From the NCBI GenBank assembly GCA_041751215.1, contig JBGSXW010000002.1, positions 286,591 through 350,590 on the forward strand: DNA of 64,000 bases, in the 5' to 3' direction. This DNA comes from Candidatus Saccharimonadales bacterium (lineage in GTDB: Bacteria > Patescibacteriota > Saccharimonadia > Saccharimonadales > JBGSXW01). Position 1 is the first letter of the stretch. The number at the start of each line of letters is the position of its first letter. The notes under the pieces are model-generated. The model did no database searches and was not told the origin of the DNA. It saw only the letters and a list, made by a program, of their open reading frames with translations. The position numbers and the translations under genes are program-made. Shown here piece after piece: positions 1 to 64,000 of this stretch.

Positions 1-1891
<1,891 letters not shown>

Positions 1892-1895
<4 letters not shown>

Positions 1896-3316
1896 CGTTT
1901 AACCTCGATGGTAGCTTTGTCCATCATCTTAGCCTTGCCGGCTGCATAAGTTGCGTCGTCGGTAACTTTGGCTGCTACGCTGTTTGCAATCGACTTCATG
2001 CCCTCGATATCAACAACTGCATTAGGAGGAATGTCGAGTGTGGCATCAAGCATGAGCTGTTGGGCTGTAACAGAGTAGCTCTCGCCTGGAGCCTGCGTAA
2101 ATATTTCGAATAAGTGTTGTCCGAGCTCTAAGTCTTTTCTAACTTCAAGTGCTAACTCCGAGCCAAAGTGAGAAAATTCAGCCGCTCGTTTGTATTCGCT
2201 TAAAGCCCGAATAACACGGTCGCCTAGCAGCTTTTGCCGAGCGCTGTGCCCGCGCCCACCAACACGAGATACCGAAAGCCCAGTGTTAATTGCTGGTCTG
2301 GTGCCGTCCCTAAAAATCTCCATGTCAAGAATTAGCTGCCCATCGGTTATAGACATGATGTTGGTTGGTAGATAAGCTGTTACATCGCCCCCAGGAACCA
2401 ACACAATTGGCAGGGCGGTTAACGATTTGTGACTCGATTTTAGGCGGCCGGCACGCTCAAGCAAAGACGAGTGAGCAAAAAACATGTCGCCCGGATACGA
2501 GTCGCGGCCTGGATTTCCGTTAGCTAGCAGCGATATCTCTCTGTAAACCAAGGCGTGTGAAGTCAGGTCGTCGTAAATAATAATGACGTCTCGACCCTTT
2601 TCTTGCCAAAGATACTCAGCCAGTGAGCAGGCAACGTATGGTGCCAGGTAAGACATCACCAGCGAATCAAACATCGTAGAAACTAGTACGATCGAGTTTT
2701 TAAGCGAATCATGTTCGCCAAGTTTTTTTAGCAAATCATCAACATCAGCTCGTCGTTTAGAAATAAGACAGTAAATTACAATTCGGTCGCTGTTTTTTTG
2801 ATTAAAACCGAGTTGGCTCATTAGGGTGGTTTTGCCAGACTTACTGTCGCCGAGCACGGCGATGCGCTGACCTAGCACGATTGGAAACAAAGCATCAACA
2901 GACGTAATGCCGGTTTCTAGTTGCTGACCTAGCAGCTCGCGCTCCATGATTCCCGGTGCTTTATTAAACACTGGCCAGGTCGCATCGGCTGCAATGGCTC
3001 CTTTGCCGTCGAGCGGCTGTCCGGTCGCAGAGACAACCCGGCCAATGTAGTCCTCACCAACTTTGGCAACTAGCTCGTGGTGCTGAACCACCACGCCCAT
3101 GCCAGTTGTTAGCGGCTTGCTGCCAAGATGCAAGGCCACGGTGTTGTCCTCGTTTACGACATGAACGACTCCTTTGCTACCATCGGCAAACATCAGTAAC
3201 GCCTGAGCAGTAACCGGCTGTAAGCCACGGATAGTAACCAAAAAGCGGTTAATAGACATTACCTCGCCAACCGGCTGACCCTGATCTACTAAGTATTTGA
3301 AGTGCTTGTTAGCCAT
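1892..3316 (-). CDS. atpA: ATP synthase F1 alpha subunit
   Basis: 474 aa with Walker [11 protein letters not shown], an alpha-type core ([17 protein letters not shown]) and the expected operon position. Confidence 0.95.
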
Positions 3317-3318
3317 GA

Positions 3319-3825
3319 CTAGCTACTGATTTCTTTCATGACTTTTGCAAAGGCGGTGGTGCTACGGTTTAGCTTAGTGCGAATCGCCCAGTCGTAGCGA
3401 CGCTTACTGGTGTGTAAAACGCAGCCGGCAGCGATTGCTGGCTGAACTCCAAGCTGAACAAGTACTTGTGGATGAACTTCTTTACGAAACCACTCAACGA
3501 CCTTAGACATCGAGTCATCTCCGGGCTCGCCGGCCAAACTTAAACGAACTCGAGGCGCTTGAGTTCGCAGTTGGTGCAGCTGCCGAGAAACTTGCGGCAA
3601 AGTTTGCTCATCAAATTCTAAACCGTTAACCTTAAACAAATCCGATAGACGCACGCCCGGTCTGCTAATTGATCGTTCTGCTCCGGCTTGTTCTTTGGCA
3701 ACTCTGGCTTGCAGCAGCTCCTCCACTAGCCGATCGGCCTCTCGCTCTAAATGCAGCAAGTCTTGTGGACCAACCACAGAGGTTGGTAACTTAAGAGCAA
3801 TAATTGCTGGCTGCTTAGGCTCCAC
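3319..3825 (-). CDS. atpH: ATP synthase delta (OSCP) subunit
   Basis: 168 aa between the b and alpha genes. The call rests mainly on size and operon position; sequence similarity is weak. Confidence 0.65.
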
Positions 3826-4435
3826 TCTTCACATCCTCGATTATATCTTTCTTGTTGTCTTCAAGGTGTTTGAGGACGTAATCTAGCTGATCGCTCAAAT
3901 CGAGCTCAGATCCGATGGCTTCGATAATGTAGTGATTCAAAATCTCGCCCATGTTTTGCTCAAACTTAGTGATGAGCTGGGTTTTCTCGGCCTCAACTTG
4001 CTGCTTGAGTTGTTGTTCTAGCTGCTCTCTTTGTTGTTCGATTGCGACTTGAGTTCGCTGGATTGACGCCACAGCTTGTTCTTTGGCATCATTGATCGAA
4101 ACTTCGTACTTAGCAAATTCTTGCTGAAGAACTTTAGTGAGCTCCTCTTTCATATACTCGTGCAGCTGGGAGGTTGTTAGCCGCAAGTCTTGCTGTAAAA
4201 AGTCCGCGTTTTCGGAGATGATTTTTTCGAAGTAGAGTCGGCCACGGTTTCGCAGTTCCTCACGAAAATCCTCGTTAAAAATCCGCTCCACATCCTCTTT
4301 GGCGGCATCAACAAGATCATCGCCTGATTTTTTCTTGTGGTGACGTCCGCCGCGAAGTGACATGGCAGCCCAAATAAAGCAAAGTGTGGCAGCTAAGATT
4401 GCAGCTATTAAAATGGCGAATTGATATGTTTCCAT
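3815..4435 (-). CDS. atpF: ATP synthase F0 b subunit
   Basis: A single N-terminal TM helix (FAILIAAILAATLCFIWAAM) followed by a long charged coiled coil, in the expected operon position. Confidence 0.7.
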   Translation of the reverse strand: METYQFAILIAAILAATLCFIWAAMSLRGGRHHKKKSGDDLVDAAKEDVERIFNEDFREELRNRGRLYFEKIISENADFLQQDLRLTTSQLHEYMKEELTKVLQQEFAKYEVSINDAKEQAVASIQRTQVAIEQQREQLEQQLKQQVEAEKTQLITKFEQNMGEILNHYIIEAIGSELDLSDQLDYVLKHLEDNKKDIIEDVKSGA

Positions 4436-4516
4436 CCCACCTCTGTTAGTTTAAGGTTATGGTTATCTGTTAAAGTATAGCAGAATTTAGAGCTTGAAGC
4501 CGTACCTTTTTTGGCG

Positions 4517-4666
4517 CTTTTCACCAGTCAAGCACGCGGAAGACGGGAGCAGCACAGCTAAGTTGTACACCTCGTACTACTTGCGAGTAGCGGTCCGTCT
4601 GACAAAGCGTCCGCAGAGCAAGCTGCTTTGCAGCTTGGCAGGCGGACGCTGATTGGCGGTGAAAAG
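4517..4666. other. GC-rich nested-hairpin element (about 150 nt), unassigned
   Basis: Closing stem CTTTTCACC (4517-4525) / GGTGAAAAG (4658-4666). It encloses stem AGACGG/CCGTCT (4541-4546/4595-4600) and a 17-bp interrupted hairpin AGCGTCCGC-CAAGCTGC-ttt-GCAGCTTG-GCGGACGCT (4606-4650). Confidence 0.35.
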
Positions 4667-4677
4667 AGGCAAAAACA

Positions 4678-4730
4678 AAGAAAAAAGGACCCTGTTGCGC
4701 TTTTGATTGATGTATCAAAAACTAGGGTCC
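4678..4730 (-). terminator. Intrinsic terminator of ORF 4786-5553
   Basis: On the minus strand: GGACCCT, a 30-nt AT-rich loop, AGGGTCC, then TTTTTTCTTTG. It is homologous to the terminator at 25741-25791. Confidence 0.6.
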
Positions 4731-4785
4731 TTGCCGAAGGAGATCATCGTTGTCCCTTCGGGGTCTCATGTGGAGGCGTGGAGGC

Positions 4786-5553
4786 TCAGCCCTCGAACAT
4801 GTGCGGCTTGCCGCGAGGTTCGTCTGGTGTGTCGATTTTTTCGCCGCGGCGAAAACCCCAGGGCCCACCGGCCAGCCAAACCTTTCTCGGCTGGCTCTCC
4901 ACCTCGATTGGCGGGTCCTTGGCGAAGTCGAACTGATCGACCTCGTCGTCGGGGAAGCCCGCAGTATTCCCGCAGCTGGGGCAGGCGTAGCCGGAGCCGG
5001 CCTTGACCATGGGAACGCCGCAGGTCATGCACATCGGTGCCTCCGATGCCAGCGTGGTCGGGTCGTCGTCGACGGCACCGACAGGCGGGTTGGCACCGAT
5101 CGCTTCCGAGAAGTCGTCGAAGACCTTGTCGGGGACGTCGGCGTCCAGAGCCTCGGGGCCACGGAGCATCCGATCGACTTCGGCTTCGGCGCCCTGGAGG
5201 GGCACGACGTCGCGGTCGACATCGGTCTCGGACGTCATCACGGCACGGACGCGGAAGCTGATGTTGCCCGGGATGACCTTGTCACGCAGGCAGTCAGCAA
5301 CCTTGACGAGCAGCGGTGGTCCGATCTTGTTCGCGTCGGCGGGACACGACGCTGTGGGCCAACCGACCACCACGGTGATCTGGCGATCGCCGCTGTCGTA
5401 GGGACCAGCCTCGCTGAACGTTGTGTCGCACACGGATCGATCGAGCTGCTCCATCACGATCTTGGGAAGCTCGTTGGCCAGACGGTCAAGGTCCATGGAG
5501 CTGAGGACCGAACCGCGAAAGTTCGGGTAGTAGTGAACGTGGACCGACAACAT
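4786..5553 (-). CDS. Hypothetical acidic protein with a C-terminal-half zinc ribbon (GC-rich island)
   Basis: 255 aa with RBS AAAGGAG and the ribbon CMTCGVPMVKAGSGYACPSCG. About 63-70% G+C by hand count of two lines. The overlapping long ORFs on both strands are shadows. Confidence 0.7.
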   Translation of the reverse strand: MLSVHVHYYPNFRGSVLSSMDLDRLANELPKIVMEQLDRSVCDTTFSEAGPYDSGDRQITVVVGWPTASCPADANKIGPPLLVKVADCLRDKVIPGNISFRVRAVMTSETDVDRDVVPLQGAEAEVDRMLRGPEALDADVPDKVFDDFSEAIGANPPVGAVDDDPTTLASEAPMCMTCGVPMVKAGSGYACPSCGNTAGFPDDEVDQFDFAKDPPIEVESQPRKVWLAGGPWGFRRGEKIDTPDEPRGKPHMFEG

Positions 5554-5574
5554 GCCGATCTCCTTTCATGAGAG

Positions 5575-5655
5575 GTGCAATTGCACGGATGTGCAATCTG
5601 TTCTTCACACATTGCGAAGTTTTTCGATTATACCACAAGGTTAGTGTAAAATCAA
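5575..5655 (-). promoter_or_regulatory. Promoter plus operator-like palindromes for ORF 4786-5553
   Basis: Minus strand TTGATT (5655-5650), 17 nt, TATAAT (5632-5627). The 5' UTR carries GTGCAATTGCAC-ggat-GTGCAAT (5575-5597). Confidence 0.5.
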
Positions 5656-6824
5656 GATCTCAAACTGGGGTCGGAGAGGGCGTTGGCAATCACTTTAGCG
5701 GCGCTGCTAACATCAGCTTCGCTACTTAGGCGACCAAGCGTAAAGCGCAGTGTTCCACTGGCTTCTTCTCCGTCCAGACCGATCGCAGCCAAAACGTGTG
5801 AAACGTCCTCTTTGTTGGCGCTACAAGCTGCCCCGGTTGCACACTGCACACCCAGTTCATCAAGCAACATGACCGCCCTCTCCCCGTCGATTCCGGGTAA
5901 AGTAACGCTCAAATTGTTTGGCAAATGAGCCTTTTTATGTCCATTCACCTGAATCTCAGGAATGGCTTTGGTTAAGCTTTTTTGAATGCTAACTCGCAAA
6001 GCCCGAACTCGCTTTGATTCGGCACTTCTCATCTGTTGTGAAGCCACCAAAGCCGCTGCAAAACCAACACTCTGGGCAATGTTTTCGGTTCCGCTACGCA
6101 AGCCGTATTCCTGACCTCCGCCTAGAACCAATGGGCTCAGCTTAATTCCTGCTCGCACATACAAGCAGCCTGACTGTTTTGGCCCGTAAATCTTGCCTCC
6201 ATTTAAGGTCATCAGGTCAACGCCGAGGGCATCAACCCGCAAATCTAGGTAATTCGCTGCCTGGCAGGCATCGGTATGAAAATACAGCGGAGTTTTGACG
6301 TCGCGGTCTTGGCGATCCGCTCGCACAGCTTTTATAGCTTCGGAAATCTCTTTAAGCGGTTGAATGGTGCCAATTTCATTATTGGCATACATCACGCTAA
6401 CTAAAGCCACGTCATCTGTTATGGCTTTGGTTAGGGCGACGAGATCAACTACTCCGACGTTGTCTACCTTCACGATTTTTGCATCCACACTTTTTGCTGG
6501 TTGCAAGACCGAATCGTGCTCGATAGCCGAAACTACAGCCTTGCTGCCGCTATTCGCATCGATAACTCCGCGAATTGCTAGATTATTAGCCTCGGTACCG
6601 CCAGCTGTAAAGATAATTTCACCAGGCTTGGCGCCTAACACGCCAGCTACTTGCTTCCGCGCCGCTTCGTAAGCTAGGCGAACATCTCTGGCCGCGATAT
6701 AAACCGCCGAGGGGTTGTAAAACTGATCCGCAGAATATGGCTCCATGGCTTTTTTAACTGCTGAGTCAATCGGTGTCGCCGCTGCGTGATCGAGATAAAT
6801 TGCATTCTTCATACTAGTTGACAT
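5652..6824 (-). CDS. Cysteine desulfurase (class V aminotransferase, NifS/IscS-like)
   Basis: 390 aa with HTDACQA, the PLP-lysine context LNGGKIYGPKQSG, and the C-terminal active-site loop CATGAACSA. Confidence 0.9.
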   Translation of the reverse strand: MSTSMKNAIYLDHAAATPIDSAVKKAMEPYSADQFYNPSAVYIAARDVRLAYEAARKQVAGVLGAKPGEIIFTAGGTEANNLAIRGVIDANSGSKAVVSAIEHDSVLQPAKSVDAKIVKVDNVGVVDLVALTKAITDDVALVSVMYANNEIGTIQPLKEISEAIKAVRADRQDRDVKTPLYFHTDACQAANYLDLRVDALGVDLMTLNGGKIYGPKQSGCLYVRAGIKLSPLVLGGGQEYGLRSGTENIAQSVGFAAALVASQQMRSAESKRVRALRVSIQKSLTKAIPEIQVNGHKKAHLPNNLSVTLPGIDGERAVMLLDELGVQCATGAACSANKEDVSHVLAAIGLDGEEASGTLRFTLGRLSSEADVSSAAKVIANALSDPSLRS

Positions 6825-6886
6825 CGTATCTAGTATATCGTATTTGGTATACCGCGAGATACGAGATACTTATTGCTAGATACTAA

Positions 6887-7252
6887 TTAGATAGCAGGCT
6901 GTCGGTGATAGACTTCTTCGGTCACGCGCTGATAATAAACTCGGGCTGCTTGGAGCAAGTTTTGTAGCTCTTGGCCACGCACGTAGTGATACTGTTGGCC
7001 GTCTTGGACTTTTACTACTCCGGTTGGGCGAATTTCGTATCTGGTAGTTACCGACTGCTCTTGTCCGTTGGCATCGGTCCAACCCTCGTACCAAACCCAA
7101 GTTTTTGAGTCCAGGCAAAAGAAGTCACGTCGATGTCCTTTTGGCACATGTCCAAACAGCTGGCCACCGATCTTTGCTTCTTGCTTAATAAGGCTGCGAA
7201 CAACGTTTTTGGCCTTTGGTGGTGTAAAAAACTGTGTAAGTTGAGTAAACAT
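6887..7252 (-). CDS. Hypothetical protein
   Basis: 121-aa ORF with backbone composition in a co-directional gene block. No motif recognised. Confidence 0.55.
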   Translation of the reverse strand: MFTQLTQFFTPPKAKNVVRSLIKQEAKIGGQLFGHVPKGHRRDFFCLDSKTWVWYEGWTDANGQEQSVTTRYEIRPTGVVKVQDGQQYHYVRGQELQNLLQAARVYYQRVTEEVYHRQPAI

Positions 7253-7261
7253 AGCTTCTCC

Positions 7262-7540
7262 TTACGCCGCCAGTTGGCGGGGCTCCTCGGCTGCTGCCGT
7301 TAGTTCGCGCTGGGAAATAACTAGGTCGCTGATGTAGCCAAGCTGGGTGGCAATGTAGGCTTCTTGTTCCGGTGTTAGCGGTGCTTGTTCTGCGGTAGCT
7401 ACTGGTGTGGTTTCTTGGCCTGGAACCAATGACACAACTGATTGGGGCGGATTTGTGATAACTGGAGCAACATCAAATCTTGGCACCTCATAAGTGCCGT
7501 CTTGAAGCTGTTCCGGTGATACAAACTGTCCGTCTGCCAT
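7262..7540 (-). CDS. Hypothetical protein
   Basis: 92-aa ORF tightly packed between neighbouring genes. No motif recognised. Confidence 0.45.
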   Translation of the reverse strand: MADGQFVSPEQLQDGTYEVPRFDVAPVITNPPQSVVSLVPGQETTPVATAEQAPLTPEQEAYIATQLGYISDLVISQRELTAAAEEPRQLAA

Positions 7541-7552
7541 GTTGTCTCCTTG

Positions 7553-8341
7553 TTACAGGTTAAAAAGTCTAGTGGCGTTTGCTGAGGTGGTATCGGTTAG
7601 CGTACTAATCGACTCCCCTCTTAGCTTGGCCAAGAACTCCGCCGTCAACACTAAGTGTTTAGGCTGGTTTATTGTACCACGTTTTGGGCTTGGGGTCAAG
7701 AATGGTGCATCCGTTTCTAGTAGCAGCCTCTCTTGTGGCACGGATTTGGCCGCCTCCAACTGACGTTCATCGCCCGTAAACGTCATGATCCCATTTAGCC
7801 CCACGTATAAGCCACGTGATATTACACCTGTTAACTCTGGTTGTCCAGCGGAAAAACTATGAACAACGCCGCGGATTTGCTTACCCTTAGCGTCATACTC
7901 ATCCAAAATTCTGAAAAAGTCAGTAAAAGCATCGCCCGGGTTGGACTTGCTGCCTCGGACATGAAAGATAAGCGGCAGGTCACTCTCTAGTGCTAGGTCT
8001 ATTTGCCACTTAAACAAAGTTTCCTGAATCTGTCTGGGCGAATGCTCATACCAGTAGTCAATACCGGTCTCGCCGACCGCTACAACTTTAGGGTCTAGTG
8101 CAAGTTCGGGCAAGCGACTGGTTTTAACATCGAAATGTTTGGCCTCATGCGGATGAATTCCAACAGTCGCCCAGCAATTTTTGCGGTTAGCTGCAAACTC
8201 GATGGCTAAGGCAGTGTCGCTCTCATCTGTTCCGACGCAGATAATTTTACCCACTCCAGCATCGAACGCGGCTTTAAAAACCTCGTTTGAGTCTAACTGA
8301 TAGTCTTCTGAATGAATGTGACAATGGGTATCAATTAGCAT
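7553..8341 (-). CDS. tatD: TatD-family metal-dependent hydrolase/DNase
   Basis: Starts MLIDTHCHIH and contains GETGIDY, VHSFSAG and LLLETDAPFL. Confidence 0.9.
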   Translation of the reverse strand: MLIDTHCHIHSEDYQLDSNEVFKAAFDAGVGKIICVGTDESDTALAIEFAANRKNCWATVGIHPHEAKHFDVKTSRLPELALDPKVVAVGETGIDYWYEHSPRQIQETLFKWQIDLALESDLPLIFHVRGSKSNPGDAFTDFFRILDEYDAKGKQIRGVVHSFSAGQPELTGVISRGLYVGLNGIMTFTGDERQLEAAKSVPQERLLLETDAPFLTPSPKRGTINQPKHLVLTAEFLAKLRGESISTLTDTTSANATRLFNL

Positions 8342-8374
8342 GTTTGAATTCTACCATGCCACCGCGAGCATTAA

Positions 8375-8403
8375 TTGTAAAGTTTATGCTTTTGTGTTAT
8401 AAT
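8375..8403 (+). promoter_or_regulatory. Sigma70-like promoter of the mini-membrane-protein pair
   Basis: TTGTAA (8375-8380), 17 nt, TATAAT (8398-8403). Confidence 0.55.
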
Positions 8404-8460
8404 CACCACGTTTCAGGGAGATTCTCTGGAAGTACTCTACCAAGAAGGGAGCTGTGGCTT

Positions 8461-8667
8461 ATGCTGCTCTACCAGGGCATGCTCGCGTTTGGAGTTGTCG
8501 GACTGATCCTCGGCATCGGAATGTTCGCAAGAGAAGCGATCAGAAACATTCGCCAAACAGGATCAAGTCTTGTCCCGGCGCTAGCTGGGTGCGCAATGGC
8601 TGTGGCGTCTGGCCTGGTCATCCCCTTCAGCTGGGGGGAAATCGTCCGGATCCAGGGGGTCTCATGA
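8461..8667 (+). CDS. Small two-TM membrane protein (GC-rich island)
   Basis: 68 aa: MLLYQGMLAFGVVGLILGIGMF...CAMAVASGLVIPF. RBS AAGGGAG lies 8 nt upstream. The start was re-picked inside track ORF 8287-8667. Confidence 0.55.
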   Translation: MLLYQGMLAFGVVGLILGIGMFAREAIRNIRQTGSSLVPALAGCAMAVASGLVIPFSWGEIVRIQGVS

Positions 8668-8873
8668 GCGCAAATGCAGTCGGAGTCATATTCCTGATCC
8701 TGGCCTTGCCGGCCGGAATCACCCACCACGCGTGGGAGGCGGCGAAGAATCGCAAGATCGTCGCCCCTGGCGAAGAACTCGGGCCGACCATGCTCAAGCT
8801 CTACGACGGTGCCGTCGTGCTCGCGTTCCTTCTCATATCAGTCGGGTTCTTCCGCCAGGGAGGGCTCATCTAG
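8664..8873 (+). CDS. Small two-TM membrane protein, translationally coupled (GC-rich island)
   Basis: 69 aa: MSANAVGVIFLILALPAGI...GAVVLAFLLISVGFF. ATGA overlap with the preceding ORF. The start was re-picked inside track ORF 8454-8873. Confidence 0.55.
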   Translation: MSANAVGVIFLILALPAGITHHAWEAAKNRKIVAPGEELGPTMLKLYDGAVVLAFLLISVGFFRQGGLI

Positions 8874-9209
8874 TAAGGTTGGGGCACCTTGACCACTTTT
8901 CTCTCCGAGAAAATGTCTAAACGCCCCACAACCAGAGTGCTTAATTATCGATTGAGCCCTGCGGTTGGAGGAATGACGGAATAAGATGTAAAAAGACGCA
9001 ATCATTTCGCCCGCATCGACTAAAACCTCTGAACTTGTAAGGACAGAACATGGCGTGACGAGGACTGTTCATACGTACTCCGCAGTAACCCAAGTTCTGT
9101 GCGAAACAAGTTCATGAGTGTTTTAGTAGCAGCGGGGTAGTTTTGAGCCACTTTATGAAAAGTGGCAATACCCCCGTCGCGGGAGCGACAAGGCAAATCT
9201 GAAAATGCC

Positions 9210-10661
9210 TCAGTGCTTAGGACTGGAATGATTTTCGATGCGAGGAAAAAACGCGCCGTCATAATTCTTAACCACGCCTGAACCAAACACTTCGTTGATT
9301 TTGCTGGCAGTTTTGGGTAAGAAGGGCTCAAGCAGAATTGCCGTCTGCAATAAACTGCTACAAACGTAAGCTAACACCTCAGATAAATGCTCAGTATCGT
9401 CTTTGGCTAGCACCCAGGGTTTTTCTTCATCGATGTACTGATTAAGGCCTCGGAACAATCCAAAAACATACTCGAGCGCTCGGTCAAACCTTAGGTTTGC
9501 AATGGCCTCGTCGTACGGGCCCCGATCGTGCTCGGCAGAGGGCATCGCGCCAATCATTCCCTGTTGGTATTTATTGAGCATGCTTGCAGTACGCTGCACT
9601 AAATTACCAAGTTCGTTGCCTAGCTCTCCGTTATAAACTCGTTCGAACTTCTCCCAGGTAAAGTCGCCGTCCTCGCCACTTGGTACATGTCGCAAAAAAT
9701 AATAGCGCATGGCTTCAGAGCCATAAACCGACACTATGTCCATTGGCGGAATACCGGTGCCTTCGCTTTTGCTCATTTTTCGGCCGCCAACAGTAATAAA
9801 ACCGTGAACAAATATAGTCGATGGCAACGGCAAGCCCAGGGCTAAGAGCATCCCTGGCCAAATTGCGGCATGAAAACGCAGAATGTCTTTGCCGACGACA
9901 TGAACGTCGCACGGCCAAAAGGTTTTAAAGTTCTCACCGTTTGGATAGCCGAGCGTTGTAATGTAGTTCATTAAGGCCTCAAACCAGACGTACATAACTT
10001 GGTTGTCATCACCTGGTACCGGAATTCCCCAGCTAATCTTGTCTTTGGGCCGCGAAATACTAATGTCAGTCAGCCCACGCTCAAATAAAGCTAAGATCTC
10101 GTTACGCCGGGTTGATGGCACAATTTTTAGGGTGTCGGTCTCTATTGCTTGCTTAACTTTTTCGGCAAAGGCGCTGAGTTTAAAGAAGTAATTTTCTTCT
10201 TCGATGGCCTGCAACCGAGCAAAACGCTCGGGGTCTTTGCGCTTTATCTCTTGGCCATCCTCGATAGTTAGAAATTCTTCTTCCTTTTGGTCGTAAAGAC
10301 CCTTGTAGGAGCCTTTGTAGATGTAGGGGGCAAGTTGCTTCCAGATAAATTGAGCACTTTGCACGTGCTGCGCCTCAGTTGTACGAACAAAGCGATCATA
10401 GCTAATGTCTAGTATCTTTGTTAAATCCACAAATGAAGCCACCACCTGATCGGCATAGCGCTCGGGTGAAACACCTAAACTTGTGGCTTTTTCGGATATT
10501 TTTCCGCCGTGCTCATCGGTTCCATAGCTAAAGAAGGTTTGGTCACCTTGTTGTCGATGGTAACGAGCTAAGACGTCAGCTTGGATCGCCTCTAAAGCAT
10601 GTCCGATATGCGGAACATCATTAACATAAGGAATGGCAGCTGCTACATAAAACTTGTTCAC
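9210..10661 (-). CDS. metG: Methionyl-tRNA synthetase (short form)
   Basis: 483 aa with the HIGH-type motif PHIGHA and KMSKS present (RKMSKSEG). Confidence 0.95.
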   Translation of the reverse strand: MNKFYVAAAIPYVNDVPHIGHALEAIQADVLARYHRQQGDQTFFSYGTDEHGGKISEKATSLGVSPERYADQVVASFVDLTKILDISYDRFVRTTEAQHVQSAQFIWKQLAPYIYKGSYKGLYDQKEEEFLTIEDGQEIKRKDPERFARLQAIEEENYFFKLSAFAEKVKQAIETDTLKIVPSTRRNEILALFERGLTDISISRPKDKISWGIPVPGDDNQVMYVWFEALMNYITTLGYPNGENFKTFWPCDVHVVGKDILRFHAAIWPGMLLALGLPLPSTIFVHGFITVGGRKMSKSEGTGIPPMDIVSVYGSEAMRYYFLRHVPSGEDGDFTWEKFERVYNGELGNELGNLVQRTASMLNKYQQGMIGAMPSAEHDRGPYDEAIANLRFDRALEYVFGLFRGLNQYIDEEKPWVLAKDDTEHLSEVLAYVCSSLLQTAILLEPFLPKTASKINEVFGSGVVKNYDGAFFPRIENHSSPKH

Positions 10662-10683
10662 GTAAATACTCGTACTTAATAAC

Positions 10684-12570
10684 TTACTGAACTAGCGGCG
10701 GGCGGCGGCGAGTTGGAGGCTTTTTGCGCTCTTCTTCGACCTGTCTTCTCACCTTTTCGCGTAGCTCATCTACGCTCATTGTAGCATCTTTACTCTCGGG
10801 AGGAACGGGTGCAGTCTCTGGTGTCGAAGGTTGTTCGCTGACTACGCTGAAGGACTCTGAGTCGTGCTTTGGTCCGCGACGATTGCGAATCAACTTTACG
10901 ACTTTATATAAACCATACAATAACGCCACTCCGAGTAGCACGATCGGGACTAGGTACGACACCTTGGTTTCTGTGGTTGCTAACTCTTCGCTTAAACTTG
11001 CGTCCTCGAGATATCCGTAAGATACCGGATCTTTACTAAACGCATCGCCAGCTAAAGCCAATTGGCGAACATTGGCGGTCTGTAGGGGCGCGAGCGATCC
11101 GAGCGGATATAGCTTTTCGCCGATTTTGACCCCGGTGTCATCAACGATTATCCCGGCCGGCATCTCGACACTAACACTGAATAACGCAATTCCGGGCAGA
11201 ATCATGTGTTTGGTCGATGTGAGAATTGGTGCCGGCGCTGCATCTTCTGGAAATTCCTGTTCAACATAAGTAATGGTTGTATCGGCTAGTTGTTCGGGAG
11301 GAAAATCATCCTCAAGACCGCGCAACACCAACCCTACTAGGCGAACATCGGTTTGGCCAAAACCGGAACTTATGACCTCGGAAGCTGGGTCTAGAGTAAT
11401 CCAGCCAACGCCCGGCAAGTACACTTCTGTCCAAGCCCAATCGGCTGACTGACCGTTATTTATAAGCTTGCCTAGCACCACTCTGGCCGGAATTTGGTTG
11501 GCTCGCAGCTCACCAACCATCATGTCGGCACTGGCCCGAGCGTCCTCGTAATTGATTTCGTGGGGAGCTTTGTTGATTTTGCCAGCCACCTGATCATGAA
11601 TGGCCGCAATAGCCTTTTCTAAATCGGCGCCGACTTCAACCTGTATATCTGTGTCCTGCCAGGCCGCTGTTTGGTTTAGATAACGATCTTTTATTTCTTG
11701 TGGTGCGTCGTCTAGTGAAGTAGCGAGGCCAAGATCATAATCGAGATTATCGACACTAATGCGAGCTTTGGCGGTAACTTCTAGAGTTTGCTTGGGCATT
11801 AGCCGGTATTTAGCCAAGACATTACCGTCATTATCTAGCGAAACGCTCGTAGGTTTAGGGCTGATACTCTCGATCCAAACTCGCTGTTGATTAGTATCAG
11901 GCGGCAATGTAACGGTTTTGGTTTGCCACCACCAACTATCATTCTTGAGCTCGGTTACGATCATGACTTCGGCCACACCACTATTGCCGATCACCAGCCC
12001 GACCGTATCAGTAAATGCTCCTTGGTTGTTGCGCCAAGTTACCACCTGTCGACCGGTCGTCAACAGTCGCTTGGTTGGTTCGGGTCCACGGATAGCTACT
12101 GGTCCGCCCTCAAGCTCCGCTGCCATCGTTAGTGAGTGCGAGGCTATATCTAAGGCGTTAAATGTTAGTGAAGGCACCTGCTGAACAGTGGTTAGCCCAA
12201 AGTCATATGTTATGTCTGTGGTGTAGCTAACCATCAGCGACCAACGCTGGCTCTGGCTAGCTGGTATTCTGACTCGAACATCGTCGCCGTCATTAATAAT
12301 TTCTGAGTCAACGCTCTGTTTGTCTTGATACTGCGCCACAACATCCTTTGCGCCGTCACCGATCAAAGGCAGCACCATCTCAGTGGGGCCAGGGCCTCCG
12401 CTGTTGGTAGCTTCGATAATATAACGCGCCTGGGTGCTTCCAGATTCGTCGGTTTCAAAAGTAGTTTTTAAGTCGTATTTCGTACCAGCAGCCAGTGCGT
12501 TATCCGACTGCACAATGACGCCCAGGCCAAGAGACACAGCTAGCAGAAGCAAGGAGAAGAGCTTTTTCAT
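10684..12570 (-). CDS. Secreted/membrane-anchored transglutaminase-like protein
   Basis: N-terminal signal peptide, the TGase-core-like segment QIPARVVLG...WAWTEVYLPGVGWITLDPA, and a C-terminal TM helix plus basic tail. Confidence 0.75.
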   Translation of the reverse strand: MKKLFSLLLLAVSLGLGVIVQSDNALAAGTKYDLKTTFETDESGSTQARYIIEATNSGGPGPTEMVLPLIGDGAKDVVAQYQDKQSVDSEIINDGDDVRVRIPASQSQRWSLMVSYTTDITYDFGLTTVQQVPSLTFNALDIASHSLTMAAELEGGPVAIRGPEPTKRLLTTGRQVVTWRNNQGAFTDTVGLVIGNSGVAEVMIVTELKNDSWWWQTKTVTLPPDTNQQRVWIESISPKPTSVSLDNDGNVLAKYRLMPKQTLEVTAKARISVDNLDYDLGLATSLDDAPQEIKDRYLNQTAAWQDTDIQVEVGADLEKAIAAIHDQVAGKINKAPHEINYEDARASADMMVGELRANQIPARVVLGKLINNGQSADWAWTEVYLPGVGWITLDPASEVISSGFGQTDVRLVGLVLRGLEDDFPPEQLADTTITYVEQEFPEDAAPAPILTSTKHMILPGIALFSVSVEMPAGIIVDDTGVKIGEKLYPLGSLAPLQTANVRQLALAGDAFSKDPVSYGYLEDASLSEELATTETKVSYLVPIVLLGVALLYGLYKVVKLIRNRRGPKHDSESFSVVSEQPSTPETAPVPPESKDATMSVDELREKVRRQVEEERKKPPTRRRPPLVQ

Positions 12571-12603
12571 ATAGACCTTATGCTAACAGATACATGCCGT
12601 GCT

Positions 12604-13332
12604 TTACAACGAAATCACCGCTAACTGACGTCCGGTTGTGCCGTTGTCTCTCCGGTAAGAAAAGAAGTGACTATCCCTAAAAGTATCGATTTCAACATTT
12701 TCGATGTTCATAACTCCAGCTTCTTTGAGCTGTTCTTCGGCAACTTTCCACATGTCTAAGTAGGCATTTGTGCCTCGACGGTTAGAAACTCCAGTGGGAA
12801 AAGCATCCGCTACTTCTAGGCCAACCTCGTAGCTTTTTGGACCAATAGCCGGGCCGATGGCAGCTGCGATGTGCGATGGGTCAACACCGTAAGTCGACTC
12901 CATAAGAGAAATGGTGTTTCCGATTACCCCAGCTTTTAGTCCCCGCCAACCCGCGTGAACAACCGCCACGGCTTTGGGATTGCTTGACTCAAGAAATATC
13001 GGCAAGCAGTCTGCAATCGAGAGTCCAATTGGCAGATCTGGCTCGTTAGTAATAATTGCGTCGTAACCAGTTAGTTCAGTGCCGGCGTCCTTGGCAGAGG
13101 CAACAAATACTTTGTCACCGTGGGCGAGCTTGCCTGCAAATATCAGTTTCTTAGGATCTCCACCAATTCTGGTGATGGCCTTGCTGCGATTAGCGGTTAC
13201 GTGTTCGGACTTGTCGCCTACGTTATAACTGACGTTAAGTGAATCAAAAGGCTCTTGGCTAACTCCGCCAAGCCTAGTAAACCAGCCGTGCTTAGCGTCG
13301 ATGGATTTTGCATTTAAGACTGGGACTTCCAT
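12604..13332 (-). CDS. pgeF: YfiH/PgeF-family (DUF152) purine nucleoside phosphorylase / peptidoglycan editing factor
   Basis: Motifs HGWFTR, ADCLPIFL and VHAGWRG. Confidence 0.85.
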   Translation of the reverse strand: MEVPVLNAKSIDAKHGWFTRLGGVSQEPFDSLNVSYNVGDKSEHVTANRSKAITRIGGDPKKLIFAGKLAHGDKVFVASAKDAGTELTGYDAIITNEPDLPIGLSIADCLPIFLESSNPKAVAVVHAGWRGLKAGVIGNTISLMESTYGVDPSHIAAAIGPAIGPKSYEVGLEVADAFPTGVSNRRGTNAYLDMWKVAEEQLKEAGVMNIENVEIDTFRDSHFFSYRRDNGTTGRQLAVISL

Positions 13333-14114
13333 TACAGGTTCTCCTCCAGTTGATTATACAGCGCTTCCCAATTTGATAGGCTCAGCTCTTGGGCTCTGGC
13401 GGTGTCGCTAATGTTGGCAGCCGAAAGCGCAGCATCGACATCGGCTTTGTCTAGTGCAAGTCCACCAGCCAGGGAGCTTCGAAGTTTCTTTCGACGCTCA
13501 CCAAACCCAGCCTTAACTAACCGAAAAAATTTGGGCTCATTAACAGCTAAAATCGGTTGCTCAAACCGAGTAATCCTAACGATTTGTGAATCAACCTGAG
13601 GCGGCGGAGTAAACAAGCTTCTATCAATGATGTCTAGAGCTTCGGCCTTAGCGTAAAACTGCACACTAACAGATAGTATAGACATCGAACCAGCCTCGGC
13701 TGTAATGCGCTCGGCCACCTCTTTTTGAACCAACAACACCGCTACTGCTGGCGGGTTAGAGCTGGTCATCAGCTGGCGCACCAGTTTGCCAGTTAAATAA
13801 TAAGGAATGTTTGCTACGACTTTGTATCCAGCCGGCAATTTCGTTAAATCAAAGTCTAGAATACTGGCGTGTTCAAGTTCAACATTAGTGTCAATAAATC
13901 GCTGTTTTAACCTAGCTATTAAGTCATCGTCAAGCTCCACCGCCACAACTTTTTTAGCACTACTGGCTAAATAATCAGTCAACGAACCAAGACCCGGACC
14001 AACCTCTAAAACAGTGTCCGAGCTTGATAGGTCGGCAGCGGCTGCAATAGCTTCTAGGCTGGCCGTATCGTTGAGCCAGTGCTGGCCGAGACGCTTTTTA
14101 GGTTCCGACATCAA
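13332..14114 (-). CDS. rsmA: 16S rRNA (adenine1518/1519-N6)-dimethyltransferase
   Basis: N-terminus KKRLGQHWL, SAM site VLEVGPGLGSLT, and NIPYY. Confidence 0.9.
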   Translation of the reverse strand: MMSEPKKRLGQHWLNDTASLEAIAAAADLSSSDTVLEVGPGLGSLTDYLASSAKKVVAVELDDDLIARLKQRFIDTNVELEHASILDFDLTKLPAGYKVVANIPYYLTGKLVRQLMTSSNPPAVAVLLVQKEVAERITAEAGSMSILSVSVQFYAKAEALDIIDRSLFTPPPQVDSQIVRITRFEQPILAVNEPKFFRLVKAGFGERRKKLRSSLAGGLALDKADVDAALSAANISDTARAQELSLSNWEALYNQLEENL

Positions 14115-14120
14115 TTAGCT

Positions 14121-15260
14121 TTAGAGTAGCCCTAAGTTGGCCGAACAGGCTGGCCATTGGCCCCAGCCACTGCCGCGTTGTAAGTTTTGTGCAGCAATAT
14201 CTTGAATCGGAGCTGGAGCCAGATCTGGGCGAACCCCGACGTAGTCAGGAGGAGCCACGGCATCCCAAGTGCTCGGTAAAAATTGGTAGGCGCCGTAATA
14301 GCCGTTACCAGAGTTGCGAGTGTAGTCTCCGCCAGCTTCACAGGCCCTGAGCTGCGCCCATACACCAGTGGCAACATCAGAAGAATCAACTTGTGTGCCA
14401 ACTCGCACAATTTGCTTTACCGGCTGTTGCAACACTACTCTTTGGAGACTGTACTTTTTAGGAGGATTGGTTGTGCTATCGATTTGATAAAGAACCACTC
14501 GCCTTCCAGGCTGACCAACTTGCTCGATAACCTGCTTGCCCAAAGGCATATTAGAATCTCGAATCGTTTCGACCGGAGCCGGAATAAGTTCGGTTCTCGA
14601 AACTACACTCACCCCTGCTCGGTTAACGGCTAGCACCATTCCCTCATCGATTGGTGCAGCTTGACCTGGCTGAACCTGATCCTGGCCATTCAAATTTATG
14701 GCCTGATCAGCTAAAAATTCCCCAACCGTGCTAGCTGCGGTTCTTAGCTTTATAACTTCGCCGTAGAGCACAAAAGTGACCGGAACCGATCGCTTAATCG
14801 TAACTTTCTGTCCAAGCGTACCGGCCTCGAGAATATCTTGGTCGATACGTTCAACCACAAAGCGGTCTTCGTCGTATACTTCTACCCCCGCCGACTTAGC
14901 AATCAGCCTTGGGCTATCGTGAGGACTCATTACGTTATAGGTCTGTGCGCCGTCCACCACTGTAACTGGCCGGGCGCGGTAAATGTTGATGTTAAAAACG
15001 TTGGTCTCAATTTTAGTATCAAGCGATGGCTCAATAGCATCATAATTACTTACCCTGACCTGAGCTCGGTCTAAGACTTCTTTGACCGTTGTGAGCTCGG
15101 TACTGACTGTAATTTCTTGTCCGTCTGCGTGGATTACTACCACCCTGTTATCGGTGTTTTGGGGCTCTTCTGAACTGGCACCAACAGCAACGCCGATCGC
15201 TGTTAAAGCGCCGACCATTCCCCAAACTAACATTAGTCTAAGCTTAGCTAATCTTGACAT
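14121..15260 (-). CDS. Rpf-like muralytic protein (TM + DUF348/G5-like + transglycosylase-like domain)
   Basis: C-terminus WAQLRACEAGGDY...GYYGAYQFLPSTW...WPAC matches the resuscitation-promoting-factor domain pattern. Confidence 0.8.
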   Translation of the reverse strand: MSRLAKLRLMLVWGMVGALTAIGVAVGASSEEPQNTDNRVVVIHADGQEITVSTELTTVKEVLDRAQVRVSNYDAIEPSLDTKIETNVFNINIYRARPVTVVDGAQTYNVMSPHDSPRLIAKSAGVEVYDEDRFVVERIDQDILEAGTLGQKVTIKRSVPVTFVLYGEVIKLRTAASTVGEFLADQAINLNGQDQVQPGQAAPIDEGMVLAVNRAGVSVVSRTELIPAPVETIRDSNMPLGKQVIEQVGQPGRRVVLYQIDSTTNPPKKYSLQRVVLQQPVKQIVRVGTQVDSSDVATGVWAQLRACEAGGDYTRNSGNGYYGAYQFLPSTWDAVAPPDYVGVRPDLAPAPIQDIAAQNLQRGSGWGQWPACSANLGLL

Positions 15261-15377
15261 CTAGCGACTACAACTACCCCTCAATTACGTATTCGTCTCT
15301 CGTTTGCTTTGTCTAAATTATCGTCTCTTACAAACGTGCTTATTGTAGCATGCTTAAAGCATTTTTCTTGAGCTAGC

Positions 15378-15824
15378 TCAGGTTTTTTTTGATTTCTCAT
15401 AAATCGTAATCGCTCGCTGGGTCAGTGGGCCAATTTGCGGAGGTAAAGCACTCAAACTAAACCACTGGGCCGATCTAAGTTCGAGCCAGTGCTTTGTAAA
15501 CGATTTGCTAGGTAGTTCTGCCACAAAGAACTCAGCCGCATAAGTGTACCCGTCTTTCTCAACCGCCTGCTTAAACAGCGGTTTGAGCTTAGAAGCCGAT
15601 ACTGTTATGCCTAGCTCCTCCGCTATTTCTCGAGCGGCAGCTTCTTTTGCGTCTTCGCTTTTCTTGATGCCTCCGCCTGGCATATTCCAGACCCTCTGCT
15701 TATCAAGCCGAGGTTCAACTAGCAAAACTTCGTCCTTATGAACCAGCAAAATACGCGAGCGCCGAGTATTATTGAGCGCAAACCTTACAAATGGCTTTAT
15801 CAGGTAGTGAACTGTCCGGTTCAT
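15378..15824 (-). CDS. NUDIX hydrolase
   Basis: Nudix box GGGIKKSEDAKEAAAREIAEELG. Confidence 0.8.
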   Translation of the reverse strand: MNRTVHYLIKPFVRFALNNTRRSRILLVHKDEVLLVEPRLDKQRVWNMPGGGIKKSEDAKEAAAREIAEELGITVSASKLKPLFKQAVEKDGYTYAAEFFVAELPSKSFTKHWLELRSAQWFSLSALPPQIGPLTQRAITIYEKSKKT

Positions 15825-15825
15825 C

Positions 15826-17958
15826 TTAACTTGATCCGAGTTTTTCTAGTGGCGCAAAGGCAGTGTTGAGTTTTTTCTCACCGCGCGAGGCAAACTTAAT
15901 CGTCGCCACTTCACCTTCAAGTGCAACAATAGTGCCGGTTCCGAATATTTTATGTCCGACCCTCTCTCCTACCGCGAAGTCAACACTCGGCCGCGTTGGT
16001 TGTGAAAAACCAGTGCTAAAACTTGGCGTATAGCTCGGAACTTGCGAACCAACCACTAGGTCGCCAAGTTCGGCAATAAAGCGCGAGGGCGGATTGTGTT
16101 GCACGCTACCAAACACTAGACGGCGCGAAGCATGCATTAGATACAGTTCCTCACGAGCCCTAGTCATGCCGACGTAACAAAGTCGCCGCTCTTCCTCTAG
16201 TTCTTGCTGATCAAATAAGGCCCGTGAATGAGGAAATAGAGATTCTTCCAGCCCTACCATGAACACAACCGAGAACTCCAAGCCCTTAGCTGCATGAAGT
16301 GTCATTAGTGTCACCGAGTTGGAGTTGTTATCGTAACCATCAAGATCAGAAACTAAGGCAACCTCTTCTAAGAAAGTTGCCAGATCGAGCTGCTCAAAAC
16401 CTTTTGCAACCGAGACTAGCTCCTTGACGTTTTCGAACCGCTCTTCACCGCCGATGGTGCTGTCTTTGAGGTGTTGCTCAAATCCGGTTCGGGCAATCAC
16501 GGCCTCAATTAGTTCGGCTACGCTGGCTTCCTTAGCGTAATCCCGAAGTCGCTCTGTCATTTCGCCGAAGCTATGAAGTGCTTTTTTAGCCCTCGGCGTC
16601 AAATTATTGATCGACTCAACTCGTTCTAGGGCCGCACTGACCGATAGGTTATTTATGCGCGCCCACTCAGTAAAATTGGCAATCGATTTAGAGCCAAGCC
16701 CCCGACCGGGCGTGTTTACAATCCGCGCAAAACTCGTGGCATCGCTCGGCTGATAAATAAAGCGTAAGTAGGCTACCAGGTCTTTAATCTCGGCGCGCTC
16801 ATAAAACCGAACGCCACCAATGATTCGATAAGGCACACTGTAGCGCACAAAGGCTTCCTCGAGACTACGAGATTGAGCGTTGGTTCGGTAAAGAACTGCA
16901 AAATCTGACCACTTTCGTTTTCCTGGAACAGCCTCTTTAATTCGCCTAACGACGGCTTCGGCTTCGGCCACCTCGTCAATAACTTGCTCTAGCTCAACCG
17001 GAGCGCCTTCGGATCGCTCGGTCCACAGCTTTTTGTCAGTTCGTTGTTGGTTTTTATTGATGATGGTCTGAGCAGCCTCAAGGATCGGTTTAGTAGAGCG
17101 ATAGTTACGCTCTAACTTAACGACTTTGGCGCCCGGGTAGTCCTTTTCAAAATTTAGAATGTTACGAAAATCCGCCCCGCGCCATGAATAGATTGACTGC
17201 CAGTCATCACCAACCACACAAATATTGCGATTGGTGCTAGTTAGCAGCTTGATCAGCTTGTACTGCGCGGTGTTGGTGTCTTGATACTCATCGATCATTA
17301 CGAATTTAAACTGGCGACGCCACCGCTCTCGCACTTCCTCATTCTTGGCTAAAAGTCGAACTGTTTTCCCGATAAGATCGTCAAAATCGAGCGCTTTGGC
17401 TTCTTTAAGAACCTTCTCGTATTCTGGCCAGACCTGGGCAGCAGTGCGCTGAACTGGAGTTTTAGCTAAACCTTGGTAGGTACTGTGAGTCATGAGCTCA
17501 TTTTTTGCGCTCGATATGATGTAGGAGATGGTTTTAGGAGTAGTTTCTTTAGTATCTACTCGTAGACGCTTCATCGCCTCCCTAACCGCACCGGTACGAT
17601 CTTGCTCATCGAAGATTACAAAGTCTCTTGGTATGCCGATGTGCTCGCCAGATTGTCTAAGCAACCGCACGCAAATACCATGAAAAGTTCCCATCCACGG
17701 CATAAACGAACGGTCATGTGCTTGACGACCCAATAACTTCGCTACACGCTCGCGCATTTCACCAGCCGCCTTGTTGGTAAAGGTTACCGCTAGTATTTCT
17801 TCAGGTTGAACACCGTGCTGACTAATTAGATTCGCAATTCTATAAGTTAGGGTTTTGGTTTTTCCGCTCCCGGCTCCGGCCAATATCAGCAGAGGGCCCT
17901 CAACAGTTTCGGCTGCAATGCGCTGCTCCGAATTTAAATCGTCTAAAATACTCGCCAT
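15826..17958 (-). CDS. pcrA: ATP-dependent DNA helicase PcrA/UvrD
   Basis: 710 aa with AGAGSGKT, DEYQDTN and the remaining superfamily-1 helicase motifs. Confidence 0.95.
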   Translation of the reverse strand: MASILDDLNSEQRIAAETVEGPLLILAGAGSGKTKTLTYRIANLISQHGVQPEEILAVTFTNKAAGEMRERVAKLLGRQAHDRSFMPWMGTFHGICVRLLRQSGEHIGIPRDFVIFDEQDRTGAVREAMKRLRVDTKETTPKTISYIISSAKNELMTHSTYQGLAKTPVQRTAAQVWPEYEKVLKEAKALDFDDLIGKTVRLLAKNEEVRERWRRQFKFVMIDEYQDTNTAQYKLIKLLTSTNRNICVVGDDWQSIYSWRGADFRNILNFEKDYPGAKVVKLERNYRSTKPILEAAQTIINKNQQRTDKKLWTERSEGAPVELEQVIDEVAEAEAVVRRIKEAVPGKRKWSDFAVLYRTNAQSRSLEEAFVRYSVPYRIIGGVRFYERAEIKDLVAYLRFIYQPSDATSFARIVNTPGRGLGSKSIANFTEWARINNLSVSAALERVESINNLTPRAKKALHSFGEMTERLRDYAKEASVAELIEAVIARTGFEQHLKDSTIGGEERFENVKELVSVAKGFEQLDLATFLEEVALVSDLDGYDNNSNSVTLMTLHAAKGLEFSVVFMVGLEESLFPHSRALFDQQELEEERRLCYVGMTRAREELYLMHASRRLVFGSVQHNPPSRFIAELGDLVVGSQVPSYTPSFSTGFSQPTRPSVDFAVGERVGHKIFGTGTIVALEGEVATIKFASRGEKKLNTAFAPLEKLGSS

Positions 17959-18040
17959 TAGTATTACCAGTTTAACAGGCGCTGCTAAGCTTTTTGCTAA
18001 TTCTCATCAATTACTAAAGGCTCATAAGATTAAGTCAGAT

Positions 18041-19042
18041 CTAAATCAGATCAAAGGGCAGATTAAACCCGGGGTCAAGCAATTCTGCGTCAATAGCAAC
18101 GACCGCTAGAACTGCTCCTAAGATAATGAGTATTAAAGCCGTAACGGCCGGGCTCATAGCTTTTTGTCGGTGGTGCCCAGCCTTGATTGGCAAGTGATAC
18201 TGCTTGGTGTCGTAAATTTTAGTTTGCTCGACGGCTTCCGCTTTAGATTTGGCTGCTGCATCAGTTGCCACTTTTGTCTTAAGGTCTCCGGTGACGGCAT
18301 CGAGTTTTCGTGAGGTCTCGTTTGAATCAGCAGGCTTGGCTTCTGCCTCTTTTGCGGAGTCAGTTTCTTGGGCTTCAGTTGACGAGTCCGCAGTTGCGGC
18401 GGCTGGAGCAGGCTCTTTATCTTCTTTTTTATCGTCCTCTGGTTGAACCGAAGCCTCAACCTCTGGTTTTTTATTAACCGTAACAGTTACTGCTTCTTCG
18501 TCCTTGACTTCATTGTCTGAAGGCGGATCGCTAGGCTCTGGCTCCGAAGCTTCGGCTGCTTTTGATTGTTCTTCGGTCTGCGGTTTAACTCCGCTGTTTA
18601 TCGGTTCGATGGTTTTAGCGCTGCGTTTAACCATTATGGTTTCGCCCTTGTCTTCTTCTGCGTCCTCAGACTTTACTTCTGGCGCCGAAAGATTCGGTCG
18701 CTGCTTGATGGTTGGAGATTTATCTTCGCTAGCTGTTTTATTAACTTTGACCGTTACCGACTCGGATTCGTCGCTAGTTTCGTTATCTGTTGTCGTTTTG
18801 GCGCTTTTGGGCGGTTTTGGGGCATCGGCTTTAACATCTTTTTTAGAAGATTTCGGTTTAGCAGGGGCGTTTTCTGTGGCGTCAACATCGGCTTTGGCGT
18901 CTCGTTCGGTTTTTTGTCGTTTGAGCGTAGCTTGAATCTGGGCCTCGATTTCCGCCTCTAGATCAGCTGTGCCCATAGATTCATCGGCTTCGATTACAAT
19001 CGGATCGCTTTTGCTGTTTTCTTCTGTGTCATCTTTAGCCAT
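18041..19042 (-). CDS. Low-complexity acidic/lysine-rich protein with C-terminal TM anchor
   Basis: 333 aa rich in K/E/D/S/T/A, with a terminal helix AVTALILIILGAVLAVVAI. The start overlaps the tpiA end. Confidence 0.55.
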   Translation of the reverse strand: MAKDDTEENSKSDPIVIEADESMGTADLEAEIEAQIQATLKRQKTERDAKADVDATENAPAKPKSSKKDVKADAPKPPKSAKTTTDNETSDESESVTVKVNKTASEDKSPTIKQRPNLSAPEVKSEDAEEDKGETIMVKRSAKTIEPINSGVKPQTEEQSKAAEASEPEPSDPPSDNEVKDEEAVTVTVNKKPEVEASVQPEDDKKEDKEPAPAAATADSSTEAQETDSAKEAEAKPADSNETSRKLDAVTGDLKTKVATDAAAKSKAEAVEQTKIYDTKQYHLPIKAGHHRQKAMSPAVTALILIILGAVLAVVAIDAELLDPGFNLPFDLI

Positions 19043-19835
19043 TACTATTCCCCCCTGTTAAACGATAGGCCGCTTCAACAATGGCCGAGAAGTGATGATA
19101 ATTTAAGCTTGCTCCGCCGACCAATAAGCCGTCGATGCCCTCAATATCAAGGTAGCTACGAGCTACTTCTGGATTGGTACTGCCGCCGTAAAGAATTCGA
19201 ACCTTAGCTGCCGCGCGCTCACCAAACATGTGAGTAAGGTTTCGTCTTATGACCGCTGCTGCCTCGGCAATTTGATCTGGCTTGGCAATAACGTGATCTT
19301 TGTAGTTGTGTCCGTCACTGAGAGCCCAAGTTGGCTCATACGCAATTACAATATCTTTGAGATCGCTTGCGACTACGCTACTAAGCCCGGCGTGCAGTTG
19401 ATCATGTAAAACTTGCTTAGTCTCTTTGGCTAAGCGCTCGCTTTTAGTCTCGCCGACACACAAAATTGGACTTAGATCATTGCGTAAACAGGCCGCGACT
19501 TTCTTTGCGATCTCTTTGTCAGTTTCATGAAAATTGTGTCGACGCTCAGAGTGACCAATCAGCACATAGTGAACGAGGTCTCGAAGCATGGTGGCCGAAA
19601 CTTCACCTGTAAATGCACCCTCGTCTTCGTAAAAAGCATTCTGTGCGCCAAGGCGGAACTTTCGACGATCTATCTGCATCGACAGGGGTTGCAGGGTGAG
19701 CATGCTTGGGAATAAAACAACTTCAACGTCTCGGTATATCTTGATTCGTTCCTGAAGTCGGTGCACTAGCATAGAGGCCTGAGATGTATTCAGGTGCATT
19801 TTCCAGTTACCAGCTATAAGTATTCGCCGCTTCAT
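19035..19835 (-). CDS. tpiA: Triosephosphate isomerase
   Basis: IAGNWKMH, GHSERR and the catalytic YEP context. Confidence 0.93.
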   Translation of the reverse strand: MKRRILIAGNWKMHLNTSQASMLVHRLQERIKIYRDVEVVLFPSMLTLQPLSMQIDRRKFRLGAQNAFYEDEGAFTGEVSATMLRDLVHYVLIGHSERRHNFHETDKEIAKKVAACLRNDLSPILCVGETKSERLAKETKQVLHDQLHAGLSSVVASDLKDIVIAYEPTWALSDGHNYKDHVIAKPDQIAEAAAVIRRNLTHMFGERAAAKVRILYGGSTNPEVARSYLDIEGIDGLLVGGASLNYHHFSAIVEAAYRLTGGNSNG

Positions 19836-19838
19836 TCT

Positions 19839-21062
19839 TTACCGCTTATGGTTTAAATGATAACCCTTTTGGGGCTGTTTATCCAGTAAGGCTTCTACAC
19901 CGGGTAAAGATTTACCGGACAAAAGCTCCAGCGCGGCACCGCCACCAGTTGAGACATGCATAAATTTAGGCACCAGTCCTAGCTCGTCGATAAACCCGGC
20001 CGTATCTCCGCCGCCAACAATGCTATCGTCGTGCTCGGAAGCCATTTGTTTGGCTACTTGCTCGCTTGACCAGCGAAATTCCGGTAACTCGAGCATGCCT
20101 AGCGGTCCATTCCAGATGACAGTTCCAGCCTCTTTGATGGCATGCAACACTGCTTTAAGCGACTCGGGGCCGTAATCTAAAATCATATCGTCGTGTCTAA
20201 TGTCTTTTAGCTGTATGTTTCGGCGCTTTTCGTCTTCGTCTACCTCATGCGCCACTCCCACGTCTTTGTCGGGCAGGATCAACCTAGTGCCTTTGTCCTG
20301 GCACTCTTTGACAATACGTTTAGCGTGCTTGAGCTCGTTTTTATCGAAAATACTCTTACCAATCTTGTGGTCCATGGCTGCCAAAATTGTGTTAGCCATT
20401 GCGCCCCCGACTGCGATGATGTCGGCAATATCAATGAATCTGTCGAGCAAATCAACCTTGGTCTCGAGCTTAACGCCGCCAACAATCGTTAGTAACGGCC
20501 GTCTTGGATGTTTGATGGCGCGGCTGAGAGTGCCAACTTCTTTTTCGAGCAACAATCCGGCAACGGCCGGAATATGCTTAGGGATTCCAGCTGTTGAGGC
20601 GTGCGCCCGGTGCACAACACCAAAGCCATCTTGTACAAAAACTTCGGCTAACGAGGCTAAGGCTTTGGCATATTTATCGCTGTTAGCCTCCTCCTCATGA
20701 TGAAAACGCAGGTTCTCGAGCATGGCAATCTGTCCGTGTTTGAGTGGCTTTAGGGCGCGGTGAATTCCGTCCATGGTTAGGGCGCCAACAAATTCGACAT
20801 CTGTTTTTAGCAGTTGGCTCAGGCTCTGTGCAATTGGCTTTAGGCTTAGGGATTTTTCGACTTTTCCATCGGGACGACCAGCGTGCGAAATGATAATAAT
20901 TCGACAGTTTTGATCTAGCAGACTGTTTATCGTTGGCAGAGATTGCTTGATGCGATAATCATCAACAACCTCGCCGTCTTCGAGCGGCACATTGTAGTCG
21001 GTGCGCAGTAGTACCGTTTTATCCTTAAGATCGATGTTTTTAATAGATTTCTTAGGAAACAT
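19839..21062 (-). CDS. pgk: Phosphoglycerate kinase
   Basis: 407 aa with RTDYNVPL, SHAGRP and GGGDTA. Confidence 0.95.
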   Translation of the reverse strand: MFPKKSIKNIDLKDKTVLLRTDYNVPLEDGEVVDDYRIKQSLPTINSLLDQNCRIIIISHAGRPDGKVEKSLSLKPIAQSLSQLLKTDVEFVGALTMDGIHRALKPLKHGQIAMLENLRFHHEEEANSDKYAKALASLAEVFVQDGFGVVHRAHASTAGIPKHIPAVAGLLLEKEVGTLSRAIKHPRRPLLTIVGGVKLETKVDLLDRFIDIADIIAVGGAMANTILAAMDHKIGKSIFDKNELKHAKRIVKECQDKGTRLILPDKDVGVAHEVDEDEKRRNIQLKDIRHDDMILDYGPESLKAVLHAIKEAGTVIWNGPLGMLELPEFRWSSEQVAKQMASEHDDSIVGGGDTAGFIDELGLVPKFMHVSTGGGAALELLSGKSLPGVEALLDKQPQKGYHLNHKR

Positions 21063-21069
21063 CTGTCAT

Positions 21070-22503
21070 CTACTCTAGCTTTCTGACTTTTATGGTATCC
21101 ATTCCTTCAAATTGCTCGGGGTGCATGTCGATTGCGGTAACAATTACGTCTTTGCTCTTAAACACCGCGTGCGAGCGCAGCCAGTCGGTTAGTCGCTGAG
21201 CCGAGGCTTCGTTTTCTGGGCGTATAAACCCTTTGGTTCCGTAAACTATGGCTAATTGTTGAGCCGTCATGGCATGAGAAGTTACAGCGATAATCGGTAC
21301 GTTCGGACGATGCATGGCAACGCTTTTTGTGGTTCTCCCACTCCTGGTAATCGTAACGATGGCTTTAGCGCCCAGTCGCCCAGCCAAAGTTATGACGCTA
21401 GAGGAAATCGCGGCCTGAACCGAAGGTGTAGCTTGATTGAAAAAGACTGGCTTGAGCGGTGAGTTTTCCTGGGTGTAGAGAATGATTCGCTTCATAACCT
21501 CAACTGCCTCTAGCGGATGTTTGCCGCTGGCGGTCTCATCGCTGAGCATTACTGTGTCGGCGCCAACAATCACCGCCGTGGCGACGTCTGATACTTCGGC
21601 ACGCGTGGGCTCGAGCTCATCGGTCATAGAAGCCAACATCTGTGTAGCGACGATGCTGATCTTTCCTTTTTCTAGACATTTACCAATAATGGCTCGCTGC
21701 AGCACCGGAACGGCCTCTGTTAGGGTTTCTTGAGCTAAATCGCCACGAGCAATCATTACGGCATCGCTCTCATCAATAATTTCGTCTAGGTGCTCGGTTG
21801 CCGCCTTGGTCTCAATTTTTGCGATCACTAAAGACTTGGACCCATAAAGTGATAGCAGGCGTTTAAGTTTTTTGACATCCTCGCCGGTTTGCACAAACGA
21901 CAATGCCACGTAGTCAACATTATGCTCGGCGCCAAAAACTATATCTTCGCGGTCTTTCTTGGTAATAATATCGCCGCCTAGATCGGTGTCGGGAAGATTG
22001 ATGCCCTTACGACGAGTCAGCACACCGTCGTTATTGGCCTTGATATGAACTTTGCCGTCTTGCACACTAGTGACTTCGGTTTTTAGTCGGCCATCGGAAA
22101 TCAACAACCGCTCCCCGCGTTTAACCTTTTTACTGAGGTCGTACTGCGTAGGAATCAGTCCAGTCGTTTGATAGTCAGTCTTATACTTAAGAACTAATTC
22201 TTGACCTTTTTTAACCGGAATAATGTCGTCAAAATCACCAAGTCGCATTTTTGGACCCTGAAGATCCTGAATAATTGCCACCGGCTTATCTAACTCAACA
22301 CTAGCTTGTCGAATCTTCTTAATGCGATCAAGATGCTCCTCAAAGTTGCCGTGCGAGAAGTTAAGTCTAAAGCCATTAACTCCAGCTTTTAACAGATCTC
22401 GAATCATCTCGAATTCACTCGTCGAGGGCCCGAGCGTAGCAATCATTTTTGTCCGCTTAAAGTTTTTGAGCGGAATCTTTGGTGGCTGATCTGTCTGTAC
22501 CAT
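21070..22503 (-). CDS. pyk: Pyruvate kinase
   Basis: KMIATLGPS, NFSHG, MIARGDL. The start is placed at ATG 22503 (MVQTDQ...). The track ORF extends to 22557, so the start is uncertain. Confidence 0.9.
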   Translation of the reverse strand: MVQTDQPPKIPLKNFKRTKMIATLGPSTSEFEMIRDLLKAGVNGFRLNFSHGNFEEHLDRIKKIRQASVELDKPVAIIQDLQGPKMRLGDFDDIIPVKKGQELVLKYKTDYQTTGLIPTQYDLSKKVKRGERLLISDGRLKTEVTSVQDGKVHIKANNDGVLTRRKGINLPDTDLGGDIITKKDREDIVFGAEHNVDYVALSFVQTGEDVKKLKRLLSLYGSKSLVIAKIETKAATEHLDEIIDESDAVMIARGDLAQETLTEAVPVLQRAIIGKCLEKGKISIVATQMLASMTDELEPTRAEVSDVATAVIVGADTVMLSDETASGKHPLEAVEVMKRIILYTQENSPLKPVFFNQATPSVQAAISSSVITLAGRLGAKAIVTITRSGRTTKSVAMHRPNVPIIAVTSHAMTAQQLAIVYGTKGFIRPENEASAQRLTDWLRSHAVFKSKDVIVTAIDMHPEQFEGMDTIKVRKLE

Positions 22504-22691
22504 TACTAACAGTGTAGCAAAGCACAAACGCTTTGGCACCGTCATTCCTGGGCGCAAGACTCAGTGAAATCATAGTTCGCTTCATGGTCCGAGGAACAAC
22601 GCCACCGCGTTACAGTTGAATGTTTTTAGTTTTAATGATGTAATACGCACATTCCGTGTTCCTTTACAACTATTCCGAAAGCAGGTGCAAT

Positions 22692-23342
22692 ATGAAGTAC
22701 CAATCTTTGACTCTCTACCGATTCATCCAGTTCATCAGCCGGTGTTACTGCTACCTGACTTACGAATGCCACCTGATCGGCTCGGCGAATCTGCCCTCAG
22801 ACAGGCCCTTCGTGCTGGCGTCGAACCACCGCGACAACCGTGACACCTGGGTGCTCGGAGCTCTGCCGCTGCGACCGATGTGGTATCTCGCAAAGCACCA
22901 GCTCTGGACCAAGGAGTTTCTGTGGGCCGGCTACTGGTTCTTCAACTTCATGGGGACGCTGCGTGTCGAACGTGGCAATGTCACCCAAGAGCTGTACGAC
23001 CAGTGCAAGACCATCCTGCAGTGGCAGCGACAGCCGGTGGCGCTTTACCCAGAGGGTCGTCGCCGCACAGGGCAAATGATCGAAAGCATCAAGCCTGGCG
23101 CAGTCCGCATCGCGCTCGATAGCAACGTGCCACTGATCCCGATGGCTATCCACGGCACCGAAAAGGTCTTGCGCTCCAAAAAGTTCAGGACTCCGCTCGT
23201 CGTCGTGATTGGCCGTCCAGTCAAGCTAGACGAAGATGCGACCGAAGAAGAAAACGTCGAGAGGCTGCGCCTAGCCATGCAGGAGGTGTTAGACCAAGCA
23301 ATCGATGCGTCACAGGCGGTCAAGCTCGCTCGCAGCCACTAG
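22692..23342 (+). CDS. plsC: 1-acyl-sn-glycerol-3-phosphate acyltransferase-like (PlsC family), GC-rich island
   Basis: HX4D motif NHRDNRD and YPEGRR. The start is moved to ATG 22692, with AGGTG upstream. The segment is GC-rich. Confidence 0.8.
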   Translation: MKYQSLTLYRFIQFISRCYCYLTYECHLIGSANLPSDRPFVLASNHRDNRDTWVLGALPLRPMWYLAKHQLWTKEFLWAGYWFFNFMGTLRVERGNVTQELYDQCKTILQWQRQPVALYPEGRRRTGQMIESIKPGAVRIALDSNVPLIPMAIHGTEKVLRSKKFRTPLVVVIGRPVKLDEDATEEENVERLRLAMQEVLDQAIDASQAVKLARSH

Positions 23343-23371
23343 CCGGCATCGGAATTAGGGAACGCGGACCA

Positions 23372-23418
23372 GGGGTCTGACTCTTACACTTATCGTGTAG
23401 TTTCAGGCCCCTTTTCCT
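23372..23418 (+). terminator. Hairpin between convergent GC-rich ORFs
   Basis: AGGGGTCTGA, a 22-nt loop, TCAGGCCCCT (one mismatch), then TTTTCC. Confidence 0.5.
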
Positions 23419-23594
23419 TGTCTACAGTTTCGTCCTGGCGCCTGCCCGCCGCAGCGAATGCGGAGGCTGGGGACTCGTCAGAAGAATTACACAATTCCTG
23501 ACTGTAGAGGGCCGAGCGGAGAGATGATTATTGATCTGTTAAGAAGCGTTGGCTTCTTGATCTACATCTCTCACGCCGGCCGCAAGGTGGTGGA

Positions 23595-24059
23595 TCAGGG
23601 CGTCAAGGCCTCGATCATCTCGCATTCACGAGCGTCTTGCAAAGCATCACGCTCGGCATCGATGGTCTTGAGCTCCGGAACCCGCGTGAACATGATGTTC
23701 GTGATCTGGCAGGCTAGGAAATAGCCGAGGAACTCCCTCCACGTGTCGTCGCCGTCGAGCTGTTCGATGACGTCCAAGCCTTTGAACTCCATCGGCCCGT
23801 CGGTGGTGCAGACGACGTAGAAGAGGAGCTGGACGAGCTCCGGATCGTTGAAGCGCTCCTTCATGACGTGATTGACCATGCGAACTGCACCGTAGCTGAA
23901 AACCATGTGCGTGCACACGTCCCAGTCCCCAGGTCCGACCTTGCCGGTGCCGTGGCAGAGGAAGCAGTTATCCTGCTCCATTTTTCCGCTGGCTCGGTAC
24001 ATCGCTGCCATCTCCCAGATGAACCGATCGAATGTGCTAGCCGAAATCTCCGTGGTCAT
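23595..24059 (-). CDS. Hypothetical protein (GC-rich island)
   Basis: 154 aa with strong RBS AAGGGAGG and a single CxxCxGxG-like motif CFLCHGTG. The opposite-strand ORFs are shadows. Confidence 0.65.
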   Translation of the reverse strand: MTTEISASTFDRFIWEMAAMYRASGKMEQDNCFLCHGTGKVGPGDWDVCTHMVFSYGAVRMVNHVMKERFNDPELVQLLFYVVCTTDGPMEFKGLDVIEQLDGDDTWREFLGYFLACQITNIMFTRVPELKTIDAERDALQDARECEMIEALTP

Positions 24060-24101
24060 GATGACCTCCCTTTGGTTGTGAACGGAACTCGGATCGGCAG
24101 T

Positions 24102-24130
24102 ATTATAACATGGTTTTGTCCTCTTGTCAC
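24102..24130 (-). promoter_or_regulatory. Sigma70-like promoter of ORF 23595-24059
   Basis: Minus strand GTGACA (24130-24125), 17 nt, TATAAT (24107-24102). Confidence 0.5.
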
Positions 24131-24184
24131 TAGAGTCTTTATGCGCTTTACCTTAAGGCCCTCATCTGTTAAACTCACTTCGCT

Positions 24185-24259
24185 GGCCCCTTCGTCTAAT
24201 GGTTAGGACACCAGGTTTTCATCCTGGCAATAGGAGTTCGATTCTCCTAGGGGTCACCA
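24185..24259 (+). tRNA. tRNA-Glu (anticodon TTC), CCA encoded
   Basis: Cloverleaf read by eye: acceptor GGCCCCT/AGGGGTC, anticodon loop TTTTCAT, T-arm GGAG-TTCGATT-CTCC. Confidence 0.9.
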
Positions 24260-24420
24260 ACAAAAAGCCTCGCCCTTGTGGTGAGGCTTTTTGTTGGTAG
24301 CTTTATGCGAATCGAACTTCGTAGCGCGTAGCGCGGAGTTCGCTATTCAAGCGAGCCCGCAGATGCTCGCATCGAGGACGAGCGAAGAATATATCATATA
24401 TTCTCCTATTCCCTGTTGTG
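24260..24420 (+). repeat. tRNA-trailing GC-rich module, Glu copy (split pseudo-T-arm)
   Basis: CCA-sequestering hairpin, then H1 GAACT-tcgta-GCGC-gta-GCGC-gg-AGTTC, then GGAGTTCG (the tRNA-Glu T-stem 5' strand plus TTCG), then a 57-nt conserved insert, then ATTCTCCTA (the rest of the tRNA-Glu T-arm). Confidence 0.75.
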
Positions 24421-24427
24421 GATACGG

Positions 24428-25042
24428 CTATTCCGCCTTAGTTATGCGAACGCCAACAACCTTCCACTCATCAAAAGGCAGATTGCCCGAACCGATACCA
24501 TCCTTATGAGCTACGACAACCTCTACATTCATCGCATCACCTTGAAAGGTGCTTTTGTAGACAATCGTGTGTGGGCCCCCACCTGGTGTAAATTCGAATT
24601 TAGCCAAACCGGTGCCTGGGTCGACGTTTTGCCAAAGTTCTTCTCTGCCAGAAAACGCCTGAGAGCGTAGAGTGGGGCTAATCGTAAAGTGTGTTATGCC
24701 AGCAGCTTCGTCGTATTGCTCATTCTTGGCATAATTCACAAACTCATCGGCCTTTTTGCGAGCCGCACACTCATCGTCTTTATCACCGGATGTTACAGCG
24801 CAAGATGATGAAACGCCCTTATCACCTTTTAGGAAGAAGGCATATGCCCCGTAGGCCAAGCCTGCAAATACAACCAAGCCTGCAATTAAAAGAATCAGTT
24901 TCTTTGGTGCTTTTGATGGCCTGGGAGTTGCTGTCGGTTGAGGTGCAACCGGTGCAACAACTTCTGCGGGTGCGCTGTTACTTTGATTTGTCACACTAGG
25001 AGTACTTACGTCTTTGGTTTGATCTTCTGGTTTTGTATTCAT
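24428..25042 (-). CDS. Membrane-anchored hypothetical protein (Pro/Thr-rich N-terminus, one TM, extracytoplasmic domain)
   Basis: 204 aa with the same architecture as ORF 44431-45015. Confidence 0.65.
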   Translation of the reverse strand: MNTKPEDQTKDVSTPSVTNQSNSAPAEVVAPVAPQPTATPRPSKAPKKLILLIAGLVVFAGLAYGAYAFFLKGDKGVSSSCAVTSGDKDDECAARKKADEFVNYAKNEQYDEAAGITHFTISPTLRSQAFSGREELWQNVDPGTGLAKFEFTPGGGPHTIVYKSTFQGDAMNVEVVVAHKDGIGSGNLPFDEWKVVGVRITKAE

Positions 25043-25135
25043 TCTTCGATTATAGGCGGTCCGCTGGGATTATCACAAGCACTACATGCTCCATTCGTAG
25101 AAAAAACACTGGAAAGCAATCACATGGAATCCCCA

Positions 25136-25165
25136 TTGGACTTTTTTAATGTTATGTGCTATAAT
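25136..25165 (+). promoter_or_regulatory. Sigma70-like promoter of ORF 25235-25672
   Basis: TTGGAC (25136-25141), 18 nt, TATAAT (25160-25165). The 5' UTR carries the hairpin TCAGCC-gata-GGCTGA. Confidence 0.55.
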
Positions 25166-25234
25166 AGCCCCCGTTACTTCAACATGAGGTAGCTCAGCCG
25201 ATAGGCTGATTCTTCGAGAGAAGGGAACTTTTCC

Positions 25235-25672
25235 ATGCCTAAGGTCTTCCTCCAAGGGGACGCCATCTGGGCCGTGCCGCCGTCGCGCGACATACTCACC
25301 GACCAACAGCAATTCACCTACGAGCTGGCCCAAGAGCTCCAGAGCATCTGCGCCTCGGCCATGACGAGATCGGGCTTCGATACCCGAGGGAACCAGGTCG
25401 TCGTGCGCTGCCTGGCACCTCTGCCGCTCGTGATCAACGGGGACAACCTCGAGATCACGTTCGCACCGAACTTCACGCCCGAGCGGCAGGCTCAGGAAGA
25501 AGCGATCCGGGATCACCTGATCGATCTGGTTACGGAGTTCACGGGGGACTGGGTCATTTCCACACTCGGTGAGGCTGGCACGTGGCCGACCATCGCGTAC
25601 GACATCGACTTCACCATGGGCATCGGTGGTCTCACGAACACGGATGGCCTCCTCAAGTCCACCTGGCCCTGA
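25235..25672 (+). CDS. Hypothetical protein (GC-rich island)
   Basis: 145 aa starting MPKVFLQG, with RBS GAAGGGA. The antisense ORF 25082-25516 is a shadow. Confidence 0.65.
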   Translation: MPKVFLQGDAIWAVPPSRDILTDQQQFTYELAQELQSICASAMTRSGFDTRGNQVVVRCLAPLPLVINGDNLEITFAPNFTPERQAQEEAIRDHLIDLVTEFTGDWVISTLGEAGTWPTIAYDIDFTMGIGGLTNTDGLLKSTWP

Positions 25673-25740
25673 TCACCTCCTCGAAGGGAGCATTCGGCTC
25701 CAACCCACATGACCTGTCGCTGACAGCATGTGGGACATCA

Positions 25741-25791
25741 GGACCCCCAATTTTATGCAATGCATCAAATCTCGGGGTCCTTTTTTCTTTG
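25741..25791 (+). terminator. Intrinsic terminator of ORF 25235-25672
   Basis: GGACCCC, a 26-nt AT-rich loop, GGGGTCC, then TTTTTTCTTTG. The last 16 nt are identical to the terminator tail at 4676-4691 (minus strand). Confidence 0.65.
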
Positions 25792-25798
25792 GCAAATT

Positions 25799-27262
25799 TT
25801 ACGCAGCTCTCACTCTCGGTATCTGATACCAATCTGTTACATAGGCTGGAGACTGATGATCGCGGTGAGAATGCCAGGTTCGACGATCTCCAGCATCCTC
25901 TCTGGCATGATGAACCGCCGCCGGACCGTAGCGCTTGTTGATAGCATCGACCGTTTGCATTAACAGATCTTGGCGTTTTAAATACGGCTCCGTCGCTGGC
26001 TCTAAAACAGACAATTGTTTAGCACTCTCTGGCACCAAGTGGCTTAAAATAACTCCGGCTTTCTTATAGCTAAAGTCAGGGTCATAGACTTGCTGCATGG
26101 CCGCCAAGGCTGCCTTAATAATTTCGCCCGTATCAGAGGTGGGAATCGGCAGTTTGACCTTATGATAAATATAACTATGTCCACTGGGAATATTGCGTTT
26201 TAAATAAACGCTGACTTCCCAGGTTAGTTCGTGGTTGCGCCGTAATTTAGCGGCCGTTCGGGTTGCAAAATTAGCAATTGCGGCCTCGATCTCGTTTAGA
26301 GCCCTGAGGCTGCTGCCAAACATCCGAGTGGCCGAAATGCTTTGTTGCGGATCATCTGTTTGATCTAAGGGAATACAACTCTCCCCCCTTAGCTCTTTGA
26401 TGGTTTTAAGACCCCTGATGGTTAAGTTCTTAAGGATCCAGCCATCTGGCATCTGAATCAGGTCATAAGCGGTCTTTATGCCCATCCCCTGTAGGCGCGG
26501 CGCTGTGCGCCAGCCTATTCCCCATACATCTTCAACTGGTGTTTGCCGCAGACTATCCTCTGTTAGCTTGGGTTTGTTAACCAAGCTTAGTCCGGCCCCA
26601 AGACTTTGATCTTTTTTGCTTCGAGCAACTGCTAACTTAGCTAGCGTTTTAGTTGGAGCCACCCCTACAGATACCGATATTCCGGTGTGTTTTTCTACCG
26701 TGGCCGCCACCTCTAGTGCCCATCTTTTATAGTCCTCTATGGGTAGCGTGCTGACCTCTAGAAAGGACTCGTCGACCGAATAAACCTCAATGTCGGGTGA
26801 AAACTGTTTGAGAATGGTTGTGATTCGCTGAGACATGTTGCCGTACAGTGCGAAGTTAGCCGAGAAAATCTGAGCTTGATGGGCTTTTAATAGTTCCTTG
26901 TGCTTAAAGTATGGAGCGGCCATAGGAATGCCCAAAGCCTTAATCTCGTTCGACCTAGCGATGATGCAGCCGTCGTTATTGGACAAGACGGCCACTGGCT
27001 TGTCTTTGAGATCGGGCCTAAAGACCCGCTCACAAGAGGCAAAGAAATTATTACAGTCAATCAGAGCGAACAAGGGCATCGTTTTGCCCGGCTTACTGGC
27101 AGAGCCAGCAACTCTGGCAAAACTTGGAGCGCTGAGCTTTGTTCCAGCCTCCGCTACTCCTCTACCGTACTCTGCGTACGCCTTCGTCTGTTGCTCGGCT
27201 GCGCCTCGCTCAGCATCTCCATGCCCGTGCTCGCTAGGGATAGAACCCGGTGGTTGCTTCAT
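25799..27262 (-). CDS. umuC: Y-family translesion DNA polymerase (UmuC-like)
   Basis: ALIDCNNFFASCE, SVDESF and the C-terminus SPAYVTDWYQIPRVRA. ATGA overlap with the upstream umuD-like gene. The 61-aa N-terminal extension may not be translated; the alternative start is ATG 27079. Confidence 0.9.
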   Translation of the reverse strand: MKQPPGSIPSEHGHGDAERGAAEQQTKAYAEYGRGVAEAGTKLSAPSFARVAGSASKPGKTMPLFALIDCNNFFASCERVFRPDLKDKPVAVLSNNDGCIIARSNEIKALGIPMAAPYFKHKELLKAHQAQIFSANFALYGNMSQRITTILKQFSPDIEVYSVDESFLEVSTLPIEDYKRWALEVAATVEKHTGISVSVGVAPTKTLAKLAVARSKKDQSLGAGLSLVNKPKLTEDSLRQTPVEDVWGIGWRTAPRLQGMGIKTAYDLIQMPDGWILKNLTIRGLKTIKELRGESCIPLDQTDDPQQSISATRMFGSSLRALNEIEAAIANFATRTAAKLRRNHELTWEVSVYLKRNIPSGHSYIYHKVKLPIPTSDTGEIIKAALAAMQQVYDPDFSYKKAGVILSHLVPESAKQLSVLEPATEPYLKRQDLLMQTVDAINKRYGPAAVHHAREDAGDRRTWHSHRDHQSPAYVTDWYQIPRVRAA

Positions 27263-27648
27263 CTGTGCGAACCCTTATGGGAGTGTAGATTATAGGTGAT
27301 TACACCCCATATCTGGAGGTCTTGACCGCTAATGGTATCGGCTAGGACCTCCCCCTGTGAGCTCAGCAGAGCCCGCACAGAGCCCTTTACTCCCACCTGC
27401 CCTATCTTGAACTCTCCGTTGTGCCAAGCAACTACTAGGTCTCCTGGTTGCGGATCCAGTGATTTATCGATAATTAACAGATCATTTTTAAAAATGCCCC
27501 AGATCTGAATCTGCCCACTAACTCTCATGAAGAAGGTGCTAGCAGGACGCTTAATTACTAGGTCATGAAGGCTTAGACCAGCTAAATTAGCCTCTTCTGC
27601 AGGATTTGGGAAGCCGGCTTTTACAGGAGTCTGCTTCACGGCATCCAT
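27259..27648 (-). CDS. umuD: UmuD/LexA-C-terminal-like (S24 fold) protein, apparently lacking the Ser/Lys dyad
   Basis: 129 aa that aligns by eye with E. coli UmuD from VQCGFPSPA onward (here VKAGFPNPA). GDSM is replaced by GQIQ, and FTVKKL by FKIGQV. RBS AAGAGGAGG. Confidence 0.75.
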   Translation of the reverse strand: MDAVKQTPVKAGFPNPAEEANLAGLSLHDLVIKRPASTFFMRVSGQIQIWGIFKNDLLIIDKSLDPQPGDLVVAWHNGEFKIGQVGVKGSVRALLSSQGEVLADTISGQDLQIWGVITYNLHSHKGSHR

Positions 27649-27839
27649 TTCGACCCAAAACCTCCTCTTTTGACTGCAAACAGCTTTCCGCTCGTCAACG
27701 TATCCCTTGGGATATGCTTCCTTGTGGCAAGCTGTTTTCGTGCAAAAGATCTATCTTTTGGCTTCGAAAGCGAACCGCAAAGCAGGCTCCATGGCTGTTG
27801 ATAAGAGGTAGCTACCGGTGGTATATGCCTTTTGGGCAT
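27636..27839 (-). CDS. Small very basic ORF upstream of and overlapping umuD-like
   Basis: 67 aa with RBS AAGGAG 6 nt before the ATG and a TATAAT about 35 nt further upstream. Internal repeat KRHIPPVATS / RKHIPRDTLTS. Confidence 0.35.
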   Translation of the reverse strand: MPKRHIPPVATSYQQPWSLLCGSLSKPKDRSFARKQLATRKHIPRDTLTSGKLFAVKRGGFGSKWMP

Positions 27840-27880
27840 TATTTACTCCTTGGTAGCTCATTGAACCTACATTATAGCAG

Positions 27881-29185
27881 CTAAGCTGCAACGTTTACGC
27901 TAAACTGCTCGCCCGCTCTAACGTTATCTAGAGATTCTCGGCTACGGCCGGTGTCTAAGGCGATTTCATCTATTAGGGTGTTTATTCGATCATCCTCTAG
28001 GCCAAGCTCCCGAAGCTCACTCCAAAGATATCCACCTTCTGGTATGGTTACTTGTTGCACCTCTGGCGCGGGCATTACAGGGGTGGCAGGCGGCGCAACC
28101 GGCCATGCTTGCTCAGTGGCAGGAGTAGGTTCTGAGGGCACTAAATTATCGCCCAGATCATTCAGAGCTTCTGACTCCTCAACCGCCGGGACCAAGCTGA
28201 TCTCTGGTGCACGAGCCTTTACTTCATTGAACATCTCACTAATGGCGCTGGGGCTCGTGTTGGGGCTATAGCCTTTTGCAAACTTATACATTTGCAGGGC
28301 GCCGTAGCCAAGTGCCAACACTCCAACCGCAGCTGCTCCAACAAAGTTACGCTTACCTTTTTGCTCCCAGGTAGTTTGACGCTCAACCCATCTGTTAATT
28401 GCTCCGCCAGCCACCTCGGTTGCGCGGTCTGCAGTGTTTCGATAAGTCATACCGGCCGTGTAAGAAAGTGTGGATACAGACTCTTTAGCTGATTTAACCC
28501 TTCTGAGGGCGCGGCTAACAAGCGTATTGCGTCTAAAAGCTGGCTGATATTTATCGGCGTCATCTTTTGCGAGCTTTGGGATACCAAGGTAAGTTACCAG
28601 ATGTTCTTTTCGGTTATGTAGCGCAACGGCCTCTGTTTTTGGCCCTCGCTCCGGATGAAACTTGTACTTAGTGACTGCATCAAAAGCCCTCAATAAACCG
28701 CGCCGAGTCTCGATTGCTCGGGGTGAGCTGTCCTGTGGAAAGCGCAATTTTGGCTCTGGTTTAGTGTCAAAAATTTCGTGATTTGCTTTAGCCAATAGTT
28801 CGTCTACAGGGGTGGTTGAATGAGCCAATTGTCGGGCACGCTGCAGCACTTGACCTTCAAATTCTTCAAGTTCTACCTCTGTTGGAGGCAAAAACTGCTG
28901 TCCAACTTCAACTGGGGAGATAGTTCCGGGGTCGCGTTCGAGTTGCAGTGGCCCCCTATTAGGATCAACTTCGATCGCTGGCTTGCGCAAACGAACGGGC
29001 CTGTGCGGTAAGGCTGCTTCTCCAGCAATATCAGAGCGACGAATAAAATCTAAGTAAATTCCGGGGTCGCTTACTCCATCAGTAAGATCAATAACTTCCT
29101 CAGGAAACAATCCTTCGTACTCATCTGATTCTGTAGATCTGCCTTGGTCTATGGTCATATTTTCACTATGGCATAAAATCGACAT
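27881..29185 (-). CDS. Hypothetical membrane protein with C-terminal LysM-like segment
   Basis: 434 aa with one TM helix (FVGAAAVGVLALGYGALQMY). C-terminus VTIPEGGYLWSEL...GEQFSVNV. Confidence 0.6.
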   Translation of the reverse strand: MSILCHSENMTIDQGRSTESDEYEGLFPEEVIDLTDGVSDPGIYLDFIRRSDIAGEAALPHRPVRLRKPAIEVDPNRGPLQLERDPGTISPVEVGQQFLPPTEVELEEFEGQVLQRARQLAHSTTPVDELLAKANHEIFDTKPEPKLRFPQDSSPRAIETRRGLLRAFDAVTKYKFHPERGPKTEAVALHNRKEHLVTYLGIPKLAKDDADKYQPAFRRNTLVSRALRRVKSAKESVSTLSYTAGMTYRNTADRATEVAGGAINRWVERQTTWEQKGKRNFVGAAAVGVLALGYGALQMYKFAKGYSPNTSPSAISEMFNEVKARAPEISLVPAVEESEALNDLGDNLVPSEPTPATEQAWPVAPPATPVMPAPEVQQVTIPEGGYLWSELRELGLEDDRINTLIDEIALDTGRSRESLDNVRAGEQFSVNVAA

Positions 29186-29821
29186 AAATTCTAGTGTTTA
29201 ATGTGGCGCTGGCCATCTATAAACATTGTATAATCATGGTGCTAAAGCTATTGACATAAACATTATAAAGTGGTAGTATTCATAAGTCATCGTTTTGCGG
29301 CATGTGAGGTGGAGAGCTCGGAGACGAGCAACCTACACGCCCTGGCGGTTGGGCACATCAACATTTGTATATCTGTCCCTATCTCAAATCGAGCAATCGA
29401 TAGGAGTAGGGATTTTTATATGCAAACGGTGTGCTAGCCATTTTGGGCGGCCTTCTATGAGGCCGGAAACCTATCTAAACAGGTGGGCCAAAGCGATTGG
29501 GTACGTTAACAGTTAAGTCAAATCATTAGTCTATATAAATCTTCAGAGTCTGAGGGCAGGCTGGTGCGTATGCAGACCATATATGCCGCAATCTTATGGT
29601 TCGCGTACACACCACTCTGCTCTCAGGTGTTCGTCAGTTGGCGAACGCATTCTGAAGCAGTAAATGACTACTATACACTCAACGCAAAGGCAGTTTTGCA
29701 GCTCGGCTTCAGAAGCAGCACTTTGGTTACTAGTTTAATTATTAGTCGCTAAAGTGCTGTTTCTGGACAAAGCATGCAAAGCAATTCCCATCCCGTCCGC
29801 TCGAGACCCTAAGGAGGTCCC

Positions 29822-30889
29822 ATGAGCAAGCCAAAGACAAGCAAGTGGAAGCGAGGTGTTTACTCCAGCCTGGCAATCATTGTCCTCGGCAGCCTCCTTT
29901 CGGTGGCTGTGCTCTCCCATTCGGGAGACGGCAATGCACAGGCAGAAGAGGAGGCACCGGCAACTGCAGCACCGCCGACCACGGAGGCGCCGACCAGTGC
30001 CACCACCGAGGAACCTGTTCCGGAGTGCACCACGTGGACGATCGAGGAGATCGACGACGAGGACACCCACCAGGTCATCCCCGGGGGTCTCGAGGCCATT
30101 CGCGCCGCCGAGACCGAGGAGGAGGCACGCGAGGCCATCGACGTGTACATGCGAGAGATTCGGAGAGATCCGGATGTCTTCGTGGGCAACATGGCGTACT
30201 TCTTCGAGCCCGAGCAGATCATCGCTGTCAGCGAGGTCTTCGACGAGCACGGGTGCGCCACGCCAGCCGCGGACAACATGTACGTGCAGGTGTCCGTCAA
30301 GCTCGGTTTGAGCTGGATGGCTCCCGATGAGGCCCCAGAAGTAGGGACCAATTCGGGTGTGAACGACGACGGCGACGTCGTGGTGGCTGAGCAGCCCGGG
30401 ATCACCGGTGACCGTGCGGCCATCAAGATCGTTCTGCCTGATGGCACGGAGCTGTGGATCATGGCCCGTTGCGGCAACATCGTGTCGGAGAATCCTCCGC
30501 CACTCCCCCCAGGGGAAACAGATGAGCCGCCGACAGGTGGTCCGCCGTCACCTCCGCCGCCTCCGCCGCCGCCACCTCCGCCGCCACCTCCGGGTGACGA
30601 GCCGAAGTGCTTCGACGAGAACGGCAACCCCGTGTACGACGCGGCCTTCTGTGGCACTCCCGAAGGCGGACCCGAATACATCCCGCCCACAGAGGATCTG
30701 CCACCCGTCAACACCGGCCCCACACCAGGTGCCCCTGAGACGCCTCCACCGGTATCCGTACCGGAAGAGACGACCCCAGAGGAAGACGACGCGGTCGCCA
30801 ACCCCGAGACTCCCCCGGAGATCGAGGACGACCCCCCCGCGCCGCCGCCCCCACCTGGTGAGGATCCGCCTCCGCCGCCGCCCCCCTGA
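29822..30889 (+). CDS. Secreted/anchored proline-rich acidic protein (GC-rich island)
   Basis: 355 aa with RBS AAGGAGG, an N-terminal signal-anchor, poly-Pro runs (PPSPPPPPPPPPPPPPPGDEP) and a C-terminal PPPPPPP. The opposite-strand Gly-rich ORF is a shadow. Confidence 0.7.
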   Translation: MSKPKTSKWKRGVYSSLAIIVLGSLLSVAVLSHSGDGNAQAEEEAPATAAPPTTEAPTSATTEEPVPECTTWTIEEIDDEDTHQVIPGGLEAIRAAETEEEAREAIDVYMREIRRDPDVFVGNMAYFFEPEQIIAVSEVFDEHGCATPAADNMYVQVSVKLGLSWMAPDEAPEVGTNSGVNDDGDVVVAEQPGITGDRAAIKIVLPDGTELWIMARCGNIVSENPPPLPPGETDEPPTGGPPSPPPPPPPPPPPPPPGDEPKCFDENGNPVYDAAFCGTPEGGPEYIPPTEDLPPVNTGPTPGAPETPPPVSVPEETTPEEDDAVANPETPPEIEDDPPAPPPPPGEDPPPPPPP

Positions 30890-31177
30890 AGTACCTACTT
30901 CTTCGCATCCGCGGAGAAGCTGTCAGCGTTGGGTTGAGAGTACGCCTCGGCGTATGAGTAGTCCCCTGGAGGTGTGTGTTGTGTTTCGCCAATGGCGAAT
31001 GTCTTTAATGACAAACATAACACCACCTCCAGTTCTCACCCCTTTTAATAATTTTGTATCTACTAATGATTTGACTTGACTGAGCCCGTTAGCGCACATT
31101 AACAATCCGGTACCGTAAAGTGAAAATTTAAGTTAGTGTGTGCTATTTATTAAGTACGTTTTAAAGAAGGAGGAGAT

Positions 31178-32629
31178 ATGCGTAAATTTACGAATCTCAT
31201 TAAACGATTCCCTCGTATGTTTACTAGCTTCCTTACTCTTGCAATGGTTGGTGTCATTGGCGTTAATGCCTTTGCTGCTCCAGCTGTTCGTATCGAGAGT
31301 AACCTAGCAGTTGCAAACGTAACCCAGGGTGACACAGAGTACAAATCTAGTGTCAATGCCGGTTACGACGAAGTGATTCGTGTTAAGTTGTGGTATCACA
31401 ACATGGAAGATGAAGATAGTGGTAAGGTTGCTAACAACCTAACCGCCAAGATCAACGCGCCAACCCAACCAGGTAAAACGCAGGTGATCCGTGGAACTAT
31501 CTCAGCCGATAACGGCAATACAGTTAATACCTCAGCTACCGTCAATCTTGACCGTAGCGATGCTTACCTGGAATACATCCCAGGTAGTGCTCAATGGCGT
31601 CACAACGCTGGCACCAATGAAAATGTAAACTATGTTACTACTCAAATTAGTGACAATGTTGCAACCAGTGGTGCTGGTTTACGACTCGAAAACGCAAAGC
31701 CTTGTTTCAACTTTGAAGCTAGCGTTTACGTTCTATATCGAGTTCGTGTTCCTGCAATTGAGTTCAACAAGCAGGTTTCTACTCCCGGCAACCCTGATGG
31801 TTGGATGGAAGAAGTAACTATTGAACCTGGTGACCGAGTTAAATTCCTATTTAGCTTGCGTAACCGTGGCAACGACCAGCTCGACAATGTTATTGTCGGC
31901 GACGTTATGCCAGAAGGTCTTACCTATACGCCAGGAACGCTTCACCTAACCAATGGTAACCACCCCAATGGTACTAAGCTTTCTAGCGACAACATTGCCA
32001 GTGGCGGTGTGAACTTACGTTCATTCGCTCCTGGTGGCTGGGCATACGTAACATTTGAAGCAACTGCTGATGAAGCCGAAGCTTTTGAATGTGGCGTAAC
32101 TAGCCTAACAAACACCGGTGTGGTCACATCAGACCAGACCGACAACCAAACTGACGATGCAGACATCGACATCAACCGCGAATGTATCCCTGAGGGAGAC
32201 TTCAAGTGTGATGTTCTAAATGCTAAGCGACTACATGGCCGAAACTACGAGTTTACCGCTCGAGCCGACGCTAATGACGCTACCATTGAGTCATACGTAT
32301 TCCAGTTTGGTGATGGCGAAAGCCAAGTCGTTGAAAGTGATGGCACTCAAGTAGTTGTCAATCACCGATACGCTAACCCAGGCACATATAACGCCCGAGT
32401 TACTGTTCGTGCCAATGTTGATGGGGAAACCCAAACCGACACTGGTGCTGAATGTGCAGTAAAGATTGATACCGACAAGCCGGCCGTACAACCGCCTGCT
32501 AAGGTATTGCCTGAGACTGGTCTAACCAGTGTCATTGGCGCAATCTTCGGTACCGGAAGCCTAGCAGCTGCCGTTCGCGGATGGTTTATTAGCCGCCGCT
32601 CACTCAAGAATACCCTGCTCGACGTTTAA
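31178..32629 (+). CDS. LPXTG-anchored surface protein (DUF11-like and PKD-like repeats)
   Basis: Signal peptide, a PKD-like segment FGDGESQ...YANPGTYNARVTV, and a C-terminal sorting signal of LPETG, a TM helix and RRS. Backbone (about 40% GC) composition. Confidence 0.8.
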   Translation: MRKFTNLIKRFPRMFTSFLTLAMVGVIGVNAFAAPAVRIESNLAVANVTQGDTEYKSSVNAGYDEVIRVKLWYHNMEDEDSGKVANNLTAKINAPTQPGKTQVIRGTISADNGNTVNTSATVNLDRSDAYLEYIPGSAQWRHNAGTNENVNYVTTQISDNVATSGAGLRLENAKPCFNFEASVYVLYRVRVPAIEFNKQVSTPGNPDGWMEEVTIEPGDRVKFLFSLRNRGNDQLDNVIVGDVMPEGLTYTPGTLHLTNGNHPNGTKLSSDNIASGGVNLRSFAPGGWAYVTFEATADEAEAFECGVTSLTNTGVVTSDQTDNQTDDADIDINRECIPEGDFKCDVLNAKRLHGRNYEFTARADANDATIESYVFQFGDGESQVVESDGTQVVVNHRYANPGTYNARVTVRANVDGETQTDTGAECAVKIDTDKPAVQPPAKVLPETGLTSVIGAIFGTGSLAAAVRGWFISRRSLKNTLLDV

Positions 32630-32683
32630 TCAAACGTCCCGCGGTGGTATACTTGAGCCATTGACTGGCCGCTCAAGGTGCCA

Positions 32684-32720
32684 AACACCCCCGTTCTTTA
32701 TTGGACGGGGGTGTTTTAGT
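32684..32720 (+). terminator. Intrinsic terminator
   Basis: AACACCCCCGT-tctttattgg-ACGGGGGTGTT followed by TTTAGTTT. Confidence 0.7.
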
Positions 32721-32847
32721 TTGAAGATTTTTCTCTAATACACATTAAAAGGAAAAGGTCTGTTTAGAGGTTAGCTGCTGGTTAGGCAGAAAACATAAAC
32801 AGACCTTAGTCCCTGACCCATCCCAAGGGAAGAATCAACCGGTATCA

Positions 32848-35184
32848 CTACCAGTTGTCGCGGTCTCCGCACGTCATAGCCGATATTTCTTGTAGCGGTC
32901 TCGCTTCCGAGAACACGCTCCAAGACACGTCGCCTGTGCCGTACCACTCACCTTGCATGACATACCAACGGTTGTTTCGATGCTCTACGGAGTAGAACTC
33001 ATCACGTCCGTCGGCATTCGCGTCACACTCAACCGCGAACAGTGGTGGAGCAATACCATTCCAGATATCCCAGGTGGTTCCGTTTACTGCGTTGATGCGA
33101 CGAATCGAGCCGCCTCCGTCAAGGTGAACCTTAACTTCATCAACGCCGTTGCCGTCCCGGTCTCCGCACGTCATAGCAGTTATGCCCCGCCCATCAAAGT
33201 CAGCAGAAAATTGCCTCCACTGTCCATTCTGAGCGTTGGGCCGCTTGCCCTGCATGACGTACCATCGGTTGTTGCGAAACTCCGCCGAGTAGATCTCGTC
33301 TTGGTTGTCGCCGTTTACATCACACTCCACAAGGAAGTGTGACTTGGCGAGTCCCGAAAACATAACCCACGTCTGTCCGGTCTGAGAATTGATTCGGCGA
33401 ATTGATCCTCCGGTTAGGTGGACCTTCACTTCATCGTTTCCGTTACCGTCACGGTCGCCACAACTGATGGCATTGATAGTGTTTCCATCGAAGTCGGCTG
33501 AAAAAACACTCCAACCGCGCTCCGACCCTGATTTGCCCCACGTGCCTTGCATGACGTACCAACGATTGTTGCGAAACTCCGCCGAATAAAGCTCGGTTTC
33601 GCCGTCACCGTCAGTGTCACACTCAACACGACCCTGGCCCGCCATGATGCCCTCCCACATTTCCCACGTCTGACCCGTTGCTGGGTTGATTCGGTATGTC
33701 GATCCATTGCGGTGGATCTTAACCTCCTCGTGACGATACGGATTTGGAGTGGAACTCTGACCGCAATTACCGCTCACCAGCGGGTGAGTTGTAAAACGAT
33801 CACCACTTGGCTTCACCGGCCCCCAGTTCAGGGAACCGCCAGTCAGAACCAAAGGCTTCATGACGCCGCCAACTAGCTGCTCGTAGTGCAGGTGAGGCCC
33901 GGTTGTAAAGCCGGTCTCGCCAACACGACCGATGATCTCACCCTGCCGAACATGCCGGTTCGATGAAAGCAGCCCTGCAGCTTGAAGGTGAGCCATTCGG
34001 TGCATGCGGCCAGTTGCGTCGATTACCTCAACGTAGTGACCGTAGCCGTTTGGATCCCACTTAACCACTGCGTGCCCCGTTGCCGGAGCTGCCACCAACG
34101 TGCCCTTGTCTACAGGCAAGTCAATGGCATTGCTGTGGTCGTAGGATCCACCCCCAGGCAGCCCGATTGAGCCGTAGGTCGAAGCATACGGCGAGACCTC
34201 CCCACAACTCAGCGGGAGATTGCTGTAAACATTCGGCCCCGACGGAACCCCGATGGCCGGTAGCGGGTCCGAAAACCCGCCGCCAATGCCAAAGCTATTC
34301 CGGCGCTGGAAGAGCCGAAGCGCGATGGCCTGATGGCCACGCGCATTGGGATGCCACCATTGATCGGTGTCTCCGGTTGGAAAACCATTGGCAAAGCCTG
34401 TTGGATTGATCCAGTCGTCAAGCGGTCCGCAAACCTCGTGATTGGCGAATAGATCCATGACCCCAACGTAGGACAGTCTGTAGGCATTCGACAGATTCAA
34501 CTCCGCCACTAGGCCTGCCTGCATGTCACTCGCAGACTCACTCAACGCTCTGATGCGCGCACCCGACGGATAATTCCCGTCTTCGAGCGTGTAAATTGGA
34601 TTCCCGTGGCAGTTATCCAGCAGGTATGGATATCCAACCAACACGATTTGAGCATTCGGGAACTCATTCAGGATGCGCACCAGCTGATCGCGCGTCCGAC
34701 TGCGGATTGTGCCGATCAGAGCCTCTGCCTGATTAAGTCGAGCGTCACACACCGACCGTATATTGAAAATCAGGCAATAAGTCACGATCTCCTTGAAGCC
34801 CGCATCGTTGCCTCCAACCGTCAACAACACAATGTCGGCAGCACTGCGCGTAGATGAGTTGAATAGCGAGATCTGCTGGGGGATGTTCGACGTGGTTGCT
34901 CCACTACAGGCTGTAACGCCAACAGTGGTTGACCACCCTGCTGTACGCAGTAGGTCGCTGAACTCATACGCATAGCTGGCATGTGACTCATAGCAGCCGG
35001 GCACGTTTGGGTCATAGCTCCCAGCACCATTCCCGGCCGTAAACGAATCACCGAGCGCAACGATGTCAACGTGCTCCTTCGCTGCTTCAGCATCGCTGGC
35101 TGACCCAGCGAGACTCAACAACGAGCACATCACACTCACGACCACAAAGGTCGCGATTTGCCGGAAATTCCGGTGCTTTTTCAT
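32848..35184 (-). CDS. Secreted multidomain protein: SGNH/GDSL hydrolase + M23 peptidase + three 99-aa Ca-binding-type (FG-GAP/VCBS-like) repeats (GC-rich island)
   Basis: 778 aa with a signal peptide, the GDS block VALGDSFTAGNG, the M23 motif HYVEV...GETGFTTGPHLHYEQ, and repeats CD.DGDG..E.YSAEFRNNRWYVMQG / CGDRDGNG.DEVKVH. One sampled line is 35/60 G+C. Confidence 0.85.
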   Translation of the reverse strand: MKKHRNFRQIATFVVVSVMCSLLSLAGSASDAEAAKEHVDIVALGDSFTAGNGAGSYDPNVPGCYESHASYAYEFSDLLRTAGWSTTVGVTACSGATTSNIPQQISLFNSSTRSAADIVLLTVGGNDAGFKEIVTYCLIFNIRSVCDARLNQAEALIGTIRSRTRDQLVRILNEFPNAQIVLVGYPYLLDNCHGNPIYTLEDGNYPSGARIRALSESASDMQAGLVAELNLSNAYRLSYVGVMDLFANHEVCGPLDDWINPTGFANGFPTGDTDQWWHPNARGHQAIALRLFQRRNSFGIGGGFSDPLPAIGVPSGPNVYSNLPLSCGEVSPYASTYGSIGLPGGGSYDHSNAIDLPVDKGTLVAAPATGHAVVKWDPNGYGHYVEVIDATGRMHRMAHLQAAGLLSSNRHVRQGEIIGRVGETGFTTGPHLHYEQLVGGVMKPLVLTGGSLNWGPVKPSGDRFTTHPLVSGNCGQSSTPNPYRHEEVKIHRNGSTYRINPATGQTWEMWEGIMAGQGRVECDTDGDGETELYSAEFRNNRWYVMQGTWGKSGSERGWSVFSADFDGNTINAISCGDRDGNGNDEVKVHLTGGSIRRINSQTGQTWVMFSGLAKSHFLVECDVNGDNQDEIYSAEFRNNRWYVMQGKRPNAQNGQWRQFSADFDGRGITAMTCGDRDGNGVDEVKVHLDGGGSIRRINAVNGTTWDIWNGIAPPLFAVECDANADGRDEFYSVEHRNNRWYVMQGEWYGTGDVSWSVFSEARPLQEISAMTCGDRDNW

Positions 35185-35348
35185 AAACCACTCTCCTGTG
35201 GTCAGGGCGCACGGGGCGCAACTAGTTGTGTACTTCCCTTAAGATTTTAAGGAACTGAGACTCGTAGCCCCATGACAACCATGCTAGCCATCGCTTTACT
35301 CAACAGAAAGCACGAACGCTTTGTTTTAATCAAGTTTTAATCCAGTAG

Positions 35349-35765
35349 TTAAATATCGCCAAGGGCGTTGATCAAGAATGGAACTGACAGCAACGTTATG
35401 ACCACTGTGGATGTGGCGATAAGTACCCGCAATTTTTCATCATTACGTTTCTTTCTGAAAATTGGGTAGTGCAGCAACACGAGTATTTGCAGCAAAATAA
35501 AGACATACAAATCTTGTTGCAGAACGTTATCGACAACCACATCAAGGATGGGTACATCTAGCATATTTGCCAGTAGCGTGTAATAAAGCGCCCCAACTAT
35601 GATTAGGACTGAGCCTGCTAGGTTGGTGATGCCAATGTACCTTTGGCTAGACGTGTATTTTATTGACAGCACATAAAGCAGAGTGACCAGAATGGTGACA
35701 AAGCAGACCATAAAAAGATAGGTCTGCGGCAAAGACAGAGAGGCAAAGTTGACTAAGAAGTTCAT
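35349..35765 (-). CDS. Multi-TM membrane protein (paralog A)
   Basis: 138 aa starting MNFLVNF. Its upstream region is duplicated with that of 35837-36298. Confidence 0.6.
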   Translation of the reverse strand: MNFLVNFASLSLPQTYLFMVCFVTILVTLLYVLSIKYTSSQRYIGITNLAGSVLIIVGALYYTLLANMLDVPILDVVVDNVLQQDLYVFILLQILVLLHYPIFRKKRNDEKLRVLIATSTVVITLLSVPFLINALGDI

Positions 35766-35836
35766 GCCTAAATTATACAGACTCGGCTTGTTTTGATAAG
35801 GGTTTGGATTTAAAAATTAATCGGATTTTAATTTTG

Positions 35837-36298
35837 TCAAAAGAGCATACTAATAAAGCTAAGAGCAAACAGCAGTACCGAACCAGCTTTTGCAAGAATA
35901 TTGACGGGGTTATCTCTGCCAACAATAAACCTCTGAGTCAAGTTAAACAAAAGCTGAAGAGTTAAAAATAGCTGAACTGGGTTTGCTTCTGGGCGAACAA
36001 ATTCATTTAGACCTCTAATCAGAGATTCAGTAAGGCTGGTGTGTTGCGTGTTCTCGGTTTGTACCGCTACGGCCAGTATTCCCAGCCCGAGAACGATTGC
36101 TAGGTGCGCCCAGCCGAGCAGCACTCTTTCCTTTTGACGTAGGCTTTGCACAAAAAGTGCCACCGAAACAATTAACAACGTAATAAAAAGGGGTACCGCA
36201 ACAGCAAAGATCATAATGCCAAACGGCGTATCGCAGGCCAAGACAAACTCCCCGGGAGAATCCGAGCAGATCCAACCAAAGTTCGTCAAAAAGTTCAT
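35837..36298 (-). CDS. Multi-TM membrane protein (paralog B)
   Basis: 153 aa starting MNFLTNF. It has the same TATAAT-6 nt-ATG arrangement as paralog A. Confidence 0.6.
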   Translation of the reverse strand: MNFLTNFGWICSDSPGEFVLACDTPFGIMIFAVAVPLFITLLIVSVALFVQSLRQKERVLLGWAHLAIVLGLGILAVAVQTENTQHTSLTESLIRGLNEFVRPEANPVQLFLTLQLLFNLTQRFIVGRDNPVNILAKAGSVLLFALSFISMLF

Positions 36299-36371
36299 GC
36301 CTAAATTATACAGACTCAGCTACGCTTTGCGTACTTTTGTTCTCAAAAATTAAGGTGTTTTTAATTTTTAG

Positions 36372-36608
36372 CTACTTGTTGCCACCATAAATCTTGGCGC
36401 CCAGGTTGATGATAATCGAGGCCAAAGCGATGATCGCTAGGCTTCCCAGCGATCGCCACACTAGGTCACTGTCAGTGTCGATAATCTCCCAAATTGAAAA
36501 AACTGACAGCAAAGCAAAGCCGACTCCGCTGACTACCAAAACAATTGCCGATACGTGACGGACTGTTGTTACAACTGATGATTGATTGTTGCTTCCGTTG
36601 GTTAGCAT
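36372..36608 (-). CDS. Small two-TM membrane protein
   Basis: 78-aa hydrophobic ORF. Confidence 0.5.
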   Translation of the reverse strand: MLTNGSNNQSSVVTTVRHVSAIVLVVSGVGFALLSVFSIWEIIDTDSDLVWRSLGSLAIIALASIIINLGAKIYGGNK

Positions 36609-36697
36609 CTTATCTCCTGTATCTTATTTGGTTATGATTATAACCTAAAGTACATTGAAGTTTTAAATCGGGTGGTGCCTGGTCTACAATAGTTAAT

Positions 36698-36907
36698 ATG
36701 TCTAGTAAAAAACGCAGCAAGAAATACACCGGAGCAGATGCCGCTCAAAACAAGCCGCACGTAACTCGCTATACCGCGGTTAAGAAATCTCGAGCAAAAC
36801 AGTGGTGGGATGACCGAAAACTCATGATACTTGGCATTGGCTTGCCAGCTGTAGTTGTTGGCGGAATTGGCCTGCTGTTATTTTGGCTTATCAGCTGGAT
36901 CTTTTAG
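36698..36907 (+). CDS. Small protein with basic N-terminus and one TM helix
   Basis: 69 aa. TACAAT lies 7 nt before the ATG (leaderless geometry). Confidence 0.5.
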   Translation: MSSKKRSKKYTGADAAQNKPHVTRYTAVKKSRAKQWWDDRKLMILGIGLPAVVVGGIGLLLFWLISWIF

Positions 36908-45478: not shown

Positions 45479-46706
45479 TTCTATAAACCCCCTTTAAATG
45501 CGAAACAAGAAACAACGATCCAGTTACTAGTATCGGGTTTTCGCCCTGCAAGGCTAGCTCCATTGCTGTTTCAGGATCCTCTTCTAGCGTAACGTCGGCT
45601 ATCCCTAAAATTTTTGCTGCAGCTGCGATTTTGTTTGGCGCTAAAGCATGGTGTGGCAGGTCTTGCTTTGCCGGAAAGCTCGTACAAATTAAGCGAGCAG
45701 TCTTTGGAGCGAGTAGTCTTATGCAGTCTCCGACCTGCATCTCCTTAGACTCCACCATCCCCATCACAACTGTAAACTTTTTGTCACTAGGTAAGCTGTT
45801 TGCTAAGGCCGTCATCTTAGAGGAGTTGTGCGCACCGTCAAAGATGACAGTCTTGCCGCTGATCGTCTCGTAGTCCATGCGCCCAGGAACTTGGATCGCG
45901 CTGGATTTTAGGTCATGTTCGTCTAGGTTTTTTAGATCATCTCGTTTTGATACGTAATCAAAAACTTCTTTAGCCAGCTGCCAGTTGTGTTGCTGATATT
46001 CCGACAAAGGCGCAGGTGCGACCTGAGGATCATCGACAACATTAAGCGCTGCAGACTGTTTGCTTGCAGTGTTTGCAACAACTTCCATTATCTCTTTGTC
46101 CTGGCGATGCATGAAAACCTGATTGCTAGGCTGAATAATACCGGCTTTTTGAGCGGCAATCTCTGAGAGTTCATTACCTAGAATGTTGGTGTGATCAAAA
46201 CCAATATCAGTGACTACGCAAATCTTATCGGCTCGCGAGACGACGTTAGTGCCGTCGATCAATCCGCCCAGCCCGACTTCAACAACTGCGTAATCAACCT
46301 GTTCTTTAGCAAACACCCAATAGGCAAAGGCTACAAGTAATTCAAAGTAGGTTGGTTCAAGGTCTAGCAGACCTTCTGTGCTCATGAACTCATTTAAAAG
46401 CTCGCAGAACTTCTGCTCCTCTAGCGGCTGGCCATTTATTTGCACCCGCTCATTAACATCAACGATGTGCGGAGAGACGGTTAGTCCAACTTGTTTGCCA
46501 GCTAGCTTCAACATTTCGGCAATAAAATAAGAAGTCGAGGTTTTACCAGAAGTGCCCGCAACATGAATGACTTTAAGCTTATTCTGGGGGCTACCAAGAA
46601 GCTCCATGATCTTGTACATGCGATCTAGGCTATAAGCACCGACACGTTTATTCGGCACATATTTAGCCAGGACAAGATTTGCTTGCTGTAGTGTTTGCAT
46701 CTCCAT
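45471..46706 (-). CDS. folC: Folylpolyglutamate synthase / dihydrofolate synthase
   Basis: P-loop HVAGTSGKTST and Mur-ligase-like organisation. Confidence 0.9.
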   Translation of the reverse strand: MEMQTLQQANLVLAKYVPNKRVGAYSLDRMYKIMELLGSPQNKLKVIHVAGTSGKTSTSYFIAEMLKLAGKQVGLTVSPHIVDVNERVQINGQPLEEQKFCELLNEFMSTEGLLDLEPTYFELLVAFAYWVFAKEQVDYAVVEVGLGGLIDGTNVVSRADKICVVTDIGFDHTNILGNELSEIAAQKAGIIQPSNQVFMHRQDKEIMEVVANTASKQSAALNVVDDPQVAPAPLSEYQQHNWQLAKEVFDYVSKRDDLKNLDEHDLKSSAIQVPGRMDYETISGKTVIFDGAHNSSKMTALANSLPSDKKFTVVMGMVESKEMQVGDCIRLLAPKTARLICTSFPAKQDLPHHALAPNKIAAAAKILGIADVTLEEDPETAMELALQGENPILVTGSLFLVSHLKGVYRND

Positions 46707-46822
46707 ACGTAGACATCTTACTTGATTAGTTCGTGGTCATCGAGCCCAGTTGTTCGTATACTGGCTTTATTATGAGTACGAGTATTTGGCAGCGGCTGCC
46801 GATTTGAAGCAGAGAATCTAAA

Positions 46823-47077
46823 CTATTCTTGCTCTATATCTAGATCTGGCTCAGAGGTTGTTACCGAAAACTCGCCAGTACCAAAGTTAAATCTCAGCCT
46901 CCCGGTGCCGCCTTCGTGCATTGGCACTATCGGGTCGATATCGACTGCAGATCTTGCGTGCTGATCATCTCCCCAGTTTTCAGAATTATACGGATCCCTA
47001 GAGTGTAATCGATGCAACTCTTCTCTTGTTACTCTGATGGGTTCTTCGTCAAAGCCAGCTTCTTGTGATTCTCTCAT
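46823..47077 (-). CDS. Hypothetical protein
   Basis: 84-aa acidic ORF. No motif recognised. Confidence 0.45.
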   Translation of the reverse strand: MRESQEAGFDEEPIRVTREELHRLHSRDPYNSENWGDDQHARSAVDIDPIVPMHEGGTGRLRFNFGTGEFSVTTSEPDLDIEQE

Positions 47078-47096
47078 GTGCCTACCTTACCATTAA

Positions 47097-47384
47097 TTAT
47101 TCTGACTTGTTGGGTAACTTGCTTGGCGTGTCTTTTGTTCCCGGCAAATCAGATTTGAGTCGCAGCTTTTGAACTGCAAGTGTCGCCCATAACAAGCACA
47201 TGATGGCGTTCATGAGCGATGACAGCCACAAACCAAGACTTGCGTAGGTAAAAACCAGTATAAAAAGAATGCTCGAGGTCATTACGCTGGTCGTGAGGGC
47301 TGGCTTATCTTGGCTGAGCAATGAGGGAATTAGAGCAATTGTAAAAAATACGCCACCGATTGAAATTATTATATCTTGCCACAT
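47097..47384 (-). CDS. Small three-TM membrane protein
   Basis: 95 aa, hydrophobic. Confidence 0.5.
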   Translation of the reverse strand: MWQDIIISIGGVFFTIALIPSLLSQDKPALTTSVMTSSILFILVFTYASLGLWLSSLMNAIMCLLWATLAVQKLRLKSDLPGTKDTPSKLPNKSE

Positions 47385-47504
47385 TTGAGTTTGATTATAT
47401 CAGTATTCCCTCGATTGTAGGCGCAGTAAGCATAGGCATCTTATTGCCCATTTGCTATCTGTATGGTAGATTAAAAGTGACGAATTAGATAAAAAAGGTG
47501 TTCT

Positions 47505-48467
47505 TTGAAGATTCTCAGCAGTAAGCTCTTAGCAGTTACTCTCTCATTGGCTTTTATGTTCGGCCTTGCGGGTCTAGTAAGAGCGTCTCATCCCACTGTT
47601 GAACTTGGTACAGCTGAAAATTTTGCAATTTTAGCCGGAACCGCCATAAGTGATGTTCCGACTTCTACCGTTATTGGTGATGTTGGCCTGCACCCAGCTG
47701 CTGGCTCGGCAATTACTGGTCTGACTTGTGCAGGAGTAACTGGAACAATCTACGATGTAGATGGCACTTTTGCTGGTGCCTGTGAAGTAGAAGACGAGCC
47801 CCTCTTAAATATCGCCAAGCAGGACTTGGTAACCGCTTATGACGATGCAGCTGGACGAACGCCGGTTACCACAATAGCCACTGAGCTTGGTGGTCAAACC
47901 TTAGTTGATGGCACCTATGATTCTGATTCAACGACCTTCACAATTTCGGCTGGATCAGGTCCACTTGTGCTTGATGGTGGAGGCAACCCAGATGCCGTAT
48001 TCATCTTCCAAATGGACTCGGGCGCGACCGGACTAGTAGTCGGTCCAGGCAGTGAGGTAGAACTTATAGGTGAGGCTCAAGCTTGTAATGTCTTCTGGCG
48101 ACTGAACACTGCAACGATTGATACTGCGGCAGTCTTTAAAGGTACGATCTTAGCCCTAACTTCAATCACAGTTGCCGACGGTGCTGAGATTGAGGGAAGA
48201 TTACTGGCTCGCAACGGTAGCGTAAGCTTGATCAACGACACAATCACCGTACCGACAACCTGTGTCGCCGGTGACTCCGATGATTCAGACGACTCCGATG
48301 ACGACACTTCTACCAATGACACCACTCCAGGCTTCCCAAACACCGGGTTTAGTAACGAAAACTCCACCGATGATCTATGGAAGTTAATCCTGCCAGCTGG
48401 GTTTATTGTTGGCCTAATTTCGTTATATCTTGTTCGAAGAAACCGTGCTGCTCAGCACAAACAATAG
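47505..48467 (+). CDS. DUF3494 (ice-binding-like beta-helix) surface protein with sortase signal
   Basis: TTG start after AAGGTG, a signal peptide, and ENFAILAGTAISDVPTSTVIGDVGLHP. The C-terminus has FPNTG, a TM helix and RRNR. Confidence 0.75.
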   Translation: MKILSSKLLAVTLSLAFMFGLAGLVRASHPTVELGTAENFAILAGTAISDVPTSTVIGDVGLHPAAGSAITGLTCAGVTGTIYDVDGTFAGACEVEDEPLLNIAKQDLVTAYDDAAGRTPVTTIATELGGQTLVDGTYDSDSTTFTISAGSGPLVLDGGGNPDAVFIFQMDSGATGLVVGPGSEVELIGEAQACNVFWRLNTATIDTAAVFKGTILALTSITVADGAEIEGRLLARNGSVSLINDTITVPTTCVAGDSDDSDDSDDDTSTNDTTPGFPNTGFSNENSTDDLWKLILPAGFIVGLISLYLVRRNRAAQHKQ

Positions 48468-48479
48468 AAAAGTCGTCCC

Positions 48480-49088
48480 TTGAGCTTATCAGCTAAGCTA
48501 GTCGCTTCTGCCGGCGGCTTATTGGTTAGCCTGGGAGCCGTCTTCGTATTTTCAGTTTTTATGGCCCAGCCGGCTACGAACATAGCCCCTAATCCAGGTT
48601 TAGGGGAGCAACATGCAGCACGTGCCAATAAAAATGCCGACTTTGGTTTGCCAGTGCGTCTAAAAATTCCCGCACTCAAAATCAATGCCCCTATAGCCCC
48701 TGTGGGCACTACTCCCGAGGGGGATATGGAATCACCAAAGGGTCCCGACGACGTTGGCTGGTATAAGCCAGGCCCTCATCCAGGTAACACCGGTACCGCT
48801 GTACTTGCTGGGCATTACGGTCGTTGGATCGATGGTAGGCCCTCAGTTTTTGATAATTTACATAAGTTAAAAACAGGCGACATCATCTATACCATAGACG
48901 CAAATGGAGCGTCAGCCGCCTTTGTAGTGCGCGGACAACGGACTTACGGGCAGAACGAAGAAGCTCAAGATGTTTTTGTTTCCAAAGATGGGCAAACCCA
49001 TCTTAATCTCATAACCTGCGAGGGAGATTGGAGCGAGGCTGAACAAACTTACTCCAAACGGCTAGTGGTGTTTGCTGATGGAGTATAA
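48480..49088 (+). CDS. Sortase (class F-like)
   Basis: N-terminal TM helix, LAGHYG, and the catalytic LITCEG. It lies immediately downstream of a sortase substrate. Confidence 0.85.
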   Translation: MSLSAKLVASAGGLLVSLGAVFVFSVFMAQPATNIAPNPGLGEQHAARANKNADFGLPVRLKIPALKINAPIAPVGTTPEGDMESPKGPDDVGWYKPGPHPGNTGTAVLAGHYGRWIDGRPSVFDNLHKLKTGDIIYTIDANGASAAFVVRGQRTYGQNEEAQDVFVSKDGQTHLNLITCEGDWSEAEQTYSKRLVVFADGV

Positions 49089-49178
49089 AAAGCAAGCAGT
49101 TGGTGTCTCTTGTTGAAATAAGAATACTCGATCGATCGGCAAGATAGTGCACGCTGGCAGGCCGATCGATCAAGTGCT

Positions 49179-49353
49179 CTGGTACGCCCGGACGGATGGA
49201 CCTTCGGTCCGCTTCCTCATGTGCTCGATGCGAGCATCTGCGCACACTCGTCACGAACGAACCGACTGCTTCGCAGTATGCGGTTCAAATCCGTGCTCGA
49301 GAGAATCGAGCTGAAAAATAAAACCACCCGCAGAGGGTGGCTTAATTTTTCAG
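49179..49353 (-). repeat. tRNA-trailing GC-rich module, Arg copy (bounded by 19-nt direct repeat)
   Basis: Plus-strand CTGGTACGCCCGGACGGAT occurs at 49179-49197 and again at 49354-49372 (the tRNA-Arg 3' end). H1 spans 49258-49286 and the 60-nt insert spans 49198-49257. Confidence 0.8.
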
Positions 49354-49354
49354 C

Positions 49355-49431
49355 TGGTACGCCCGGACGGATTCGAACCGCCGACCCCTTGGTTCGAAGC
49401 CAAGTACTCTATCCAGCTGAGCTACGGGCGC
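49355..49431 (-). tRNA. tRNA-Arg (anticodon TCG), CCA encoded
   Basis: Minus strand GCGCCCG...CTTGG-CTTCGAA-CCAAG...GGCGG-TTCGAAT-CCGTC-CGGGCGT-A-CCA. Confidence 0.9.
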
Positions 49432-49468
49432 GCATTTGCTCGCTTACTATAGCATAAAGTTATCAAGT

Positions 49469-49960
49469 TTACCCCTGTTCGGGCTGAGATTGTTCTTCTA
49501 GGGCTTCCTCAAGCGCTCGCGCGACTTCTCGGGCGTGCGCTTTCGACATTCCAAGCTTGGATATAACTTTAAAGTTCTCTCCGGTCTGCTGTGCGAAACT
49601 GACAATTACACCGTAGTCATTGGTTGCAACTTTAACTGAATCCGTAAACGCAATCTGGTTCGGATCCACAACCTGAACAGTCAGCTTCATAACTTCGAGT
49701 GGCATTTTGAATAAACCGCTAGTTTCGTCTTCGTCATATCCGGCCAACTCCCACAGCCGTGCAGCTTCGCCTTCGCGCAAACTAAAGTGGGTAACTAGCA
49801 AATTAAGTAAGTCGGTATTTGGCAGCTCTTCGCCCTTTTCAAATCGAGCTAACTTATCTGGTTCAATCTCGATAGCTCCAGAAACATCCTCTAGAGATTC
49901 TTTGGCAGCAACTCTAAACGCGCGCAGGGCTACGCCAAAATCTTTGTACGGATTAGTCAT
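49469..49960 (-). CDS. XRE-family HTH protein with C-terminal DUF3467-like domain
   Basis: 163 aa with the N-terminal HTH FGVALRAFRVAAKESLEDVSGAIEIEPDKLARFEKG. Confidence 0.65.
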   Translation of the reverse strand: MTNPYKDFGVALRAFRVAAKESLEDVSGAIEIEPDKLARFEKGEELPNTDLLNLLVTHFSLREGEAARLWELAGYDEDETSGLFKMPLEVMKLTVQVVDPNQIAFTDSVKVATNDYGVIVSFAQQTGENFKVISKLGMSKAHAREVARALEEALEEQSQPEQG

Positions 49961-50207
49961 TTTTACGTAACCTCATAATCACTTCCATGATAGGACCGCA
50001 GAGGTAGTGGGTCAATAGGCAGTCAGTACGTTATACTCATCAGATCTTCTTCGATAATTCGCTTCTATATTTAAATTCAGAGTTTTTTGTGCGAAAGCAG
50101 TGAATTACGAGGAAGCATATCAGGAAGATACGCTGACGAGTGATGAGCTGTTTGCAGCCAAAAAGAATGAGTTTAGGATAGAATGGAATTATGGAAGAAG
50201 ATCTTTA

Positions 50208-51236
50208 ATGGAACTACACGAAAACGTACCCTTGCAACAATTTTCAACCATGCGCCTTGGTGGCGAAGCCCGCTACCTTGCAAAAGTTGAGTCAGAATCT
50301 GATGTCACCAAGATGGTGGCGTGGGCGCAGCGTCTTAAGTTGCCGATTATTATGATTGGCCAGGGCAGCAACATTATCTGGAAGGACGAGGGCTTTGAGG
50401 GCCTGGTCATGGTTAACGCGGTTGAGGGTTTTGAGCTTAATCAGATCGATGACTTTACAGCCTTGCTAACCGTTGGCGCCGGGGAGAACTGGGATCAAGT
50501 CGTTGGGCGCAGTGTTCAAATGGGGTATAGCGGCCTTGAATTACTTTCGCTTATCCCTGGGTTGACCGGTGCTACACCGGTTCAAAACGTTGGTGCCTAC
50601 GGCCAAGAAGTTAAGAACATTTTGAAGTCGGTCCATGCTTATGACTTAAAGTCACACAAATTTGTTGATATAAACAACAAGGATTGTCAGTTTGGTTACC
50701 GCACTAGTCGATTTAAGACTTCGGACCGAGGACGCTTCTTAATAACCTCTGTAACCTTTGAGCTAACCACAGAATCGCCCACTCCCCCGTTTTATGGATC
50801 ACTCCAGAACTACCTAGATGCACACGGCATCAAGGATTACTCAGTCCAGGTACTGCGAGACGCAGTAGTTCAGATTAGAAGCCAGAAGCTACCTGATCCT
50901 AACGACATCGCCAACAACGGTTCATTTTTTGCTAATCCAGTCATAGATAAAGATGCCTTTAAAAAACTACACTCTCAGTATCCAGAAATTGTGAGCTGGC
51001 CAACAAGCGACGGACGCGTAAAGCTGTCGGCTGCGTGGCTATTAGAAACAGCTGGTTTTAAGGACTATCACGATACACAAACTGGCATGGCTACTTGGCC
51101 CAAGCATTCACTGGTCTTTGTAAACGAGTACGCCAAGCACACTCATGAACTAATTGCCTTCCGTGACAAAATTATGGCCGCCGTAAAAACTAAGTTTGAT
51201 GTTGATTTAGAGCAAGAACCTGAGCTGTTACCCTAG
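50208..51236 (+). CDS. murB: UDP-N-acetylenolpyruvoylglucosamine reductase
   Basis: FAD-binding N-terminus STMRLGGEARY and a MurB C-terminal domain. The start is moved to ATG 50208; the track start is 50100. Confidence 0.88.
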   Translation: MELHENVPLQQFSTMRLGGEARYLAKVESESDVTKMVAWAQRLKLPIIMIGQGSNIIWKDEGFEGLVMVNAVEGFELNQIDDFTALLTVGAGENWDQVVGRSVQMGYSGLELLSLIPGLTGATPVQNVGAYGQEVKNILKSVHAYDLKSHKFVDINNKDCQFGYRTSRFKTSDRGRFLITSVTFELTTESPTPPFYGSLQNYLDAHGIKDYSVQVLRDAVVQIRSQKLPDPNDIANNGSFFANPVIDKDAFKKLHSQYPEIVSWPTSDGRVKLSAAWLLETAGFKDYHDTQTGMATWPKHSLVFVNEYAKHTHELIAFRDKIMAAVKTKFDVDLEQEPELLP

Positions 51237-51692
51237 TTAGTATTCTTGAAACTCAAAGTATGGTTCGGTGCTGCTGCTTCGATGATCTAACACAGCTTTA
51301 ACTACTGGGTCGAGCTTTTCGGGCAAGTCGTCTAGCGGGAACCAACCCATGTCGTCACATTTGTGCGGTTCGCATATTTTAGCCTCTCCTTGCCACTTAC
51401 TGGCTTCGAAAAAGAAGTCTACTCGTTCGTGATCATGCTCAGCCGCTCGTCTTGCCACCACGACAGATAGTTTTAGATCTTCGGGTTTGACCGTAAGTCC
51501 GGATTCTTCTTTGAGCTCTCGCACGGCACAGGCAATTGGCAGCTCCTCGGGCTCTGCATGGCCGGAGGGAGTAGAGTAAAAGCCGTCAATGTAGCCTGTG
51601 TTGTGTCGTCGATGTAATAAAAGTTCGCCGTCTTTTATGCAAAGCACGTAGCACGCTGGAACATACTTGTGACGATCTTTGTATGACGTCAT
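51237..51692 (-). CDS. NUDIX hydrolase
   Basis: Nudix box GHAEPEELPIACAVRELKEESGL. Confidence 0.8.
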   Translation of the reverse strand: MTSYKDRHKYVPACYVLCIKDGELLLHRRHNTGYIDGFYSTPSGHAEPEELPIACAVRELKEESGLTVKPEDLKLSVVVARRAAEHDHERVDFFFEASKWQGEAKICEPHKCDDMGWFPLDDLPEKLDPVVKAVLDHRSSSTEPYFEFQEY

Positions 51693-52969
51693 GAATCGCT
51701 CGGTAGAGGAAATTGTTTACAAAAATCTTTAACTTCGTTTTTAAGCGACTCGAGTTTTTTATCGTCGCTGCGCGCATCAATAGCTTGTTTCATCCAATCG
51801 GCTACCTGCTCCATATGCTCCACCTTCATGCCACGGGTAGTAATAGCGGGAGTACCTAAACGGATACCGCTAGGTTTAAACGGCGGCAAAGTGTCGTCAG
51901 GAATGGCGTTTTTATTAAGGGTCAAGCCAATCTTATCTAGTGCTACTTCAGCGACTTTTCCATCGATGCCGAAACTAGTGTGAACATCCGCGAGTATTAA
52001 ATGGTTGTCGGTGCCATTTGTTACCAACTTAAATCCTCGCTTCATTAGCTCATCTGCGAGTTTTTTGGCGTTGTCTACAACTTGTTGCGCATAGTTCTTA
52101 AACTCTGGTTGCATGGCCTCGCCCAAGGCTACGGCTTTAGCGAGGGTGTTGTTCATATGTGGGCCGCCCTGAAGTCCCGGAAAGACCTCTCGGTCAATTA
52201 ATGTTGGTAGATTTTCGATAGTTTTTTCTGGCGCTTTAAGTGGATTGCCGACCGTTCCTTTAGTTAGAATCATGCCTCCGCGTGGACCGCGCAGCGTCTT
52301 GTGTGTAGTGGTGGTCATGACGTGAAAACCATAATCAAACGGATTTTTGGCAACTCCGCCAGCGATCAAACCGGCGATGTGTGCCATGTCAGCCATCGCC
52401 ACCGCCCCCACTTCGTCGGCAATCGCCGAGAACTTAGAATAATCAAGTTCACGCGGATAGGCCGAGAAGCCAGCCAAAATTATCTTTGGTTTATGCTTAA
52501 GGGCCAGCTCGCGCATGTGGTCGTAATCGATTTCACCAGTTTCGACATCCTTCATCTTGTAACGAATGAAGTTATATAGCTTGGCCATATAGGTGACTGG
52601 ATGTCCGTGAGTAAGATGACCACCGTGACCCAAATCCATGCCCATAACGGTATCGCCAGGCTCTAACCAGGAAAAGTAGACGGCTACGTTAGCCGGAGCG
52701 CCAGAGTGGGGCTGTACGTTTGCGTGATCTGATCCAAAAATGGCCTTGGCGCGGTCAATAGCCATTTGTTCTACTAAATCTGTAAATTCTTGACCACCAT
52801 AATAGCGCTTACCGGGGTAGCCCTCTGAGTATTTATTAGTGAAAACGCTGCCAAGTGCATTTAGCACGTCTCGGCTGACGTAGTTTTCAGAGGGAATTAG
52901 CTCTAAGCCTTGACGTTGTCGGGTTTCTTCACCCAGTAGCAGCTCCTGAAGTTGTTTGTCTGATAGCAT
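51689..52969 (-). CDS. glyA: Serine hydroxymethyltransferase
   Basis: TTTTHKTLRGPRGG PLP site. The start at ATG 52969 follows RBS GGAGGG. Confidence 0.95.
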   Translation of the reverse strand: MLSDKQLQELLLGEETRQRQGLELIPSENYVSRDVLNALGSVFTNKYSEGYPGKRYYGGQEFTDLVEQMAIDRAKAIFGSDHANVQPHSGAPANVAVYFSWLEPGDTVMGMDLGHGGHLTHGHPVTYMAKLYNFIRYKMKDVETGEIDYDHMRELALKHKPKIILAGFSAYPRELDYSKFSAIADEVGAVAMADMAHIAGLIAGGVAKNPFDYGFHVMTTTTHKTLRGPRGGMILTKGTVGNPLKAPEKTIENLPTLIDREVFPGLQGGPHMNNTLAKAVALGEAMQPEFKNYAQQVVDNAKKLADELMKRGFKLVTNGTDNHLILADVHTSFGIDGKVAEVALDKIGLTLNKNAIPDDTLPPFKPSGIRLGTPAITTRGMKVEHMEQVADWMKQAIDARSDDKKLESLKNEVKDFCKQFPLPSDS

Positions 52970-53027
52970 AGCTCTACCCTCCTTTCCTTGTGGTCTGATT
53001 ATACACAAGGTTTGCTATGCTTGACCT

Positions 53028-53777
53028 ATGATGGTCGGAATTTTTGGAATCTTAAATATTACGCCGGACAGTTTTTCTGACGGAAATAAGTTCATGGCTG
53101 TCGACAAAGCTCTAGCGCAAGCTGGCAAGTTAATTGGCGAAGGCGCCGACTATGTTGACGTAGGCGGTGAAGCTACCAACCCTTGGGCTAAGCCAATTGA
53201 CGCTAATCAGGAGTGGACCCGAATTGAAAAGATTGTTAGTGCTCTACTAAAAAACTACCGAGATAAAATATCGCTCGATACCCGGCACCCCGAAACCGCC
53301 AGACGATTCTTGGAACTAGGCGGAACAGTGCTAAACGATGTGTCGGGCTTTTGTGACCCAAAGATGATCGAGGTGGCTTCAATATACAAACCGCTGTGCA
53401 TAATTAACCACTTCCCCGGCTCTAGCCCGGCAGAAGTGCATAAACAACAAGTGGACGATGCAGGACAAGTGAAGTCTGACCTGCTCCGCAAAGCAATGCA
53501 GCTACAAAAAGCTGGTATACCAAGAGATAAAATCATACTAGATCCAGGCATCGGCTTTGGAAAAACAATGGATTTGAATAGCAAGTTACTGAATTTTCCA
53601 CAAGACGTGCCTGACTGGCCGGTTATGATTGGGTATTCGAGAAAGCGTTTTTTAGGCGACCAGCGCTTTGAGCTAGATCCAAATCTGGAAGCAGCAAAAC
53701 AATGTGTAAAAGCCGGCGCTAAATACCTACGCGTCCACGATGTAGCCCCTACTGTGGAGTTGCTCAAAGCCTTGTAG
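53028..53777 (+). CDS. folP: Dihydropteroate synthase
   Basis: GILNITPDSFSDG, DVGGEAT and DPGIGFGK. Confidence 0.9.
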   Translation: MMVGIFGILNITPDSFSDGNKFMAVDKALAQAGKLIGEGADYVDVGGEATNPWAKPIDANQEWTRIEKIVSALLKNYRDKISLDTRHPETARRFLELGGTVLNDVSGFCDPKMIEVASIYKPLCIINHFPGSSPAEVHKQQVDDAGQVKSDLLRKAMQLQKAGIPRDKIILDPGIGFGKTMDLNSKLLNFPQDVPDWPVMIGYSRKRFLGDQRFELDPNLEAAKQCVKAGAKYLRVHDVAPTVELLKAL

Positions 53778-53822
53778 ACTCGAAAGCGCATATCAAATGT
53801 GATATTATTGTCGGTACAAATC

Positions 53823-55337
53823 ATGACAACCGACACCCAAAAAATCGGACAAATGATCTCGGCAGTGCGTCGCCAACGAGGACTCACTCAGACTGAGATG
53901 GCCAAGCAACTCAAAACCTCGCAAAGTGCAATTAACCGCATCGAGAAGGGCAATCAAAATGTCAGTATCGAGATGCTCGCGCGCATTAGTGAGGTGCTTA
54001 ATAAAGAAATAGTCTCGCTCTCGGGCGAGTCGATTAGTTTTAAGGTTGAGGGCGCGCAGAAACTCTCCGGATCTGTTGACGTCAAGGTTTCTAAGAACGC
54101 CAGCATGGGATTGCTTTGTGCCGCGCTACTAAACCAAGGAACCACGACACTTAAGCGAGTGCCTCGAATCGAGGAAGTAAATCGCATCCTTGAAGTTCTT
54201 GGCAGCATCGGCGTCGGCATTCGTTGGAAGCCTAACGGCGACCTCGAACTCAAGCCCCCAAAGAAGCTTGCGTTAGATAAAATGGACGTCAAAGCAGCTC
54301 GAAAAACTCGTACTGTCATCATGTTGCTTGGTCCGCTAATGCATATCTTTAATGAGTTTAAGCTTCCCTACGCTGGAGGCTGCGATCTTGGGACCCGCAC
54401 CGTGCAGCCACACTTATTCGCGCTTGAGGACTTTGGTGTCGACATCAAAGCCACGCGTGGTTACTACGACGTTAAGGTTAAGGCCAAAAAGCCAGACACC
54501 ATCGTGATGTATGAATCAGGCGACACACCAACCGAAAACATCCTGATGGCTGCAGCAAAGCGCGAAGGCACAACTGTCATTAAGTTTGCTTCCGCAAACT
54601 ATGCGGTTCAGGATCTATGCCTGTTCCTCAAATTGTTTGGGGTTAAGATCGATGGCATAGGCACCACCACTTTGACTGTCACTGGTGTTAAAAAGTTTAA
54701 CAAAAACGTCACCTACGCCCCAAGCGAAGATCCAATTGAAGCAATGCTGTTTATTTCGATCGCCGCCACCACAAAATCTGCAATAACCATCCAGCGCTGC
54801 CCGATAGACTTCTTGGAACTAGAGCTTCTTAAACTTAAAAAGATGGGCTTTAAGTATAAAATTCTCAAACGCTACAAAGCCAACAACGGCTATACCGAAC
54901 TTGTTGACATCAAGACTCAGCCCAGTGACCTAGTGGCACTAGAAGAAAAACTATACGCTCGCCCATTCCCCGGCCTTAACATTGATAACTTACCTTTCTT
55001 TGTGCCGATTGCCGCTGTTGCAAAAGGTCGCACGCTGGTGCACGACTGGGTGTTTGAGAACCGAGCAATCTATTACACCGAGCTAAACAAGCTCGGCGCC
55101 AAAGTTACTCTGGCCGATACTCACCGAGTTTACGTTGATGGACCAACCAAGTTTAAGGCAGCCGAAATCGTTAGCCCGCCAGCGCTCAGACCGGCCGTAA
55201 TCATCTTGATTGCCATGCTGGCAGCCGAGGGAACTTCGATTCTAAGAAACGTTTACTCGATTAACCGCGGCTACGAAGACCTAGCGGAACGACTCAACCA
55301 GCTCGGCGCTCAAGTTAGCATTTTGCGTGACATCTAG
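53823..55337 (+). CDS. murA: XRE-type HTH domain fused to UDP-N-acetylglucosamine 1-carboxyvinyltransferase
   Basis: The N-terminal ~65 aa are IGQMISAVRRQRGLTQTEMAKQLKTSQSAINRIEKG, followed by the MurA fold with the active-site Cys context PYAGGCDLGTR. Confidence 0.85.
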   Translation: MTTDTQKIGQMISAVRRQRGLTQTEMAKQLKTSQSAINRIEKGNQNVSIEMLARISEVLNKEIVSLSGESISFKVEGAQKLSGSVDVKVSKNASMGLLCAALLNQGTTTLKRVPRIEEVNRILEVLGSIGVGIRWKPNGDLELKPPKKLALDKMDVKAARKTRTVIMLLGPLMHIFNEFKLPYAGGCDLGTRTVQPHLFALEDFGVDIKATRGYYDVKVKAKKPDTIVMYESGDTPTENILMAAAKREGTTVIKFASANYAVQDLCLFLKLFGVKIDGIGTTTLTVTGVKKFNKNVTYAPSEDPIEAMLFISIAATTKSAITIQRCPIDFLELELLKLKKMGFKYKILKRYKANNGYTELVDIKTQPSDLVALEEKLYARPFPGLNIDNLPFFVPIAAVAKGRTLVHDWVFENRAIYYTELNKLGAKVTLADTHRVYVDGPTKFKAAEIVSPPALRPAVIILIAMLAAEGTSILRNVYSINRGYEDLAERLNQLGAQVSILRDI

Positions 55338-55994
55338 TTTGTAGCCAATTCCGCGTACTGTTTTTATTAGCGGATAGTCAAAGTCTTGATCGATTTTTTG
55401 GCGCAAGTACCTGATGTACACCTCTAGGCGATTACTCGAACTGGTAGAGTAGACGCCCCAAACACTAGAAAGTAACTCTTGTTTGGTGAGCGTTACTCCT
55501 TGGTTTCTTAGCATATGCTCAAGCAGCGCAAACTCTTTGGGCATAAGTTCAATAGGCTGACCGGCTCGCTCAACGGTGTAGGCAATTGGATTCATTGTCA
55601 GGTCCCCAGCTTTAAGTTCTAGCGGCAACACTTGCTGTGGCCGGCGCAGCAAAGCCTGAACGCGAGCCAATAGCTCACGCATCCCGAATGGTTTAGCTAG
55701 GTAGTCATCGGCTCCAGCGTCTAGTCCAATTACGCGGTCTTCGATGCTGTGACGACCGGTTAGCATTAGTATCGGCGTATTAAGTCCGGCGGCCCTCACC
55801 TCTTGGCAGACTCCTAGTCCAGACTTGTTTGGTACACCAATATCTAGTATCACTACGTCGTAGTTGTTGCTGATAATTTTCTTGAGTGCTTGTTCGCCGT
55901 CAAAAACGCAGTCTACGATTAAACGATGCTTGGTTAAGTAGGTTTTAAGTAACCTAGACAGGTGAATATCGTCTTCTAACACTAAGGCCCTCAT
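55281..55994 (-). CDS. OmpR/PhoB-family response regulator
   Basis: Receiver MRALVLEDD...VVILDIGVP plus the winged helix TVRGIGYKL. The start at 55994 follows AAGGAG. The 3' end overlaps murA by 57 nt (convergent). Confidence 0.85.
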   Translation of the reverse strand: MRALVLEDDIHLSRLLKTYLTKHRLIVDCVFDGEQALKKIISNNYDVVILDIGVPNKSGLGVCQEVRAAGLNTPILMLTGRHSIEDRVIGLDAGADDYLAKPFGMRELLARVQALLRRPQQVLPLELKAGDLTMNPIAYTVERAGQPIELMPKEFALLEHMLRNQGVTLTKQELLSSVWGVYSTSSSNRLEVYIRYLRQKIDQDFDYPLIKTVRGIGYKLDVTQNANLSAELVESFR

Positions 55995-56143
55995 TGGGGG
56001 TAGCTCCTTTAATGTAACAACTATAGCCTTTTGGCAAGTACATGCCAAACATAAGCAATCTACTTTAATTAGATTTTAATAATCGACTGGGGTGGGAGTG
56101 AAAGTTTTGAAGTAAGTAATTATATAATGAGTTATATAATTAC

Positions 56144-57055
56144 TTAGTCTTGGTGAGGTGTGTTTGTAGAGTTATCTTCGTGATCTTCGTCAACATCATG
56201 ATCATCTTCGTCTTCGTGATCTTCTTCATGATGATCATCATCTTCATCGTGATGCGCTTCTTCCTCATGTGAGTGCGAGTCATGATCGTGACCGACATCT
56301 ATTTGGTCGTGCAACGTAGTTGCAGCTATACCTACAACTAAAACTCCCGCCACAAGCAATATGGCCGGTAGATCAATCAGCACTTTGTGCTTACTCTGCT
56401 TGTGAATCGATGGAATAATGTCGGAAACTGCTATGTAGATGAAGAATCCGGCAGTTAGGCCCAGCAACGCCTCCACCGGAAAGTTTGCGCCCTGGCCAAG
56501 CTGAAAGAACAACACGGCGGCAACTGTTGTTGCCATAGCGCTGACGATATTGACTATAATTACCGCTCGCCTAGAAAACCCTTTGTTAAGCAGTAGTCCA
56601 AAATCGCCGATCTCCTGCGGGATCTCGTGGGCCGCAACCGCCAATGTAGCTACAACTCCACTTGGCACACTAATTAAGAACGCTGCAGCTATCGCTACTC
56701 CGTCAATAAAATTGTGAACCGTGTCGCCAACAATAATCATTGAGGCTTTAGGATCTAGCTTGCTATCGACATGAACATGGTGGTGGTGAAACCAATTAAG
56801 AAAGCGCTCAAAGAAAAAGAAGCTGATAATACCTAAAAGAGTAAAGATTAAAACTTCATCGGCTTCGCCGGCCTCAATGCCCTCGGGAAGTAAATCAAGA
56901 AAAGCCGCACCAAGTAACGCGCCGGCTGCAAAAGGCGTGGCATACTTTGCCAACTTTCCCGCAAAGGATTTACGGCTCAGCAATAGCAAGCCGCCGAGTA
57001 GTGAAACTATGCCACCGATTAATGAAAAGAATATTACTGTAGATAGATTCGTCAT
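56144..57055 (-). CDS. ZIP-family metal transporter with His/Asp/Glu-rich C-terminal tail
   Basis: HEIPQEIGDFGLL ZIP signature, with the tail HDHDSHSHEEEAHHDEDDDHHEEDHEDEDD. The start is re-picked at ATG 57055. Confidence 0.85.
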   Translation of the reverse strand: MTNLSTVIFFSLIGGIVSLLGGLLLLSRKSFAGKLAKYATPFAAGALLGAAFLDLLPEGIEAGEADEVLIFTLLGIISFFFFERFLNWFHHHHVHVDSKLDPKASMIIVGDTVHNFIDGVAIAAAFLISVPSGVVATLAVAAHEIPQEIGDFGLLLNKGFSRRAVIIVNIVSAMATTVAAVLFFQLGQGANFPVEALLGLTAGFFIYIAVSDIIPSIHKQSKHKVLIDLPAILLVAGVLVVGIAATTLHDQIDVGHDHDSHSHEEEAHHDEDDDHHEEDHEDEDDHDVDEDHEDNSTNTPHQD

Positions 57056-57121
57056 GCTTACAATGTTAGGTGTCTGTAATAATTTTTGCAAATTTGTCGC
57101 ATTATCCTTATAATCTGCGAC
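57056..57121. promoter_or_regulatory. Divergent leaderless promoters sharing one palindromic -35 (TTGCAA) plus candidate Zur operator
   Basis: Plus strand: TTGCAA (57086-57091), 17 nt, TATAAT (57109-57114), 7 nt, ATG 57122. Minus strand: the same TTGCAA, 17 nt, TAACAT (57068-57063), 7 nt, ATG 57055. Inverted repeat TGTCGCA (57095-57101) / TGCGACA (57116-57122). Confidence 0.55.
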
Positions 57122-57529
57122 ATGAGTTTTGAAGAAAAAATGAAACAAAGTGGGAATAGCGTAACTTCGGCCAGGCGAAGCATTTATAAGCTCCTTAAGC
57201 ATGTCGATATGCCCATGAGTATTCAAGAAATCGCCGGCGAATCGCCGACTATCGACCGTGCTACTGTCTACCGAACCATTGAACTGTTTGAGAAACTTGG
57301 AATCGTTAAGCGTGTTTGGTTTGGGTTTAGAAGTAAAGTCGAGTTAAGTGATCTTTACCAAGAACACCATCACCACTTGGTGTGCGAATCTTGTGGCCGA
57401 ATCATCAAGATTGATCACGCTAACTTAGAGCGTATGGTTTCTAGAATTACCAAAAAGAATAACTACCTTCCGACCAAGCATCACATCGAGATTTTTGGTT
57501 TGTGCGAAGAATGCCAGCTAAAAAAGTAG
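57122..57529 (+). CDS. zur: Fur-family metalloregulator (Zur-like)
   Basis: ATVYRTIELFEKLGIV, HHHHLVCESCG and CEEC. It is divergent from the ZIP transporter. Confidence 0.8.
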   Translation: MSFEEKMKQSGNSVTSARRSIYKLLKHVDMPMSIQEIAGESPTIDRATVYRTIELFEKLGIVKRVWFGFRSKVELSDLYQEHHHHLVCESCGRIIKIDHANLERMVSRITKKNNYLPTKHHIEIFGLCEECQLKK

Positions 57530-57590
57530 TGGGGGTCTTTAAAAATTAACAGATGGCAGGTATAATCGCCTCTGTTCTGTTAACACCGTT

Positions 57591-57676
57591 GCAGGGTTAG
57601 TGAAGCGGTCAAACACGGCAGACTGTAAATCTGCTGGCTTATGCCTTCGTAGGTTCGAATCCTACACCCTGCACCA
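57591..57676 (+). tRNA. tRNA-Tyr (anticodon GTA), long variable arm, CCA encoded
   Basis: Acceptor GCAGGGT/ACCCTGC, anticodon loop CTGTAAA, T-arm GTAGG-TTCGAAT-CCTAC. Confidence 0.9.
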
Positions 57677-57847
57677 AACTAATAATCCGGCCGGAGGTCG
57701 GGTTTTTAGTTTGGTATTGAGTTTAGAAAGAGAACCGTGTCCGCCGCAGGCGGAAGGTTCGGTGGAGCAGGAACACGCGCAAAAGTTTACTTTGAGCATG
57801 TGACTGCGGAGAAGGACGAAGTCCGCTATCCCTCTCCCTGCACCAAA
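57677..57847 (+). repeat. tRNA-trailing GC-rich module, Tyr copy
   Basis: H1 GAACC-gtgt-CCGCC-gca-GGCGG-aa-GGTTC (57732-57760), a 66-nt insert, then ATCCCTCTCCCTGCACCAAA (57828-57847), which matches 17/20 nt of the tRNA-Tyr 3' end at 57659-57678. Confidence 0.7.
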
Positions 57848-57893
57848 ACGTCTACGCTTGCATAATCGGCCAATAAACATAGATAATCAAACA

Positions 57894-58397
57894 ATGGCAA
57901 AAGAAGGCTTAATACTTACTGGATTTATGGGGATGGGAAAATCGACCGTTGGGCCGGCTGTGTCCGAACGTCTTAATATTACCTACTATGATACTGACGA
58001 CTGGATGGAAACTGAGGGTGGGATTGATGTCCCTCATCTGGTTAGAACCAACATGTCGGAGTTCCGAAGAATCGAAGCGGAGGCGCTGAAAACAATACTC
58101 GACCAAGAACCAGGAGTAGTATCAACTGGCGGTGGAATAGTAAGTACCGAGTTTGGCCAAACTGCTTTACGGGCTGCCGCCGTGCCCGTGGTCTGGCTAC
58201 AGGCTCCGTTTGAGGTGGCGGCTAGTCGAGTTGTTAGTGATCCAGGAAGAGAACGACCTTTGTTTAGCGATGTAGAAAGCGCTCGAGCCCTGTTTAATGA
58301 GAGACAACAGTGGTATGAAGAAACGGCCGACTGCATAGTTGACGCCTCTCAGCCTGCAGAGCAAGTTACTGAAGACGTAGTTTCAGCTGTTAGTTAG
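57894..58397 (+). CDS. aroK: Shikimate kinase
   Basis: GFMGMGKSTVG P-loop, YYDTDD and STGGGIV. The start is at ATG 57894. Confidence 0.8.
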   Translation: MAKEGLILTGFMGMGKSTVGPAVSERLNITYYDTDDWMETEGGIDVPHLVRTNMSEFRRIEAEALKTILDQEPGVVSTGGGIVSTEFGQTALRAAAVPVVWLQAPFEVAASRVVSDPGRERPLFSDVESARALFNERQQWYEETADCIVDASQPAEQVTEDVVSAVS

Positions 58398-58436
58398 ATA
58401 AACTCAGCCGCACAATGCGCTCAGGCTTAAGTTTGT

Positions 58437-58964
58437 TTATTGTCTTCTTTGAGACATTATTCGATCCATTTTTGCGCGTCCTGCCTCTCGCAGAGCAGGT
58501 AATCGACTTGTCGGTGATGGATCGCGCAATCTAAGTTCATAATGCGCAAACTCGCCTTGGCTGGCAATTCTATCAAGAAGTGCTAGCGCAACAACTGCGC
58601 CGTCGTGAGCCCAGCCTTTATACATCTCGGGCTGAGCAAGCCGTGAGTGTGATTGTTCTTCATCTAACCGCGAACGGGTAAACATGCCCCCGATCAACTT
58701 AGTTCCATCCGGTTGTTCGTGGCTAAAGTGATATGAAGAAATAGCCACAGTCTCAGTATCATGTTCGAGTCCAATGGCTACGTTAATAGCGCCATCGCCA
58801 GTATCTATCGCCAGCGTAGATCCGGCTAGCATCTCTGGCGGCAAGCCGTCAGCCAAATACGGACCAATGAAGGGAGTTAGTACTTCACCAGCTCGGTTGA
58901 ATGCTGCGTCGACATCACTCATCATCTCTTCTAGGCTAGGTATGTTCTGTTCAGTCTCTGTCAT
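58437..58964 (-). CDS. Hypothetical protein
   Basis: 175-aa ORF. No motif recognised. Confidence 0.55.
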   Translation of the reverse strand: MTETEQNIPSLEEMMSDVDAAFNRAGEVLTPFIGPYLADGLPPEMLAGSTLAIDTGDGAINVAIGLEHDTETVAISSYHFSHEQPDGTKLIGGMFTRSRLDEEQSHSRLAQPEMYKGWAHDGAVVALALLDRIASQGEFAHYELRLRDPSPTSRLPALREAGRAKMDRIMSQRRQ

Positions 58965-58991
58965 AAGCTAATCATACAAGCAAATTCTGAT

Positions 58992-59792
58992 CTAAGAAAG
59001 CACTACCCTTTTGAGTTCTAGCTCCCGCCCAAACAACTCCGCGGCTAGTTGCCGTGTGTCATCAGTAACGTCAGTCAGCTGAAACTCTGAGGCCGAGTCT
59101 TTGCTTAGTTTGGCTTCAACTTCTTGATGTTTGTCTAAATATGCTTTTAGTTTTGCAGGGATAAATTCGTCTTGCGAGATAAGCTCGATTTCGCCTACTC
59201 GCTCTTTGATTTGCTGCTTTAAGTAAGGATAGTGCGTTGATCCTAAGATTAAAGTATCAATTGAGGATTCGACGAGCGGGCGTAAATACTCGTCAAGAAT
59301 CGGTCCAACCCACCTTACGCCGTTGTTTTCAATCAGCGGAACCAGCAAGGGTGCTGCTTGCTGAAAAACTTCGATGCTAGGATCTAGCTTTTTGATCTCT
59401 GACTCAAACGCCCCAGAACTAACCGTACCCTTAGTGGCCAAAACACCAACCCGCTTGTTTTTTGTCTTGCTAACCGTCTCTTCGGCGGCGGGGACTAATA
59501 CGCCCAGAACTCGGCGATCGGGGTAATGTTGCGGAACGAGCTCCTGTTGGATGCGGCGCAAGGCCTTAGCCGAGGCAGTGTTACACGCAACAATCACCAG
59601 CTGGCAATCATTATCCAAAAGATGCCTCAAAGACTGTTCTGTGAACTCATAAACGCTATCTAGCGAACGATTGCCATACGGAACACGCGCCGAGTCACCC
59701 AAGTAGAGATAGTTATGTTCCGGAAGATCTCTAATCAAACTATGAGCGATCATTAGTCCACCGAGGCCAGAATCAAATACGCCAATTTTCAT
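58992..59792 (-). CDS. murI: Glutamate racemase homolog
   Basis: IGVFDSGLGGL and VIVACNTAS. The second catalytic-Cys motif reads GSTHYP instead of GCTHYP. Confidence 0.85.
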   Translation of the reverse strand: MKIGVFDSGLGGLMIAHSLIRDLPEHNYLYLGDSARVPYGNRSLDSVYEFTEQSLRHLLDNDCQLVIVACNTASAKALRRIQQELVPQHYPDRRVLGVLVPAAEETVSKTKNKRVGVLATKGTVSSGAFESEIKKLDPSIEVFQQAAPLLVPLIENNGVRWVGPILDEYLRPLVESSIDTLILGSTHYPYLKQQIKERVGEIELISQDEFIPAKLKAYLDKHQEVEAKLSKDSASEFQLTDVTDDTRQLAAELFGRELELKRVVLS

Positions 59793-59838
59793 ACTTAACT
59801 ACATTATACGAGAAAATTGCTAAATTCGATTGGCTGGT

Positions 59839-60003
59839 TTAAGCGGCGAGCACAACTGGCTCGTCCAAGGTAGGCTCCTCGGGCTCAATAGCTGCGTCTA
59901 CTGCGTAAGCGCCGGCCAATAGCTCTCGGATATGTTGATCGCGCAGGCTTTCGACAGCCTCCTCGATGGTTGGGTTTCCAAAGTCTGGTATTTCGTATGC
60001 CAT
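59839..60003 (-). CDS. Possible 54-aa acidic peptide
   Basis: Own translation: MAYEIPDFGNPTIEEAVESLRDQHIRELLAGAYAVDAAIEPEEPTLDEPVVLAA. It is below the track cutoff and has no clear RBS. Confidence 0.3.
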   Translation of the reverse strand: MAYEIPDFGNPTIEEAVESLRDQHIRELLAGAYAVDAAIEPEEPTLDEPVVLAA

Positions 60004-60084
60004 ATTTTTGTGTTAGTTAATAATACTTATGATTATATACCCCCATGTAAAGACCTGGCTAGAAATTTGTCGTACAATATGCAA

Positions 60085-61326
60085 ATGACCCCAGAAAGTT
60101 CCAAAATCGAGCGTACATATGTAACGCTAACTTTGCTTTCGACCTTTGCGGCATCGTTTATTTGGGGAATCAACACGCTATTTTTACTTGATGCCGGATT
60201 AAGCAACACCGAAGCGTTCGCGGCTAACGCTTTTTTTACGCTCGGCCAAGTCATTTTTGAAGTGCCAACTGGGGTAGTTGCCGACATTTGGGGACGCCGA
60301 GCTTCCTTTTTGCTAGGTGCTGGATCTTTGTTAATCACCACCTTGCTCTATCTACTGCTTTGGCAAGTCGGAGCACCCTTTTGGCACTGGGCGCTAGTAT
60401 CCGCTCTGATCGGTCTGGGTTTTACCTTCTTTAGCGGCGCAACCGAAGCCTGGTTGGTTGATGCGCTGCACTTCACAAAATTTAAGGGCAATCTAGAATC
60501 CGTTTTTGCCAAAGGTCAGGTCGCTGGCGGTATTGCGATGCTTAGTGGTTCGGTGGCTGGAGGCTTTATTGCCCAAGCTAGCAACCTAGGCGTTCCTTAC
60601 TTGGTGCGTTCTGGCTTCTTGGGCCTGCTGTTCATTGTCGCCTTCATCGCCATGCGAGATGTTGGTTTTGCGCCGGTTAAAAGCAAGCGGCCAATGCGTG
60701 AGGTAAAGAAGGTGCTAAATGCCTCTATTGAACATGGTTGGCGAAATCCGCCGGTTCGCTGGCTAATGTTGGCTGCGCCGTTCTCGGCTGGGGTTGGATT
60801 TTACGCATTCTACGCCATGCAGCCCTACCTACTAGAGCTTTACGGCGATCCGAACGCTTACGGTGTGGCAGGCTTGGCAGCAGCAATCGTGGCCGCAGCT
60901 CAGATTGGTGGCGGCTTATTAGTGCCGTTGATTAGACGAGTCTTCTCTCGCCGATCAACAATTGTGGTACTGCAGGTAATTCTAAGTGCGGTGGCTCTGG
61001 GCTTAGTGGGTTGGGCGCAAAACTTCACCTTAGCCATCGCCGTGTTGGTGGTTTGGGGATTGTTGTTTGCAGTTGTTGGCCCAATCAGGCAATCGCTCAT
61101 CAATAGCTTGATTCCATCTAAGCAGCGAGCAACTGTTATCTCCTTCGACTCCCTGATGAGCTCAGCCGGTGGCGTAGTGTCTCAGCCAGCACTCGGAAGA
61201 GTAGCGGACGTTTACAGTTACGGCGCTTCTTATGTGGTAGCAGCCGCGATTCAGCTCTTAGCCTTGCCGTTTGCGTTAGGAGTGCGTGCTCGAAGCGGTT
61301 CGGCAGACGAGATTAAGAAGTCTTAA
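60085..61326 (+). CDS. MFS transporter
   Basis: About 12 predicted TM helices and a GRR motif between TM2 and TM3 (DIWGRRASF). TACAAT (60073-60078) lies 6 nt before ATG 60085. Confidence 0.8.
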   Translation: MTPESSKIERTYVTLTLLSTFAASFIWGINTLFLLDAGLSNTEAFAANAFFTLGQVIFEVPTGVVADIWGRRASFLLGAGSLLITTLLYLLLWQVGAPFWHWALVSALIGLGFTFFSGATEAWLVDALHFTKFKGNLESVFAKGQVAGGIAMLSGSVAGGFIAQASNLGVPYLVRSGFLGLLFIVAFIAMRDVGFAPVKSKRPMREVKKVLNASIEHGWRNPPVRWLMLAAPFSAGVGFYAFYAMQPYLLELYGDPNAYGVAGLAAAIVAAAQIGGGLLVPLIRRVFSRRSTIVVLQVILSAVALGLVGWAQNFTLAIAVLVVWGLLFAVVGPIRQSLINSLIPSKQRATVISFDSLMSSAGGVVSQPALGRVADVYSYGASYVVAAAIQLLALPFALGVRARSGSADEIKKS

Positions 61327-62527
61327 GTCGAACAAAACGACGCTTGCCGGCCTGGAGAACATCATCGCTATCAACCTTAAACTCGTCTTCTAATGCAACC
61401 TTGTTTTGATTGAGCTTTACGGCGCCCTGTTCTAGCAATCTTCGGGCTTCAGAATTACTAGGAGCAAGTCCGGAATTACTTAGAAGCTCAATCCAGCTAG
61501 ATTCACCCTGTAATTGATAATCGCTGATATCCTCAGGCAAAGCTCCTTCGCTAAACTGGCTAGTCCAGTTAGCCTGAGCCTTATCCGCAGCTTCACTTGA
61601 GTGATACATGCTAACAATCTCGTGGGCTAGGCGCAGTTTTATATCTCGCGGATTGGCGCCATCTGACAGTTCGGTTTGTACCTTGGATATCTCTTCGAGG
61701 GGCAGCCTGGTGCAGTCAATAAAAACCTGAGCGATTCCGGCATCAGCAAGCGCCATGACACCGCCAAACATTTCGTCTGGATCGGCTTTTAGCGAAACTC
61801 CAGTGCCAAGGCTCTTGCTCATAAGTTTCTCGCCGGTTTCGGGGTTTTCTAGCAAGGTTGTGGTAATAACAAACTTCTCTTTGTCCTTGAGGCGCTTAAG
61901 TAGTGTGCGCCCAGCAAGCATATTAAATGTCTGGTCTGTTCCGCCGATCTCAACGTCAACATCCATCGCTACTGAGTCATAGCCTTGCATTAGAGGATAA
62001 AAGAATTCGTGGACAAACAATGGCTTGTTGGCGTCAATTCGTTTCTTAAAGGCATCGCGCTCAATCATTTGCTGCACCGTAAAGTTTGAGGCTAGCTCAA
62101 CCGCATCGGCAAAACTTAACTTACTTAGCCACTCGGCGTTAAATTTAAACTCGATAGGATTCTGATCGTCTTCAAAGTTTAAAATCTTGCCGATCTGCTC
62201 TTTAAAACTGCTCAAATTATCGGCAACTTGGTCTGGTGTTAGGGGCTGGCGTAAAGAAGTTTTATCGCTCGGATCACCAATCATGGCTGTAAAGTCACCA
62301 ACTAATACAATTATCTTGTGGCCAAGTTTGTGTAGGCGCTCTAACAATAAATAGTTAGTGGAGTGACCAAGATGAACGTAGTCGGCAGTTGGATCGATAC
62401 CAACATAAACACGCAACTGCTTGCCAGACTCAAGGGCAGATTTAAATGCCTTAGGATCAGGGTAGATGGTGTCGACGGAGCGGCTTAACAGCTCCTCAAT
62501 AGACGCTGGGTCGGTTGAGATACTCAT
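61313..62527 (-). CDS. tyrS: Tyrosyl-tRNA synthetase
   Basis: HLGHS (HIGH), LMSKSLG (KMSKS) and a C-terminal S4 domain. Confidence 0.95.
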   Translation of the reverse strand: MSISTDPASIEELLSRSVDTIYPDPKAFKSALESGKQLRVYVGIDPTADYVHLGHSTNYLLLERLHKLGHKIIVLVGDFTAMIGDPSDKTSLRQPLTPDQVADNLSSFKEQIGKILNFEDDQNPIEFKFNAEWLSKLSFADAVELASNFTVQQMIERDAFKKRIDANKPLFVHEFFYPLMQGYDSVAMDVDVEIGGTDQTFNMLAGRTLLKRLKDKEKFVITTTLLENPETGEKLMSKSLGTGVSLKADPDEMFGGVMALADAGIAQVFIDCTRLPLEEISKVQTELSDGANPRDIKLRLAHEIVSMYHSSEAADKAQANWTSQFSEGALPEDISDYQLQGESSWIELLSNSGLAPSNSEARRLLEQGAVKLNQNKVALEDEFKVDSDDVLQAGKRRFVRLKTS

Positions 62528-62565
62528 AGATTATGCCCTTAACTGTAACTCAATCAGTAGTCGGT

Positions 62566-63036
62566 TCACAAGCCCGGTTCAGCATCGCGCTGAGCTAGAA
62601 AGTCTTGTATGCGTTTAAGCGAGCGAAGCTTAACCTCATCTGCAGCTAATAGCCCATCTATCACAATTGCGACTTGATCGTCGGTAAAATAATCTCCGCT
62701 CGCATTGATGGCTCCATCAAAACCGTTTAGAAACTCCGCGACTCTCATTCTAGGAGCGTACTCACCATTTTCTGTAGCAATTGGCGTCGAGAAGCCAACG
62801 TAAACTGCGCGACCGATAGGTTGTCGATCGTAAGCGCAGGCGTCACCTCCGCCAGCGTAAATTTCCTCGCCGGTAATTGTAAATTCAGCTTGTTGTGTCC
62901 AGGTAAAGCCAGCCTCGTCTGTTAGGTAGCAGGCAGCAAGATCAACAATCCCAGCCGCTTCACAGGCCTCTAAGGCCTGAGCTTGCGCTTGGTCTAGTAA
63001 GGTTTCTGGTAGTGCTCGTGAATCAAATTCTGTCAT
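62566..63036 (-). CDS. Hypothetical acidic protein
   Basis: 156 aa from ATG 63036 (MTEFDSR...). The track ORF extension to 63087 overlaps tRNA-His. Confidence 0.55.
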   Translation of the reverse strand: MTEFDSRALPETLLDQAQAQALEACEAAGIVDLAACYLTDEAGFTWTQQAEFTITGEEIYAGGGDACAYDRQPIGRAVYVGFSTPIATENGEYAPRMRVAEFLNGFDGAINASGDYFTDDQVAIVIDGLLAADEVKLRSLKRIQDFLAQRDAEPGL

Positions 63037-63042
63037 AAATTC

Positions 63043-63120
63043 TGGGGTGCCTGATGGGACTTGAACCCACGGCCTTCGGTACCACAAACCGACGCTCTAA
63101 CCAGCTGAGCTACAGGCACC
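63043..63120 (-). tRNA. tRNA-His (anticodon GTG) with encoded G-1 and CCA
   Basis: Minus strand G-GTGCCTG...TCGGT-TTGTGGT-ACCGA...GTGGG-TTCAAGT-CCCAT-CAGGCAC-C-CCA. Confidence 0.9.
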
Positions 63121-63228
63121 ACATGTGGTTACGCTGCTTAACTTAACACAATTTGCACTGTTTGACCACTGTTAAATACACGAAATCGTGCTAAAGGTTC
63201 GAGGCAAAAGCACTTAGTGTCCGGTCAA

Positions 63229-63969
63229 TTACCAACGACCTCGATTTTTAGGCTTAAACATCCTACCCACATTCGGAGTTTTAATTCCTTTGATCATTGC
63301 TTCAAAATCATCATCTTTGACTGGAATTTCGGGTCTCGGTTTGGGCTCCGGAAGGTCAATCTCGCCTCTTTGAGTTGTGTAGAAACCTCGCACTGCGTGC
63401 CTAACGGCACCCGAATGCTGAAGGTGTGAAAATTGTGCCCTAACCTTAGCAAACTCTTCGTCGTCTAGCATGCGACCAAATAGATTGTAAATAACCTCGC
63501 CTAGGCGCATGGCTTTTTGGGATGTCAGTAGATCGATAATGTCTTGGTCGCTGACCAAGGCTCCGAGAGTTTTTGACTCAATCTTTTTAGCTGCCCCGTT
63601 ATCAGATCGGTGATCCATAAGATCTATGCCTGGTTGAGACTCGGCTGGTTCTGGCACTAGCTCTGCTGGTACTTCCTCGGGTACGGGCTCTTCTGCTACT
63701 AATTCAGGTCGCAAAAGCTCGCACATTAACTCGTAATGATCTCCGAAATCTAAGTAGTGCCTAGTACCCCGAGTTTTGCCGGTTGTGCTCCACTCAATTT
63801 CAATGCCGGCAGTAGCCAGCGCAGACTGAGCTTCGTCTCTGAATTCTTTAAAGGTCGCGGTGGTAAGGGGATTTTCCAGCTCGCTTCCCACATCTCGGCG
63901 TACTTCTTCGGCGCGCATACCTTGGTTGTCTAAGAAGTAACGCAAAATTGCAGCCGCATCAAGCGACAT
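63229..63969 (-). CDS. Hypothetical protein
   Basis: 246-aa ORF with an acidic Pro/Glu-rich linker and a basic C-terminus. No motif recognised. Confidence 0.55.
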   Translation of the reverse strand: MSLDAAAILRYFLDNQGMRAEEVRRDVGSELENPLTTATFKEFRDEAQSALATAGIEIEWSTTGKTRGTRHYLDFGDHYELMCELLRPELVAEEPVPEEVPAELVPEPAESQPGIDLMDHRSDNGAAKKIESKTLGALVSDQDIIDLLTSQKAMRLGEVIYNLFGRMLDDEEFAKVRAQFSHLQHSGAVRHAVRGFYTTQRGEIDLPEPKPRPEIPVKDDDFEAMIKGIKTPNVGRMFKPKNRGRW

Positions 63970-64000
63970 TACAATGTCGTTCTCGTCTCTTGGTTGAGGC

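Follow-up and report, generated by a model that had tools for sequence, protein, structure and literature searches.

What is the structured DNA that follows the tRNA-Tyr gene in this stretch, and why does it carry pieces of the tRNA itself? An earlier note on the window (the whole 64-kb stretch that was analysed) had proposed that a non-coding structural module is repeated here behind tRNA genes. Saccharibacteria live as ultra-small epibionts; their genomes are reduced and contain few mobile elements that can be recognised, and their gene gain and gene shuffling are poorly understood. A module that apparently stands behind most of their tRNA genes and brackets gene cassettes is a concrete and testable handle on gene gain in these bacteria.

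Organization of the tRNA-Tyr locus

All parts of the locus lie on the plus strand, and every feature that the earlier note had named here was recovered at its position. A promoter-like site (57538–57566) was found 5' of the tRNA gene. The parts that follow are listed below.

57591–57676, plus strand: tRNA-Tyr(GTA), intact, CCA encoded, anchor of the unit (ARAGORN; Rfam tRNA model, 62.7 bits)
57674–57714, plus strand: intrinsic terminator of tRNA-Tyr (terminator scan: stem at 57684–57704, then T run)
57712–57737, plus strand: degenerate inverted copy of the tRNA 3' end, running from TGG-T... into GAACCG; only the part that forms H1 is retained
57720–57845, plus strand: Tyr module as found by the covariance model
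57732–57761, plus strand: H1, outer stem GAACC/GGTTC, inner hairpin CCGCC-GCA-GGCGG at 57741–57753
57767–57807, plus strand: P2, long-range helix of GCAGGAACACGC with GCATGTGACTGC (RNAalifold; the single-sequence fold concurs)
57782–57793, plus strand: P2a, apical hairpin of P2, AAAGT-TT-ACTTT
57806–57826, plus strand: P3, GCGGA...TCCGC, with GGAC-GAA-GTCC at 57814–57824; ends 1 nt 5' of the tRNA copy
57828–57845, plus strand: 18-nt copy of tRNA nt 59–76, ATCCCTCTCCCTGCACCA
57846–57893, plus strand: junction with the aroK upstream region (window ...GCACCAAAACGTCTACGCTTGCATAATCGG; locus L213 ...GCACCAAATCGTTTATGCTTGCATAATCAC)

The hairpin directly behind the gene had been described as sequestering the CCA. 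It is indeed present, and its identity can be refined to that of the tRNA terminator: the outer stem pairs CCAAACTAA with TTAGTTTGG, contains the encoded CCA and encloses a G+C-rich stem, and this segment (57674–57714) combines a G+C-rich hairpin, a T run and a position directly 3' of the gene. The same CCA-pairing layout was seen behind other tRNAs, including nearly all of those that bear a module.

H1 (GAACC-gtgt-CCGCC-gca-GGCGG-aa-GGTTC, 57732–57760) was present as previously described. Its 5' arm is an inverted copy of the cognate T arm, which had been overlooked; in the remainder of the inverted copy, 7 of the 11 acceptor-complement positions match. The 3' arm, GAAGGTTCG (57753–57761), repeats the 5' strand of the T stem in direct orientation, together with TTCG. 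The 66-nt insert after GGTTCG (57762–57827) holds CAAAG-ttta-CTTTG, then GAGCATGTGA, then GGAC-gaa-GTCC. The middle hairpin of the earlier description stands, in refined form, as a covarying stem of 4–5 bp (P2a) on top of a longer, irregular helix (P2), which encloses a conserved internal loop CGCA(A/G)...GAGCA.

At the end of the module, ATCCCTCTCCCTGCACCAAA (57828–57847) agrees with ATCCTACACCCTGCACCAAA of the tRNA (57659–57678) at 17 of 20 positions, as had been noticed, and the match occurs nowhere else in the window; one as good or better was obtained in 1 of 20,000 shuffles of the 250 nt downstream. The terminal copy corresponds precisely to tRNA nt 59–76, a point missed before. Of these 18 nt, 15 agree with the resident tRNA-Tyr and all 18 with a tRNA-Tyr allele found in another Saccharibacterium (L167). 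The aroK gene beyond the junction has a product of 154 aa.

A family of modules behind tRNA genes

The covariance model identified exactly four modules in the window, the number counted before; tRNA-His, the fifth tRNA of the window, has none. Besides the Tyr module these are:

24302–24425, plus strand: Glu module, 86.6 bits, behind tRNA-Glu(TTC) (24185–24259); the tRNA copy breaks off after ~8–9 nt
41091–41213, plus strand: Lys module, 81.5 bits, behind tRNA-Lys(CTT) (40970–41046); the tRNA copy is degenerate
49180–49298, minus strand: Arg module, 88.9 bits, behind tRNA-Arg(TCG) (49355–49431); a perfect 18-nt tRNA copy at its end

Pattern scans and the covariance model yielded more than 160 further copies outside the window, all of them in Saccharibacteria or Patescibacteria MAGs and in soil or rhizosphere metagenomes. 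A same-strand tRNA lies no more than 130 nt upstream in 97 of 146 modules, and about 19 anticodon classes are represented. A folded module of ~125 bases follows most tRNA genes in Saccharibacteria and is apparently undescribed; full-text literature searches did not find the element described, and its kind appears to be new. A search of the window with Rfam 15 at the gathering threshold returned the five tRNAs and no module; the Tyr and Arg modules gave only chance-level matches at E≤10, and four further loci, including type-2 modules, gave nothing at E≤1. Membership of any Rfam family, tRNA-like structures, tmRNA, ribozymes and omega/HEARO RNAs included, was dismissed on these grounds. A phage or plasmid origin, or a phage or plasmid att region, was likewise dismissed, as three pattern scans of IMG/VR gave no true module match and blastn of the module produced no match among 50,697 phage or 72,556 plasmid records.

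Modules of one genome are no more alike than modules of different genomes. The within-genome core identity is only ~58%, with no sign of recent bursts, and concerted evolution within genomes was not seen. Vertical sorting according to tRNA identity was not seen either; core sequences do not group in this way, and their sub-families are common to different tRNA identities and genomes.

Conservation of the fold

Pairing was assessed in two sets of copies. For 21 hand-collected copies, 86% of the cells were paired, compared with 67% in shuffles and 28–40% with slid partners; the covariation score was 0.49 versus 0.15, and the observed value was reached in 0 of 500 shuffles. For 113 distinct metagenomic copies, in an alignment that was fitted to the model and is thereby biased towards structure, pairing was 84.7% versus 69%, with double changes in 22 of 26 pairs. 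The earlier note had stated that its claim would fail if covariation was lost with more copies; after the addition of more than 160 it persisted. The 1-nt length difference between the Tyr and Arg copies, between H1 and the middle hairpin, is real, and the copies differ more generally by 1–2-nt and long indels. Coding sequence was rejected, as only short spurious ORFs cross the module; indels that are not multiples of three and a widely variable P3 length fit a structural element and not a reading frame. Covariation and non-triplet indels together support the proposed non-coding module.

In H1 the seven outer pairs are 92.5% and the four inner pairs 91.7% paired, with double changes, and GAAC...GTTC is invariant. 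Pairing reaches 98% in P2a, where AU, GC and UA pairs replace one another heavily, and upper P2 covaries too. The outer stem of P3 (AGCGSA/TSCGCT) is paired in 61–63% of cells, with double changes, and P3 differs in length between copies; most of its loops are triloops of the C(GNA)G or C(AAA)G form. In the module as a whole, C(GNA)G triloops make up most of the caps and GNRA tetraloops are few, and the unpaired motifs CGCAG and GAGCA are conserved.

In the well-defined helices G:T pairs outnumber A:C pairs by 79 to 17, which identifies the tRNA-sense strand as the folding strand; this excess is equally expected of folded RNA. Single-sequence folding energies did not tell the strands apart, and at the Tyr locus the minus strand folds even better. 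H1 and P2 are intact in copies with a truncated 18-mer (Glu and Lys in the window), so that the fold appears to be selected in place, independently of the segment that is proposed below for crossover. Selection in place appears to suit a resident RNA or a structural role at least as well.

Segments derived from the cognate tRNA

Throughout the family, identity of the 18-mer with the tRNA begins at nt 59 and ends at A76, the CCA end. Of 97 copies, 30 have a perfect 18-mer and 53 have one with no more than two mismatches, compared with a mode of 9 mismatches to non-cognate tRNAs; about one third of the copies are degenerate. The 3' arm of H1 is also cognate-specific, with nt 49–51 matched at 3/3 in 37% of copies versus 3.7% for non-cognate tRNAs. 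The inverted match to the T arm reaches 16/17 (L134), and in L139 the whole 28 nt are present in inverted form. Many 18-mers and inverted copies are visibly decaying; the truncated 18-mers resemble breakpoints 7–13 nt in and not point decay. In every copy the tRNA-derived sequence is split at A58 by the P2–P3 domain, and in every type-1 copy the insertion point follows GTTCG. A tRNA pseudogene, tRNA-like structure or tmRNA was rejected: the module has no 5' acceptor strand, it was not called by ARAGORN or the Rfam tRNA model, and the split pseudo-T stem shows no maintenance, with 64 single changes that disrupt it and 13 that preserve it.

Arrays, cassettes and signs of insertion

Some units are empty (~170 nt), while others are loaded with accessory genes, one to three of them and co-oriented. 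At L122, three divergent units stand in tandem, and every one has a terminator and an 18-mer to itself; in L075, L069, L186, L187 and L189 a unit is followed by co-oriented cargo, a remnant 3' end, a terminator and another unit. No tRNA was found within 130 nt upstream of 37 modules; of the 25 among them with inspectable upstream sequence, most follow cargo genes, and nine orphan modules still bear a perfect tRNA 18-mer. The cargo consists of cassette-type genes (PIN, GNAT, ArsR, peptidase S51, YdjM, GIY-YIG and unknowns). As in integrated islands, a repeat, here the 18 nt of nt 59–76, flanks the inserted DNA, with cargo between a full and a remnant copy. These arrays around gene cassettes point to a role in insertion or recombination, beyond the mere structure proposed earlier.

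Behind the 18-mer, the window continues with the aroK upstream sequence; at L213 this sequence was found directly behind the CCA of an intact tRNA-Gly(ccc), with no module. Judged from these two sequences, the unit behaves as an insertion at the CCA. There are also signs of exchange, namely the foreign-allele 18-mer at the Tyr locus, modules that are as dissimilar within a genome as between genomes, the core unsorted by tRNA and the breakpoint-like 18-mers. The distance from the terminator to H1 is only 9–25 nt, and no promoter was found inside or directly before the module; about one quarter of the modules have another terminator downstream. A GCTTGCA motif behind the 18-mer is not general (3 of 141).

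Search for a linked enzyme

Pfam searches of 286 neighbouring and 20 cargo ORFs revealed no recurrent enzyme family. Among the 25 commonest families of each neighbour set (136 and 150 ORFs), a scope outside which families of single ORFs fall, there was no recombinase, transposase or reverse transcriptase and no family of the Phage_integrase type, and no integrase was found when the 20 cargo ORFs were scanned individually. A phmmer search with an XerD seed detected one XerD-like ORF in ~850 kb, near one array. No TnpB-, IscB- or IS110-type nuclease or recombinase gene was present in the window or among the commonest families around the >160 modules. An omega RNA or bridge RNA is an attractive idea for a 3' 'guide' with sense and antisense T-arm segments. 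TnpB omega RNA and IS110 bridge RNA were rejected because no such gene is linked within this scope, the latter also because both right-hand segments are sense, unlike the target loop of a bridge RNA. Without a linked enzyme, that of any insertion system is purely hypothetical.

Proposed role and alternative explanations

We tentatively propose that the region comprises the tRNA-Tyr terminator and one member of a Saccharibacteria-wide class of tRNA-trailing insertion units, in which the module would be a cis-acting attachment site for insertion at tRNA 3' ends. A unit begins with the CCA-pairing terminator. Next come the tRNA 3' end in inverted form, reduced to its anti-T-arm, and the T-stem 5' strand plus TTCG in direct form, and the two pair as H1; the P2/P2a and P3 domains stand in the place of A58, followed by the copy of nt 59–76. 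In its role the module would be comparable to an integron attC, and the tRNA 3' end would take the part of attI. With the tRNA-sense strand folded, H1 would restore, as a duplex, the left half of the T arm of the tRNA gene. The 18-mer would provide homology or the site of crossover, or else represent a target duplication; the enzyme would be supplied from elsewhere in the genome. The family, its fold and folding strand, the sharply bounded cognate tRNA parts, the tandem and cassette arrays and the lack of a linked enzyme are observations, whereas the insertion or recombination function, the single-stranded DNA nature of the folded molecule and the kind of enzyme are inferred. Distribution, cognate-matched tRNA parts, arrays, insertion at the CCA, signs of exchange and a real fold all argue for this reading. 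For the folded molecule we lean towards single-stranded DNA over RNA, on account of the strong upstream terminator, its short distance to H1, the lack of a promoter and the C(GNA)G caps, from which unusually stable DNA hairpins are expected. Counting against an attachment module are the lack of a linked enzyme, a fold that outlives the 18-mer, a G:T excess compatible with RNA and the absence of recent bursts. More speculatively, the modules might form an integron-like gene-capture platform across the tRNA genes of Saccharibacteria. Cassettes, empty or with one to three genes, would be inserted at tRNA 3' ends via a folded single-stranded module that mimics the double-stranded T-arm/3'-end region of the cognate tRNA gene, and an enzyme in trans would measure its target between A58 and the CCA end; natural transformation may supply the DNA substrate. 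We consider this broader scheme rather doubtful.

The attachment module has a serious rival, if an unlikely one, in a structured non-coding RNA that trails the tRNA and arises from terminator read-through or cassette transcripts. Its single-stranded 3' tail would equal the tRNA 3' end and its 5' part would be antisense to the T arm. It could help to mature tRNAs or to check their quality, or it could be a decoy that diverts enzymes or toxins from tRNA 3' ends. It could also direct a partner to the tRNA gene as a TnpB omega RNA does; the scaffold would then be followed by a 3' guide, and TTCGA would be the TAM-like flank. Such an RNA would account for the conserved fold with its many compensatory changes, for the tolerance of G:T wobbles on the tRNA-sense strand only (79 versus 17), for the conserved unpaired CGCAG and GAGCA and for the retention of the fold where the 18-mer has decayed; the 18-mer stops exactly at the mature CCA end, and the second terminator behind about one quarter of the modules would provide a defined 3' end. 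However, a strong intrinsic terminator lies directly upstream, with neither space nor signal for a promoter, and the hairpins carry C(GNA)G triloops instead of the GNRA or UNCG tetraloops typical of structured RNAs. No Rfam family matches, and no partner protein gene (TnpB, IscB, IS110-type or Cas) is linked. A tRNA-like minihelix cannot form without the 5' acceptor strand, the pseudo-T stem has not been maintained (64 breaking versus 13 keeping changes), and a guide or mimic should not tolerate degeneracy in about one third of the 18-mers. The cassette arrays would be left unaccounted for.

Less probable again, the module may be selfish, a miniature insertion element like a MITE or PATE that is non-autonomous and is mobilised in trans by a transposase-type enzyme (HUH/Y1, casposase-like or similar). 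It would target the region from T loop to 3' end in single-stranded DNA, the 18-mer being the target-site duplication and the cassettes passengers. The sharp, constant boundaries at nt 59 and A76 look like a ruler-like staggered cut, type-1 copies are all inserted after GTTCG, and empty units stack in tandem with an 18-mer each. GNA-capped mini-hairpins are typical of single-stranded-DNA transposon ends, and core sub-families are common to various tRNA identities and genomes. The inverted and direct tRNA-end copies resemble terminal inverted repeats, yet these 'inverted repeats' are tRNA-specific, the element is never found away from tRNA-derived sequence, and a target duplication of nt 59–76 leaves the cognate-specific T-stem 5' strand and its complement unexplained. 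Copies within a genome are highly diverged, without the near-identical families of active MITEs, and no transposase was seen in ~850 kb; the foreign-allele 18-mer at the Tyr locus hints that the 18-mer stems from the donor and not the target. The modules might finally be passive scars, that is, functionless attR-type remnants of integrase-bearing islands or local duplications in which the hairpins are incidental. Integrated islands are classically recognised by a tRNA 3' end that is repeated in direct orientation downstream of the gene, and many 18-mers and inverted copies are visibly decaying. But a ~110-nt fold kept in >160 copies with compensatory changes and a strand-specific G:T excess is unexpected of neutral scars, a conserved P2–P3 interrupts the tRNA copy at A58 in every copy, and integrase remnants are missing nearby. 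The covariation strongly disfavours scars, which we regard as very improbable.

If the insertion reading is true, the modules represent a new attachment-site architecture, in which a single strand mimics a tRNA gene, and an enzyme is predicted; some Saccharibacteria are genetically tractable, and the site could then serve as a natural landing pad for engineering. A gene-capture platform, if true, would add a new class to the site-specific insertion systems, and these reduced genomes would owe a major part of their gene gain to it. An RNA would constitute a new and abundant class of tRNA-linked structured RNAs. Either way, elements of ~125 nt, dozens per genome, are currently left unlabelled by annotation pipelines.

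Comparison with known systems

Like integron attC sites, which are 60–140 nt long, the modules are structured, and each appears to close a co-oriented accessory-gene cassette, mostly a small one, on its 3' side. In both, structure and not sequence is conserved, one specific strand folds, and arrays seem to grow at one anchor. The cargo of both is rich in GNAT, toxin-type and unknown genes, and the invariant AAC...GTT triplets at the base of the attC hairpin have a counterpart in the invariant GAAC...GTTC of H1. Unlike in integrons, the anchor is the tRNA 3' end of ~19 classes instead of a single attI beside intI, no IntI-type integrase was found near modules, the module carries cognate tRNA-derived segments and an 18-nt repeat, and every site has a terminator before it. 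A canonical attC was rejected: compared with the consensus RYYYAAC...GTTRRRY, the 5' box reads, for example, CTCGAAC, and the 3' box is GTTCGGT or GTTCGTT, with C at the first R.

Tyrosine-integrase islands reportedly sit at tRNA genes between attL/attR repeats, with sublocations at the T loop or the 3' end (an account attributed to Williams, 2002). The modules share with tRNA-targeting islands a direct repeat from the T loop to the 3' end, an intact tRNA and tandem accretion at one tRNA. They differ in that units can be empty at ~170 nt, the repeat is split by a folded insert and an inverted copy of the tRNA end is also present. Of the marks of a classical tRNA-integrated island the direct repeat is there, but no integrase was found in or near the units in the Pfam and phmmer searches described above, apart from the one XerD-like ORF.

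CTX-type phages use a folded single-stranded attP and are Xer-dependent IMEX elements that target dif. In their attP, too, two inverted partial copies of the target on one strand pair into a duplex image of it; the enzyme is host-encoded elsewhere and the integrated form is not simply reversible, to which the modules may be likened. However, the CTX target is dif and not a tRNA gene, the elements are phage genomes and not 170-nt units or cassettes, and no evidence ties Xer to the modules, a single XerD-like ORF near one array being all that was found.

Casposons and CRISPR repeat duplication, with their Cas1-type integration, also involve insertion at tRNA 3' ends, a target duplication of fixed length, tandem arrays that share it and a palindromic target that acts as a ruler. 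For the modules, however, neither Cas1 nor a casposase was seen, the duplicated stretch would measure 18 nt instead of the 14–15 bp of casposons, and a target duplication would not account for the further tRNA-derived parts. TnpB/IscB omega RNAs and the PATEs of IS200/IS605 likewise have a structured scaffold followed by a ~18-nt 3' segment equal to flanking target DNA; a short conserved motif, TTCGA, 5' of the matching target is TAM-like, and the GNA-capped hairpins are of the DNA type. On the other side, no tnpB, iscB or tnpA is linked, the scaffold is much shorter, unrelated and without an Rfam match, and the cargo lies outside the would-be transposon ends, unlike in IS200/IS605. A last parallel is the primer-binding site of retroviruses and LTR elements. 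The module copy is, unlike that site, sense on the folding strand and stands in no reverse transcriptase or LTR-like context, but exactly the same 18 nt are copied (nt 59–76, between A58 and the CCA end).

The module behind tRNA-Tyr

The folded element of ~125 nt that follows tRNA genes appears to be a structured module that is anchored at tRNAs, occurs throughout the lineage, is linked to cassette arrays and has no earlier description. For the copy behind tRNA-Tyr, the sequence of 57591–57900 agreed exactly with the description in the earlier note, which had claimed a structured non-coding module at 57677–57847. The elements of this copy are as follows.

57591–57676, tRNA-Tyr(GTA)
57674–57714, intrinsic terminator from a consensus scan, CCAAACTAA...TTAGTTTGG around a G+C-rich stem and T run
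57732–57760, hairpin H1, GAACC-gtgt-CCGCC-gca-GGCGG-aa-GGTTC
after GGTTCG, 66-nt insert with CAAAG-ttta-CTTTG, then GAGCATGTGA, then GGAC-gaa-GTCC
57828–57847, copy of the tRNA-Tyr 3' end, ATCCCTCTCCCTGCACCAAA

The match of the last element to the final 18 nt of tRNA-Tyr plus two As was confirmed as 17/20; a match of this quality arose in 1 of 20,000 shuffles of the 250 nt downstream, and no second site as good was found elsewhere in the window. Homologous modules lie behind tRNA-Glu, tRNA-Lys and tRNA-Arg, which gives exactly four in the window by covariance model, and the tRNA-His of the window is without a module. The Tyr module is located between a Fur-like gene and aroK, in an ordinary Saccharibacteria-type chromosome segment (48.8% G+C) with genes for ATP synthase, MetRS, UvrD, PGK, pyruvate kinase, SHMT, MurB and TyrRS among others; no recombinase, transposase or reverse transcriptase genes were found in the window.

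The Fur-like regulator (57123–57529, +), just upstream of tRNA-Tyr, is the divergent partner of a putative metal transporter gene (56144–57055, −), identified from its sequence alone, whose product has an extreme His/Asp/Glu-rich C-terminal tail. The EPSP synthase (aroA; 53799–55334, +) carries an N-terminal HTH_3 DNA-binding domain, an unusual fusion. Near the Glu module lies a gene for a UmuC/DinB-type Y-family polymerase (25799–27262, −; domains IMS, IMS_C and DUF4113), flanked by small ORFs at 25082–25516 and 27259–27648.

Family size and distribution

A first search pattern, derived from three window copies and with zero chance matches expected in the window, matched 90 loci among 185,579 species genomes. 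About 23 of these are in MAGs of Saccharibacteria, Saccharimonadales or Patescibacteria, and a further one in a MAG labelled Dormiibacterota; wherever upstream sequence was present in these MAG loci and the match was not behind cargo, it stood 50–60 nt downstream of a same-strand tRNA. The other matches, in high-G+C genomes with no tRNA near, were taken as chance. A second pattern matched at least 120 metagenome contigs, and R1, the covariance model built for the module, recovered 116 and 52 modules in two sets. A tRNA ends at most 130 nt upstream of 97 of 146 modules, with ~19 anticodon classes covered. The modules had no match in Rfam 15, in IMG/VR (pattern scans) or in phage and plasmid collections, and full-text literature searches found no description of them.

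Fold and folding strand

RNAalifold predicted 19 pairs from 21 copies, 14 of them with compensatory changes. For a 25-pair structure, 86% of cells were paired, versus 67% in shuffles and 28–40% with slid partners, and the covariation score was 0.49 versus 0.15; 0 of 500 shuffles reached the observed score. Among 113 distinct metagenomic copies the paired fraction was 84.7% versus 69%, with double changes in 22 of 26 pairs; this alignment had been fitted to the model itself, from copies picked with a P2-region pattern, and is thus biased towards structure. Related sequences, moreover, can exceed shuffles even without structure. Overall, the covariation and the family of copies support the structural interpretation offered earlier and greatly extend it. 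In well-defined helices G:T outnumbered A:C by 79 to 17 (10 to 1 in a hand set), which indicates that the tRNA-sense strand is the folding strand; single-sequence folding energies did not tell the strands apart.

Anatomy of the unit

The unit begins with the terminator, within whose outer stem the encoded CCA pairs. Next, the tRNA 3' end is repeated in inverted orientation; in most copies only ...CGAACCx remains of it. At one locus (L134) the inverted T arm still matches 16/17, and in L139, apparently the 'youngest' unit, all 28 nt are retained: at 60–320 (−) the 3' end of tRNA-Lys(ctt) plus an A tract forms a perfect 27-bp hairpin with the complete inverted copy after the terminator. The third part opens with a small hairpin whose cap is usually a C(GNA)G triloop. 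Behind it the T-stem 5' strand plus TTCG is repeated in direct orientation, and this segment pairs with the inverted copy to give H1. The T-stem copy is cognate-specific, with 3/3 matches at nt 49–51 in 37% of copies versus 3.7% for non-cognate tRNAs. Two domains, P2 and P3, occupy the place of A58. The helix of P2 is long and irregular, frequently with tandem G.A pairs, and encloses a conserved CGCAG...GAGCA loop and P2a, a 4–5-bp hairpin; P3 forms a hairpin whose length varies.

The last part is an 18-nt copy of tRNA nt 59–76 (the 18-mer); the copied tRNA sequence is split exactly at A58 and ends exactly at A76. Identity to the cognate tRNA is 0.76–0.97 from nt 59 to A76, and 0.03–0.39 and 0.27–0.53 just outside on the left and right, respectively. 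A perfect 18-mer was found in 30 of 97 modules, and 53 of the 97 stay within two mismatches; non-cognate tRNAs peak at nine. The split pseudo-T stem is not kept (single changes breaking versus keeping it, 64 versus 13), so the T-stem copy has its partner in H1, and the 18-mer has none within the module. The retroviral primer-binding site uses the same 18 nt of the tRNA.

Signs of insertion and exchange

Comparison of loci provides evidence for a unit that would behave as inserted, exchangeable DNA. The sequence upstream of aroK follows the 18-mer in the window (57846–57893). In L213 (2455–2500) it stands immediately behind an intact tRNA-Gly(ccc), after its CCA; in L215 (2460–2500) it comes after a tRNA-Glu(ctc) unit, and in L214 (2455–2500) it occurs without a tRNA. 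Since in three genomes aroK with its conserved upstream sequence directly follows the 3' end, or its copy, of a different tRNA (Tyr, Gly-ccc, Glu-ctc), tRNA 3' ends look like rearrangement breakpoints. The Tyr 18-mer (57828–57845) matches the resident tRNA-Tyr at 15/18 and a tRNA-Tyr allele of another Saccharibacterium (L167, 812–896) at 18/18. Core identity is no higher within one genome (0.575) than between genomes (0.61). Core sub-families occur behind different tRNAs, and nearest neighbours shared tRNA identity in 11 of 75 cases versus 6.5 expected; despite this unsorted core, the tRNA-derived parts fit the local tRNA. Where the 18-mer is truncated, the pattern resembles a breakpoint 7–13 nt in rather than point decay.

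Arrays and cargo

Three mutually divergent tandem units, each with its own terminator and 18-mer, lie behind tRNA-Arg(cct) in L122. At five other loci (L075, L069, L186, L187 and L189) the unit is followed by 0.5–2 kb of co-oriented genes and then by a tRNA 3'-end remnant and a further terminator, module and 18-mer. No tRNA is present within 130 nt upstream of 37 modules, nine of which have a perfect tRNA 18-mer; upstream sequence was inspected for 25, and most are behind cargo genes. The cargo comprises PIN, GNAT, ArsR, peptidase S51, YdjM, a small GIY-YIG nuclease, EEP and many unknowns. The GIY-YIG ORF (L189, 10418–10789, −; 124 aa), the sole nuclease-type cargo observed, follows tRNA-Asp as the first gene of a cargo stretch that has a module at its end.

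In two sets of ORFs near modules, of 136 and 150, the 25 commonest Pfam families of each included no recombinase family. A XerD seed search matched one ORF in ~850 kb of module-bearing contigs, a XerD-like tyrosine recombinase (L122, 1685–2614, −) 1.1 kb past the triple array, which is probably a housekeeping Xer. Competence genes of the ComEC type were seen repeatedly within a few kb of tRNA-Lys modules (L005, 466–1995, −; L011, 5599–7047, +; L028, 1885–3333, +). This recurrence, probably a matter of conserved synteny, nonetheless calls to mind the uptake of single-stranded DNA by these bacteria.

Possible role of the module

As the reading that best fits the data we tentatively propose a cis-acting attachment module, where insertion or recombination at tRNA 3' ends would be carried out by an enzyme supplied from elsewhere in the genome. 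Integron attC is similar as a structured, strand-specific site ending co-oriented cassettes. The folded attP of CTX-type phages is similar in that parts of the target, copied in inverted orientation on a single strand, recreate a duplex image of it. The module does not appear to belong to either family: it departs from the attC consensus, and linkage to IntI or Xer was not found in the ORFs and contigs scanned.

As the folded form we infer, and lean towards, single-stranded DNA, because a strong terminator lies directly upstream, only 9–25 nt before H1 and with no promoter found in between, and because most hairpins are capped by C(GNA)G triloops instead of GNRA or UNCG tetraloops. Both points weigh against a read-through tRNA-trailer RNA. 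The G:T excess would nevertheless fit RNA equally well, and the fold persists where the 18-mer is truncated, which is explained no less well by a role as a resident RNA or structure. Such an RNA is therefore a serious competitor of the insertion reading, and so, with slightly lower probability, is a selfish miniature transposon whose target duplication would be 18 nt. The covariation makes neutral scars very unlikely.

Variant modules

A second module type, with the signature GTGAGA-(TGCCnGnGGCA hairpin)-TTGCAAGG-..., is found in the corresponding position after other tRNAs (Val, Gly-tcc, Leu-gag, Lys). Its terminal tRNA 3' copy is perfect, and it has no Rfam match. A short variant of the module is without the CGCAG...GAGCA core, but its terminator and 18-mer are still present, together with a hairpin and a reduced form of H1.

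Positions of the variant modules
L057, 1640–1822, second type
L056, 4366–4527 (−), second type
L090, ~1750–2000 (−), second type
L005, 2330–2450, second type
L069, 170–268, 2290–2400 and 3135–3235, short variant
L215, 2290–2385, short variant

In L057 the intact tRNA-Gly(gcc) (4172–4248) is immediately preceded by a pseudo-tRNA-Gly(gcc) (3987–4170). This pseudo-tRNA begins with 25 nt copied exactly from the tRNA 5' end, continues with a type-2 insert between D arm and anticodon arm and then a degenerate remainder, and is a 5'-side counterpart of the 3' modules. The three short-variant copies of L069 lie between GNAT and unknown cassettes.
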